In this document: one piece after another, positions 1 through 64,000 of the stretch
How the letters are laid out: the number at the start of each line of letters is the position of its first letter
Position numbering within the stretch: position 1 is the first letter of the stretch
From: Macrostomum lignano
Lineage: Eukaryota
Direction of reading: 5' to 3'
Length of the DNA stretch: 64,000 nucleotides
Assembly (NCBI GenBank): GCA_002269645.1
Contig: NIVC01000064.1
Coordinates: forward strand, 372,001-436,000
Notes under the pieces: model-generated
Told to the model about the DNA's origin: nothing
The model's input: the letters and a program-made list of their open reading frames with translations, nothing else
Database searches by the model: none
Translations under genes and position numbers: made by a program

Positions 1-378
1 CACCTCAGCCAGGTGCTGACCGCTGACCACTCCCAGCCGGGCAGCCAGGCGCTGCATCAACAATCCAAGAATGTGAGCGAGCAGCAGCAGCCACAGCAGC
101 TTGAAACCGGCGAGACTGCCGCTCTGCAGGTCCGACTCAACATTTCCCGGATCCAAATAGGCGATGCTCATCAGGAAGCCCGGACCAGTGAAGGCCCACA
201 GCTTGCGGAAGGAGAAACCCGTGCCGAAGCAGGCGTTGGGATCTGTGTCGCCCTCTGGGATGGGGATTTTTTCGTCAAAGTAGGTCTCGACTCCGTTTGC
301 AGCTGCTGGGCTGTTGGAGTCGGTCTGACTGGCCGAGCCATGCTGCTCTTCATCGAGCTTTGTTGGCGAACTGCTCAT
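1..378 (-). CDS. SLC11A1/2 (NRAMP): NRAMP-family divalent metal transporter (Malvolio/DMT1-like), 5' coding part; continues off the left edge
   Basis: Manual minus-strand translation from ATG at 378 to base 1 (126 codons, no stop): [11 protein letters not shown]...YFDEKIPIP...[72 protein letters not shown]. It contains the NRAMP signature AYLDPGN and TM1-TM2. The frame stays open to about 419, so the true start may lie in an upstream exon. Confidence 0.95.
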
Positions 379-420
379 CCCAATGGCTTCAGCTGAGGAC
401 TGAGGAAGGGGTTCGTCTCC

Positions 421-1110
421 TGTATCTCTCTACTTGCCTCAATCCGCCCTCTTCCTACCTTTTATCCGCCCTCTACCTATCTCTATCTGCCCTCTTCCTG
501 CCTTTTATCCGCCCTCTACCTATCTCTCTATCTGCCTTTTACCTATCTCTCTATCCGCCCTCTACCTATCTCTATCCGCCCTCTACCTATCGCTATCCGC
601 TCTCTATCTGTCTCTCTATCCGCCCTCTACCTATCTCTATCCGCCCTCTACCTATCGCTATCCGCTCTCTACCTGTCTCTCTGTCTGCCCTCTACCTATC
701 TCTATCCGCCCTCTACCTATCGCTATCCGCTCTCTACCTGTCTCTCTGTCTGCCCTCTACCTATCGCTATCCGCTCTCTATCTGTCTCTCTATCCGCCCT
801 CTACCTGTCTCTCTATCTGACTTCTACCTGTCTCGATCCGCCCTCTACCTATCTCTATCCGCCCTCTACCTGTCTCTCTATCTGACTTTTACCTGTCTCG
901 ATCCGCCCTCTACCTGTCTCTCTGTCTGCCCTCCATCTGTTTCTCTATCCGATCTCTACCTGTCTCTCCGCTCTCTACCTGTCTCTCTATCCGCCCTCTA
1001 TCTGTCTCTCTATCCACCCTCTACCTGCTTCTCTATCCGCCCTCTACCTGCCTCTATATGACCTCTACCTACCTTTCAATCCACCATCTATCTGCCTCTA
1101 TCCGCTTTCT
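421..1110. repeat. Minisatellite, 21-23 nt unit CCGCCCTCTACCTATCTCTAT
   Basis: Degenerate tandem copies directly upstream of the NRAMP coding region; possibly in a 5' intron (candidate minus-strand donor at 1132-1135). Confidence 0.9.
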
Positions 1111-1984
1111 ACTCTGCGTCCTTACAAATAGTTACCTGCTAATCCTATTTTAAGTGAGCTTATTAAATGGATTTTGGTTTCAGCTGAATTTAGACGGCAT
1201 TGCTTAAGATAAACTTTTTATTGATTAATTCTGCTGAAGGTAAAAATTTGTTAACCGGTAAATAATTGCTGACACCTTCCCAATTATTGTTAGTTTCCTA
1301 ATCAGATATTACGACACAAAAGTTACATCGGCTGTACATACCACAGCAGCAGGTAGGCTTCGGCTAACTTCGGTTGTTCGGGATAGTGTGCTAAATAAAA
1401 TCTATTTGAAATTTCAAATATAACAATTTACTGCTATATTTTAGATTGCCAAACTCGTTTCACTCGTTGAACCAAACTCTATCCCTCTTATCAGTTCACT
1501 CCTCGCTCTTTGCTTAAAGTCAAAGTCCAGTTTGTTATATGTTGCAGTTCAGAACTCTTAGATTGTACAGTAATTACTTGCAGTCCGCATGTCTCTCCCA
1601 GAGACTGTAAATAAATGTACATAGATTTCTATTGTATAAAATAATGTACATTTACCACTGACACAAACGCGCTGAACTCTATTACGCATTTAAAATTTAT
1701 GCGCGAGTTTAATGGTGGCCCGTTTGTTGTAATGATTGAGAACTACGAAAAATATGTAGCCCTAAAAAAGTTGTTTTTTAAAATAAAAGAACCTAAATTG
1801 GCAAGTGCACTAGTTAAAATTTGCAGGAAATGCCTGAATGTATCATACGAGTATTTACAGTATCGGCAAAATAGAAAAATGCAAGTAGCTGCAATTCTCG
1901 ATACTTAATAAGTATGAGCCTCGCCAAGCAGCACCAAGGGCGCCTTGCCCCTGGTGCTAAGATGCCTAAGATCCTAAGATGCCA

Positions 1985-2705
1985 GCACCAAGGGGCTTTA
2001 GCACCAAGGGGCTTTAGCACCAAGGGGCTTTAGCACCAAGGGGCTTTAGCACCAAGGGGCTTTAGCACCAAGGGGCTTTAGCACCAAGGGGCTTTAGCAC
2101 CAAGGGGCTTTAGCACCAAGGGGCTTTAGCACCAAGGGGCTTTAGCACCAAGGGGCTTTAGCACCAAGGGGCTTTAGCACCAAGGGCTTTAGCACCAAGG
2201 GGCTTTAGCACCAAGGGGCTTTAGCACCAAGGGGCTTTAGCACCAAGGGGCTTTAGCACCAAGGGGCTTTAGCACCAAGGGCTTTAGCACCAAGGGGCTT
2301 TAGCACCAAGCGGCTTTAGCACCAAGGGGCTTTAGCACCAAGGGGCTTTAGCACCAAGGGGCTTTAGCACCAAGGGGCGCCAGCACCAAGGGGCGCCAGC
2401 ACCAAGGGGCGCCAGCACCAAGGGGCGCCAGCACCAAGGGGCGCCAGCACCAAGGGGCGCCAGCACCAAGGGGCGCCAGCACCAAGGGGCGCCAGCACCA
2501 AGGGGCGCCAGCACCAAGGGGCGCCAGCACCAAGGGGCGCCAGCACCAAGGGGCGCCAGCACCAAGGGGCTTTAGCACCAAGGGGCTTTAGCACCAAGGG
2601 GCTTTAGCACCAAGGGGCTTTAGCACCAAGGGGCGCCAGCACCAAGGGGCGCCAGCACCAAGGGGCGCCAGCACCAAGGGGCGCCAGCACCAAGGGACGC
2701 CAGCA
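1985..2705. repeat. Minisatellite, 16-nt units AGCACCAAGGGGCTTT and AGCACCAAGGGGCGCC in alternating blocks
   Basis: About 45 tandem units read directly; the two variants form homogeneous blocks. Confidence 0.97.
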
Positions 2706-3719
2706 CCCTTTGGTGCTTTCACCAAAGGGTGCTTTCAACATTCGAAACTGTACGCTGTGAATTTGAACTTTTATTTGCTGTTCCTTCAGAAATTTCCCAC
2801 TGCCGTTGTAATTAAAGGTTTGAGGAATTATGTTAGTCTGTACATTCCCGACTTCGTGTGCGTACGTACATAGCGCATATAATTACTCGTACATGCAACA
2901 ATAAGAGTCTCACCAAATTGTTTGCCGAATCGGAAAAATTCATCCGAAAATTGTATTTCCCCGTCAAAGTTGGATAGTTTTTACTTTCATTTGCGAGATG
3001 AAAAAACCAGCTATAAAAACCTCTGCGCACGCATGCATGCGCAGGTGCAAACTCTGCAGATATAGTCTATATAGCGGGCCAAACCTTAAAGAATTTTTTT
3101 CACGCGCGGAACACAAAGCAGCAGGTGCAATAGGAATACCAGGTACGTAGATAAAAAATTCCGAATGAAGCACAGCTATAGTCGACCCAGATTTATTCAG
3201 CACAAGCACTCTAGCCTCGCTCTCTCGTCACTCTCACTGCGTGCAGTATGTTAACTGCATAATGTAGACATTGTACATGTATATGAGCGCACAGACCCCG
3301 TAACGCAATCCGACGTCAGTGAGCGACGTCTGCCCGACTTCGATGACAGATGTGCTTTTTACATTACATCGACGGATAACGACGTCCTACATCGGCTGAA
3401 TGTCGGTGTAATGTAAAAAAGTACATACAGAGTACAAAGAACATAAAAGTATAATGTATGTAAAATGTACTTTTACATTACACAGACATTCAGCGGATGT
3501 AGGATGTGTATTTGTCATTAGACGCCTGCCGTTTCTGAGAGGCTTCTAGCTGATCCCACTAGGTGACATCGTCGCTTCAATTAAAACTTGAATTCTAATC
3601 GCACAAAACCCGTTCGGGCGAAATCCATTTGACGCTGTAACTCACCGAGACTTCCCTTGCGATTATATAATCCCTAACAACATCCTCTCTGATATAGAAG
3701 CATATTTAAGCGACTTATC

Positions 3720-4663
3720 CAGGGGGCGTCGCCAACGAGGGGGACAGGGGGGACATGTCCCCCCCCCAGTAAAAGATCTGGGGGTAAATGCCAATGCTTT
3801 GTCCCCCCACCCCATACCAGCTTATGACCCGTTATGGAAATCAATAATTTTGCTGCAGGGCGACAAACAGCGCCTGCGGCGCTAAAATGAGTGCCTGCGG
3901 CGCTAAAATGAGTGCCTGCGGCTCCAAAATGAGTGCCTGCGGCGCTAAAATGAGTGCCTGCGGCTCCAAAATGAGTGCCTGCGGCGCTAAAATGAGTGCC
4001 TGCGGCGCTAAAATGAGTGCCTGCGGCGCTAAAATGAGTGCCTGCGGCGCTAAAATGAGTGCCTGCGGCGCTAAAATGAGTGCCTGCGGCGCTAAAATGA
4101 GTGCCTGCGGCGCCAAAATGAGTGCCTGCGGCGCTAAAATGAGTGCCTGCGGCTCCAAAATGAGTGCCTCCGGCGCTAAAATGAGTGCCTGCGGCGCTAA
4201 AATGAGTGCCTGTGGCGCTAAAATGAGTGCCTGCGGCGCTATAATGAGTGCCTGCGGCGCTATAATGAGTGCCTGCGGCGCTAAAATGAGTGCCTGCGGC
4301 GCTAAAATGAGTGCCTGCGGCGCTAAAATGAGTGCCTGCGGCGCTAAAATGAGTGCCTGCGGCGCTAAAATGAGTGACTGCGGCGCTAAAATGAGTGCCT
4401 GCGGCGCTAAAATGAGTGCCCGCGGCGCTAAAATGAGTGCCCGCGGCGCTAAAATGAGTGCCTGCGGCGCTAAAATGAATGCCCGCGGCGCTAAAATGAG
4501 TGCCTGCGGCGCTAAAATGAGTGCCTGCGGCGCTAAAATAAATGCTAACATAACCGATTCTGAAAATAATATACATGCAGGAATTTACTCCATGTACACG
4601 TACCGGTACATGTCCAATTGTTGGCTTTGTCCCCCCGCCATAAAATCCATGGCGACGCCCCTG
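3720..4663. mobile_element. hAT-like non-autonomous element (MITE) with an internal 21-nt minisatellite
   Basis: TIRs CAGGGGGCGTCGCCA (3720) and TGGCGACGCCCCTG (ends 4663). The 8-bp flanks GACTTATC and GACTTGCG match at 5 of 8 positions (possible eroded TSD). A homologous second copy lies at about 37441-37797. Confidence 0.7.
3875..4540. repeat. Minisatellite, 21-nt unit AGTGCCTGCGGCGCTAAAATG
   Basis: About 31 near-perfect tandem units inside the MITE. Confidence 0.97.
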
Positions 4664-5099
4664 GACTTGCGTGATAAAGCTCATTTATTTTTCGATCGGT
4701 GACTCTATTGCATGCATGGTTTTGTTTAACTTTTCTTCTACATGTGGCTGCATGCCAAACTCTTGCGAGCACTGCTCAAGCAAGAAGACTCTAGTAGAAT
4801 GATCTGACTATTTGGATTGTATAGCTGGCTGGCTTCTGCGCGAGCAAATACGATTTTATTTTAACGGACTGTCGTGCATATAACTATAGCTCTGTGATTT
4901 GACTGATCGCACGCCTTTTGTCAGCCAAAGTTGCTAGTTAGACCAAACCAAGAATCATACATGTATATACACAAGATGGGCCACTCACTAGCCACTTAGC
5001 AGGTGGCTAATGTGAAAGCTAATGTGCAAAAATTTTGCAACTTGCATCAGCGCGAAAGTCAACTACTACTGAACTCAATTTCGTCAGTAGTCTCTGCTA

Positions 5100-6460
5100 G
5101 CTGTTCATACAACATCAGACAACAGAATACGCAGATAGCGTCACAGGGCGCGCCTAGATCGCAAATGATGCCACGCCGCCGGCCGAATTCGGGGCGCCAG
5201 CGTCAGCCAGCAGGCAGTCGACGAAACGCCGAGTGCGCGCCTGCCTCCGCCGGTAGGGTGCCTGCAGCGTTAGCAGCAGCACCTCCGGCACCGGCTCTGG
5301 GCAGTACGACTAGGCGCGGATGATGTGGCCTGCCAGCTGGATTCGCCGACGGCTCAGCAAGTCGCTTGGACGGACCAGGCCGGCGCGGCGATACAAAGCC
5401 GCGTTGGTCACTCGCTCGTAGCCCATCTTGAAGGCGGCGCGCAGCAGGGCCAGCGTGCGCCGTGTCAATTGATAGGAATCCTAGGATTAGGAACACATCC
5501 GAAACTAACTCTTATATTTTATTCCCTAAACATAAAGACACTCTAATAAGTTGCGAAATGCATGAAGTCATTTCGCAGCGTAAATCAGATCAAATTTTAT
5601 TTGCCCTATTTAAAAATTTACTATTGCATATTTAAATTGTGAATAGTAAGTAATGAACTTTTTTACATCATTCCTTTTTGATGTAACACTTTTTAGGTAA
5701 ATACACTTAAACTATTTTCACGTTTTGTTTTATTAATTCAGTAGGGGCATTCTACTAGTACCTAACCCCTAGGTATAAATTGGCACGGGGCTAGCCCCTC
5801 AATTTCCCCTGATGTATTTTTTTTCATTTCATACAACTTATGGGGTAAATTCGATTATTTCAATTCTATTTCGAGCCATCCTGGTCATAACTTTACACAA
5901 ATGATCGTTTCAAAGTGACCCCTTGAATGCCCCTAGGCCCCTAGGGGTCCCCTAGATTGCCACTAGCTAGGCCGTTTTCTAGTGGGAAATTGTTGCTCGA
6001 GCGACTCCGTCAGCGTCCAGGTCTCGGCGTTGTACAGCAGGACGGTCTCAATCACCGCCTAGAACAACGCCGCCCTCTGGCGATCAGGTAAGGCCTCGGA
6101 CTGGCAGGACTGCCCACACAGAACGAAAGGCAGCCCAGGCAAATACTCGCGGACGCCAGGAACCAGACCGCCGAGGTAGACGAACTGCTGACAATGCGGA
6201 AGCTCTGTCGCCTGTCCATCAGCGCCTCGGCACGAAATCACAGCCTCGATGTCGTCCGGCAAGCAGAGCACGACGGTCTTCTGCTTTTTGAACACCAGGC
6301 CGACACTCGCCGCAACAGCAACTAGCTTGTCCATTTGTCGCTGGGCGCCCTCTCGACGTTGAGGACGGCAGGGCGAGATCGCCAAGCACGCTGAGCCGCC
6401 TCTCCGGTTGACGTCGACCCACGCGTCGCCGCAACAGGAAATCCGTCGTCGTTGGTAGGA
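5100..6460 (-). mobile_element. RTE-clade non-LTR retrotransposon, degenerate 3' fragment split by a 0.5 kb insertion
   Basis: 5993-6460 translates to RT C-terminal motifs (LSVLGDLALPSS, AQRQMDKL, VGLVFKKQKT, QFVYLGG, AVIETVLLYNAETWTLT). 5154-5471 continues with ALLRAAF...VTNAALYRRAG...RRRIQLAGHIIR. Premature stops and frameshifts are present. Confidence 0.85.
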
Positions 6461-9400
6461 AAGAGAGCTGTCCATGCAGTAGCTTTTGCGATCTTAAATA
6501 ATTAACTCATTAGTGCATGGGCATGTCCAAGATACATGTGTACGAAAATTCCGTTCCACTGAGATACCTGATTGGGAAGGCTTTCCCAATCGGATTATTT
6601 TATATCTGCATGACGAAACTAGCAAGGTTAAATTTTCCCTATTGTCAGTGGTTGGCTTTCGTTAATGGTAAAAAGCATTGTAATAGTGCTTGAAACAAAA
6701 AACATACAGCAGTACGTACATGAACACTACATATATGATGGGTTTCGACTTTTCGGCCCCCTTGTGGGGAAGCCTTCGGGCCTCAGGTCTCAGAAATAAA
6801 TCAATTAGAGTCCTGGCCCCCCACCTCTGTCAGATGGTCAGCTCCATGGTAGCTTGATCTTGTGGCGAGCAGTCTAGGTCCTATAGCTAAGAGAGGGACA
6901 GCGAGAGACAAGCAGGGAGAATTTTGAAGGTAGAGATCAGCTAATCCGCAGATTAACTAACCCGCCGCCACCAGCCCATGTGTCCTGGCTCACCAAACCG
7001 GAACTTTCGAAATCGGGCTTCCGACTAGAGGGGGCTTAGCACTTACCTGCCAACTAGTGTCTTTTTGCTGTCAATCTTGAAGTCATAGCCGATGTTAAGG
7101 GACACTGCTGGGACTTGATCGCATTGGCCATGCAGGTACAGAGGGGACTTGTGCAGGGGATTCTTGCAGTGGCGAGACTTTTGGGTAGCTACATGTACTA
7201 TTACATTGCTAAATACGAAGAATTGTACTTTTGCCTTCAACGCGCCAACTAGCCTCTCCTAGCGCTGATGATAGGCTAACTCGAACATCAGAGACCGCAT
7301 GATTCATTTACCCGAGCCGCTTGGCGAACCTAGAGTGCACAAAGTACATCTCGGCGCCGATTCTGCACTACTGGCAGTTTCGCTAACTGATTCGATAGAT
7401 TGATCGACATGAGAACTGCCTTGCCATTGGTGCCTACTAGCGCCTACACTAGCTTAGCCACTCATCTGAGCCATCGGCGAACAAAGTCGATAAAAAAACC
7501 GTCAGATTTAACCTTCTACTTAAATCACTTCACACCTCAGATAAATTGGAGCTTCAGACTACTAGCAGTATTATTGAATGGTTTCTGCCTCAGTAACAGC
7601 ACTACTGAACAAAATGAGCAAAAGTGTGCGCCTAATCCAGCTACTGCAACAGGGGACAGAAAAGGGATCACCCAATCAAGCAAGTCTAGGTAGCCTCTCA
7701 CCCAACCAATCAGAAACTCAACAGCCGGAGACCAGGTAATCCACAGTGACCGAATCGGCTTAGTGCTTCGCAGCTGCAGACCCGGGATGATGCTGATGTT
7801 TCAACCTTCGCAGATAGCTAGCAGGTGATGCTCTTAACTTTGATTAACTTAGCTGCTGATGACCGGGGGAATCGGTCCTTGATGATGATGGGGGGAGTCG
7901 CGATCCGGGGATCAAGAAACGACGGTCGGGCCAGGGAGAGAGCAAGTTCCTGGCCGGTCTCCAGAAAGGGTTGAAAAGTTAGTCCGAGCGGGCCAAAAAC
8001 ACCGGTTTAAATAGCCGCCAACTGGACCGCAGTTTGTTATAATGGAACACGTCGATTCTGATTGACTGAGCCGATTTCTTAAAATGAGCGTCGAATTTTC
8101 TGATTGGCTGAGCTTGTTGCCACCCAAAGTCACGTGACCGGGAGATCCTATCAGTTCCCTCGGGGTCGTAAAAATATGACAGGTGCGGCCATAAATCAAT
8201 CAAAATCGCAACAAAATGATTTATGACTTTTCGCGTAGAATTGACAAAAATTAATGAGAAAATATACATTAGAAAGCTCTTACATGTATTAAGTAGAAAG
8301 TGAAGGTAATGATCGAAGAGAAATCGCTAATCGCTAGTCCCAACGTACTTTTAGGGGTAAAACGCATAGCTGTCAAAGCTGTCACATGCTTCAATGAACA
8401 CGAACAATAGGCCCTGACCTCATAAATCTTGATGGCCTGTCAAAATGTTGAGAAAAAAAGCTATCATTCGCATCCTCTCAGACCATCTGGCGCCAGCCTC
8501 CGCATTGAGTGAGGCGCAGGTGGCTGTCAGATCAGCTCAGACGCAATGATTTATGACCCAAAAGCAGCAAAAAACCGTGCCTATGTTATTATTCTACAAG
8601 TGTGGTAGATTAATATAGCTAAAAAAGTCCTACAAGTATGAATTCTAGAAAAATTACAAAAAAGGGAGAAAAATGTCCATAACCTGCTGTTAGTAGGCTA
8701 GCAAGTTTAGAGCCCATGTGCTAGCGTGGAATTTGGGAAAGAGTGCGTCCTCATCATACACATGTATACATGTAAACTCTATAATTTCCGTTGAGACAGA
8801 AAAAAGTTAACTGCTATATCTTTCTTAAGCATATACATGTGCTTAAATCTATTTACGAGCACTATATATATATATATGTGGGCCAAACCAAGTTGAGAAC
8901 TCATACATGTATTTCAGCAGCAGTATATTGTGTACGTGTACAAACGTAATGTACTGCATGTAGATATGATCGTCGTCTTTTCCCCATATAGCTACAGATC
9001 GACTAATAAAGAACAATTCTGCCATTTACTGCATATAACTCAATGAAAACCTGCATATGGAAACCTTTATCATTTCAATCAGGTTAAAAATCCAATAACA
9101 GTGCTGCTGGGCATCCGTTTAAGCTGACGCATATATGACCGATTTACAAGTTGACTCCATGTCGTCCTTGCTGATGATAGCGATCGATAGAGCAAACATT
9201 TTGTCTGATTTTAATTAAAAATTAAAAATGTTCATAATTCAAAGGTATAAATTTGCGTATTGATAGTTGCTACGCAGTCAATTAATTTAGAGTTTGTTAC
9301 GGGAGCACCCATGTAATATCACGACGAAAATTTGCATTCTAATTGACATCTAACTATAGCCTAAATTATGCAGTCAAACTTTCAGCTCCAAATTTTAAAT

Positions 9401-9661
9401 AGCTATAGTATATTAGTATAGTATATTATTAAGTATATTGTTTGTAATTTATTTGTTGAACACAAAGCGAATTAAATAAAACAATTTATTTTACTGACCT
9501 AAACTAAACGTGTTACCTGTAGCCGGGATTTTAAAATGCGAATATGATTTCATGGAAAAATCGCATATGTGTTCTTACTTCGCCTTTGACGTGTCAGTGT
9601 GCGCCTAACCTTAATAATTAGATAATAGTTTCTGCCGTCATTCCATCTACCCACAGTTACT

Positions 9662-10642
9662 ATGAAATTTGTTTTTTATTGGACGTTTTTCTACTTGGCT
9701 ATTGGAATCACGTTGGCTGATCCTGCAAAGGATCAAGTTCTCTCGCAACGTGTGCAACAGCTCATCGACTGGAGTTCAAGAAAGTCTGTGATTCGACTGA
9801 ATTCTGATAAGTTCCGCCAATATGTCAGGGGACCGCCTAAAAACTATTCTGTTATCGTAATGTTGACTGCGTTGTCGCCTTCACGAGGCTGTCAAGTTTG
9901 TAAGTATGCCCACGAAGAATTTACAATTGTGGCTAATTCCTGGCGCTATGCGCAGTCGTGGACAAGCTCTCTGTTCTTCGCTATGGTTGACTTCGACGAA
10001 GGATCTGACGTTTTCTCGATGCTGAAGCAAAACTCCGCTCCTGTGTTTATTCATTTTCCCGCAAAGGGTCAGCCTAAGAAAGGAGATATAATGGACATTC
10101 ATCGTGTTGGCTTTCAAGCTGAAGTTATGGCCCGATGGATCACTGAAAGAACTGATATTCAGATCCGAGTGTTCCGTCCACCGAACTACTCATGGACTCT
10201 GGTCCTGGGTATTCTGATGTCCATGGCTGTTGGTGTTCTGTATCTCAAGCGAAGCAGCCTAGACTTCATTTACAACAAGAAGTCCTGGGGAATCTGCACT
10301 ACAACTATCATTTTTGCCATGATCTCCGGACAAATGTGGAACCACATCCGTGGCCCACCATTTTTGCACAAGCATCCCAACAGTGCCAACTTCATGTATA
10401 TCTATCCTGGTGCTGACTTCCAATTCATTGCTGAAACCTTTATCATTTATATAATGTATGCTGCTATTGTTGGTAGTGTTGTACTTCTTAATGAGGCCCA
10501 TTTGTCATCTAAGATTGATGCTAGCAAAAGAAAGGTCATTGCTCTGTCTGGAATTGGAATCTTTGCCATATTCTTTAGTTTTTTGCTTTCTATCTTTCGT
10601 AGCAAGTACAATGGTTATCCTTATAGCTTTATGTTTAGATAG
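9662..10642 (+). CDS. MAGT1/TUSC3: OST3/OST6-family oligosaccharyltransferase subunit, 326 aa, intronless CDS
   Basis: Signal peptide, thioredoxin-like domain with CQVC, VFRPPNY motif, SGQMWNHIRGPP motif, four TM segments and C-terminal FRSKYNGYPYSF. Confidence 0.97.
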   Translation: MKFVFYWTFFYLAIGITLADPAKDQVLSQRVQQLIDWSSRKSVIRLNSDKFRQYVRGPPKNYSVIVMLTALSPSRGCQVCKYAHEEFTIVANSWRYAQSWTSSLFFAMVDFDEGSDVFSMLKQNSAPVFIHFPAKGQPKKGDIMDIHRVGFQAEVMARWITERTDIQIRVFRPPNYSWTLVLGILMSMAVGVLYLKRSSLDFIYNKKSWGICTTTIIFAMISGQMWNHIRGPPFLHKHPNSANFMYIYPGADFQFIAETFIIYIMYAAIVGSVVLLNEAHLSSKIDASKRKVIALSGIGIFAIFFSFLLSIFRSKYNGYPYSFMFR

Positions 10643-10879
10643 GCTTGATTGACTTGATGAAGACTAAATAGATACATGGCCAAGTCAGCAATAACAAGTC
10701 TATTGAACTTGAGTAAAAATCTATATTATCAGTTTTTGTTCCTTTCTAGCTATTTGTTAAGTTTATTTGCAATCCAATATATTCATTTTGTAAGCCTATA
10801 TATTCTATACTAAAAAAGAAAGAACAAGAAACAAGACAAAAGAGAGTTCATATTTATAAAACATAGCTATAATAATTAA

Positions 10880-10966
10880 CGCCATGGCATGACTGACTAG
10901 GGACATGGCGGCCATGTCCTTAGACATAGAGTTAAAGGCACGGCCGCTGTGTCCCTAGTCATGGCG
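10880..10966. repeat. Imperfect palindrome downstream of MAGT1 (MITE relic or 3' UTR hairpin)
   Basis: GACTAGGGACATGGCGGCCATGTCCTT pairs imperfectly with AAGGCACGGCCGCTGTGTCCCTAGTC; outer arms CGCCATG and CATGGCG also pair. Confidence 0.6.
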
Positions 10967-12289
10967 AATAACTAAAGTTTAAATAGCATTCTAGTTTTAT
11001 AAGACTGTTTATAACAAAATGTATTAAATAGTCTAAAAAATTGAATGATACTTTTCTATATTTAATTTATTAACAAATAGTTTTTTAGATATATTGTTTT
11101 TGAAGTAGTTGCAAAATGTTTGAAATCTAAATTGAACTAGCTTAAAAATGTAATTTAGCCTTCTTATTAAATGATATATGTAGGCCTACTTTGAATGAAA
11201 TAAATTAATAAGCTTAGTTGCATTGGGTTAATTTTTTAACCTTTATTATATGAAAGTAAATATATTGTTAGGAAAAGTTCTCTCTGTTATTTCTTTGTTG
11301 TTTCTCTCTGTATAATGTATGTATAAGTATAAGTAACTATAAGTATATATTTCAGCTTTATAAATTTAAGTCTAAATATTTATAGAATGTTTTTTAGTAT
11401 AAGTCATGAATTAATATGTAATGTAAACCTTACTATTGTTTGTATCTGTTTGTGTTGCATTAACTTTAAACTTAAATAATAAAATTCTTTTCTGTTGTGG
11501 GCAATAAACCTATCTTAGCTATAATTTTTTTGGCATCATAAACACTTGACTTTTGACTTTATTTTTTTCAAATTCTTTAATCATTGAAAATGCAATTCAA
11601 CATAATAGTTTATCCCAGATAATAATCTTAGCTTATCCTTAGAATGTCATAGTTTTCTAGCTTTTGTCTGATCCTATCATTTTGACTTATCTAACCCCTT
11701 TCTATTGATTTTTCATTTATATATTTTGTACCTTTTTCTGTTGCTTCTCATATATGCCCAATGCCAATACCCAGACTGATCTGGCCAATTTGGCTAGGTG
11801 GCAAGAGGTTTCAACAACGTAAGTTGAAAAAAATGCCAATCTGAAAAATAATTGGACATAGGAAAAGGCAGGGAAGGAGAAACAAGAAAGGAAATAAGCA
11901 AAAAGAGAGACAATGTTGCAGCCAAAGGCAACTAAGTTGCAATTTTTGGGGGAAAAACTAAAGTTGCATTGGCTAGGTAAAATTTTGAAGTTAGGTATGT
12001 TGCTTCTTCTGTTTATGTTCCTGTCTCTTCTTTTCCTTCTTGCATTCCTTTTTGATGTCTTTTTTTGCTTTTTTGTTTTTAGGGGGTCAATTATGACTTA
12101 TCTTTAGCTAGCAGCCTCTACCAAGCCAGTTTGGCCAGTTATTGCACATGTATGATCTAAGTCTCACTGCAACCTAATTTCTATTTATCTTGATCCTGTT
12201 TACGCTAATCTCATTCCCATATATAAACATCCATTGATACTAAATACCTACTATGTCTTGGAGATTTTTTCAATCCTGTTTTGTCTTTG

Positions 12290-13370
12290 TCTTTTTCATA
12301 AATTATACCACAATTTTATTTCTTGGACTCTTACCTTGTCTACAAAACTCTCACCCCTATTTCTTAGAATCTTACCTTGTCTTCAAAAATCTCATTGCTA
12401 TTTCTTGGAATCTTACCTTGTCTTCGAAAATCTCATTGCTATTTCTTAGAATCTTACCTTGTCTTCAAAAATCAAATTGCTATTTCTTAAAAACTTACAT
12501 TGTCTTCAAAAACCTAATCTCTATTTTTTAGAATCTTACCTTGTCTTCAAAATTCTCATCGCTATTTCTTAGAATCTTACATTGTCTTCGAAAATCTCAT
12601 TGCTATTTCTTAGAATCTTACCTTGTCTTCAAAATTCTCATCGCTATTTCTTAGAATCTTACATTGTCTTCGAAAATCTCATTGCTATTTCTTAGAATCT
12701 TACCTTGTCTTCGAAAATCTCATTGCTATTTTTTAGAATCTTACCTTGTCTTCAAAATTCTCATCGCTATTTCTTAGAATCTTACCTTGTCTTCGAAAAT
12801 CTCATTGCTATTTCTTAGAATCTTACCTTGTCTTCAAAATTCTCATCGCTATTTCTTAGAATCTTACATTGTCTTCGAAAATCTCATTGCTATTTCTTAG
12901 AATCTTACCTTGTCTTCGAAAATCTCATTGCTATTTTTTAGAATCTTACCTTGTCTTCAAAATTCTCATCGCTATTTCTTAGAATCTTACATTGTCTTCG
13001 AAAATCTCATTGCTATTTCTTAGAATCTTACCTTGTCTTCGAAAATCTCATCGCTATTTCTTAGAAACTTACCTTGTCTTCAAAAACCTCATTTCTATTT
13101 TTTAGAATCTTATCTTGTCTTCAAAATTCTCACCCCTTTTCCCAGGAATCTTACCTTGTCTTCAAAATTCTCACCCCTATTCCCAGGAATCTTACCTTGT
13201 CTTCAAAATTCTCACCCCTATTCCCTGGAATCTTACCTTGTCTTCGAAATCTTATCCCTATTTCTTAGAATCTTACCTTGTCTTCGAAAATATCATCGCT
13301 ATTTCTTAGAATCTTACCTTGTCTTCAAAAATATCACCCCTATATTTAGGAATCTCATTTAAAAAAGTAT
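12290..13370. repeat. Minisatellite, 41-nt unit TTCTTAGAATCTTACCTTGTCTTCGAAAATCTCATTGCTAT
   Basis: About 26 tandem units, degenerate at both edges. Confidence 0.97.
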
Positions 13371-14293
13371 CTCCCCTATTTCCGATAATCTCACCCCTGT
13401 CCCATTGAATCTCACCCCTATGCTCATCCTGTACAGTATTGTGAAGATTTCTCATATTTTGAATCTTCTCTTTACCTTTATCAGAATGAAGGCGTCGCAC
13501 CATTAAACCTACCAAGTGAATTTGTACTTTTATCAGTCTACCAGCCGCATTGTTTGGAGATCTGTAACTACCTCCATTGTTCTCGCATTTCTCTGCCTCT
13601 CTGCAACAAGCTAGGCTCATTTTTTGCAGCAAATGTTTTGTTGCCTTTGAAACCACTTTGAATTCACGGCAAACCGTGTTGGCGCAGTCTGATTGGACGG
13701 GACAGTGGGGGGGGGAGGGGATGCTGGTAATCGATGAGGAGAGAGAATATTTCAATGCAAAGCTTTTGTTTTAAACCAGCAGTAGCTATCATCAGAGAAT
13801 TTTATCAGATATTTTTAAAAGCAACTTTCTACACTGTCAATCCTACTACTAGTAGGAAAATAAGTCAGTTTTAATTCAAAGTAGCTAGTGTCCAGTTATA
13901 TTTGTTAGTTATTTCAAATTGATTAACCTTATGAGGTTATTTCAAATTGATTAATTTAAATTTGAGAACAAAACAGCAGCAACAACAGGTTACTTGCAGC
14001 CCCTGGACAGTAGGGTCACGTCACGTGGTTCGGTTTTTCATTCTCTCTCTCTCTCTCTCGCTAGTCAGAGCCAAAAATTCTTAAGCAGCTGTTTTTAGAG
14101 CCATTGAGGCAGTTTAATGTGGTTAAATATGGAGAGCTCATTAGTAAAGAGGAAACCGGAATAGAATAAGATTGTTCGAAGCTCTGGTTCCAACTCATTA
14201 GCTGTCCTACAATTAACCCTTTGAGCATATCTGCTGTCTACTAACCCAGTAATAAATACTTACAGAGGCCCGTCTATAATTATCTGCATTAAT

Positions 14294-17200
14294 ATGAGCC
14301 ACTCGCATCAGTCTGACGAGTCTGGCAAGACTGCCTTTCAACATTCTGTCGATTTGTCTATCGACTTTATTGCCGGAGCTAATGGTAATTAATTCTGCGA
14401 ATAAGATGCTATTGTAGTTTTGTAAGCGTGATTTTCGCATAGGAACAATGTAGGTGTTAGCCTTTTATGATTCTTTCAAGTAGTCACACCTGGGTTCTTA
14501 GGTTAAAACTTATTCTAGAAAATCATTTTAGTCAATATTTAGCTTTAGTTTTCTGTCTTTATCTAGTCTGGGATTTCTGCGAGTGGAAATTCCCGCTTAG
14601 AACTAGGCAGGGATTCTAGTAATTCCTTATAATTAGCCATGGATTCTAGGAATTCCTTCTTAGAATTAGCCATGGATTCTAGGAATTCCTAATTAGAATT
14701 AGCCATGGATTCTAGGAATTCCTTCTTAGAATTAGCCATGGATTCTAGGAATTCCTTCTTAGAACTAGCCATGGATTCTAGGAATTCCTTCTTAGAATTA
14801 GCCATGGATTCTAGGAATTCCTTCTTAGAACTAGCCATGGATTCTAGGAATTCCTTCTTAGAATTAGCCATGGATTCTAAGAATTCCTTCTTAGAATTAG
14901 CCATGGATTCTAGGAATTCCTTCTTAGAATTAGCCATGGATTCTAGGAATTCCTTCTTAGAACTAGCCATGGATTCTAGGAATTCCTTCTTAGAATTAGC
15001 CATGGATTCTAGGAATTCCCTCTTAGAACTAGCCATGGATTCTAGGAATTCCTTCTTAGAATTAGCCATGGATTTTAGGAATTCCCACCTATAATAAGCC
15101 AGGGATTACAGGAATTCCCACTTATAATAAGCCTGGGATTCTGAATTAGTATCTGCGGCCTTCAATGATTGTGTAATGATTAATCATTGATTCAAAAATC
15201 AACATTGCTTTTCCGCAGGCGCGGTGGCCGGTGTGTACGTCGGCCAGCCGCTGGACACTGTCAAAGTGAAAATGCAGACTTTCCCAGCTGTCTATGGCAA
15301 CGCTGTGCGCTGCTTCATGCAGACCCTGCGCAAAGACGGCGTCGCCAGGGGTCTTTACGCTGGCACAGTGCCAGCTCTGGCCGCCAATGTGGCCGAGAAT
15401 TCCATTCTGTTTGCCGCGTACGGAGCCTGTCAGAAATCTGTAGCCAGTCTGTTGGGCACCAGTGTTGAGCGCATGCGGCCTACTCACAATGCTCTGGCTG
15501 GCAGCATGGCGGCTGTGTTCTCTTCTCTGGCTCTGTGCCCTACGGAGCTGGTTAAATGCCGGCTGCAGGCATTGCGGGAACAGCTGGAGGCTGGGAAAGC
15601 GCCAAAAGGAGTGGACATTGCCACAGTGTGAGTGATGCGGGTGGCGTGGGTTAGACTGGGTTCAACCCGAATGTCAAAACCCAAAACAACCAACCCGAAG
15701 GTTCACCAACCCGAAGCTTCAGCCTAAAGCTTCACCAATCCGATGCTTCACCAACCCCAAAGCTTCACCAACCCCAAGCTTCACCAACCTAAAGCTTCAC
15801 CAATCCGATGCTTCAGCCTAAAGCTTCACCAATCCGATGCTTCACCAACCCCAAAGTTTCACCAACCCCAAGCTTCACCAACCTAAAGCTTCACCAACCC
15901 GAAGCTTCAGCCTAAAGCTTCACCAATCCGATGCTTCACCAACCCCAAAGCTTCACCAACCCCAAGCTTCACCAACCTAAAGCTTCACCAACCCGAAGCT
16001 TCAGCCTAAAGCTTCACCAATCCGATGCTTCACCAACCCCAAAGCTTCACCAACCCCAAGCTTCACCAACCTAAAGCTTCACCAACCCGAAGCTTCAGCC
16101 TAAAGCTTCACCAATCCGATGCTTCACCAACCCCAAAGCTTCACCAACCCCAAGCTTCACCAACCTAAAGCTTCACCAATCCGATGCTTCACCAACCTCT
16201 AGCTCCACCAATCCGATGCTTCACCAACCTCTAGCTTCACCAACCCTAAGCTTCACCAGCCTAAAGCTTCACCAACCCTAAGCTTCACCACCTCGAAGGT
16301 TCACCAGCCCGAAGCTTCACCAATCCAAAGCTTCACCAACCCGAAGCTTCACCAATCCGATGCTTCACCAACCCGAAGATTCACCAGCCTAAAGCTTCAC
16401 CAACCCGAAGATTCACCAGCCTAAAGCTTCACCAATCCGAAGCTTCACCAATCCGAAGCTTCACCAATCCGAAGCTTCACAAACCCGATGCTTCACCAAC
16501 CCGAAGATTCACCAGCCTAAAGCTTCACCAACCCGATGCTCCAACCGCAGCGGGCCCTGGTCCCTAACCCGGCAGATCTTTCGCGAAGAAGGCATTCGCG
16601 GCTTTTTCCGCGGCCTGTTGCCAACATTCGGTCGCGAGGTGCCCGGCTATTTTTTCTTTTTCGGCGGCTACGAGCTGAGCAGGGCGGCTATGACACCCAA
16701 GGGCGGCAACAAGGATAAGATTGGGCCAGTGAAAACTGCCTTGGCTGGCGGCATCGGCGGTGTTGCACTGTGGACTGCGATATTCCCGTTCGACGTGTTG
16801 AAATCGCGCATGCAAATTGCTAGCGAAGGTCAGGTGGCCTCAATGCGAGCCCTGTTTATGGAGATTCTTCGCAAAGAAGGTGAGTCGCCGAGCAAAAGAG
16901 GTGGTCGTCACTGTGACGCAATAAAGTGGGTCTACTATTCTAAGAAAGTGGTTCGCATATTCCTGATACTTGCACAACCCCCTGATTTACACCAGCCGTG
17001 TGACTTACATCTTCACCAAAAATCCGACTTACCTATGAAAGAAACCTAAGCAAAATTGACGTAATTTTGGGTAAACGGCAGGAGTAACTATGACTGTTTT
17101 ATTAAGGCTAAATGTCTCGTCATCTAATTGGCACTACTAATGGAATTTGGATTTTTGCGTGGGCATTTTTGCAACTTATCTTAGCTGCGCCTCTCGCCAG

Positions 17201-18131
17201 CCGGACGGATCGGCCGGGTGTTGCGCATGTATGATTCTACTAGGAAACTAGGTTGTATATTCTAGGAAAGCGGCTCATCTATTCTAGGAAAGTGGCTCAT
17301 CTATTCTAGGAAAGCGGCTCATCTATTCTAGGAAAGCGGCTCATCTATTCTAGGAAAGTGGCTCATCTATTCTAGGAAAGTGGCTCATATATTCTAAGAA
17401 AGTGGTTCATATATTCTAGGAAATTGGATCATATATTCTAGGAAATTGGGTCATATATTCTAAGAAAGAGCGTAATATATTCTAGGAAATTAGATCATAT
17501 ATTCTAGGAAATTGGGTCATATATTCTAAGAAAGAGCGTAATATATTCTAGGAAATTAGGTCATATATTCTAGGAAATTGGGTCATATATTCTAAGAAAG
17601 AGCGTAATATATTCTAGGAAATTGGGTCATATATTCTAGGATAGGAAAGTTAATCAAAGATCGCAGAGGTCGCAGTCGCAGAGGACAGTCAAAGCAGATC
17701 TAAAATCGTGCAAAATTGGTCAATTAGGGGTCCCAGTGAAAAAGGGTCAAGTCTCATGACCGTCAAGAGCCGAAGTAGAAGTGAATCACAGGTCGGTTCG
17801 CAGACCAGAGAAAAAGTGAGTCATCTTAAACCACAGTTACAGTGCGTCAATTATTAATAGATCAAGGATCATGGGTCACAGATTGCAATGAAAGTGGGTC
17901 AAATGTATACAAGAGAATTAGAGGCGGGTCAAAGCTTGGATTTTAAAGACGAATAAATCAGACTACTACTTATGTATAAGTAGTCTATGTAACAACTCAC
18001 TCCCCTCAGGTGTCACCGCTCTGTACGCTGGCTTGTCGCCCACAATTGTGCGAACATTTTTCGCTAGCGGCGCCCTGTTTGTTGCCTACGAATGGACAAA
18101 GAAGGTCATGCACGCTGCCGCCGGCTTCTGA
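14294..18131 (+). CDS. SLC25A15: Mitochondrial ornithine/citrulline carrier, 316 aa; exons 14294-14384, 15219-15627, 16551-16879, 18010-18131
   Basis: All three introns are GT-AG and in phase; exons sum to 951 nt. Translation includes IDFIAGANG|[62 protein letters not shown] and [13 protein letters not shown], giving three carrier signatures matching ORNT1. Confidence 0.95.
14600..15140. repeat. Intronic minisatellite, 33-nt unit GAATTAGCCATGGATTCTAGGAATTCCTTCTTA
   Basis: Tandem units within SLC25A15 intron 1. Confidence 0.95.
15690..16540. repeat. Intronic minisatellite, 13-17 nt CTTCACCAAC-core units with a roughly 94-nt higher-order period
   Basis: Fills nearly all of SLC25A15 intron 2. 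Confidence 0.95.
17069..17129 (+). pseudogene. Degenerate 61-nt fragment of nuclear 28S rRNA
   Basis: GGGTAAACGGCAGGAGTAACTATGACT matches conserved 28S at 26 of 27 positions, and AAATGTCTCGTCATCTAATT at 19 of 20. The segment between them is scrambled. Confidence 0.8.
17215..17640. repeat. Intronic minisatellite, about 22-nt unit TATTCTAGGAAAGTGGCTCATC
   Basis: Tandem units within SLC25A15 intron 3, drifting in sequence along the array. Confidence 0.9.
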
Positions 18132-18282
18132 ATCTGAATCTGACCGAAACGTGGTCTTGTAGTTAGTAGTCAGTATGATAGTATGATAGTAGCATGCATG
18201 GCTAAATTTTATGTAAGAGTACTATTACAGGGTATACGGCATCTACCTTTAAATTTACTTTAAATCGTATTTAGTAATACAG

Positions 18283-18487
18283 TTCTGATAGTTGGTACAA
18301 GAGTCCCGATAGTTGGTACAAGAGTTCCGATAGTTGGTACAAGAGTTCCGATAGTTGGTACAAAAGTCCCGATAGTTGGTACAAGAGTCCCGATAGTTGG
18401 TACAAAAGTCCCGATAGTTGGTACAAGAGTCCCGATAGTTGGTACAAGAGTTTCGATAGTTGGTACAAGAGTTTCGATAGTTGGTAC
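18283..18487. repeat. Minisatellite, 21-nt unit GATAGTTGGTACAAGAGTCCC
   Basis: About 9-10 units just 3' of the SLC25A15 stop codon. Confidence 0.95.
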
Positions 18488-19477
18488 AGATGATTATATT
18501 TTATGATTGCATAATATATATTGTGATCAAAGTATGTTCTATCTTGTGATTGTCATAGTTATAATTTGATGAGTTCATTTATCTGGATCTCTTCATTAAC
18601 ATGCTGTTCTCTTGTAATATTACTAGTCAGTAGTAATATAGAGATTTTTGTGCCTTACATGCCATAATTAGTTTTTTAAAGTTAATTACAGAAAATGAAA
18701 CGAATTAACTCTCTGATTATATTTGCCATATCAAGTCAGGTATTTAGGCATTCTAGAGACTACTAGTGTAAACGCACTTCAGTTTGATATTTTTACCACT
18801 TTTTCTCTTACGGTTGAAGTCCATTTCAATACTCTTTAATTGCCTATTAGTAATTACGCCCTATATGTATTTATTGCTTCCAATTTGACGAGGTGCTTAT
18901 ATCAAGTTCTTAAATTAAATTGCCGACAAAGATCAAAGAGTTCTCTTATATGATAAAACAATAATGACTCTTTATTATAAACTAAATTCTAGTTAGTTTT
19001 ATCTGTTTTCTTATCTTTATTTATTTTATTCAACCTTACTTTGAACTGGTATTTTATACACATGCCAGGTCAGGTTTAGTCTTTGATTTTACATGCGATG
19101 GGGCAATTGTCTTAAGGCTTAGGGATTTTATTGGTGATGCTTTCTGCTGAGCTGGAACAAAACAATCCTGATTGTGATCTCCGTTCTATAAAATGTTTTT
19201 TATTGTGCTGGTAGAGCAGTGCTCACTGCTCAATCGAGTCCTGCTCAAATTAATTATTGATTATGTTATCCTTACGATTGTCAGTTAGTGCAACTCTTTG
19301 AACACTGCAGTTTACAATCAGCCATGCAGTTTCTATTCTCAAGATTTGGCTGAGCAATCTGGACAATATTTGTGTACGAGTATGCGATCTGTTCTGGAGG
19401 GCGGTGCCGCTGCAATGAGACAAGCAAGGAGGTTTTGGAGTTTAGGGGCGTAGATGCTTTCTTTGAATAGTCGCCTG

Positions 19478-19770
19478 AGATCTTTGATTTGCATCTGGGA
19501 TCTTTGATTTGCATCTGGGATCTTTGATTTGCATCTGGGATCTTTGATTTGCATCTGGGATCTTTGATTTGCATCTGGGATCTTTGATTTGCATCTGGGA
19601 TCTTTGATTTGCATCTGGGATCTTTGATTTGCACCAGGGATCTTTTATTTGATCTGTGATCTTTGATTTGCATCTGGGATCTTTGATTTGCATCTGGGAT
19701 CTTTGATTTGCATCTGGGATCTTTGATTTGCATATGGGATTTTTGCTTTGCACCTTGAATCTTTGAGAGT
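19478..19770. repeat. Minisatellite, 20-nt unit GATTTGCATCTGGGATCTTT
   Basis: Tandem units sharing the TGGGATCTTT core with the adjacent 22-mer array. Confidence 0.95.
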
Positions 19771-19801
19771 GGCGCCTAGCTTGCATCTTTAAGAGTGGCT
19801 C

Positions 19802-20792
19802 CAGGGACTACTCAAACATCGGGACGGGAAACTAGGCAAATCATGGCGAAGTTTTTACGAGGCTGGTTAAATCTATGGCCGCGCCAATGCAGCAGTAGCT
19901 ATTTCAATATTTCAATAAATCTTCAATAAATTTTATATTTTATTACGAGTATATCTGTGAGTTTTAAGATTCAGGTGCTTTTATGAACTGTGTATATTTA
20001 CTTGAAAGTGCACTGGAAAAATAGTTCATAAAACATATAAGGTAACATTGAGGGCTATTTGTAAGGGGTGAATAGTGAACATGGAACAGATGAACAATAA
20101 AAAGTTAACTCACACAGTGGATGTGAGCATTAAAATATGTGAAGTTTGAACATATATATATACACAGACGAGAAAATGAACAAATGCGAAAAAATATTTA
20201 ACAAATTTAAGCATTGAATAGTCGGGAATTTTCAGTAGATGTGAACTTGTCTGGTCCACAATATCACGCACTTCTAAGTTTTTTTGTCTTTCTCTCTTGA
20301 ACGGTGACGGATGATGGAGCCACCTTCGATGATCTCCGGACAAGTCCCTTAAAGAACGTGTTTGTTGCTTATAGTAAATAGCGCCTACCTCTAGGATGTT
20401 CGGCAGGGCCTTTTTCCATCGCTCTCGCTCAACCGAGTCCTTCGAAAACAGATGGACTTTCGTAGCCAATCGTTCGGACTCGTAATTTGACTTGCAGCCA
20501 ACAACGCTGCACTTTCTTGGCATTGATGCCAACAACACAAGCAGAAAAATTGAGCTTGTCCTGCGCGTCTACCAGAAACTTAGCTGCTATAATATAATGC
20601 AAGCATCCCCTGCTAGACTGCAGTGGAAATAACGGTATCACAAGCTTCAAATAATAGAAAATAACCATAGACAACAAAGTATCGCTCTATACAAATAAGC
20701 CAGCCAGCCTCGTCAGCTGCTAACAAACCAGCCTCGTAGAAACTTCGCCATGATTTGCCTAGTTTCCCGTCCCGATGTTTGAGTAGTCCCTG
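19802..20792 (-). mobile_element. Non-autonomous P-superfamily-like DNA transposon (991 bp) with a THAP-domain remnant
   Basis: 67-bp TIRs (19802-19868 and 20726-20792, 1 mismatch) starting CAGGG; perfect 8-bp TSD AGTGGCTC (19794-19801, 20793-20800). Internal ATG at 20523 gives MPRKCSVVGCKSNY...HLFSKD..ERERWKKALPN, the THAP N-terminal half lacking the distal C-x2-H. Confidence 0.85.
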
Positions 20793-22330
20793 AGTGGCTC
20801 CCGGGATCTTTAAGAGTGGCTCCTGGGATCTTTGAGAGTGGCTCCTGGGATCTTTAGTGGCTCCTGCGATCTTTAAGAGTGGCTCCTGGGATCTTTAGTG
20901 GCTCCTGCGATCTTTAAGAGTGGCTCCTGGGATCTTTAAGAGTGGCTCCTGGGATCTTTGAGAGTGGCTCCTGGGATCTTTGAGAGTGGCTCCTGGGATC
21001 TTTGAGAGTGGCTCCTGGGATCTTTGAGAGTGGCTCCTTGGATCTTTGAGAGTGGCTCCTGGGATCTTTAGTGGCTCCTGCGATCTTTAAGAGTGGCTCG
21101 TGGGATCTTTGAGAGTGGCTCCTGGGATCTTTGAGAGTGGCTCCTGGGATCTTTGAGAGTGGCTCCTGGGATCTTTGAGAGTGGCTCCTGGGATCTTTGA
21201 GAGTGGCTCCTGGGATCTTTGAGAGTGGCTCCTGGGATCTTTAAGAGTGGCTCCTGGGATCTTTGAGAGTGGCTCCTGGGATCTTTAAGAGTGGCTCCTG
21301 GGATCTTTGAGAGTGGCTCCTGGGATCTTTAGTGGCTCCTGGGATCTTTAAGAGTGGCTCCTGCGATCTTTAGTGGCTCCTGGGATCTTTGAGAGTGGCT
21401 CCTGGGATCTTTGAGAGTGGCTCCTGGGATCTTTAGTGGCTCCTGCGATCTTTAGTGGCTCCTGGGATCTTTAAGAGTGGCTCCTGGGATCTTTAGTGGC
21501 TCCTGGGATCTTTGAGAGTGGCTCCTGGGATCTTTAGTGGCTCCTGGGATCTTTGAGAGTGGCTCCTGGGATCTTTAGTGGCTCCTGGGATCTTTGAGAG
21601 TGGCTCCTGGGATCTTTGAGAGTGGCTCCTGGGATCTTTAGTGGCTCCTGCGATCTTTAGTGGCTCCTGGGATCTTTGAGAGTGGCTCCTGGGATCTTTA
21701 AGAGTGGCTCCTGGGATCTTTGAGAGTGGCTCCTGGGATCTTTAGTGGCTCCTGGGATCTTTAGTGGCTCCTTGGATCTTTAAGAGTGGCTCCTTGGATC
21801 TTTAAGAGTGGCTCCTGGGATCTTTAAGAGTGGCTCCTGGGATCTTTAAGAGTGGCTCCTTGGATCTTTAAGAGTGGCTCCTGGGATCTTTGAGAGTGGC
21901 TCCTGGGATCTTTGAGAGTGGCTCCTGGGATCTTTAAGAGTGGCTCCTTGGATCTTTAAGAGTGGCTCCTTGGATCTTTGAGAGTGGCTCCTGGGATCTT
22001 TGAGAGTGGCTCCTTGGATCTTTGAGAGTGGCTCCTGGGATCTTTGAGAGTGGCTCCTGGGATCTTTAAGAGTGGCTCCTTGGATCTTTGAGAGTGGCTC
22101 CTTGGATCTTTGAGAGTGGCTCCTGGGATCTTTAAGAGTGGCTCCTTGGATCTTTGAGAGTGGCTCCTTGGATCTTTAAGAGTGGCTCCTTGGATCTTTG
22201 AGAGTGGCTCCTTGGATCTTTGAGAGTGGCTCGTTGGATCTTTGAGAGTGGCTCCTGGGATCTTTGAGAGTGGCTCCCGGGTACTTTAAGAGTGGCTCCT
22301 GGGATCTTTGAGAGTGGCGCCTGGGATCAT
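20793..22330. repeat. Minisatellite, 22-nt unit GAGAGTGGCTCCTGGGATCTTT with 19-nt variants
   Basis: About 70 tandem units; the P-like element sits within the first units. Confidence 0.97.
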
Positions 22331-22894
22331 TTGGATCGTTTGCTTTGACACCTTGGAAATATTCAATAAGCGACTGTCAAAGATCTGTCATATAATATAC
22401 ATTATATATTAGTTCGCAATATCACGTGTACATATACAGTGCACATACACGTAATCCTGATATCCTAAGCCGACAAAATCTATTAAACATTGCCATCCAA
22501 CCCAATATAGCTAAAGTAGTGTTTGCGGTAATTTCTTCAGTCCGCAAGCTAGTAATGCCTTTAGACTATACTCCATGCTCATACGCCTATCCAGCTTGAG
22601 ATCGTGTGTTTGTTCTCCACGTTTTCATGTGTGCTGTAAGGAAGGGAGGGCAGTCTTCGGGGCTTTCGGCGACTGCAGACGCGGGAGTCCTGACTCTGTG
22701 GATTTTTAGGCTAGAAAAGAGGCTGCGGGGAGAGAAGTCGCTTCAGGTCTGATGGGAAAATTTCCATGTGGCGCTGGGATCTAAAAATCATGGGGCCGGG
22801 TTTGCTTTTATTTCTTTCTCCCTGCCCGAGTTCAGCTCCTCGGGCCAACGGCTGCCTCCATTGCTTGAGATTCCGGAAATGTCCAATGCCTGTA

Positions 22895-24215
22895 TAATCT
22901 TGCTCAAAATGGCACTGCTATCATCAAAGTGCCACTGCAATCTTGCTCAAAATGGCACTGCTATCATCAAGTGCCACTGCAATCTTGATCAAAATGGCAC
23001 TGCTATCATCAAGTGCCACTGCAATCTTGCTCAAAATGGCACTGCTGTCATCAAAGTGCCACTTCAATCTTGCTCAAAATGGCACTGCTGTCATCAAAGT
23101 GCCACTTCAATCTTGCTCAAAATGGCACTGCTGTCATCAAAGTGCCACTGCAATCTTGCTCAAAATGGCACTGCTGTCATCAAAAGTGCCACTGCAATCT
23201 TGCTCAAAATGGCACTGCTGTCATCAAAAGTGCCACTGCAATCTTGCTCAAAATGGCACTGCTGTCATCAAAAGTGCCACTGCAATCTTGCTCAAAATGG
23301 CACTGCTGTCATCAAAAGTGCCACTGCAATCTTGCTCAAAATGGCACTGCTGTCATCAAAAGTGCCACTGCAATCTTGCTCAAAATGGCACTGCTGTCAT
23401 CAAAAGTGCCACTGCAATCTTGCTCAAAATGGCACTGCTGTCATCAAAAGTGCCACTGCAATCTTGCTCAAAATGGCACTGCTGTCATCAAAAGTGCCAC
23501 TGCAATCTTGCTCAAAATGGCACTGCTGTCATCAAAAGTGCCACTGCAATCTTGCTCAAAATGGCACTGCTATCATCAAAAGTGCCACTGCAATCTTGCT
23601 CAAAATGGCACTGCTGTTATCAAAAGTGCCACTGCAATCTTGCTCAAAATGGCACTGCTGTCATCAAAGTGCCACTTCAATCTTGCTCAAAATGGCACTG
23701 CTATCATCAAAGTGCCACTGCAATCTTGCTCAAAATGGCACTGCTGTTATCAACAGTGGCATTGCAATCTTGCTCAAAATGGCACTGCTATCATCAAAGT
23801 GCCACTGCAATCTTGCTCAAAATGGCACTGCTATCATCAAAGTGCCACTGCAATCTTGCTCAAAATGGCACTGCTGTTATCAACATTGGCATTGCAATCT
23901 TGCTTAAAATGGCACTGCTATCATCAAAGTGCCACTTCAATCTTGCTCAAAATGGCACTGCTGTTATCAACATTGGCATTGCAATCTTGCTCAAAATGGC
24001 ACTGCTGTTATCAACATTGGCACTGCAATCTTGCTCAAAATGGCACTGCTATTATCAAAGTGCCACTGCAATCTTGCTCAAAATGGCACTGCTATCATCA
24101 AAGTGCCACTGCAATCTTGCTCAAAATGGCACTGCTATCATCAAAGTGCCACTGCAATCTTGCTCAAAATGGCACTGCTATTATCAAAGATGGCACTATA
24201 CTTTTTTAAAAATGG
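22895..24215. repeat. Minisatellite, 42-44 nt unit AATCTTGCTCAAAATGGCACTGCTGTCATCAAAGTGCCACTGC
   Basis: About 30 units, each with an internal TGGCACT/AGTGCCA inverted repeat. Confidence 0.97.
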
Positions 24216-26499
24216 CACTCCAGTCTTCATTTTTTCATGGAATTTCAGTTCAGATCCGTTTATAATTAAAAATTAAATCTTTTCTTCTGAGTTGGTTGGG
24301 TCTGCTTCAAGAGTGTCAGTTCCGTATCTCCCTTCCGTGTAGCTTGGGCTTCCCAATAAAAGATCCGGTCCATCCAGCTGCCATGGGAAGCTGGAGGTAT
24401 CGCATGTGTAATTAGCAATAAATTTCTGCGAACTTTGACGCGCACTGCGTATAAAAGTCAAAAGCTGACTGCAGATCAACAGACTGGCTGGCATGGAGAG
24501 AAATGGACGAAAATGGATCGGGAAAGTGGGGACGCCGGTGCAGGTTCGCTCGGAAAGCTATTTTTTATGGTTCTCACGCCGGCTTTCCCTTGAGAGAGCC
24601 AGAGAGAGAGAGGGAGAAAGAGAGACCGAGGCCAAAGACATTAGATTGGATTAAAATCCAGCGTCAGCACAAAAGCATCAGGAGGACGACTTGCTAGAAG
24701 AGACTCAGAGCCTGTTTCTGCTTCTCTCCGGGGAATTCTCATTTCTGAGTCTCTCTCTGCCGCTCTGGTCCTGGAGACTCACAGAGACAGAAAGTGGATA
24801 AAAGGGGAAATGGAGGGGTTGAGCAGAAATAGGGGCCAGAGACGGAGCGAGAGTGAGTTGTTAGGGCCTGTCTAAAATGACTTTTTGCCCCCCCCCGAGT
24901 TTTGTCATCAAATCCGGGCCATGTTGCGAATTTGTGACTTTTGGCTTTTTGACGACTGCATGTCAGTTTCTGGGGGTAAAAATTGCCGTTTTCTGAGTTG
25001 TGTCAAGAAAGATTTCAAGACGAAGATGACGCTTGTCCATTTGGCGCCGAAATCTTTGACGAAAGAATCGAGCCCGTGACTTCAATACAGCTGCTTGGCA
25101 CATAGCTGTATTTCCTATCCAGTTTGGCAAGCCCCCCCCCCTTCTCAATTCTTGAGCAGTCCCCAGATGGCACGCGATGAGTATTAACACCCATCAATCT
25201 CGTGCTTAATCTCATCACGTTCTAACATCCCCGTGTATAATCCTCACTTTTGGTTTGTCATGCATTTTTCAACGCTGCATATTGTGCGCGCGAGCCGGTG
25301 CCTTCTCTGCGCTAAAATTGTAATTGATGTTTAGAAATTCTCAGCGGGGATTCTACTGGCACCCCAGTATGCAGCCAAAGGAGACTTGTCAAGACTGTAG
25401 ATGATAAAAGACAACTCCAGATGGGATTCTGCATTATTTAGCAGGACCTGTCCCCATCCGTGCGTCTTGCTGTCTCTTGAGCAGCCTTGAGAAGTGGATA
25501 GGGGGGATATTTTCCCCAAGACAAGGCTATGGCGGGCGGCCACACTCAATAGGCTCTGATGCTGAAATGGAGGCCAAGCTTCATCTATATCCAGCGTCCA
25601 GCAGGGCCGTTTCTCTTTTTCTCTTGTGTTCTTAAATAATGGATTAAGAAGCAGGTGCTGCTAATCCTCCTCCATCGCTGGTCTTTCAGTCTCCCGTTGT
25701 TTTCCAACCCCTACAGCTAAGCCTCTGTTTTTACTGCATTAGAGAAAGAAAATTCAAAATGACCAAACACGAGACCCGGGGATCAAAAATGCGAGAGACG
25801 ATCTGCTGAATGGGGATTTCCCAATACTTGATCGGTTCGGAGCGTATCAGCCCCGTGAACTGTCAAAAGAAATGATTGCCTTGAAAGCTACCGTTTTAGA
25901 GCTTGGTCAAAGCTCTGCTAAATCTCCTTTTAAAGCTTTTGACTAACTTGATCCATAGTCAGGTGTCCTATAGGGGGAGATTGGAGCTCTTTGTATTGTC
26001 GTGAGCATCAGCTTGATGTCTGTCTGTGTGCAGTGTACAGTTTTTTTCCAAAGCATGATTTCGAACCCCCCGCTGTGAGGAGGGAAATTGGCGCGGTGAG
26101 GTGGGGGGGAGACTTCACGGGTTTTATTCTCTAAATTCGCAGAATAATCTGGAGCAGATGGGGCCTGTAGGCTCCTCGCTCTCTGTGGGGCTTTGGCGCC
26201 AACATATGCAGAACTCAACAACAATACATTGGCTTACTGGGCTTCACTGTCTGGTCTGCTCAAACTATGAATTGTTACAATACAATGTAATAAGACTATC
26301 TATCAGTCATATAGCTAATATTGTATGGAATGTTGATATCGTCATCATATGGTGCCCTTTCATTTTTTCCTTTGTTGGCAGCTTTTTCTGTCTTACTTTT
26401 TTCTCCCCGATTGAATAGCTAAATTAACTTGAAAGAAAACTTTTGCTTTCGAAACAGATTCTCAATTTATCTGCTTGCTCACCCTCCAGATGTCTCACT

Positions 26500-27195
26500 C
26501 TACTTCTCAACAATCTCAGTATCTCACTTTACTTATCAGTGTCTCACTCTTACTTCTCAGTGTCTCACTTACTTCTCAGTGTCTCACTCTACTTCTCAGT
26601 GTCTCACTCTTACTTCTCAGTGTCTCACTTTACTTCTCAGTGTCTCACTCTTACTTCTCAGTGTCTCACTTTACTTCTCAGTGTCTCACTCTTACTTCTC
26701 AGTGTCTCACTTACTTCTCAGTGTCTCACTTTACTTCTCAGTGTCTCACTCTTACTTCTCAGTGTCTCACTCTACTTCTCAGTGTCTCACTCTACTTCTC
26801 AGTGTCTCACTCTACTTCTCAGTGTTTCAGTCTACTTCTCAGTGTCTCACTTACTTCTCAGTGTCTCACTTACTTCTCAGTGTCTCACTTTACTTCTCAG
26901 TGTCTCACTCTTACTTCTCAGTGTCTCACTCTACTTCTCAGTGTCTCACTCTACTTCTCAGTGTCTCACTCTACTTCTCAGTGTTTCAGTCTACTTCTCA
27001 GTGTTTCAGTCTACTTCTCAGTGTTTCAGTCTACTTCTCACCAATCTCAGTGTCTCAGTCTACTTATCAGTGTTTCACTCTATTTCTCAGTGTTTCACTC
27101 TATTTCTCAGTGTCTCACTCTTACTTCTCAGTGTCTCACTCTACTTCTCAGTGTCTCACTCTTACTTCTCAGTGTCTCACTCTACTTCTCACTCT
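26500..27195. repeat. Minisatellite, 19-22 nt unit CAGTGTCTCACTCTACTTCT
   Basis: Tandem pyrimidine-rich units. Confidence 0.95.
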
Positions 27196-27789
27196 CCCAG
27201 ATCACTCTACTTTTTACCTTCCCAGTATCTCACTCCACTTCTCTCCCCTCTACTGTATCACTCCAATTCCCAGCTTCTGTCTGACTGTCAGTCCTCACCA
27301 TTCAACTTACCAGGGGTTTATATTCATGTGCCACTTTTTAATAGCTCGTGTACAATAAACAGTGAGCATGTACAGCAGTAGCGCACAATGAATCAATCGC
27401 CTTTTTAAGTGTTGGGCCCGAGAGAGAGAACTGGCTCTTCTCTGAATTCGCTCGCTTTTCTCTAATAGAAAACTGCCAGGGAATTTTTTCCCGCATCAAC
27501 CAGCTGCTGTGAACCCTTGAGTAGGGAGGCTTTGGCCAGCTCAGTCCCCGAGCCCCTTTGAGAGGCCTCAGCTCACTCGCTCGCAGGTGAGGGTCCCCTC
27601 CTGATAACCGCTTGGCGCCTTGGTAATACTTAACCAACCTTGGATAGAACTCTTATGAACGCCTCAGTTAAGGATGCTGAATGCTGAGCGCTGGTAGAGA
27701 AATTCTCCTGATCTGGAAATCTAATTCATTTTATTGTACGCTTGTTTCCAGGCTATAATTATTCAGGCTTGCAGGTCTTAGTTAAAGAA

Positions 27790-28070
27790 AGTCTTGCTCT
27801 AGAAGCTCTTGGAAGGTATTGCTTCTAGAGGAGCTTCCAAAGGCTCCAAAAGCTCTTTTTTGGAATGTTTTGCTTCTATAGAGGATCTGTTCTTTCTTGG
27901 AAGGTTTTGCTTCTAAAGGGGCTATTCTTTCTTGGAAGGTTTTGCTTCTAGAGGAGATGTTCTTTCTTGGAAGATTTTGCTTCTAGAGGAGCTGCTCTTT
28001 CTTGGAATGTTTTGCTTCTAGAGGAGCTGCTCTTTCTTGGAAGATGTTGCTTCTAGAGGAGCTATCCTTA
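27790..28070. repeat. Degenerate minisatellite, about 35-nt unit TTGCTTCTAGAGGAGCTGCTCTTTCTTGGAAGGTT
   Basis: About 8 units; two further related units at about 29940-30010. Confidence 0.85.
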
Positions 28071-29122
28071 TAGGAGGCTGTGTTTCTTCCAGATCAGCCT
28101 ATCTTCTAGCAGCCATCAGTTTGCAATAAGCAATACTTAAAAAACCTGAATTTAACAAAAAAGTTCTTTCACGCAAGCGGCAGCCGAGACAAAAAACTCT
28201 CAAAGCAATCCCAGGTTTGAAAGCTGGGGGGGTTGGGGAAATGACGTGTTTTGAATAGTCTCTCTCTCTAATTAATTCCCGCTCTGTTTTCATTCCTTCG
28301 TGCTATATACTGTAGTAGTGTCTTCCAGAGCGGGCAGGCTGACTCCAGCCTCCTCCATCTCGGCTCAGTACTGGGCAATGAAGGCCAAACTCCCCATAAT
28401 ATTAGTAATCCACTCGCAGTATTGCCAGGGCGCGGAGAAAAAGTTAGGCCACCAAAGTTTCAGCCGGTGCCGATGGGAACGCGGCCCACCTGTGAAATAT
28501 TTATGCTGCCAGGGAAGAGGGGAAGAGAAAAACCCCTCGCCGTTTTTTTCAGGCTTTGAGTAGCGGGAGGCCAGTTGAGAGATGAGAAGCGGCTACCACT
28601 ACTGGTCCTCCATCTTAGAGCCGCGCTGCTTCCTAAGACTCTCGTCTCTACACCCCCCCCCCAGTCAACCCCTTGGAACTCCCATACTTCTCAAGATTAA
28701 ACAATGCCCTCCTCACGCACACGTGTGCGGCCGCAGTCCACGCTATAGCGGTCCCTGCTCAGTATATAGTGTGTAACCCTTGCTGCTGCTGCTGCTGGAG
28801 CACTCCCGATACTTGGAAGTTTGGTTGGATGTGAATTTTTTTGGAGGACTACCTAAGAGAATCGCATAGAGACTGACGGAGCTGAGAAAGAGAGGGTCGA
28901 AGTGAGAGTCCATGCAGCCTCTTTAAAAAACGCCTCTCCTATGTAAGCTTTAGGTACAGCTCTCCTAAACCTAGCATAGTTTTGTTTAGACTCTGAATTC
29001 CACACTGGGTCTCCTGATCGGCGATTTCTCTTGCATTATTTTTTTGTTTTATTGTTTTTGCACAATAAGTTGCCATTGATTCGATATGCAACAAATGGGT
29101 GAGCTTAATTAATGGCGAGAAA

Positions 29123-29318
29123 GGAACCCCCTACTCCTGAAGCGACACTGGAACCCCCTACTCCTGAAGCGACACTGGAACCCCCTACTCCTGAAGCGAC
29201 ACTGGAACCCCCTACTCCTGAAGCGACACTGGAACCCCCTACTCCTGAAGCGACACTGGAACCCCCTACTCCTGAAGCGACACTGGAACCCCCTACTCCT
29301 GAAGCGACACTGGAACCC
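29123..29318. repeat. Perfect 27-nt tandem repeat GGAACCCCCTACTCCTGAAGCGACACT, 7 copies
   Basis: Seven identical units plus a partial one. Confidence 0.97.
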
Positions 29319-30614
29319 GTCTTGAAGCAACTCTTGAGTTCACAGCTTAGTTGCAAATTTTCATTAAACAATTCGACAAATATTCATACCTTATGTACAG
29401 TATATTTTAGTTTGAATGCTTGAAAACACCGTCTTTAAGCAAATTGAAGCGCAAACAGAATAACAAACACAAACAGCAGCTGTTGCAGACGCAAGCTAGC
29501 GGTTGGTACCGTGTTTACTAAAATGAAAACGACAATCGTACACTTTCAACACCAAGAATGGACAAAGTTCTAGGAAGCGAAGCATATTTTTATTAGTAGA
29601 GAACAAGCTGGGACAATAAAGTCCTCAATAAATCTGTCTTAATAGTACATGTACATGCTCTAAAACCATTCTTACTTGTACATAGAAAATCGATTTTGTT
29701 TGTGAACACGCGGTATATAAATTGTGCATATCGTGCGTGCAGACTTTCAAATACATAAACTAACACACATGATAAACAACCAGAGCTCATGGACAACCAA
29801 AAAGTAAAAACTATACACTATATTTTCTAAAAAATGAGCTGGAGGTCGTAGAGAAAATGAGACTTCTCCACCGTATTTGTCTATGGCGAAAGCCCCATTC
29901 AGAGCTGTGCTTTCTCTATGGGCATGCTAAATACTTATAGAATTGCTTCTAGAGGGGCTGTTCTTTCTTAGAAAGTATTGCTTCTAGAGGATCTGTTCCT
30001 CTAGCAAGCAATATGACAAATACACGTTTTTTATCTGCCTCCAGCTCATTTCAAAGAAAGTCGAGTGAGCGTACTTCTACTTCAGCTGTCCATGACAATG
30101 CATTACATACATAAGTTTAAAGTTTCTACCTGACACTAAGGTTGGTCGCCCATGGTACTTTATTCAGTATAGATGTAGATGGGCTTGAAAACATCACAGA
30201 AATTCAATATCTTGAGTCCTTTGGATCCACTTGCGCTCTTGTGTACGCCTATATGTACAGTAAAGGAGATTGAAATAAATTATAAATTAGTTACCAACTG
30301 TAGTTGTAGTACAAGTAGAAAAAACAAAGGACACATTTTTATCTCTCCTGCTTGTGTACCAACAGAGAAAGGTTATAACTGGGGTTGTTACAGGGGTCTC
30401 GGTGGGAGGGGGGTTCACAGGACAATTCAGGTGTTCCATTGTTTTTTCCATAAGGGTTTCTTGTATGCCCTAGGTGTTTTTGAGGAGTCAAAATTTACCA
30501 AAAAGATCTCCGTAAGAATTATGATAATTAGTCAATCTATGTGTCAACATCTCTCAATGGCTGAATGAGGGTTGCAATTGTACATGTACCTGCATGGTTG
30601 CTGTGGAATAAAGG

Positions 30615-32969
30615 TCAGTGCGGGCTCGGGTGCATGCCCGGGGTGGCGAATTTCATTCGCTTCTGCTTCTGGCGCTGGTTGCAGAACCAGACTCGGACGA
30701 CATTCTTCTTCAGGTTGAGCTTCTCGGCAATCTGGGCGATCTTCTCCGAGGACGGTCGGGGCTGCACGTGGAAGTAGGCCTCTAGCGAACGCTTCTCCGC
30801 GTCCGTTATGGACGTCCGCTTGCGCTTCTTGTCCAGCCCGTCGCCGTAGACGTCCGGGTTCTTCTGCCGCTCCATGGCAACGTGCTCGGCCTCTTCTAGC
30901 CAGGCCTGGAGCACCGGCTTGAGCGCGATCATGTTGTTGTGACTGAGCGTCAGCGACTCAAATCTGCAGATGGTCGACTGCGACAGAGAGCCAACGCCCG
31001 GAAGCTTCAGATTGCCTAAAGCTTTGCCAACGTCGGCTTGAGTTACGCCAAGTTTAATTCGACGCTGTTTGAAGCGTTCAGCGAAGGCTTCGAGCTCCCT
31101 GGGATCGTAGTCCATCAGTTCTACGGCGGTGGCGGCAGCGACGCTTGCATAGTGCGATGTAGGGCTCATGCACTGCTGCTGGTGCTGCTGCTGCAGGTGC
31201 TGCTGTTGCTGCTGTAACTGCTGCTGCTGTTGTTCATGCACCTGGTGATGCAGCTGCTGTTGCTGCAACTGCTGGTGACCTGCAGCGGCGACCATGTGAG
31301 GGTTAGTCGGATAAGCCAGGTTGTGGTAGCCTCCGTAGCCAACCATCGCCTGCATGTGATGATGATGGTGGCTGAGCTCCTGTTGATGTTGAAGCTGCTG
31401 CTGATGATGCTGATGCTGATGCTGCTGATGATGATGCTGCTGCTGATGCAGCTGGTCCTGCTGCATGTAGAGCGGATGCGGCGGCGGCTGCATCTGTGTG
31501 TACAAATTCTCCTGGTGCTGACGCAGGAAGGCTGGCATCGGCATGCCGTGCGGACCGCCGGACGGCTTCATCTCGGCGCCGACCCCACTGCTGCCGCCGC
31601 CGTCCACCAGAGTGGTGGCAGCCCGAGCCAGCAGCTGGTGCTCGTCCAGCGAGAACGGAGCAGCTGTGGTCTAAAATTGTTGAGTTTCTTTATGCATTCG
31701 ACTTTTCAGTGACTCTTTCAAACCTCTTGCAAGCCTTACACAGTGAATATTATCTGTTTAAATAATGAAAATAGTGAGCTAGAAAGACTGTCACTTCCTA
31801 TATTGATACGTTTTCGTTATAATGAGCAAGTGCTGGAAACTGTGAATAGATGTACGAGTATAGGGTGGGCAGTGAAACTTTCTTGTGATTCCTCTTGTTT
31901 CGTTACTTATTCCAAAGCGCCGCTGGTGAAGCCCCTGGTGCTAAAGCCCCTGGTGCTAAAGGCCCTGGTGCTAAAGGCCCTGGCGCTAAAGCCCCTGGTG
32001 CTAAAGCCCCTGGTGCTAAAGGCCCTGGTGCTAAAGGCCCTGGTGCTAAAGCCCCTGGTGCTAAAGCCCCTGGTGCTAAAGCCCCTGGTGCTAAAGCCCC
32101 TGGTGCTAAAGCCACTGGTGCTAAAGCCCCTGGTGCTAAAGCCATTGGTGCTAAAGCCACTGGTGCTAAAGGCCCTGGTGCTAAAGCCACTGGTGCTAAA
32201 GGCCCTGGTGCTAAAGCCACTGGTGCTAAAGCCCCTGGTGCTAAAGGCCCTGCTGCTAAAGCCCCTGGTGCTAAAGCCCCTGGTGCTAAAGCCCCTGGTG
32301 CTAAAGCCATTGGTGCTAAAGCCATTGGTGCTAAAGGCCCTGGTGCTAAAGCCACTGGTGCTAAAGGCCCTGGTGCTAAAGCCACTGGTGCTAAAGGCAC
32401 TGGTGCTAAAGGCCCTGGTGCTAAAGCCACTGGTGCTAAAGCCACTGGTGCTAAAGGCCCTGGTGCTAAAGCCACTGGTGCTAAAGGCCCTGGTGCTAAA
32501 GCCACTGGTGCTAAAGCCCCTGGTGCTAAAGGCCCTGCTGCTAAAGCCCCTGGTGCTAAAGCCCCTGGTGCTAAAGCCACTGGTGCTAAAGCCATTGGTG
32601 CTAAAGCCCCTGGTGCTAAAGCCACTGGTGCTAAAGCCATTGGTGCTAAAGCCCCTGGTGCTAAAGCCACTGGTGCTAAAGCCACTGGTGCTAAAGCCCC
32701 TGGTGCTAAAGCCACTGCTGCTAAAGCCACTGGTGCCGCCGCCCTTCAATAAATACCTAGCTAAGCCCGTGCATAATGAGACAAGCAAAGGAACTAACCG
32801 ATGCCAAACTTACGCCACTGCCGCATCTTCTGACGGCCATGTCCCAGGGCGAGGCTCTGTAGTGACTGGCGGAGCCGCCCGCAGGATACAGGCTGTCAGA
32901 CATGCCCAGCTGCTGGTCATGGTGCGGACTGCTAGCGGACACGGCAGCCGTTGTTGACGCCGCGGCCAT
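30615..32969 (-). CDS. POU4: Class IV POU-homeodomain transcription factor (Brn-3/unc-86/acj6 type), 403 aa; exons 32969-32814 and 31670-30615
   Basis: Exon 1 (52 codons, ...WDMAVRRCGSG) ends at a GTAAGT donor. Exon 2 follows TTTTAG in phase 0 with the POU-IV box (FSLDEHQLLARA), poly-Q/H, the POU-specific domain DPRELEAFAERFKQRRIKLGVTQADVG...LSHNNMIALKP, and the homeodomain ending VRVWFCNQRQKQKRMK. The intron splits the POU-IV box as in known POU4 genes. Confidence 0.95.
31925..32735. repeat. Intronic minisatellite, 15-nt unit GGTGCTAAAGCCCCT and variants
   Basis: About 54 units inside the single POU4 intron. Confidence 0.97.
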
Positions 32970-33949
32970 CTTGAATCCGTAGAGAGGTGGGGTAGTTTTT
33001 ATGTGTCTATGTTTTCCTAAAACTAATTGGCCAGGTTAATTACCATGCGGTGTCTGCTGGTTTAGTCGCGGGATGACGGGGGTTGCTGTGCCGAGAAGTG
33101 GATTTCGCGGCAAGTGCAGCGGCGGCCTTGAATAATGCAGTAAGACAAAGAATTGAATTTGCCAAGGAGTCACCTTTCCGAGTGAGAATCGACCAGGTTC
33201 GGAATGAGAAGCTGTGTGGGGTGTGTGTGTGTGTCAGGGTGAGAGTTTCGTGTCTGAGGCACACACACAGAGAGAGAGAGAGCTGGAGCGAGGTTCTGGG
33301 GGTGAATAATTTAACTGGGCCTCAATTATTCAAACTTTCAACACTTTAAATTGCGGAGGTGAGGAGCCCGCGTGGGGAGCAAAGTCGGGGATTCGGGCAG
33401 AGTCGCCGATGGGAAATCGCGCTTCCCTCAGACTCGCGCCGGCCAATCAGGCTTCACCAGACGATGAGATGATGCTGGGAAGATGAAGCTGCGTCCAATA
33501 GGAGAAGCTGGCAAGCTGGCTTGAATGGGATTGCAATAGGGGGCCACGCCACGCGCATATTTAAAATTAATGAAAAAACTTTTTTTCGGAAATCCTGCCA
33601 CGCGACCTTGATGTTCTTCCATCCTGTTTGTATACACTGGAACGCCCGATGGAGAGGTCAGCGCGTGGACTTTAATTATGCACCACGGGGAGGATTGGGA
33701 GGCGACAGATGCTGCTGGTTAAGGGTCAACTGCTCCAAAAATTCATTAATTTGAAAATTAGGAGTTTATTGCAAATTGAATACTGCATGCTTTAGCGTGT
33801 CCTTGTTAATGTCACTTCTTATACACTATCCCAGTCTCACTGTTCTACATCTGATTCAGAACTGTCCTTTCGCTCTACCCAAAACCATTTTGTTCCCAAC
33901 TCTGAATTACCGCCAGATAAACTGCACTGCCCCTGCATTCTCCCTGCAC

Positions 33950-34460
33950 TGTACCCACGCTTCCTGCACTACCCATATGCTCCCTGCACTACCCATATGC
34001 TCCCTGAACTACCCATATGCTCCCTGCACTACCCATATGCTCCCTGCACTACCCATATGCTCCCTGCACTACCCATATGCTCCCTGCACTACCCATATGC
34101 TCCCTGAACTACCCCCATGCTCCCTGAACTACCCATATGCTCCCTGCACTACCCATATGCTCCCTGCACTACCCATATGCTCCCTGCACTACCCATATGC
34201 TCCCTGCACTACCCCCATGCTCCCTGCACTACCCATATGCTCCCTGCACTACCCCCATGCTCCCTGAACTACCCATATGCTCCCTGCACTACCCATATGC
34301 TCCCTGCACTACCCATATGCTCCCTGCACTACCCATATGCTCCCTGCACTACCCATATGCTCCCTGCACTACCCATATGCTCCCTGCACTACCCATATGC
34401 TCCCTGCACTACCCATATGCTCCCTGCACTACCCATATGCTCCTGCACTACCCCCAGCTC
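33950..34460. repeat. Minisatellite, 20-nt unit CTCCCTGCACTACCCATATG
   Basis: About 25 tandem units. Confidence 0.97.
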
Positions 34461-35309
34461 CCAGCACTGCCTCGAACCTCCCTGCACTATTACCTATCCT
34501 ACATGTACATAACACCTTTCCATTTGTCCGATACAAACTTCGCAGCAATATAATATAGAAAAGCGTCAAAAACTAACTAGAAATTACAAGCCTAATATGA
34601 TTCTTGAGCTTCATGTGTTGATAATTCATAAAAGTTCAGTTTTCTCAGCCTTCCAATCTCTGCGATTGTTTAATGCTATAGTATTTAAATAATCCATGCT
34701 TTCTACTATCAGTAGGTCAATACGCAGCAATAGGTTTTTTTCGACAATTTATTTACGTAAAAATAGGTCAAAAATTCCTCGAACTTTCTAGAAGATTCTA
34801 TGTAGCTGTCGCACTTAAAGCTCAAAGTTCTCTTTTTTTGCACCCACGCTGCCGCTGCACGTACAACCCACGTGTCACAGACGTATAAAATGAAACACTG
34901 TCTAATAATAGAATGTTGGGCCAAAAAGCGAGTACAGCTTGAGGTTAAAGGACTCGCGTTGTGTGTGCAGGCATGAATAGCAAGTCATCTAACTAGGTAC
35001 TAAACCAAAACTTTCTGCAAGCGAAGCCATATACACATTCCAACGAGTTAAACAGGCTGTCATTTCATTTTCGACTTCAAGGATTTGAGTTTCAATTATA
35101 TTGCGAGAAATGTATTCACGTCCGCAATGTGCCAGTTTCAATTGAGCTAAGTCCGTTGTGCTAAAAATTAGGGTTCTTCAAAAAAGCTGTGCTGATTCTT
35201 TTTTTCTAAATTATGTTCGACATTTAACTCGAACAGATGTCGTCTTATTGCTAATACGCATGCAGTAGGAATGATAATGCTTAACATAAGAAAGAGAACG
35301 AATTGAGTA

Positions 35310-35935
35310 TTGGGCAGGTAGAGGAGAGGAAGAAGGAGAGAAGGAAGGGGAAGAAGGAGAGAGATAAGGGAAGAAAGAGAGATAAGGGGAAGAAGGAAAG
35401 ATAAGGGGAAGAAGGAAAGATAAGGGGAAGAAAGAGAGATAAGGGGAAGAAGGAGAGAGATAAGGGAAGAAAGAGAGATAAGGGGAAGAAGGAGAGAGAT
35501 AAGGGAAGAAAGAGAGATAAGGGGAAGAAGGAAAGATAAGGGGAAGAAGGAAAGATAAGGGGAAGAAAGAGAGATAAGGGGAAGAAAGAGAGATAAGGGG
35601 AAGAAAGAGAGATAAGGGGAAGAAGGAGAGAGCTAAGGGGAAGAAAGAGAGATAAGGGGAAGAAAGAGAGATAAGGGGAAGAAGGAAAGATAAGGGGAAG
35701 AAGGGAAGAGGAGAGGGGAAGAAGGGGAGAAGGGAGGCGAAGAAGGAGAGAATTGGGGAGAGGAAGGACGACGTAGAGGGATAAGGGGAAGGAGAGAGCA
35801 GAGGGGAAGAAGGAGAGAGGGGAGTTAAATAAGGAGAGAAGAGAGAGGAGAGGAAGAAGAACAGAGAAGAGAGGAAGGATAGGGGAGGGGAAGAAGGAGA
35901 GAGGGGAGAGAGAGGCAGAGGAAAGACAGGAGACC
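35310..35935. repeat. Polypurine (AG-rich) low-complexity tract with GATAAGGGGAAGAAAGAGA units
   Basis: Almost pure A/G on the plus strand. Confidence 0.9.
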
Positions 35936-36179
35936 AAGTCTAAAACTCAGCAAAATAGGGGAAAGAGAGGCGATCAGGAAAGTGCGACCATGCAACTATG
36001 CTTGCATAATTCACTAACGTATCTAATAATATTTCACCGATGGGCTCGCATGAACTGCCGTTTATTAACTGTTACAATCACAGTATTGTTTTCCACAAAC
36101 AGACTAAAAGTATGCATGCATATGCGCTTATTTCTAAACAATTTGAAATCGTTAAGCGAGTCGCAAGCTGCATTCAAAA

Positions 36180-36662
36180 CTACCTCCGCGACATCAACAA
36201 GGCGGAGGGCTCCAACTGATCGGAATCGTCGTTAAAATCAGTTGTCGCGGAAGCAGCCGCCGTCGCCGCACTCTCGACTTCGTGCACCTCTGCGGTGAGC
36301 ATTTTGCACTGCCTGGAGAAGGCCGTAAACAGTTCCAGTTCGCGTTGGGACGGCGAGGAGTTTAGCGCCACCCGGCCGAAACACAGCAGGATGTGCACCA
36401 GTAGAAGTCCGCTAGCGCTGCACAGACTGTAGATCCCGATGTCAGCAGCTGATTGCAGGCCGGCATTCTCTGCCGGGAACAGGCCGTGGAACAGCCACAG
36501 ATAGAAGCCGGTTGCGTATAGAAGGCAGGTGACGAAGGTCAAGCTGATTGACAAACCGTCGCAGATGCTGCAGTGGGTGACGGTCAAGTTAGGCACGCTG
36601 GCGTCTGGGCGAGGCCTGCTATCATTAACAGTTGTCGTTGCTGCGGAGGCTCTACCGGACAC
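36180..36662 (-). CDS. Putative orphan membrane protein with two hydrophobic segments; start uncertain
   Basis: Non-repetitive, GC-balanced ORF in AT-rich surroundings; the frame stays open upstream to about 36860; two TM-like stretches (LSISLTFVTCLLYATGFYLWLF, IGIYSLCSASGLLLVHILLCF). No family recognised. Confidence 0.4.
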   Translation of the reverse strand: MSGRASAATTTVNDSRPRPDASVPNLTVTHCSICDGLSISLTFVTCLLYATGFYLWLFHGLFPAENAGLQSAADIGIYSLCSASGLLLVHILLCFGRVALNSSPSQRELELFTAFSRQCKMLTAEVHEVESAATAAASATTDFNDDSDQLEPSALLMSRR

Positions 36663-37440
36663 CGACGGCTGGCGTTGTTGAGTTGAATGCCGCGTTATAA
36701 ACGATTCCTGGCTGTGGTGTCCGACTTTATGCTGCCAGCTCTGCCGAAGCCAGCTGTGGCGCTGTCGCGAACGTGCTGGAATTCGCTTTTGTAGAGATGC
36801 TTCACGATTCCCTGTCTGACTGACTGTCTTAAGTCGGACATTGTTTTGACGATTTTGAAAGTTGACGATAAAAAATTAAAAAGCGTTGCAATATGATAGG
36901 CAGATTTTAGCGTAGGCCGCCAAGCTAAAACTGCATAAATAAGCCGAGAAAATTCAAGGTTTGTCTATGGCGATGTAGTACATGCGTACTTATGTTTGAG
37001 TGCACACCAGCATAAATGACTGCAATTAATTTGTGAATAGAAACAAATTGACTCAATTCTTCGTTTTTCTAAAGCCGTTTTAATTTCTAAAGAATTCTTT
37101 TCCATCTTATTAACTGCTCCGGGTCTGTCCTCTCCACACTTACTCGGTAATTCTCTTCCCTATACTAACTGCCCTATCTATATGCATATACATGTAAGTA
37201 TACTACATGTAAATGTACATGTACAGTACATGCATTCTCCTCCCGGCCCTATCTCATTGATCTCTTCTTTCTTTCCCCTGATAGCTCGATCTCCCCGCTT
37301 CTTCCAATTATCTTCTCTCTTTTCTCCGCGGCGCCATTCAAGCTTAACAACCATATTAAGTTTAACATGTACATGTCGCCACCGGGAAGACAGTTAGCTA
37401 GCTAGGGCGGTAGGGGCGGACAATATGTACGTCACTTCAG

Positions 37441-37797
37441 AAAATCTGTGGGGGTCGTGCCAATGCTACCGACCCGTTATGGAAATCAAGAATTTTGCTT
37501 CAGGGCGACAAAATATACATATATACAGTATATTATATACATGTACTGTATAAGCGCCTGCGGAACTACATTAAAATGCATAATTAAGTGCCTGCTGCTG
37601 CGCAAAAATGAGTGCCTGGATGCGGCGCAAAAATGATCGAGTGCCTGTGGTGCTAAAATGAGCGCTGACAACACCGTACCGATTCTGAAAATACATGTAG
37701 GAAATAGTCAATGTCACGTTGTACATGCATGTACATGCATGCATGTAGAATTCTTTGTCCTTTCGTCCCCCCACCATAAAATCGATGGCGACGCCCC
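37441..37797. mobile_element. Second, degenerate copy of the hAT-like MITE at 3720-4663
   Basis: Shares GACCCGTTATGGAAATCAA (37471 vs 3826), the CCGATTCTGAAAATA segment and the right-end CCATAAAATC-ATGGCGACGCCCC. It holds only about 4 decayed units of the 21-mer, and the left TIR is not recognisable. Confidence 0.75.
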
Positions 37798-38068
37798 AGA
37801 GTGTACCACATGCACATGTACAGCAGGTGCATACCTTGTTCACTGTATTTGTGAATGTACATGTTCCTACATGTTCATATTTGTGTGCATGTACAACATA
37901 TACAGTGTACATGAGTAAATGTAATATAATATTGATTTATAGTACGTGCAGTATGAAATGGTGACGAAAATGATAATTATTCCAAAACGAAAAAATGCAT
38001 CTCTTCTTTGAAGCAATCTTTTCATTGTATCACGCTGGCGCGCGTTAGATGCACGATTTACTGTGCGT

Positions 38069-38797
38069 CTAATGTAGGTGTCTATGGCAATTTTCTATCT
38101 GAGTAAAGGCAACAAGCGTGCGTCTAACGCGTGCGTGTAATGCACGGAAAGTGAGTAGCACCTCTGGAGATTTCCGATCGAAGTAGTCAGACAGCCTCTT
38201 CAGATCAACAGGCTCGATCGATTGGAAGTGTCGGGCGCGTCCGCCTCGGGCAATGAAGATTCTGCCCATTGACTTCAGTGTCGTATTGGAAGCATAGAAT
38301 GCGTCGTCAGTTAGAATATTGATTCGCCTTGTCGACATGAAATGCCGGTAGAGCGCAGCTCGGATACAAATCAACGTGGCTGGAGCAAAGTATTCGCCAT
38401 TCCTCTTGCGAAGTGAGCCATAGAAGTATCGCAATAGACTGTCGATCTCGCGCGGTGTAGAAGTCGCCAAATCACGCTGAACTGACGGATGGTTCTCCAT
38501 GAAGCTCTGCAACTTACCGACATAATATTCGGTAGCCTTTGTCACACTTTTACTAGCAGCGGTGTCCTCGATTTCGGAAACGAGCTGTTCCAATTCAAGT
38601 AGTTCAGCTTCTTCGTCAGGTATCTTCTTGAAAAGTGCCTCCAGAAGATCCTCCTCTTCTCGATCAATTGCCGACTCCGGTAGATTATCAGGCTCGTTCA
38701 GAATGTCGTCAATCTCATTGGTGGACAAGCCGGAAATCATTTCGTTTGGAAATTTGCTCAGATTCAGAAGTCTGACTTTAGTTGGTGGCTCAGCCAT
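38069..38797 (-). mobile_element. Crypton-type (DUF3504/KCTD1-ZMYM-QRICH1-like) tyrosine-recombinase ORF, truncated before the catalytic core
   Basis: IDSLLRYFYGSLRKRNGEYFAPATLICIRAALYRHF...INILTDDAFYASNTTL...IEPVDLKRLSDYFDRKSPEVL follows the Crypton N-terminal pattern. Similarity stops at about 38155, before the expected RGRE catalytic arginine motif. Confidence 0.72.
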
Positions 38798-38964
38798 ATT
38801 CTCTCACAAGTGATTTTAATTTAACAGCTTCTTATTCCCTTCTTCGCAACACTCAATCAACTTGTGTGCCTTTCACGCATTTTTGTCTATGGTTAAGACA
38901 AATTAACTGAGCGTGCATCTAACGCGCCATCTAAAGTATTAAGCCAACGTAATACAATGCAACT

Positions 38965-39076
38965 CATACATCGATTTTTTGTGCTTAAATGGTCTATGCA
39001 CGAGTGCGCGCCGCGCCGCGGAGTGCGCGCCGCGCAGTCGTGCATAGACCATTTAAGCACGCAAAATCGATGTATG
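38965..39076. repeat. Large hairpin: 39-bp inverted arms (2 mismatches) around a 34-nt GC-rich loop
   Basis: Arms 38965-39003 and 39038-39076; the loop contains GAGTGCGCGCCGCGC twice. Confidence 0.9.
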
Positions 39077-39566
39077 AATCCTACATTCGTGGGTTTGTTT
39101 TTAGCACAGAAAAAAGCACTTTAATCTATTTCTATGGAACAAAACTAAACTGCATGATCGCCCGGCCACGCCCGTAAGAGAGACCATTGATCAACCATTT
39201 AAGCGCGCACTGATCAAAGATATACGATTCTAAATACATTTAACAATCTATTGATCCAATATCCTTTAAATGCACGTAATTCAAGGACTCGCACATAAAG
39301 CTGTTGGAATGCAGGAATTGCCTCAGTCGAGTATCAGTTCCCTTTCCTTCAGAGATCCCAGTTCCTGAAGTATTTATAGCTGCCTTTCAGAACTCCCGGT
39401 CAAGTCCCTTTCCTTTGAGATAATTTCCTGTCGAGTATTCATTTACTTTTATTTAAAAAACTAAAATATTGCGACAAAAACTCAAAGAAGCTGTGATGCA
39501 AATTTACGGATTTTTAACCTAATTTTGTTAGTTACGATTGTCGTTATTTGACTTAGTCATTTGAAA

Positions 39567-39630
39567 AGAAGTTTCTAGAATTTTCTTTTCTAGATTTTTC
39601 GCCGGCCCACCTTCACTGCATTTATATATA
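39567..39630 (+). promoter_or_regulatory. Heat-shock element and TATA box of Hsc70-A
   Basis: GAAgtTTCtaGAAttTTC (39568-39585) is four alternating nGAAn units; TATATATA lies at 39623-39630, about 150 bp before the ATG. Confidence 0.85.
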
Positions 39631-39780
39631 GTGCGCTCCGAGCGTCTGATGTGTATTTATCTGTATTTTTCTGTAGCAAGCACCTCCTAAAGCATATTCT
39701 TGCAGTTAGAATCGAAATTTTACTTTTCTAATTTCAAGTCTGTAACGCAACATTTTTGATTATTGACTTAATCGTGCATC

Positions 39781-42729
39781 ATGGCAAAGGCTCCCGCTAT
39801 TGGCATTGATCTCGGCACTACCTACTCCTGCGTCGGTGTCTTTCAGCATGGCAAAGTGGAAATCATTGCCAACGACCAAGGAAATCGCACAACGCCGAGC
39901 TATGTTGCATTTACTGACACAGAACGTCTTATTGGCGATTCTGCAAAAAATCAAGTCGCATTAAACCCATCAAACACAGTCTTTGGTAAGCAGTTTAATA
40001 TTGTCTGTGATTAGGCCTACTGATTAATCTTAACTTTTTTCAGTAGAGATAATTAAAGTTTAACCAGGCTATTTCTAGAACTACATCTATATAAGTTAAT
40101 TGTAATATAACTATCTTTATAAACCTAATTTTATTAAGTAGGCCTATTTAATTTACTAGGTCTAACCTATTGTAGTAATGTATTGAATAAAATTCATAAA
40201 GCATACCTTATCAGGCTATTGTATGCCTTAAACTTAAAGTCTTAACTTTAATGCCCATATAACAATAGACCCAACTTAATAAATTATATTCTATTTTAAA
40301 TTATTTTTTAATTTTTTATTAAAAATCAATAGAATGTCTAACTGCAAAAATTATAATAAAGCTAGGGGCCTATTTTAATTTTTCCTCAACTTTTTTTTTG
40401 TAGTGATCAAAATTATATGGTTACATTATATAAAAACAATAATATTGATCCATTTTCTTTTTTGTCATTTCACATTTTTAATGCATATTTCATATTTCTT
40501 TTTCCTAATTCACAGATGCCAAGCGACTCATTGGGCGCAAGTTTGATGATTCTGTAGTACAACAAGACATGAAGCATTGGCCTTTCACTGTCATCAATGA
40601 TGCTGGCAGGCCTAAGATTCAAGTTGAGTACAAAGGTGAAACTAAGACCTTCTTTGCTGAGGAGATTTCTTCCATGGTCTTGACAAAGATGAAGGAGACT
40701 GCAGAGGCATACCTGGGAAAGACCGTCACTGATGCTGTTGTCACTGTGCCTGCCTACTTCAATGATAGTCAGCGTCAAGCCACCAAGGATGCTGGTGCCA
40801 TTGCTGGCCTAAATGTGCTGCGCATCATCAACGAGCCCACAGCTGCTGCCATTGCATATGGTCTAGACAAGAAGAGTGGCCACGAGAGGAATGTGCTCAT
40901 CTTTGACCTGGGTGGTGGCACCTTCGATGTGTCCATCCTGACAATCGAGGAGGGAATCTTCGAGGTGAAGTCGACTGCTGGAGACACCCATCTGGGCGGT
41001 GAGGACTTTGACAACAGGATGGTGAACCATTTCATCCAGGAGTTCAAGCGCAAGTACAAGAAGGACATGAGTGACAACAAGCGCGCTGTGAGGCGTCTGC
41101 GCACTGCCTGCGAGAGGGCCAAGCGAACTCTGAGCAGCGCCGCCCAGGCCAACATCGAGATTGACAGCCTATACGAGGGTATCGACTTCTACACGAGCAT
41201 CACCAGGGCTCGCTTCGAGGAGCTCAACGCCGACCTGTTCCGCGGCACCCTCGAGCCAGTCGAGAAGTCGCTGCGTGACGCCAAGCTCGACAAGGCGTCC
41301 ATCAACGAGATTGTGCTGGTGGGCGGCTCGACTCGAATCCCGAAGATCCAGAAGCTGCTGCAGGTGAGCAACTTGAAGTTCTTCAAGTTCTTTCTTAAAC
41401 TTCCTAAAAATTAAAGCTTGAGTAGTTAATTTAGCTGTTCTGCGAACTCAGATGATGATATTCTGTAAGGTATTCGCGGTTTCGACAGACGGACCTGCAG
41501 TGGGTTCTCTGATGCCCAAGACCTTCCTTAGTCTGATGCTGAGATTCGCACCTGCAGTAGGATTACTTATTTGCTTATTGTTAGTGTAGGCTAAAGCACT
41601 GGCCAGCCAGAGCTCTCTCAGATGATGATATTCTGTAAGGTATTCGCGGTTTCGACAGACGGACCTGCAGTGGGTTCTCTGATGCCCAAGACCTTCCTTA
41701 GTCTGATGCTGAGGCTGGCCCATCGGGGAGCTCAGAACAAAGCAAAGCAGTCCATCTGTAATCCCCATCGCCATCCCCACCCGACCCGCCATCTCGCAGG
41801 ACTTCTTCAGCGGCAAGGAGCTCAACAAGTCGATCAACCCGGACGAGGCCGTCGCCTACGGCGCCGCCGTCCAGGCCGCCATTCTGCACGGCGACAAGTC
41901 CGAGGCGGTGCAGGACCTCCTGCTGCTGGACGTGACGCCACTGTCCCTCGGCATCGAGACCGCTGGCGGCGTGATGACGGCCCTCATCAAGCGGAACACC
42001 ACCATCCCCACCAAGCAGACGCAGACGTTCACCACCTACTCGGACAACCAGCCTGGCGTTCTAATCCAGGTGTACGAAGGCGAGCGCGCCATGACCAAGG
42101 ACAACAACCTGCTGGGCAAGTTCGAGCTGTCCGGCATCCCGCCGGCTCCGCGCGGAGTCCCCCAGATCGAGGTGACCTTCGACATCGACTCCAACGGCAT
42201 TCTCAACGTGTCCGCCGTGGAGAAGAGCACCAACAAGGAGAACAAGATCACCATCACCAACGACAAGGGCCGTCTCAGCAAGGAGGACATCGAGCGGATG
42301 GTCAACGAGGCCGAGCGCTACAAGGCCGAGGACGACAAGCAGAAGGAGCGCGTCTCGGCCAAGAACTCGCTCGAGAGCTACGCCTTCTCCATGCGCCAGA
42401 CTGTCGAGGACGAGAAGCTCAAGGACAAGATCTCCGAGGACGACAAGAAGACCATCCTGGACAAGTGCAACGACGTCATCAAGTGGCTCGACGCCAACCA
42501 GACCGCCGAGAAGGACGAATACGACCATCAGCAGAAGGAGCTCGAGAAGGTGTGCAACCCCATCATCACCAAGCTGTACCAGGCCGCTGGCGGAGCCGGT
42601 GGAATGCCCGGTAGCATGCCTGGCGGCTTCCCCGGTGGCGCTCCTGGTGCTGGCGCTGCTGGCGGCCAGAGCGGCGGCGGCGGTGGCAGCGGTGGCGGCT
42701 CCGGCCCCACCATCGAGGAGGTCGACTAA
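39781..42729 (+). CDS. HSPA8 (hsc70): Cytosolic Hsc70 copy A, 660 aa; exons 39781-39985, 40516-41363, 41800-42729
   Basis: [24 protein letters not shown] and [14 protein letters not shown] signatures, GGMP-like repeats and C-terminal GPTIEEVD; exons of 205+848+930 nt with GT-AG introns in phase. Confidence 0.98.
41452..41536 (+). ncRNA. U14 (SNORD14): U14 box C/D snoRNA, copy 1 (Hsc70-A intron 2)
   Basis: Box C ATGATGA, domain A ATTCGCGGTTTC (antisense to 18S GAAACCGCGAAT), domain B CCTTCCTTAG, box D CTGA, and flanking stem GCGAACTCAG/CTGAGATTCGC. U14 is known to be hosted in hsc70 introns. Confidence 0.9.
41622..41706 (+). ncRNA. U14 (SNORD14): U14 box C/D snoRNA, copy 2 (Hsc70-A intron 2)
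   Basis: 85-nt body identical to copy 1, offset by 170 nt, with its own external stem GGCCAGC/GCTGGCC. Confidence 0.9.
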
Positions 42730-43679
42730 AAATAGTGTGAAATCTGACTGGAACATCAATTATCAGTGAAGAGTTCTGTTTGTCAGCTTTGACCCTGGCT
42801 TGTACCTGGATTATAATACTTCCCCGAGCTGAAACATTCGCTACATGCGACTTGTCTAATTAATGATCATAAATGACGGTGTACTTTTATTGCTGCTACT
42901 CCATCTCCTTGTTCGCCATCACATCCCAGTCTTGTTGATGTCAGAATTTTTGTTCTGAGGAGGATTAATAATTCAATAATCAACAAGTTTTCTAATATTA
43001 ATAACTAATAGTACCAATAATAATAATATAATCTGTTATTTTCGTCATCAAACGTAAGATTTCCTCCCACTATGTCATATAGTCTCACTTCTGTCGATTA
43101 TTAAAACCGCTGTGTGTCATTTTTGGCTTCAGTAGTGAGGTTTTTTGTCAGCCTTGTTTTTCTTTCAGCCCTTTTGACTCAAACCAATTGTTTTTTTGTC
43201 CGGGGTTGCATCGCCTTGACCTGCTCCAGTTTTCTACAAACAATTACTTAGCATACCGCATAAGTAAGCATTTCGTCTTCATTTTAAACCGAAAAAATAT
43301 ACAGTTTGGTTCATTTATTTCCAGGCGTTCTCGCGGCGCTAGGCCTATGCTTTTCTAGGCCTTATATTCGGTTTTTCAATTATTCAGTTTCAAAAATATC
43401 TTCGGTTTTGGATTATTTTTACTTGGTTAAAGAACGTCGACTGGTTCAGTATGTGGTACAGTATTTATTACTGTATTACCGACTCATACATGCGCAACCT
43501 TGGGAATCACTATGCCGTTTCTATTGGCAACACATGCAAGTCGCTATTGGCTGAGAGCAGTCACGTGACTACCGCATGATTACCGTACACTTCAATCCTT
43601 TCCCTTAAAAGACTGCCCAATACTAACATTTTCTATGGTATATTTCCAATTACTATTGAAAATACTACCAAATAGTACT

Positions 43680-44190
43680 TCTGAAAATACTCAAATGGGA
43701 AATCCCCTGTGGGAAATACTCAAATGAGGAATCCCCTGTGGGAAATACTCAAATGAAGAATCCCTTGTGGGAAATACTCAAGTGAGGAATCCCCTTTGGG
43801 AAATACTCAAATCGGGAATCTTCTGTGGGAAATACTGAAATCGGGAATTTCCTGCCTAGTGGGAAATACTGAAATTGAGAATTTCTTGCCTAGTGGGAAA
43901 TACAGAAATTTAGAATTTCTTGCCTAGTGGGAAATACTGAAATTGAGAATTTCTTGCCTAGTGGGAAATACTGAAATTGAGAATTTCTTGCCTAGTGGGA
44001 AATACTGAAATTGAGAATTTCTTGCCTAGTGGGAAATACTGAAATTGGGAATTACCTGCCTAGTGGGAAATACTGAAATTGGGAATTACCTGCCTAGTGG
44101 GAAATACTGAAATTGAGAATTTCTTGCCTAGTGGGAAATACTGAAATTGAGAATTTCCTGGTGGGAAATAGTCAAATTGGGAATCTCCTG
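43680..44190. repeat. Minisatellite, 30-34 nt unit GGGAAATACTGAAATTGAGAATTTCTTGCCTAGT
   Basis: About 15 units downstream of Hsc70-A. Confidence 0.92.
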
Positions 44191-45816
44191 TGAGAGCTAC
44201 TTATAAATTTGAAATAGGAAATATTAATCATTGGCCTGGCAATCTTTTATGGGAAAAAGGATTTAATAGTGTACATGTACAGTAATAAATGGGAAAATGG
44301 GCAATTTATTCCCATATATTGGTCTGTCACTTGAAAAAACGTTTAAAAAAAGACAAGACCAATTTAACATGAAAAATCGATTAATGATTCGTTAGAGCAG
44401 CATGTGAGGCACAAAATAGTGTGATTAGAACTTTCTCTGACACTGTTAAGAGACCCAATCACTGTTTTAGTTTTGAAAATCGTGAAATTTCCTATCTCAG
44501 TAGCGTTTTCCGGTGAAACCTGCCTTAAAAACTATTTCTGAACGAAAAGTTTTATGAATATTGATAGTGCAATAAGAAAGGCACAGCATATCCAAAAGAT
44601 GAACACTGGATCTGCCTCCTATCAAAAGCAATAGCAATTTTTGTGCTGAAAAAATTAAAACCTACTTTCTCTGTAAGTGTATAATTTTCGGCGAAAAGTT
44701 GCCTTCAAAACTGCATTTACCATAGATATCGAGTATAGCGTCCTTCTTACTTAAATTGTCCTTGGTAATATTTAGTGTAGCTAGCAATCGATTTCAGTTA
44801 AGCTTCCTAATTTTGTAAAGCTACATGGAAATCCATTTAATCCTGTCTGTCTTTTCTTACATGTACATTTTGCAACCTTTGCACCGACTTAATTGGCGCA
44901 TATGTCATTTACAAGTACATCTACAGTGTACATTTAAATATACTTTATATGTACATGTATCTGCCGAGAGTTTACTTAACAGACCACGCAGACATGGACA
45001 GAGACAATTATAATGCATGCAAAGTACATGGACATGTACATGTATACGCTTCTATAGTGTTGCATTTAGCTTATCGAAGTAGCGATTACATTGTACTTAT
45101 GACTCTTAATATTGTTTGTGCAGTATTCCTCGGCACAGGAGACCACTTGAACTATTTAAAATTACCGGTGTCTGCATTTGGTACATGTACACACATTAGT
45201 TTAGAAAGCTCCATATAGCATTTTTATTATGGAGACCAACCATGGTTCTGAGAAACTATGGGAAATGGGCTTGACTTTTCATTAACTGCAACTTTACACG
45301 TTGCTTGCTCGTATCAATAAAGATGAATAAACTACGAAAATAAAGCAGTCTTAATGGACCTGTAGTTGTATGAATTAATGCATTAATGCGTAAGTTAGTA
45401 TCGCATATTTACTATGGGAGTACGAGCTACCTAGGAAAATATCAATTACGGGCTGCATGTACATTTTAGAGCCCGTGACGCAAAATCTCTAGTTCTATTA
45501 GACTTATTTCCAAAATGATGGACTTTAAATGTACGTTTTTTATCAAACATACTGTGTGTAGTACAAATATTTCCAGGAAATACCGATGTCTTTAGTGAAG
45601 TCGTCGTTCGTTTGTGGCTAAGCTGCTGTGAGTTAACGTAAGGACAGAAATATTTAACTTCCGCGCTAGGTTTCTCTGGTAATTTTCATTTCATGACAAC
45701 TAAAGGTAAAAAACAAATTAGTACATTGTAACTACCAGAATTAACTGATTTTTCAATAACCTGAGAAACTTTAGAAATAGTGTCTGGTAGTTTTTATAAA
45801 AGACAAGCTGTTAATA

Positions 45817-46129
45817 CCTGGAGGAAAGAATAGAATGGAGTGCTAATCTGAGCCAGTTATTTTTATCTCGCTCGATCTTAACTTTTAACATCCCTTTCCC
45901 CCCCCCCGTTCTTTCCTATTGGCTCGTGACTGCCATAGACAAAGTATTTTCGTCTCGTTTTCGCTTTCGTTCCCCTCTGATAGGTCTGTCCCAGCATAGT
46001 ATGAGCTCGCATCAAAATATGCTTTCAGCCCATGGAAGGAACGGGGGAAAGGGATGTTAAAAGCGAAAATCGAGCGAGATAAAAATAACTGGCTCAGATT
46101 AGCACTCCATTCTATTCTTTCCTCCATGG
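45817..46129. mobile_element. Foldback MITE, possibly piggyBac-like (TTAA-CC ends)
   Basis: Perfect 58-bp inverted arms at 45819-45876 and 46069-46126, continuing imperfectly inward for about 40 bp. TTAA at 46130-46133 abuts the right end; TTAA at 45811-45814 is 2 nt from the left end. Confidence 0.65.
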
Positions 46130-46369
46130 TTAAAACCCGCGGATTTTGAACCCGGGGAATTCCAATCCCCGAAACTATTTTTGCATATATTGAGATTAAA
46201 CTCAAACAAAAACTTTTATTAGTTGGGACAGAGTTAAACATAAAATAGAGTACATTAATTCGTTTAAAATTAGGATTTGAGGCAAACATTGATATTGTTG
46301 GCTGGAGTGCTGCGCAGAATGTCAGGAAAACACTGGCCTCTACCTCTGCCTCTCCCTATGTCCATTGCA

Positions 46370-47820
<1,451 letters not shown>

Positions 47821-48998
47821 TAACAGTCTATTCCTTTCCACTCGCATCTGGCCCACAGCCATGAGCTGGATTCTTTATCTGGCCTTTGAGGTTAAAGTCT
47901 GCCAATCCTTGCTTCGAAAGCCAGTTTGTGGGACGTAGTAGTCTCATGGTTGTTATCATTTCTCATGCTTTAATCACGTCATCTTTCTGGCCAATTAGCA
48001 GCCCTGAGAGGAGTTTGTGTATCTCCAGCTCCACCGCAGTTTGCAGCAGTCTAACAACCAAGGAAATATGCATTCTTGAGTAAAGGAGGCAATTTAAATT
48101 TTAAGGTACCTTTATGTGAAATTTAATGTTAAAATTTTCATGGTGTAACTAATTTAGTAGGATTTCATTGTAATCGGTTATTCATTAACTTTTCACTTAT
48201 TTTTACATACCATCCCGCATCGCCTTGATTTGCAGTGCCATCGGCATCCACTGTTAAACTGCTGCAGACTGTCTATACAGTGGTTTGAATGTCTCACTAA
48301 ACTGTAATAGCTAAACGTAGCCTCTTATAGCCTTCTCTGTGCCCCCACGCGTAAGTTATTCCAAAACATTGTACACTCGCTATGTACACTGAGCCCTTGA
48401 AGACGATTGATAAAAGTGGAGCGGCGCTATGGGGCATTTAGTGAAAAAATCGCACATTTTGAGCAGTTTTTTTGCACTTTTAGGTAGGAAAGACTCAAAT
48501 TTAGGAGGTTTAAGATAGGTAGATAGCCTATGACACTTTCCGTAGTGAATTTAGGGTGGTTGCAAAATTTGGTGTTAATTGGTTGAGCGGTTTGGGAGTC
48601 TATAGCGAAGTAATTTGTACACAGACACACAGAGTTTTGATTTTTTATATGTAGAGATTAACATGTTTACAATAAAAACAAAAACCAACAACTTAAATAA
48701 AATATTTTTGGTATGTAATAAGTTGACTTTTAAGTTCGAACTGGATAATTTTGTATTTTAGTATTAAGCTTACAGGCCAGATGGAAGAGGCAGAGTAAAA
48801 AAACTGCTGTAAATTGGCATATTTAAAAAAAAACCAGACACCTGCAAAGGTCGATCGCATCGATGAAATTCGATCTAACAGCCAGCATGGTAACTGACAC
48901 TCTGGCACACGCAACCACTCTACTCTTACTTATAAGGTTTAATTATTAAAAACGGACTGTCACAAAAGCCACCAAAGCAGCACTTTCGTTCAGAAACT

Positions 48999-51620
48999 TT
49001 AGTCGACCTCCTCGATGGTGGGGCCGGAGCCGCCACCGCTGCCACCGCCGCCGCCGCTCTGGCCGCCAGCAGCGCCAGCACCAGGAGCGCCACCGGGGAA
49101 GCCGCCAGGCATGCTACCGGGCATTCCACCGGCTCCGCCAGCGGCCTGGTACAGCTTGGTGATGATGGGGTTGCACACCTTCTCGAGCTCCTTCTGCTGA
49201 TGGTCGTATTCGTCCTTCTCGGCGGTCTGGTTGGCGTCGAGCCACTTGATGACGTCGTTGCACTTGTCCAGGATGGTCTTCTTGTCGTCCTCGGAGATCT
49301 TGTCCTTGAGCTTCTCGTCCTCGACAGTCTGGCGCATGGAGAAGGCGTAGCTCTCGAGCGAGTTCTTGGCCGAGACGCGCTCCTTCTGCTTGTCGTCCTC
49401 GGCCTTGTAGCGCTCGGCCTCGTTGACCATCCGCTCGATGTCCTCCTTGCTGAGACGGCCCTTGTCGTTGGTGATGGTGATCTTGTTCTCCTTGTTGGTG
49501 CTCTTCTCCACGGCGGACACGTTGAGAATGCCGTTGGAGTCGATGTCGAAGGTCACCTCGATCTGGGGGACTCCGCGCGGAGCCGGCGGGATGCCGGACA
49601 GCTCGAACTTGCCCAGCAGGTTGTTGTCCTTGGTCATGGCGCGCTCGCCTTCGTACACCTGGATTAGAACGCCAGGCTGGTTGTCCGAGTAGGTGGTGAA
49701 CGTCTGCGTCTGCTTGGTGGGATGGTGGTGTTCCGCTTGATGAGGGCCGTCATCACGCCGCCAGCGGTCTCGATGCCGAGCGACAGTGGCGTCACGTCCA
49801 GCAGCAGGAGGTCCTGCACCGCCTCGGACTTGTCGCCGTGCAGAATGGCGGCCTGGACGGCGGCGCCGTAGGCGACGGCCTCGTCCGGGTTGATCGACTT
49901 GTTGAGCTCCTTGCCGCTGAAGAAGTCCTGCGAGATGGCGGGTCGGGTGGGGATGGCGATGGGGATTACAGATGGACTGCTTTGCTTTGTTCTGAGCTCC
50001 CCGATGGGCCAGCCTCAGCATCAGACTAAGGAAGGTCTTGGGCATCAGAGAACCCACTGCAGGTCCGTCTGTCGAAACCGCGAATACCTTACAGAATATC
50101 ATCATCTGAGAGAGCTCTGGCTGGCCAGTGCTTTAGCCTACACTAACAATAAGCAAATAAGTAATCCTACTGCAGGTGCGAATCTCAGCATCAGACTAAG
50201 GAAGGTCTTGGGCATCAGAGAACCCACTGCAGGTCCGTCTGTCGAAACCGCGAATACCTTACAGAATATCATCATCTGAGTTCGCAGAACAGCTAAATTA
50301 ACTACTCAAGCTTTAATTTTTAGGAAGTTTAAGAAAGAACTTGAAGAACTTCAAGTCGCTCACCTGCAGCAGCTTCTGGATCTTCGGGATTCGAGTCGAG
50401 CCGCCCACCAGCACAATCTCGTTGATGGACGCCTTGTCGAGCTTGGCGTCACGCAGCGACTTCTCGACTGGCTCGAGGGTGCCGCGGAACAGGTCGGCGT
50501 TGAGCTCCTCGAAGCGAGCCCTGGTGATGCTCGTGTAGAAGTCGATACCCTCGTATAGGCTGTCAATCTCGATGTTGGCCTGGGCGGCGCTGCTCAGAGT
50601 TCGCTTGGCCCTCTCGCAGGCAGTGCGCAGACGCCTCACAGCGCGCTTGTTGTCACTCATGTCCTTCTTGTACTTGCGCTTGAACTCCTGGATGAAATGG
50701 TTCACCATCCTGTTGTCAAAGTCCTCACCGCCCAGATGGGTGTCTCCAGCAGTCGACTTCACCTCGAAGATTCCCTCCTCGATTGTCAGGATGGACACAT
50801 CGAAGGTGCCACCACCCAGGTCAAAGATGAGCACATTCCTCTCGTGGCCACTCTTCTTGTCTAGACCATATGCAATGGCAGCAGCTGTGGGCTCGTTGAT
50901 GATGCGCAGCACATTTAGGCCAGCAATGGCACCAGCATCCTTGGTGGCTTGACGCTGACTATCATTGAAGTAGGCAGGCACAGTGACAACAGCATCAGTG
51001 ACGGTCTTTCCCAGGTATGCCTCTGCAGTCTCCTTCATCTTTGTCAAGACCATAGAAGAGATCTCTTCAGCAAAGAAGCTTTTAGTCTCACCCTTAAACT
51101 CAACTTGAATTTTTGGCCGAGTGCCATCATTGACAACAGTGAAGGGCCAATGCTTCATGTCTTGTTGTACTACAGAATCATCAAACTTGCGCCCAATGAG
51201 TCGCTTTGCATCTGTAAGTGAATTAATTAATATGCCTAGTAAAATATCAACTTTTAAATTTGCAAAACTAAAGCTAGGCTAGGCCTTATAACGGCAATTG
51301 TAAAGAATAGCATGCCTCAGGATTTATAAGCACTAGGGCCTATATAGGACATTAGACATGTTATAAACTTTTGGGACTGTGGATTTATAATAAAATTTGA
51401 AAGAATATGACTTACCAAACACAGTATTGGAAGGATTTAGCGCCACCTGATTTTTAGCCGAATCACCGATGAGCCTTTCGGTATCGGTAAATGCAACATA
51501 GCTGGGAGTGGTTCGGTTGCCCTGATCGTTGGCAATAATTTCAACCTTACCGTGCTGGAAGACACCAACACACGAGTAGGTTGTACCCAGATCAATACCA
51601 ATTGCAGGAGTTTTAGACAT
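48999..51620 (-). CDS. HSPA8 (hsc70): Cytosolic Hsc70 copy B; exons 51620-51416, 51211-50364, 49927-48999; 1-nt deletion frameshift at 49719-49721
   Basis: Same exon structure as copy A (205+848 nt), but exon 3 is 929 nt rather than 930 (CCC instead of CCCC in the ATC-CCC-ACC region). It is either a pseudogenised copy or a homopolymer error. Confidence 0.9.
50021..50105 (-). ncRNA. U14 (SNORD14): U14 snoRNA, second copy in Hsc70-B intron 2
   Basis: Reverse complement of 41622-41706. Confidence 0.9.
50191..50275 (-). ncRNA. U14 (SNORD14): U14 snoRNA, first copy in Hsc70-B intron 2
   Basis: Reverse complement of 41452-41536. Confidence 0.9.
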
Positions 51621-51734
51621 ATTAAAGTTATTAGCTTAAGTTATATTTATAAATACTAATACAAACTAGATTTACAAGTATAGCTAGCTTAGAGAATTTG
51701 CCGCGTGTAAGGAAAAAGTGTTTGAATTGCCGCC

Positions 51735-51763
51735 TTTATAAAGGGGCGTAGAAAATTCTAGAA
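51735..51763 (-). promoter_or_regulatory. TATA box and heat-shock element of Hsc70-B
   Basis: TATAAA on the minus strand at 51735-51740; GAAaaTTCtaGAA (three nGAAn units) at 51751-51763. Confidence 0.8.
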
Positions 51764-54273
51764 TAAAATGACAAAATTACGATAACGATTGTCGTTATTT
51801 TACAAAGCCGGGCTCTTTTTACCTGTTTTCTTGTACTTACCCCTAAGAGAATACGTGTAAAATAGGCGTAATGGCTCATTTAGTTTTATACTGCTAAGGG
51901 AAACGTTAAAATGATTTGATTTTTTTAATCTATGATATAGTTTGCGTTTAAATTGATTTATTCCCAGCAACATTGAAAAGTCTGTGGTCACCACTTGCCA
52001 CTTTTGAGAGAATACAGGTAAAGTCTGTCAAACCTACGAGTGACGCAACTCAGCTACGCCCCACCCACGGCAGACTTGCTTGAGTTTTTGGGGAATGAAG
52101 TGGGTGGAGCGGTGTAAAAAGCTACATGTACCCCGAGATCAGTTTTCTCGTATTTTTTATATCAGAGTAGTCCACAGAGAAAGTGCTCACTGGCGCATAA
52201 AGTGGCGACTTAATTGCTGATTATATGTTTATATTTTGTAGCAAAGGTTATTTTTTACTTGCTAGTTGGTAATAATTACAATAATTGCAAAAAATTAGCA
52301 AACAATTACAATATTTGACAGGATAACTATGAAATTTGAGCTTCCGCATATCAGGATTTATTTATACTATAAATTTTGTACCCCGTTATGCTGAATTACT
52401 CTTAAATTTCATACAATTTATTCCTAATTTTACAGAATTTTAAAGGCCCAGTACTGGCGCAACCTTACCTAGCTGCAACCTGAAATTCATTAAGAGGGGG
52501 CAGACCCTATATGGCTTGCTTATATTTACATGCTTCCGGCCAGAACGCACCCAGGCGTGGAGGGGTGCGTTCTTGCCACATTCGCCCACAACCTTCGGGC
52601 TTCAGCGGAGACCAGAAAAAAGAAATAGGTGACCAAGCTCATGTTCGCCAAAATACTGTACGATTACGATACACAGTTCTTTCGCTCGGAATTTTCTTTG
52701 GGGCAAGCGTGTACCCATTGTGTAGAGTCCGGAATTAAGTTTTATAGACGTGCAAAGGTATAAGAATATGTTATTTTAAATGTTGTAATGGTTATTTGCA
52801 GCTTAGTTCTGTTAAAATATAATCTTTTATATTCTTAAACATACAATTGCAGTCGACAATTATGTATCACTACTATTTTTTAAATGAAAGGGGTTGTGTT
52901 TTTTCGTAAAAAATATTTTTAAGCATGCTGGCCAGCTTGATAATTGAAATTGCCTCGAACATGGTTACGTTACATGGGGTTCATGTTAACAGATAGGCCT
53001 AACTGCCTTATTAGGCTTTATTTACTTCGGTATTAAGCAAGCACAGGTCTGTCTGCAGATAGTTTTTGCCTGCTTATAGGGACAGTTCTCTTCATTTCGA
53101 TATTTTTCGTAGAGAGATGTAGGGGCCTATTTTAATTTTGTATTTCGACAACGAATCAAAAATTTATGGACTGCTTTTTCTGAATATTGTCTATATATAG
53201 TTAACAGTTAGTAGGCATATGGCCTAGACATAGAGTTTCAACGAGCCGAGATTTTTGCTCAAGCCGAGCTCTAGTCGAGTAGCATGACCAAACAACAAAA
53301 TCCGAGTAGGGCCTAGTTGAGTTAAGGCAGGCATCGACATCGAGCTTGAGTAGGCCTAGTTTTTGGTTATGGCTAATATTAGACTAGATAATAAATAATG
53401 AATTCCATTATAGTATCTATCTCTCTTGATTAGGCCTACTACCAATAGCAATAGGAAATGAGTGAAATATATAGACCTAGCCTAACCTAGGCTTATTATC
53501 TAGGCCCCAATTTGTGGTTTTGTGTTTGGGCATGTATGATATTGCTGCTCCAGTTTTACCAATCATCTTCAAATTTGACACAGACAATCTTATCTATTTT
53601 GACATACTTGTATAAAATTTTGAGTCTCAAAGTTGATATTGAAAGGTGTTGTGCACTTTTAAAGTTAGTCTGCTTTTTGTTAGCATAATAACCTGCCATC
53701 CCCACCTATGCCTCTCTTCTTATCTGGCCAGATGTGTGCAAGGGATTTACAACTGACTAACTTTTGGCTACCATAAGTTTTCTCTAGGCCTACATAAAGC
53801 AATTGATTTCAAATTTGACACAACTCTTTATTGACTTATTATTTATCTAAATGTTAAGTCTCAACTCTGTAACTCAAACAGGATAGAAACTGTAAGCATT
53901 TAAAGTTTTTTTGCTTTTTCTATTGTTGTATCACTTTTTTTCCCCATAGATGAAATGGTCAAGTAATAAGGCTAAGTATACAAAGTAAATATAGAGTGTT
54001 TTGGAATAAAATTTGTTTATAGCCTTTGCACCCCTGTAGAGAGGCTACATTTAGCTATTACAGTTAAGTGAAAGATTTCTAACCACTATTTGATTAGAGT
54101 ATTGTCTTATAGTCTTTTCAAGCACTTGAGCTAATGCTATAGTTGATAAAACATGAGATAAAAGAAAACAAGATATTTAAAGGGGGAATGTAAAGAAAAG
54201 AAAATAAAGGAAAGGAGAGAAAAGATAAAAGATAAAATAGTAGAAAAAAAGCAAAGAAGAGGGGAAAGATAAG

Positions 54274-55153
54274 CAGTGTTGGGCACCAGTCCGTTAATAA
54301 GCGTTAATCCATTAATAAGTGTTAATAAGTGTTAAGATTTTTCATTAACGTTAACAGACTGTCATTAAGATTTTTTTGAACTAACGGATTAACAAATTTG
54401 CGTTAAAAATTTTGTGAATCAACAATAAATTCATTGTTAACAGTAATGTCTATGTCAATGACCAAAGATGCAAAGAAGGAACGAAAAATAGAAGTCTTAC
54501 AAGAAGTTTAAACATTACGAACGTATTTGAGCTTACTATATGCCTGAATATAATCTCTTTATTTATGATGATGATCATACAGACGTACATGTAATTAACA
54601 ACTTCTTACAAATAAACTTTAAAATAATGAATAAAAATAGTGTGAAACTTTATTTCTTGTGCGTGAGCATCGATCGCTTTGATTCACTTTTGTCCCAATC
54701 TTTTGAAACTTTCTGTGGTGCCTGCTAATGGTACTGAAACAACCTTCCTATGTGTATTTAATTATGAATTTCTCGTTATTAGCTTTTAAGTTTCAAATAA
54801 AATAAGTTACTTTTTTACCATATGCTTTACTTTTAGTAGTATTATGCATGCAAGTGTTTAAAATGATTATTTATTACTTTTTTAGCTTTCAAATCGCTTA
54901 GATGACCTCTGTGTTTTGCTAAAAAGATGGAATAGCAAAGATGTGCAATACAAAGTCTGTTTTGGAAAAAATGTGCAAGATTTCCATATTTTCTGTGTTG
55001 ACTTTAACGGATTAATGCTTATTAACAATTATCAGTTAACTTTCAGTTAACTTAACGAAATTAGAAGTTAAAAAGTTAAGATTTTTTTGTTTTAACGCTA
55101 ACGCTTTTGCTATTAATGGAAGTTAAGATTTTCATTAACGGTGCCCAACACTA
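54274..55153. mobile_element. hAT-type MITE, 880 bp
   Basis: TIRs CAGTGTTGGGCACC and GGTGCCCAACACTA (13 of 14 match); perfect 8-bp TSD AAGATAAG (54266-54273, 55154-55161); many subterminal TTAACG/CGTTAA motifs; no transposase ORF. Confidence 0.9.
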
Positions 55154-56127
55154 AAGATAAGAGACCAGAGATTAAAAAGAAAAGAGAAAAGAGGAAAGAT
55201 AAGAAAGAGATGAGATGACAGAGAAGAGAGGAGAGAACAGATAAGTTTTAAAGGACCTAAGGGATAGAGAGAAAGGCAGAGATCAGAGACTAGAGTTTGC
55301 TAGTGCATGCTTTAGACAAATGTTACCTGTCAATCTGTGGCAACCCTAATCAACAAAATCAATGCTTGCTTCAAATTTTAATCAAACAAATTAATTCCAA
55401 TTTTTTCAACTCTATCCTAACTATTAATAAACTTTTTTGAGTATGGCTCCAGATTTTAGATTGCATGCAAAAAGTTGCAGGGATTAGAATTTGGCAGGTT
55501 TAAAATCTACAGGTTTCAATAGCTTGTATAAAATAAAAATAAAGGTTTTCAACATTTATAACTCAAAACTCAAAAAGAGGATATGCCAAATTAAAAATTA
55601 GTATGTGCCAAAGTGGCATTTAACCTTCAAATAATTTGTGTCATTTGGGAAAAATGTGGCTAGGGCACAAATTTGGCACAAAAAACTATATTTAGGCCCT
55701 AGTGATGTCGATCAATTTTAGTATAAGTTAATTTTATTGTATTTTTTTAGTACTTAACAAGAATAAATTTCATAAAATGTTACAAAATGCTTAACTGTTT
55801 TTAATTGTTATTCTTAGTTTGATTTATATATTTTTTAATTTTAATAAAAATTTTATGCATTTTAATTTTACAACATGCTAGAACAATGACAATTTAAAGT
55901 TGAACCTGGGCTTTTGCTTATGTTATGTTTTTTATAAAAAATGTTTCAAATTTTGTTAAATAAAACTTGTTTTAAAGAGTAATAAACTGCTTTAAAAACT
56001 GACTTGCCTTTTTTACAAATCAAAATTCCAGGAAAGCTACTAGTTTTGCTGCTTCTAGTCAGACCAAAATTAAGTACTACATAGACTGAGTGTCATTATT
56101 AATATCTCTATAAGTGAAACCTAAGAT

Positions 56128-59100
56128 ATGAATAACAATAGTACAAATGATGGTACCTGTCAAGGAGCTGGTGGAGATCAAAGAAGTAACATGGCTGGTG
56201 TGTTCAGCTTTGATCCATCAGATATTGAGGTAATAAATTGTAATAAAGATGTCATTTTATATTTGTAAACTTGCTCATAACTGTATTTATTTGTTTGTAT
56301 CATTTTTTCACCTGAATATCAAGGGAATTCTGAGGCTTAATGATGAAGCTCATTTGGGGAATTCTGAGGTTTGATGACCAAATCTCATTAGGGGAATTCT
56401 TAGGTTTAATGACCAAATCTCATTAGGGGAATTCTGAGGCTTGATGACCGAATCTCATTAAGGGAATTCTGATGTTTGATGACCGAATCTCATTAGGGGA
56501 ATTCTGAGGCTTGATGACCGAATCTCATTAGGGGAATTCTGAGGCTTAATGATGAAGCTCATTTGGGGAATTCTGAGGTTTGATGACCAAATCTCATTAG
56601 GGGAATTCTGAGGTTTAATGACCAAATCTCATTAGGGGAATTCTGAGGCTTGATGACCGAATCTCATTAAGGGAATTCTGATGTTTGATGACCGAATCTC
56701 ATTAGGGGAATTCTGAGGCTTGATGACCGAATCTCATTAGGGGAATTCTGAGGCTTGATGACCGAATCTCATTAGGGGAATTCTGAGGCTTAATGACCGA
56801 ATCTCATTAGGGGAATTCTGAGGCTTGATAACCGAATCTCATTAGGGGAATTCTGAGGCTTATTGACTGAATCTTATTAGGGGAATTCTGAGGCTTGATA
56901 ACCAAATCTCATTAGGGAATTCTGAGGCTTGATAACCGAATCTCATTAGGCTAATTCTAAGGGTTTATGACTGAAGCTCGTTAATAGAATTATATAAGGA
57001 CTAATGATCTTGACTTACTTTGACTTAGCTGCACGGTGGTCTGTAGACACAGCAGGCAGGTGAGGGTCACCCATTTCGCTAGCCCTGAAGACAGGCAGAG
57101 GCGTGGGGCCGGTCAGGGTGGTCCGCCGGTCCGTCTTGCAGCGTGATCTTCCATTAGGAAGAAACTGGCTCGTCTAGTCGCCCGAAGGAACAGAATGAGC
57201 CGTGAGATGCTGTCGGGCTGGCAGACCTCGTCAATGGACGGGTTTGGCCCGAGTTAGCGTAGTCGGTCTCTGGTAAAGAAAGGGCAGTGACAAACAAAGT
57301 GCTGAGCATCTTTATTGTCGTACTCGCAAAAAGGGCAAAGTTTGCTCTCGAGGTCACCTCTGAGGAAGCAGTGCCTGGCGAGGTAGCCATGGCCGGTAAG
57401 GGTCATGACAAGGGCTCGAATATCCTTCCGATTTTGGTTCAGAAGAACGTTTCTGAGCCTGCGAGACGGGCAAGTAACGGCACAAGATTGCCGGTAGTTT
57501 TGGGTGCCCGCCCATCTGTCCCTGTGGAGGGAGTCAGCCCAGTCGTCGATCTGATGATTGATGACTGTCGAGGGCATAGGGACCAGGGGGGCAGGGCCGA
57601 AGAAAGAGCCAGAGCCGCCCCTCTTGGCGAGGGTGTCTGCCAGTTCGTTCCCCGGAAACCCTGCGTGCCCTGGGATCCACTTCAGCCTGACAGTATTGCT
57701 ACTGGCCAGGAGGTTGAGCTGCCAGGCACAGTCGGCGACTGTCCGGGAGTTCGTTGTGGTGTGGCAAAGGGCCTGTAAGGCCGCTTGGCTGTCAGAGTGG
57801 ATGACAATAGTCTCTCTTCTCGTACCCTTGGCGTTCAGCTCTGCAGCGCAGGAGCTGATGGCAAGGACTTCGTTCTGGAAGACCGTGGAGAGTCTGCCAG
57901 TGTGCTGGGCATGCGTGGAAATGACGCGGCCGTTGATGATGATGCAGACCCCAAAGCCGACGCGACCATCTTTGATGGATTCTTGGCTTCTTGGCTTTTG
58001 CTTGAACGTGGGGTGACCAGTTCAGCCTGTGGTCCAGGGTAATACCTAGACATTTAGTGTGCTTGCAGAAGGGGATTTCCCTTCCGTAAAGCGTGAGCGG
58101 CCGAATCTGCCACTTGATCCTGCTGGTGAACATGATCGCTGCGGTCTTAGTCTCAGAGAGCTTTAAACCACAGCGATCCGCCCATTGCTCAGCGGCGTAG
58201 ATGAAGTTCTGAAGAAGGTCCCTGAGGGTATCAGGGGACGGACCAGATGCCACCGCGGTGACATCGTCCGCATATCCTACTTTCAGAATGGGGTCAGGCC
58301 GAGCATCCCGAAGGAGCTTATCGATGACCATGTTCCATAGAACTGGAGACAGCACCCCACCTTGCGGGCTACCTTTGCAGACGGGGACCGCCCTCTGGTG
58401 GCCCAGCAGATTGGCGGTGGCCGTGCGATGGCTGATCATGTACATGATCCATCTGGTGAGATGTGAGTACGTTTGCCTCTCACAAAGAGCTCTTCGGAAC
58501 GCCTCGAAGAGGACGTTATCGAAGGCGCCAATGATGTCCAAGAAGATCCCCAGAGCAAAGCCGTTAGCAAGCACGGCCTTCTCAAGTTTATCGACCAGGA
58601 CGTGCAGCGCGCTTTCAGTGGAGCGACCCACCCGAAAAGCGTGCTGGTTCTCACTGAGAGGTTTTTTCTTTAGCTCAACAGAGAGAAGGCACCAAAGCAC
58701 CAGTCTCTCCATCAGCTTGACCAGGGAGGAGGTCAAGCTGATCGGTCTGAAGGATTTGATAGATTGGTAGTCCGTGTGGCCTGGCTTAGGGATAAAAATC
58801 ACCTTTGCCTCGATCCATGCCTGTGGGACATAACCAAGCGTGATGCACACCCCAAGAAGGCTGCAAAGTTTACACAGGAAGCCTGGGCATTTAACCGCCT
58901 CTCTTAGGAGGGCCGGTACAATGCCGTCGGGTCCTGGGGCTTTGAAAGGTTTGAAGGAATTAGCCGCTCTCACGATGCGGTCCTCCGTGATGATAGAGGC
59001 AGCCAGCGCGTGACCTCCCTCCGAGTGATCCGGAGTGGTCGGGTTAGCTGGCTCGTTGGGGAAAAACGCAGTGAGCATTACATCAAGCGTTTCCCCTGGG

Positions 59101-62056
59101 TTGTCCGTGGACGTACCGTCGGTGTGTTTGACCGAGGAGAGCTTAGACATTTTGTCCAGCGTAAGCGCTTTCACAACTCTGGAGGTGGGGCGTGAGCCCT
59201 CTAGCTCCTTACAGTATTGTCGCCATTTTTGAGCCTTTGCATTCCTAACCTGCCTTTTAAACTCATGGATTGCTTCATGATAGGCGGTTTGGTCTGCAGG
59301 GCTCTTAGTTTTAGTTGCTCTGCGGTGGAGTCTCTTAGCCCTGCGACGGAGGTTGCCTAGCTCGGGATTCTACCACGGTGCGGATTTTTTTCCCTTTATA
59401 GGCTTTTAAAGGGCAGGACGCCTCAAAAGTGGCGGTTAGCGTCTCTGTCAAAACAGTTGCGCACTCATCCGCTTCTTGGCATGACGTGATCGTGGATGGT
59501 TGGCCAGGAGACCGATGGAATTCCTTCAGGGCGAGCCCGAAGGTTTTCCAATCAGTATTTCTGGCGTTCCGTCTCCACGTAACACGAGTTGCGCTACGCG
59601 CGGCTATCAGGTTGAAGGAGATGATCAGAGAGTGAGGACTCTGGAAGCACCCACCACGCCCCAATACTTTGGTAGGGTCTTGGCATTGCGAGCGTAGCGT
59701 CGATCACCTCCGACCACCGTCCGTTGTCAAAGGTGGGGGTGGACCCAGAGTTGCAGAACTCGAGGGTCGTAGAGGCAACGTAGGATAGGAGGTCTTCGCC
59801 TCTCTGATTAATGCCAGTGCTGCCCCAGTGAGTATGGTGGGTGTTGATGTCGCCGGCAACCATGAGCTCGTAGTTTTTAGCAGAGCAGAGCTCTACCAGC
59901 GTAGCGAGGGCTCTGGAGACGACCGCAACATCGCCTAATAGGTAAACCGAGGCAATGAGAGTGGTCTTCCCAGGAAGGAAGTCCTCGGATTGGATGACGC
60001 GGATGTCCCTGTTGGACAGGTCCGATCTGAGCCACGCACTGAGCGTTTTGGTCGCAAAGATGCAAACTCTGGGAGGCTGGTTGGCATCGCGAGGGTAACT
60101 ATAAAAACAATTGTAGCCGGCGGGGGCGTTTGTGTGAGATAGTGTGAGAATTTGTATCGGTTTATTATAAGTAGTATTTAACACAAAAATTTATTACTTA
60201 TTTACAAACTGCTTTCGTGCACATTAAACAGGCAAGTAGCGCCAATCCTGGCAACGCGGCAAACGGATCGGTTGTGTCTGACGCCGCCGCCGCCGCCGCT
60301 CCAGACGCCAGCGATGAGGCGGCCGCCGCCGCCTATCCGCCATTGACTCCGCGCCTGCTATGCGAACCGGAAAGTCCGCCAGACACGGAAGAGAACGTCA
60401 GCACCCAGGCTGACGGCATATTTCGTTCGTTTGTATTTGAAAGATTCGCCCGCGACAGGGAGATTGGCCAATTGGATCCGGGCACTCCGGACTCGCCCGA
60501 GCTGGCCAGGGAGCGGCCGCCGCCACTGTCTCAAGAGGCTCGAATTGGTCGCCAACTGGCCGAGATTGGCGACGATATTCAGCAAAGATATAGCAGCCAG
60601 TTCAAGGATATGATTAAATCCTTGGAGAGTCAGTTGACCGATTCTGAAGCGTCGTTTGAGGTGAGGATTTTAACAGGGAAATCCTCTTCTTAATATAAAA
60701 AATCGCCCCTAACTTAAGGGAAAATCGCCCTTTATCAGGGAAAATCGCCCATAATTGAAGAGAAAATCGCCCCTAAGTTAAGGGAAATCGCCCCTTATTA
60801 GGGAAAATCGCCCCTTATCAGGGAAAATCGCCCATAATTGAAGAGAAAATCGCCCCTAAGTTAAGGGAAATCGCCCCTTATTAGGGAAAATCGCCCCTTA
60901 TCAGGGAAAATCGCCCATAATTGAAGAGAAAATCGCCCCTAACCTAAGGGAAAATCGCCCTTTATTAGGGGAAATCGCCCCCTAATTGAAGAGAAAATCG
61001 CCCCTAACTTATCAGAGAAATCGCCACTGAATTACAGGAAAAAACCTAATTACCCTCAATATTCGCAGCTATTCCGCCGCGTTGCCATCCGTTTATTTCG
61101 TGATCACGTGATCAACTGGGGCCGAATTGTGGCGCTATTTTTCTTTGGCTACCGAGTCGCCGTAGAGAAAATTCGTCACGGCGTGTCCGGCTTCCTGCGT
61201 CAAATTGTTAGCTGGATTTGTCGCTTCCTGGTGACCGAACGAATCGCTAGCTGGATTGCGGAGCACGGCGGTTGGGTGAGATATGCATGTTTGCCAGTTA
61301 TTATTGCCTTATCCTAAACCCTATCCTGAACCCTATCCTGAACCCTATCCTAAACCCTATCTTGACCCTTATCCTAAACCCTATCCTGAACCCCATCCTA
61401 AACCCTATCCTGAACCCCATCCTAAACCCTATCCTGAACCCTATCCTAAACCGTATCTTGAACCCTATCCTAAACCCTATCTTGACCCCTATCCTAAACC
61501 CTATCCTGAACCCCATCCTAAACCCTATCCTGAACCCTATCCTGAACCCTATCCTAAACCCTATCCTGAACCCTATTCTAAACCCTATCCTAAACCCTAT
61601 CCTGAACCCTATCCTGAACCCTATCCTAAACCCTATCTTGGCCCCTATCCTCTAAACCCTATCCAGAACCATATCCTAAACCCTATCTCGAACCCTATCC
61701 TAAACCCTATGCTTAACCCTATCTTGAACTTTATCCTAAATCCTATCCAGTTTCAAGTGCCCCAGTAATCAAAGCTGAGAACAAACCAATCTGGAAATCC
61801 CATTCCTGGAAACACAGAATATCATTACATACTCGTACATGTACCCTTAATTTTTTCCTAGAATACCAATTCCAGAACCCACTCAACCAGAGTATATTTA
61901 CCATAAAAATTGCAGCGTTCCGTTCGCCACATCACTTCGGTTGCTATGGGCGGTGAAAATCGATTGAGTCGCAACATTAATTGGCGTCACGTGACTGGCC
62001 TATCGGCGATTATCGTCTTTTGCGTTGTTATTATTCGCTATAATCGACAGCAATGA
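56128..62056 (+). CDS. BAK1: Pro-apoptotic BCL-2 family effector BAK; exons 56128-56229 (inferred), 60232-60660, 61069-61275, 61916-62056
   Basis: GIFRSFVFERF (alpha1), BH3 IGRQLAEIGDDIQQRY, BH1 LFRDHVINWGRIVALFFFGY, BH2 WIAEHGGW and C-terminal TM VTGLSAIIVFCVVII. All junctions are phase-0 GT-AG, at positions equivalent to human BAK. Exon 1 (MNNNST...DPSDIE|GTAAT) is a lower-confidence inference. Confidence 0.9.
56325..56960. repeat. Minisatellite, 35-nt unit GGGGAATTCTGAGGCTTGATGACCGAATCTCATTA
   Basis: About 18 units in the putative BAK intron 1. Confidence 0.95.
57008..60130 (-). mobile_element. 5'-truncated, degenerate I-group non-LTR retrotransposon (LOA/R1-like) with APE, RT, RNase H and a CCHC finger
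   Basis: APE motifs (GDINTHH..WGS, PTF, IDAT, SDH) at 59594-60130. RT motifs (PGPDGI, FRPISLTS, QHAFR, FLDIIGAFD, PQGGVLSP, GYADD). RNase H (TVFQNEVLAI, IHSDSQAAL, WIPGHAGFPGNELAD) at about 57610-57975. LTGH...CPFC...HFVCHC at about 57290-57400. 3' tail of short TAAGTCAA-like repeats; several frameshifts. Confidence 0.93.
60690..61030. repeat. Intronic minisatellite, about 20-23 nt AGGGAAAATCGCCCCTTA units
   Basis: Fills most of BAK intron 2. Confidence 0.92.
61310..61745. repeat. Intronic 12-nt minisatellite AACCCTATCCT(A/G), telomere-like
   Basis: About 36 units in BAK intron 3. Confidence 0.95.
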
Positions 62057-62224
62057 AAACTGAGTTGGTGCTTCACAATGTTTTTGGTAACTAATACTAC
62101 TTATTTAACTTTGACAGTAGTATGTAAGATTATGCTTGTTATGGTTGCTTTTGTATAGAGCGCAGGCTTTTCATATGCCAATTGTATCATGTTAATTGCT
62201 TACGTCATGCTCATCCGAAATTTG

Positions 62225-62685
62225 TGACTGCGCCTGGTTTTTATGAATCAACTGGAATTCCCTATGAGATCAACTGGAATTCCCCTATGAAATCAACTGG
62301 AATTCCCCTATGAGATCAACTGGAATTCCCCTATGAGATCAACTGGAATTCCCCTATGAGATCAACTGGAATTCCCCTATGAAATCAACTGGAATTCCCT
62401 ATGAAATCAACTGGAATTCCCCTACAAAATCTACTGGAAATCCCCTATGAAATCAACTGGAATTCCCCTATAATATCTACTGGAATTCCCTTATGAAATC
62501 TGCTGGGATTTCCTATGAAATCTACTGGAATCGCACTATGAAGTTAACTAAAATTCCTCTATGAAGTATGCCGGAATTCCCAAATGAAAAATCCAACTGG
62601 AATTCACCTATAAAATCTACTGGAATTCCCCATCAAATCTAACTGGAATTCTCCTAAAAAGTCAACTGGAATTCCCCTATGAATC
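62225..62685. repeat. Minisatellite, 23-nt unit AACTGGAATTCCCCTATGAAATC
   Basis: About 20 units, decaying rightward, 3' of the BAK stop codon. Confidence 0.93.
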
Positions 62686-64000
62686 TTCATATCTAATCAA
62701 CCTATTAGTCGCTGAAATTCATCATTAGTGTATACTGTTAGCACTCTTTCTACAAAAATCGGTAATATTACTAAACTGTGGCTTTTCAATAACAACTAAT
62801 ATGCGCATGTATGGCTCTAACAGTTGTGGTATCTGGTGTGTGGCTGCAATAAGCTGTCATCTGCACTCTAGTGTCAAGGTTTGCAGCCTAACTCAAACAA
62901 TAACTGCATATACTAAGCCTAGTCTGTTTATCTAGCATGGACCAAAGCACTACTATAAGTAGAGAGCGAGTTTATGGAAGCTAGTCAAGAATCTATTTTT
63001 TCTGCTTGTTCGCCTGTTATGATTAAGTCTTACTACAAACATTTTATATTTTGATTGCGAATGTGCAATACAATTGGTGCACAATCATACTTACTGTTAC
63101 ATAGTGTAAACATCATATTTTTCTTGTTTTTATTTTGTTAAAAAAACTAAGTTGTTTTTTTTAAAAAATAATTTACGCTTAGCCAAACTAATTAAAGCTT
63201 AGCAGTAATAATCACCTGTTTTCTCACTCAATTCTTGCTAGTATAACAAAGGAAACTAGTGTTTTTTGTTCATTCTTCCGTTTTCATACTACTTATACTA
63301 CTAATACTTATCCAGCAGTAGCATATTGCGGCATTGTTTGTGGCGTATTTTGTATCCTGTCTCGGTATTTTTATGTTGAGCGTGCTTTTAAATACGAGTG
63401 CAACTTATCGCTGCAATAGTTATTTTTCATTTGATAGATCTTGACTGACCCATCTCGTGTCACAATTGAAGCTTGAGGAGTTAATAATTCCTGTTTGCAC
63501 AGCATGTATTTTTGTATCGGCTATATCTATTTTTGGAATTAGATTTTGGGAATCTATATCTCTGTGTGAGATGGGCTTTGATTATAATCTGACTATATCT
63601 ATCTCTGGGTTAAGATTTTAGAATGTATAATCTACATCTTAGGTGAGAATTTTGAATATACTATTGACTGTTAGAGATTAATACAATCTGAGTAGTATTT
63701 ATAGCCCAGCAGTTTTAAAGCCGAACTTGTCACTGATTGCTTACCTACTAATTATATTCAATATCAATCTGTTATTAGTCTGAGTTGCGTGTATTTGCAA
63801 GGAACTCAACGCACGCATTTTCTTGTATTAATAATCTTGGCCCAGCAGTGTCAAAGAACGTCTAAAAAAAGCTTACATGTAGATTGAATTTGATTCTAAA
63901 TTGATTTTTTTTATGTTTCACCCGTGCTTGTTTGCTGTTTATTGTTGTAGTTTTTTTTGGCTTTCCAAACTTGTCTTAATACAAGAGCTATGATTTTCTA

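What the first reader, a model, noticed from the sequence alone, without database searches (positions are those of the whole stretch)
41452..41706. Tandem U14 snoRNAs whose methylation guide appears shifted by 3 nt
Canonical U14 ends CCTTCCTTGGATGT-CTGA and guides 18S Cm414 (yeast)/Cm462 (human) by the D+5 rule. All four copies here end CCTTCCTTAGT-CTGA, lacking ATG, so the fifth base upstream of box D (T at 41528) would pair with the second A of 18S CUAAGG, the A417 equivalent. This predicts a relocated or lost modification while processing domain A is retained. Both antisense elements also predict host 18S variants (GAAACCGCGAAU, CUAAGGAAGG). Two copies share one intron at Q351/D352, a position different from the vertebrate U14 host introns.
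Basis: partly seen in the sequence, partly recalled or inferred. Interest (0 to 1): 0.7.

Follow-up and report, generated by a model that had tools for sequence, protein, structure and literature searches.

The report
Flatworm U14 snoRNA with shortened guide
An intron of a flatworm (Macrostomum lignano) heat-shock-cognate gene carries tandem copies of the U14 small nucleolar RNA whose methylation guide has lost 3 bases next to box D, so it can no longer point at the usual ribosomal RNA cytosine; this is a real lineage-specific variant of a well-known RNA, not a new kind of element.

Summary
Four identical 97-nt box C/D units sit in the window: 41447-41543 and 41617-41713 (+), 50184-50280 and 50014-50110 (-). 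Each pair lies in the phase-0 intron after Q351 of one of two inverted hsc70 genes. The host is Macrostomum lignano.

They are diverged U14 orthologues. They have box C, a 12-nt domain A identical to a snail U14, a 10-nt core of domain B, box D, and the same host gene as snail, fish and mammal U14. They fail the Rfam threshold (19.7-24.2 bits against 64).

All 17 copies at the three hsc70 loci of the assembly read CCUUCCUUAGU-CUGA, with 3 nt between CCUUCCUU and CUGA. All 111 environmental U14s that have a CUGA there keep 6 or 7 nt, as do the snail copies.

By the D+5 rule the guide points at the second A of CUAAGG, 3 nt downstream of the canonical C. I could not decide between relocation and loss, and could not retrieve the host 18S.

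Verdict: new variant of a known kind, moderate interest.

The parts
41447..41543 (+). U14-like box C/D snoRNA, copy A1 (97-nt unit CTCAG...CTGAG)
   Evidence: Exact direct repeat; weak RF00016 match at 41447-41540, 19.7 bits, E=2.4
41617..41713 (+). U14-like snoRNA, copy A2, identical to A1; its 3' end lies 86 nt upstream of the 3' splice site
50184..50280 (-). U14-like snoRNA, copy B1, in the inverted second hsc70 gene
   Evidence: Identical to A1
50014..50110 (-). U14-like snoRNA, copy B2
   Evidence: Identical to A1
41452..41458 (+). Box C, AUGAUGA (copy A1)
   Evidence: Matches the RUGAUGA consensus. Aligned to box C of RF00016. One paralogous copy has GUGAUGA, which still fits R.
41472..41483 (+). 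Domain A, AUUCGCGGUUUC (18S-processing antisense element)
   Evidence: Identical to domain A of both Biomphalaria U14s. On proxy 18S the complement GAAACCGCGAAT is 12 Watson-Crick pairs at nt 82-93, inside a 14-pair run that includes 2 G-U pairs.
41486..41489 (+). D'-like box, CAGA
   Evidence: Read from the sequence; the same CAGA/UAGA follows domain A in the snail U14s
41510..41515 (+). C'-like box, UGAUGC
   Evidence: Read from the sequence
41522..41531 (+). Remnant of domain B, CCUUCCUUAG (10 nt)
   Evidence: 10 consecutive Watson-Crick pairs with CUAAGGAAGG of proxy 18S, at positions 2-11 from box D; duplex -16.1 kcal/mol against -23.0 for a hypothetical full-length guide
41533..41536 (+). 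Box D, CUGA (D1), only 3 nt after CCUUCCUU instead of 6
   Evidence: Rfam aligns this CUGA to box D with a 3-nt gap. It is intact in 17 of 17 copies.
41539..41543 (+). 3' half of the terminal stem, CUGAG; contains a second CUGA (D2, 41539-41542)
   Evidence: Pairs with CUCAG at 41447-41451. It is mutated to CGAAG in one paralogous copy.
41364..41799 (+). Host intron 2 of hsc70 gene A (436 nt, phase 0, after Q351)
   Evidence: GT..AG boundaries and exon mapping
49928..50363 (-). Host intron 2 of hsc70 gene B (436 nt)
39781..42729 (+). hsc70 gene A: coding exons 39781-39985, 40516-41363 and 41800-42729
   Evidence: tblastn with P0011 plus splice sites; Macrostomum lignano hsc70
48999..51620 (-). 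hsc70 gene B, inverted tail-to-tail copy; 98.96% identical to gene A over exon 2 to exon 3

Best explanation
These are genuine, multi-copy, intron-encoded U14 (SNORD14) orthologues of the flatworm Macrostomum lignano. They are presumably processed from intron 2 of paralogous hsc70 genes.

Shown: box C, D', C' and D; a 12-nt domain A; a 10-nt core of domain B; a terminal stem with copy-specific outer stems; and a conserved host gene.

Inferred: domain A still performs the conserved U14 job of base-pairing to the 5' region of 18S during pre-rRNA processing.

A 3-nt loss (AUG) between the domain B core and box D leaves CCUUCCUUAG-U-CUGA. The G that normally sits 5 nt from box D, opposite the canonical C (yeast C414, human C462), now sits 2 nt from it. 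This U14 therefore cannot direct the canonical Cm; I put that at about 0.85.

A perfect 10-bp duplex covers positions 2-11 from a consensus box D. The snoRNP must assemble for the domain A function in any case. The most likely outcome is therefore fibrillarin methylating the nucleotide paired to position 5, the second A of CUAAGG (yeast A417 equivalent). I put that at about 0.5.
For: Identity as U14.
- RF00016 is the match found at this element, aligned end to end over the model with a 3-nt gap in domain B.
- Domain A is identical to that of two bona fide snail U14s, which score 74 and 66 bits and lie in hsc70 introns.
- A fish hsc70 gene carries three U14s at 74-76 bits.
- U14 in hsc70 introns of mammals is documented in PMC7277114.

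Constraint on the sequence.
- There are 17 copies at three loci of assembly GCA_002269645.1.
- Box C core, domain A, domain B and box D1 are invariant in all 17.
- The only changes are in the stem and D2, an R-to-R change in box C, and one base after D'.
- The intron flanks carry substitutions and indels.

The shift.
- All 111 environmental U14s with a CUGA there have 6 nt (109) or 7 nt (2) between CCUUCCUU and CUGA; none has 3.
- A targeted metagenome scan for the short form found nothing.

The target.
- On two complete proxy rDNA units, the only target paired by 10 uninterrupted Watson-Crick pairs is the canonical U14 site, with D+5 on the second A of CUAAGG.

Choice of D1 over D2.
- The Rfam alignment places box D at D1.
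- D1 is preceded by U, as in canonical U14.
- The copy with D2 destroyed (CGAA) keeps D1, and the A-to-G change in box C fits RUGAUGA but would break the alternative register.
Against: - There are no RNA data, so expression, RNA ends and methylation are all untested.
- The host 18S was not retrievable, so pairing was tested only on proxy 18S genes of unknown eukaryotes.
- The terminal stem is offset from box D1 by 2-3 nt. The canonical geometry gives only 2 bp here, whereas 51 of 84 canonical U14s have a stem of 4 bp or more directly abutting box D. The K-turn is therefore non-standard, and fibrillarin placement could be affected.
- A 10-bp guide is at the short end of functional guides.
- Identity among copies may reflect gene conversion rather than selection.
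- The Rfam score is far below the gathering threshold.
- Canonical U14 genes, or a separate guide for the C, may exist elsewhere in the roughly 760-Mb genome (size from my own knowledge).
Confidence: 0.5

Rival explanations
1. Domain B is a methylation-dead remnant. The U14 works only through domain A, possibly with some helper pairing from the 10-nt remnant. The canonical Cm is either made by an unrelated box C/D snoRNA elsewhere in the genome or lost, as proposed for Drosophila U14.
For: [quoted passage not shown] The terminal stem and box D geometry is non-canonical. The duplex is weakened to -16.1 kcal/mol from about -23.
Against: The 10-nt remnant is still a perfect complement, including the A that fits a U-variant 18S, and is invariant in 17 of 17 copies. 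A consensus box D directly adjoins it. Such a configuration normally directs methylation (established D+5 rule). No alternative guide for the C lies in the 64-kb window, though that is a weak test.
Confidence: 0.3
2. The functional box D is the second CUGA (41539-41542), paired with a box C register shifted 3 nt upstream (CAGAUGA). The guide then carries a 4-nt bulge (UCUG) and D+5 falls outside the duplex, so domain B guides nothing.
For: This register gives a 3-nt bulge plus a C-G closing pair that continues into the GCGAA/UUCGC outer stem in copy 1. The GAUGAUGAU and CUGAUGCUGA repeats allow the slip.
Against: Box C would be CAGAUGA rather than the perfect AUGAUGA. Rfam aligns D1 as box D. 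One copy has D2 mutated to CGAA with D1 intact. Another has A-to-G at the base that would be the sheared A in this register but is the permissive R in the standard one. Only 1-2 bp abut D2 in copy 2.
Confidence: 0.1
3. The host 18S carries a compensating change, such as a 3-nt deletion giving ACUAAGGAAGG, so the guide is not really shifted relative to its target.
For: None found. It is only formally possible because the host 18S could not be read.
Against: The segment was recovered as an exact 30-mer from contaminant eukaryotic sequence in 38 stretches of genome contigs; two of these (L141, L150) were confirmed as 18S by Rfam. From my own knowledge, it corresponds to one of the most conserved stretches of small-subunit rRNA.
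Confidence: 0.03
4. The units are decaying, non-expressed U14 pseudogenes amplified as a 170-bp intronic tandem repeat, and functional U14 genes lie elsewhere.
For: Copy number varies from 2 to 4 per intron among loci. Two kinds of stem-disrupting variants exist. One copy's spacer has a transposon-like insertion.
Against: All functional boxes and both antisense elements are intact in 17 of 17 copies, while the flanks vary. The last copy lies 86 nt from the 3' splice site, a typical position for intronic snoRNAs (my own knowledge). Each copy has its own flanking outer stem. The host gene is the conserved U14 host.
Confidence: 0.05

Closest known systems
Canonical U14 / SNORD14 (Rfam RF00016), e.g. 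vertebrate hsc70-intron U14 and the Biomphalaria glabrata copies found here
   Same: Box C/D architecture; domain A (12 of 12 identical to the snail); core of domain B; location in hsc70 introns; box D preceded by U
   Different: 3 nt (AUG) are missing between the domain B core and box D. The terminal stem is displaced 2-3 nt from box D, and a second CUGA is present. Two to four copies share one intron. The Rfam score is 20-24 bits against a gathering score of 64.
Drosophila U14 (Yuan et al. 2003, as summarised in PMC6315972)
   Same: U14 that keeps domain A but no longer guides the canonical 18S Cm
   Different: In fly, domain B is reported absent. Here a perfect 10-nt complement persists next to box D, so a new target 3 nt away is predicted rather than simple loss.
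Tetrahymena U14-like snoRNAs TtnuCD25 and TtnuCD32 (PMC6315972)
   Same: A domain A-like element without a canonical domain B
   Different: Neither their domain B nor the rRNA target is conserved. The flatworm RNA is far closer to canonical U14.
Yeast U14 (snR128)
   Same: Dual-function snoRNA whose processing (domain A) and methylation (domain B) functions are separable
   Different: The yeast RNA has the Y domain, a full domain B guiding Cm414, and is not intronic (PMC7277114 and my own knowledge).

Membership tests
U14 / SNORD14 (RF00016) | Score at or above the Rfam gathering threshold (64 bits) | tested here: not met
   19.7 bits (window) and 24.2 bits (L001); nothing at gathering in the window. 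Snail and fish U14s score 66-76 bits with the same tool.
U14 / SNORD14 (RF00016) | Box C (RUGAUGA) near the 5' end and box D (CUGA) near the 3' end | tested here: met
   AUGAUGA at 41452-41458 and CUGA at 41533-41536; invariant or consensus-preserving in 17 copies
U14 / SNORD14 (RF00016) | Domain A: about 13-nt complementarity to the 5' region of 18S (GAAACYGCGAAUG) | tested here: met
   AUUCGCGGUUUC is identical to the snail U14. It forms 12 Watson-Crick pairs, or a 14-pair run with 2 G-U, on proxy 18S nt 82-93. The host 18S itself was not available.
U14 / SNORD14 (RF00016) | Domain B: about 14-nt guide abutting box D that places the canonical C (yeast C414, human C462) opposite position 5 | tested here: not met
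   Only 10 nt remain. The spacing from CCUUCCUU to CUGA is 3 nt instead of 6. The canonical C pairs with position 2 and position 5 pairs with an A.
U14 / SNORD14 (RF00016) | Terminal stem directly abutting boxes C and D | tested here: inconclusive
   A 5-bp stem CUCAG/CUGAG exists but is offset by 2-3 nt. The canonical register gives 2 bp here, against 4 bp or more in 51 of 84 canonical U14s.
U14 / SNORD14 (RF00016) | In animals: encoded in introns of the hsc70/HSPA8 gene | tested here: met
   Intron 2 of M. lignano hsc70. The same host gene holds U14 in snail, fish, two environmental metazoan contigs and mammals (PMC7277114).
U14 / SNORD14 (RF00016) | Expressed, nucleolar, fibrillarin-associated RNA required for 18S processing | not testable with these tools
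   No RNA or functional data were accessible
Box C/D methylation guide for a new site (A417 equivalent) | At least 10 uninterrupted pairs spanning position 5 upstream of a consensus box D | tested here: met
   10 Watson-Crick pairs at positions 2-11 on proxy 18S carrying CAUCUAAGGAAGG. If the host has CAUCCAAGG, only 8 pairs form and the energy is -12.3 kcal/mol.
Box C/D methylation guide for a new site (A417 equivalent) | 2'-O-methyl actually present at the predicted nucleotide | not testable with these tools
   Needs RiboMeth-seq or primer extension

The most novel reading that the evidence does not exclude
Box D of U14 has effectively slid 3 nt towards the guide, while the distance from guide to terminal stem stayed at 10 nt. 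This would create a new Am in one of the most conserved segments of 18S. The ancient Cm would be abandoned with no back-up guide. It would be a natural case of a methylation site moving by a micro-deletion next to box D, in a snoRNA that cannot be lost because of its processing role.
Probability: 0.25. Interest if true: 0.55.

Novelty: new variant of a known kind. Interest (0 to 1): 0.4.

Why it matters
U14 is one of the few essential, universally conserved snoRNAs, and its Cm site is conserved from yeast to human.

A U14 that keeps its processing domain but has its guide re-registered by 3 nt would show how rRNA methylation sites can move or disappear while the carrier RNA stays under selection. 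M. lignano is a tractable laboratory flatworm, so the prediction can be tested directly with one RiboMeth-seq experiment.

The data also show that the U14-hsc70 host relationship extends across bilaterians (fish, snail, flatworm), although the intron used differs between lineages.

The impact is limited because domain B is dispensable in yeast (my own knowledge) and is already reported lost in flies.

Tried and rejected
1. Rfam at gathering thresholds on the whole window gave no hits. Only the permissive mode recovers U14.
2. Other flatworm and spiralian hsc70 loci gave no comparison. Paragonimus is intronless, and Schistosoma mattheei and Helobdella have no U14. A lizard hsp70 paralogue has none either. 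The deletion therefore could not be dated within flatworms.
3. A metagenome scan for the shortened form with domain A found 0 hits.
4. I tried a spurious ORF that starts at box C (MMIFCKVF...) as a handle to find the same element in related species through the protein database. No candidates were found.
5. The host 18S could not be reached, because no tool reads unannotated eukaryotic DNA without a protein anchor. I considered searching for spurious rDNA-encoded ORFs. I dropped this as unlikely to single out M. lignano and not worth a full database scan. Two contaminant eukaryotic rDNA units in prokaryote genome bins served as proxies instead.
6. TRF does not report the two-copy repeat; the repeat finder does.
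7. A k-mer search of the window for another guide against the canonical C found none.
8. Chance resemblance is rejected by 4 exact copies against 0 expected, correctly ordered boxes and antisense elements, and the host gene.
9. The original papers of Yuan et al. 2003 and Liu and Maxwell 1990 are not held. The fly precedent is cited second-hand. The mammalian intron numbers (5, 6, 8) are from my own knowledge.
Full report
**Where the window comes from.**
- The coding sequence around the finding is an hsc70/HSPA8-type gene. Its spliced translation is 100% identical, over the exon 2-3 query, to a Macrostomum lignano protein (P0011).
- The window matches contig NIVC01000064.1 of assembly GCA_002269645.1 exactly (L167).
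- Gene A has three coding exons: 39781-39985, 40516-41363 and 41800-42729.
- A second copy lies tail-to-tail on the minus strand. It is 98.96% identical from exon 2 through exon 3 (40512-42730 against 51215-48998).

**The observation.**
- Intron 2 of gene A is 41364-41799: 436 nt, GT..AG, phase 0, between Q351 and D352.
- It holds two 100% identical 97-nt units at 41447-41543 and 41617-41713.
- The same two units lie in gene B at 50184-50280 and 50014-50110.
- The diagnostic 17-mer occurs 4 times against 0 expected.

**Anatomy of one unit (copy A1).**

| Coordinates | Sequence | Role |
|---|---|---|
| 41447-41451 | CUCAG | 5' half of terminal stem |
| 41452-41458 | AUGAUGA | box C |
| 41472-41483 | AUUCGCGGUUUC | domain A |
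| 41486-41489 | CAGA | D'-like box |
| 41510-41515 | UGAUGC | C'-like box |
| 41522-41531 | CCUUCCUUAG | domain B core |
| 41532 | U | |
| 41533-41536 | CUGA | box D (D1) |
| 41537-41538 | UG | spacer |
| 41539-41543 | CUGAG | 3' half of terminal stem; contains a second CUGA (D2) |

- Copy 1 extends the stem with GCGAA/UUCGC. Copy 2 has an outer GGCCAGCC/GGCUGGCC stem.
- The last copy ends 86 nt before the 3' splice site.

**Is it U14?**
- Rfam finds nothing at gathering score.
- In permissive mode, RF00016 (SNORD14) is the match at this element. It spans the full model at 19.7-24.2 bits, with a 3-nt gap exactly in domain B.
- The independent evidence is stronger. The Biomphalaria glabrata hsc70 gene carries two bona fide U14s (74.2 and 66.3 bits). 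Their domain A is identical to the flatworm's, and their domain B is canonical: CCUUCCUUGGAUGU-CUGA.
- A cyprinid fish hsc70 gene carries three U14s at 74-76 bits.
- Two environmental metazoan contigs have U14 in hsc70 introns.
- U14 in mammalian hsc70 introns is classical (PMC7277114).
- I therefore regard orthology with U14 as about 0.9 likely, although the curated score threshold is not met.

**How unusual is the 3' end?**
- A metagenome scan for domain A followed by CCUUCCUU returned 151 matches.
- In 111 of them a CUGA follows CCUUCCUU closely, so I take these as real U14s. 109 have exactly 6 nt between CCUUCCUU and CUGA: GGAUGU 89, GGAAGU 10, AGAUGC 4, AGAUGU 2, and two singletons. Two have 7 nt.
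- A targeted scan for the 3-nt form found nothing.
- Within M. lignano, all 17 copies at the three hsc70 loci of the assembly carry the short form. The counts are 4 (NIVC01000064, the window), 7 (NIVC01002591) and 6 (NIVC01000065). No canonical copy lies at these loci.
- The intron flanks differ by substitutions and indels. The 17 copies vary only as follows:
  - stem position 2, U to A, in three copies;
  - the 3' stem/D2, CUGAG to CGAAG, in one copy;
  - the R of box C, A to G, in one copy;
  - one base after D', in one copy.

**Which CUGA is box D?**
- In 51 of 84 canonical U14s, a stem of 4 bp or more abuts box D directly. In the flatworm that register gives only 2 bp, and the 5-bp stem starts 2-3 nt later.
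- The distance from CCUUCCUU to the stem is still 10 nt, as in canonical U14. Box D thus looks as if it has moved 3 nt towards the guide.
- An alternative K-turn register (box C = CAGAUGA with D2) is conceivable. I favour D1 for four reasons:
  - box C is then a perfect consensus;
  - D1 is preceded by U, as in canonical U14;
  - Rfam aligns D1 as box D;
  - the two informative paralogue variants (D2 destroyed; A to G at the R position) are neutral for the D1 register and damaging for the D2 register.
- This rests on single variants and is suggestive only.

**Target prediction.**
- I could not obtain the host 18S.
- As proxies I used two complete eukaryotic rDNA units found as contaminants in prokaryote genome bins. 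They carry both predicted variants, GUGAAACCGCGAAUGGCUC and CCACAUCUAAGGAAGGCAGC.
- On these, domain A pairs at nt 82-93.
- The D1 guide's only target with 10 uninterrupted Watson-Crick pairs is the canonical U14 site, at positions 2-11. The canonical C sits opposite position 2, and the second A of CUAAGG sits opposite position 5.
- Duplex energy is -16.1 kcal/mol. A hypothetical undeleted guide gives -23.0. If the host has C instead of U, the energy is -12.3.
Under either box D assignment, this U14 cannot direct the canonical Cm.

**Mechanism and likelihoods.**
- Shown: the sequence anatomy, its fixation in 17 copies, and its uniqueness among U14s sampled.
- Inferred: expression, domain A function, and snoRNP assembly on C/D1.
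- U14 is essential where it has been tested, and every copy at these loci has this form. The RNP presumably assembles, and a perfect 10-bp duplex next to box D would then normally be methylated at D+5.
- I put relocation to the A at about 0.5, a methylation-dead remnant at about 0.3, the D2 register at about 0.1, and the remaining readings (pseudogenes, a compensating change in the host 18S) below 0.1 together.

**Comparison with what is known.**
- Functional independence of domains A and B is published. So are the absence of domain B in Drosophila U14, with another snoRNA predicted to take over the site, and domain-B-less U14-like RNAs in Tetrahymena (PMC6315972).
- The flatworm case is therefore a new variant of a known kind. 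What is new is that the guide is not lost but re-registered by 3 nt.

**Intron position.** Residue numbers are those of the M. lignano protein P0011.

| Organism | U14-bearing hsc70 introns, after residue | Source |
|---|---|---|
| Fish (Anabarilius grahami) | 68, 137, 188 | |
| Snail (Biomphalaria glabrata) | 137, 441 | |
| Environmental metazoans | 373, 441 | |
| M. lignano | 351 | |

- Position 351 is not used as an intron in any of the other genes examined.
- U14 clearly moves among hsc70 introns in evolution, so a different intron is not surprising in itself.

**Verdict.** The functional prediction is reasonable but unproven, and the novelty is moderate.

Noticed in passing
window 49715-49725 (- strand), against 42000-42010 in gene A: hsc70 gene B has one C fewer in a C-run (ATCCCACC against ATCCCCACC). 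This shifts the frame after about residue 420. NCBI models this gene as a 438-aa product. It is either a long-read homopolymer error or a recent pseudogene.
   Followed up: partly
L001 7604-8364 and 13407-14294; L168 around 10.6-11.1 kb and 16.1-16.6 kb: The number of U14 units per intron differs among the three homeologous or allelic hsc70 loci of M. lignano: 2+2, 4+3 and 3+3. The units form a 170-bp tandem array (97-nt snoRNA plus 73-nt spacer).
   Followed up: yes
L001, minus-strand hsc70 gene, spacer between the first and second U14 copies (between about 13.7 and 14.05 kb): A roughly 297-bp insertion with terminal inverted repeats (CATACATGCGCAAC...GTTGCGCATGTATG) interrupts one spacer. 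It looks like a MITE-type transposon.
   Followed up: no
window 20792-22333: Minisatellite of period 22 nt with 72 copies at 91% match; consensus GAGTGGCTCCTGGGATCTTTGA.
   Followed up: partly
window 46277-47823: Long CT-rich, low-complexity tract between the two inverted hsc70 genes; it translates as runs of SLSLSL. A short inverted repeat (45816-45902 against 46043-46130, 95%) lies near the centre of the gene pair.
   Followed up: no
L004 2572-2668 and 4026-4126 (Biomphalaria glabrata hsc70): Two canonical U14 genes lie in snail hsc70 introns, after residues 137 and 441. This shows that the U14-hsc70 host association predates the split between protostomes and deuterostomes.
   Followed up: yes
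L099 around 1730-1830 (- strand), environmental metazoan hsc70 contig: A U14 in the intron after residue 373 has box D written CCGA instead of CUGA.
   Followed up: no
L003 11254-11331 (-), Schistosoma mattheei hsp70 locus: A mir-3492 precursor match at 63.5 bits (gathering 44) lies inside the annotated gene range. Two weak hammerhead type I matches (E about 2) also lie in the same locus.
   Followed up: no
window 42738-42794 (-): A weak match to the nematode C/D snoRNA ceN114 (18.7 bits, E=5.5) lies just downstream of the hsc70 stop codon. It lacks a convincing box C and is probably chance.
   Followed up: no
window 40512 and 51215: The near-identity (98.96%) between the two inverted genes starts at the beginning of exon 2. 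Exon 1 and intron 1 are much more diverged: exon 1 is 88.6% and 97.1% identical to P0011 in the two genes. This suggests gene conversion limited to the exon 2, U14 intron and exon 3 block.
   Followed up: partly
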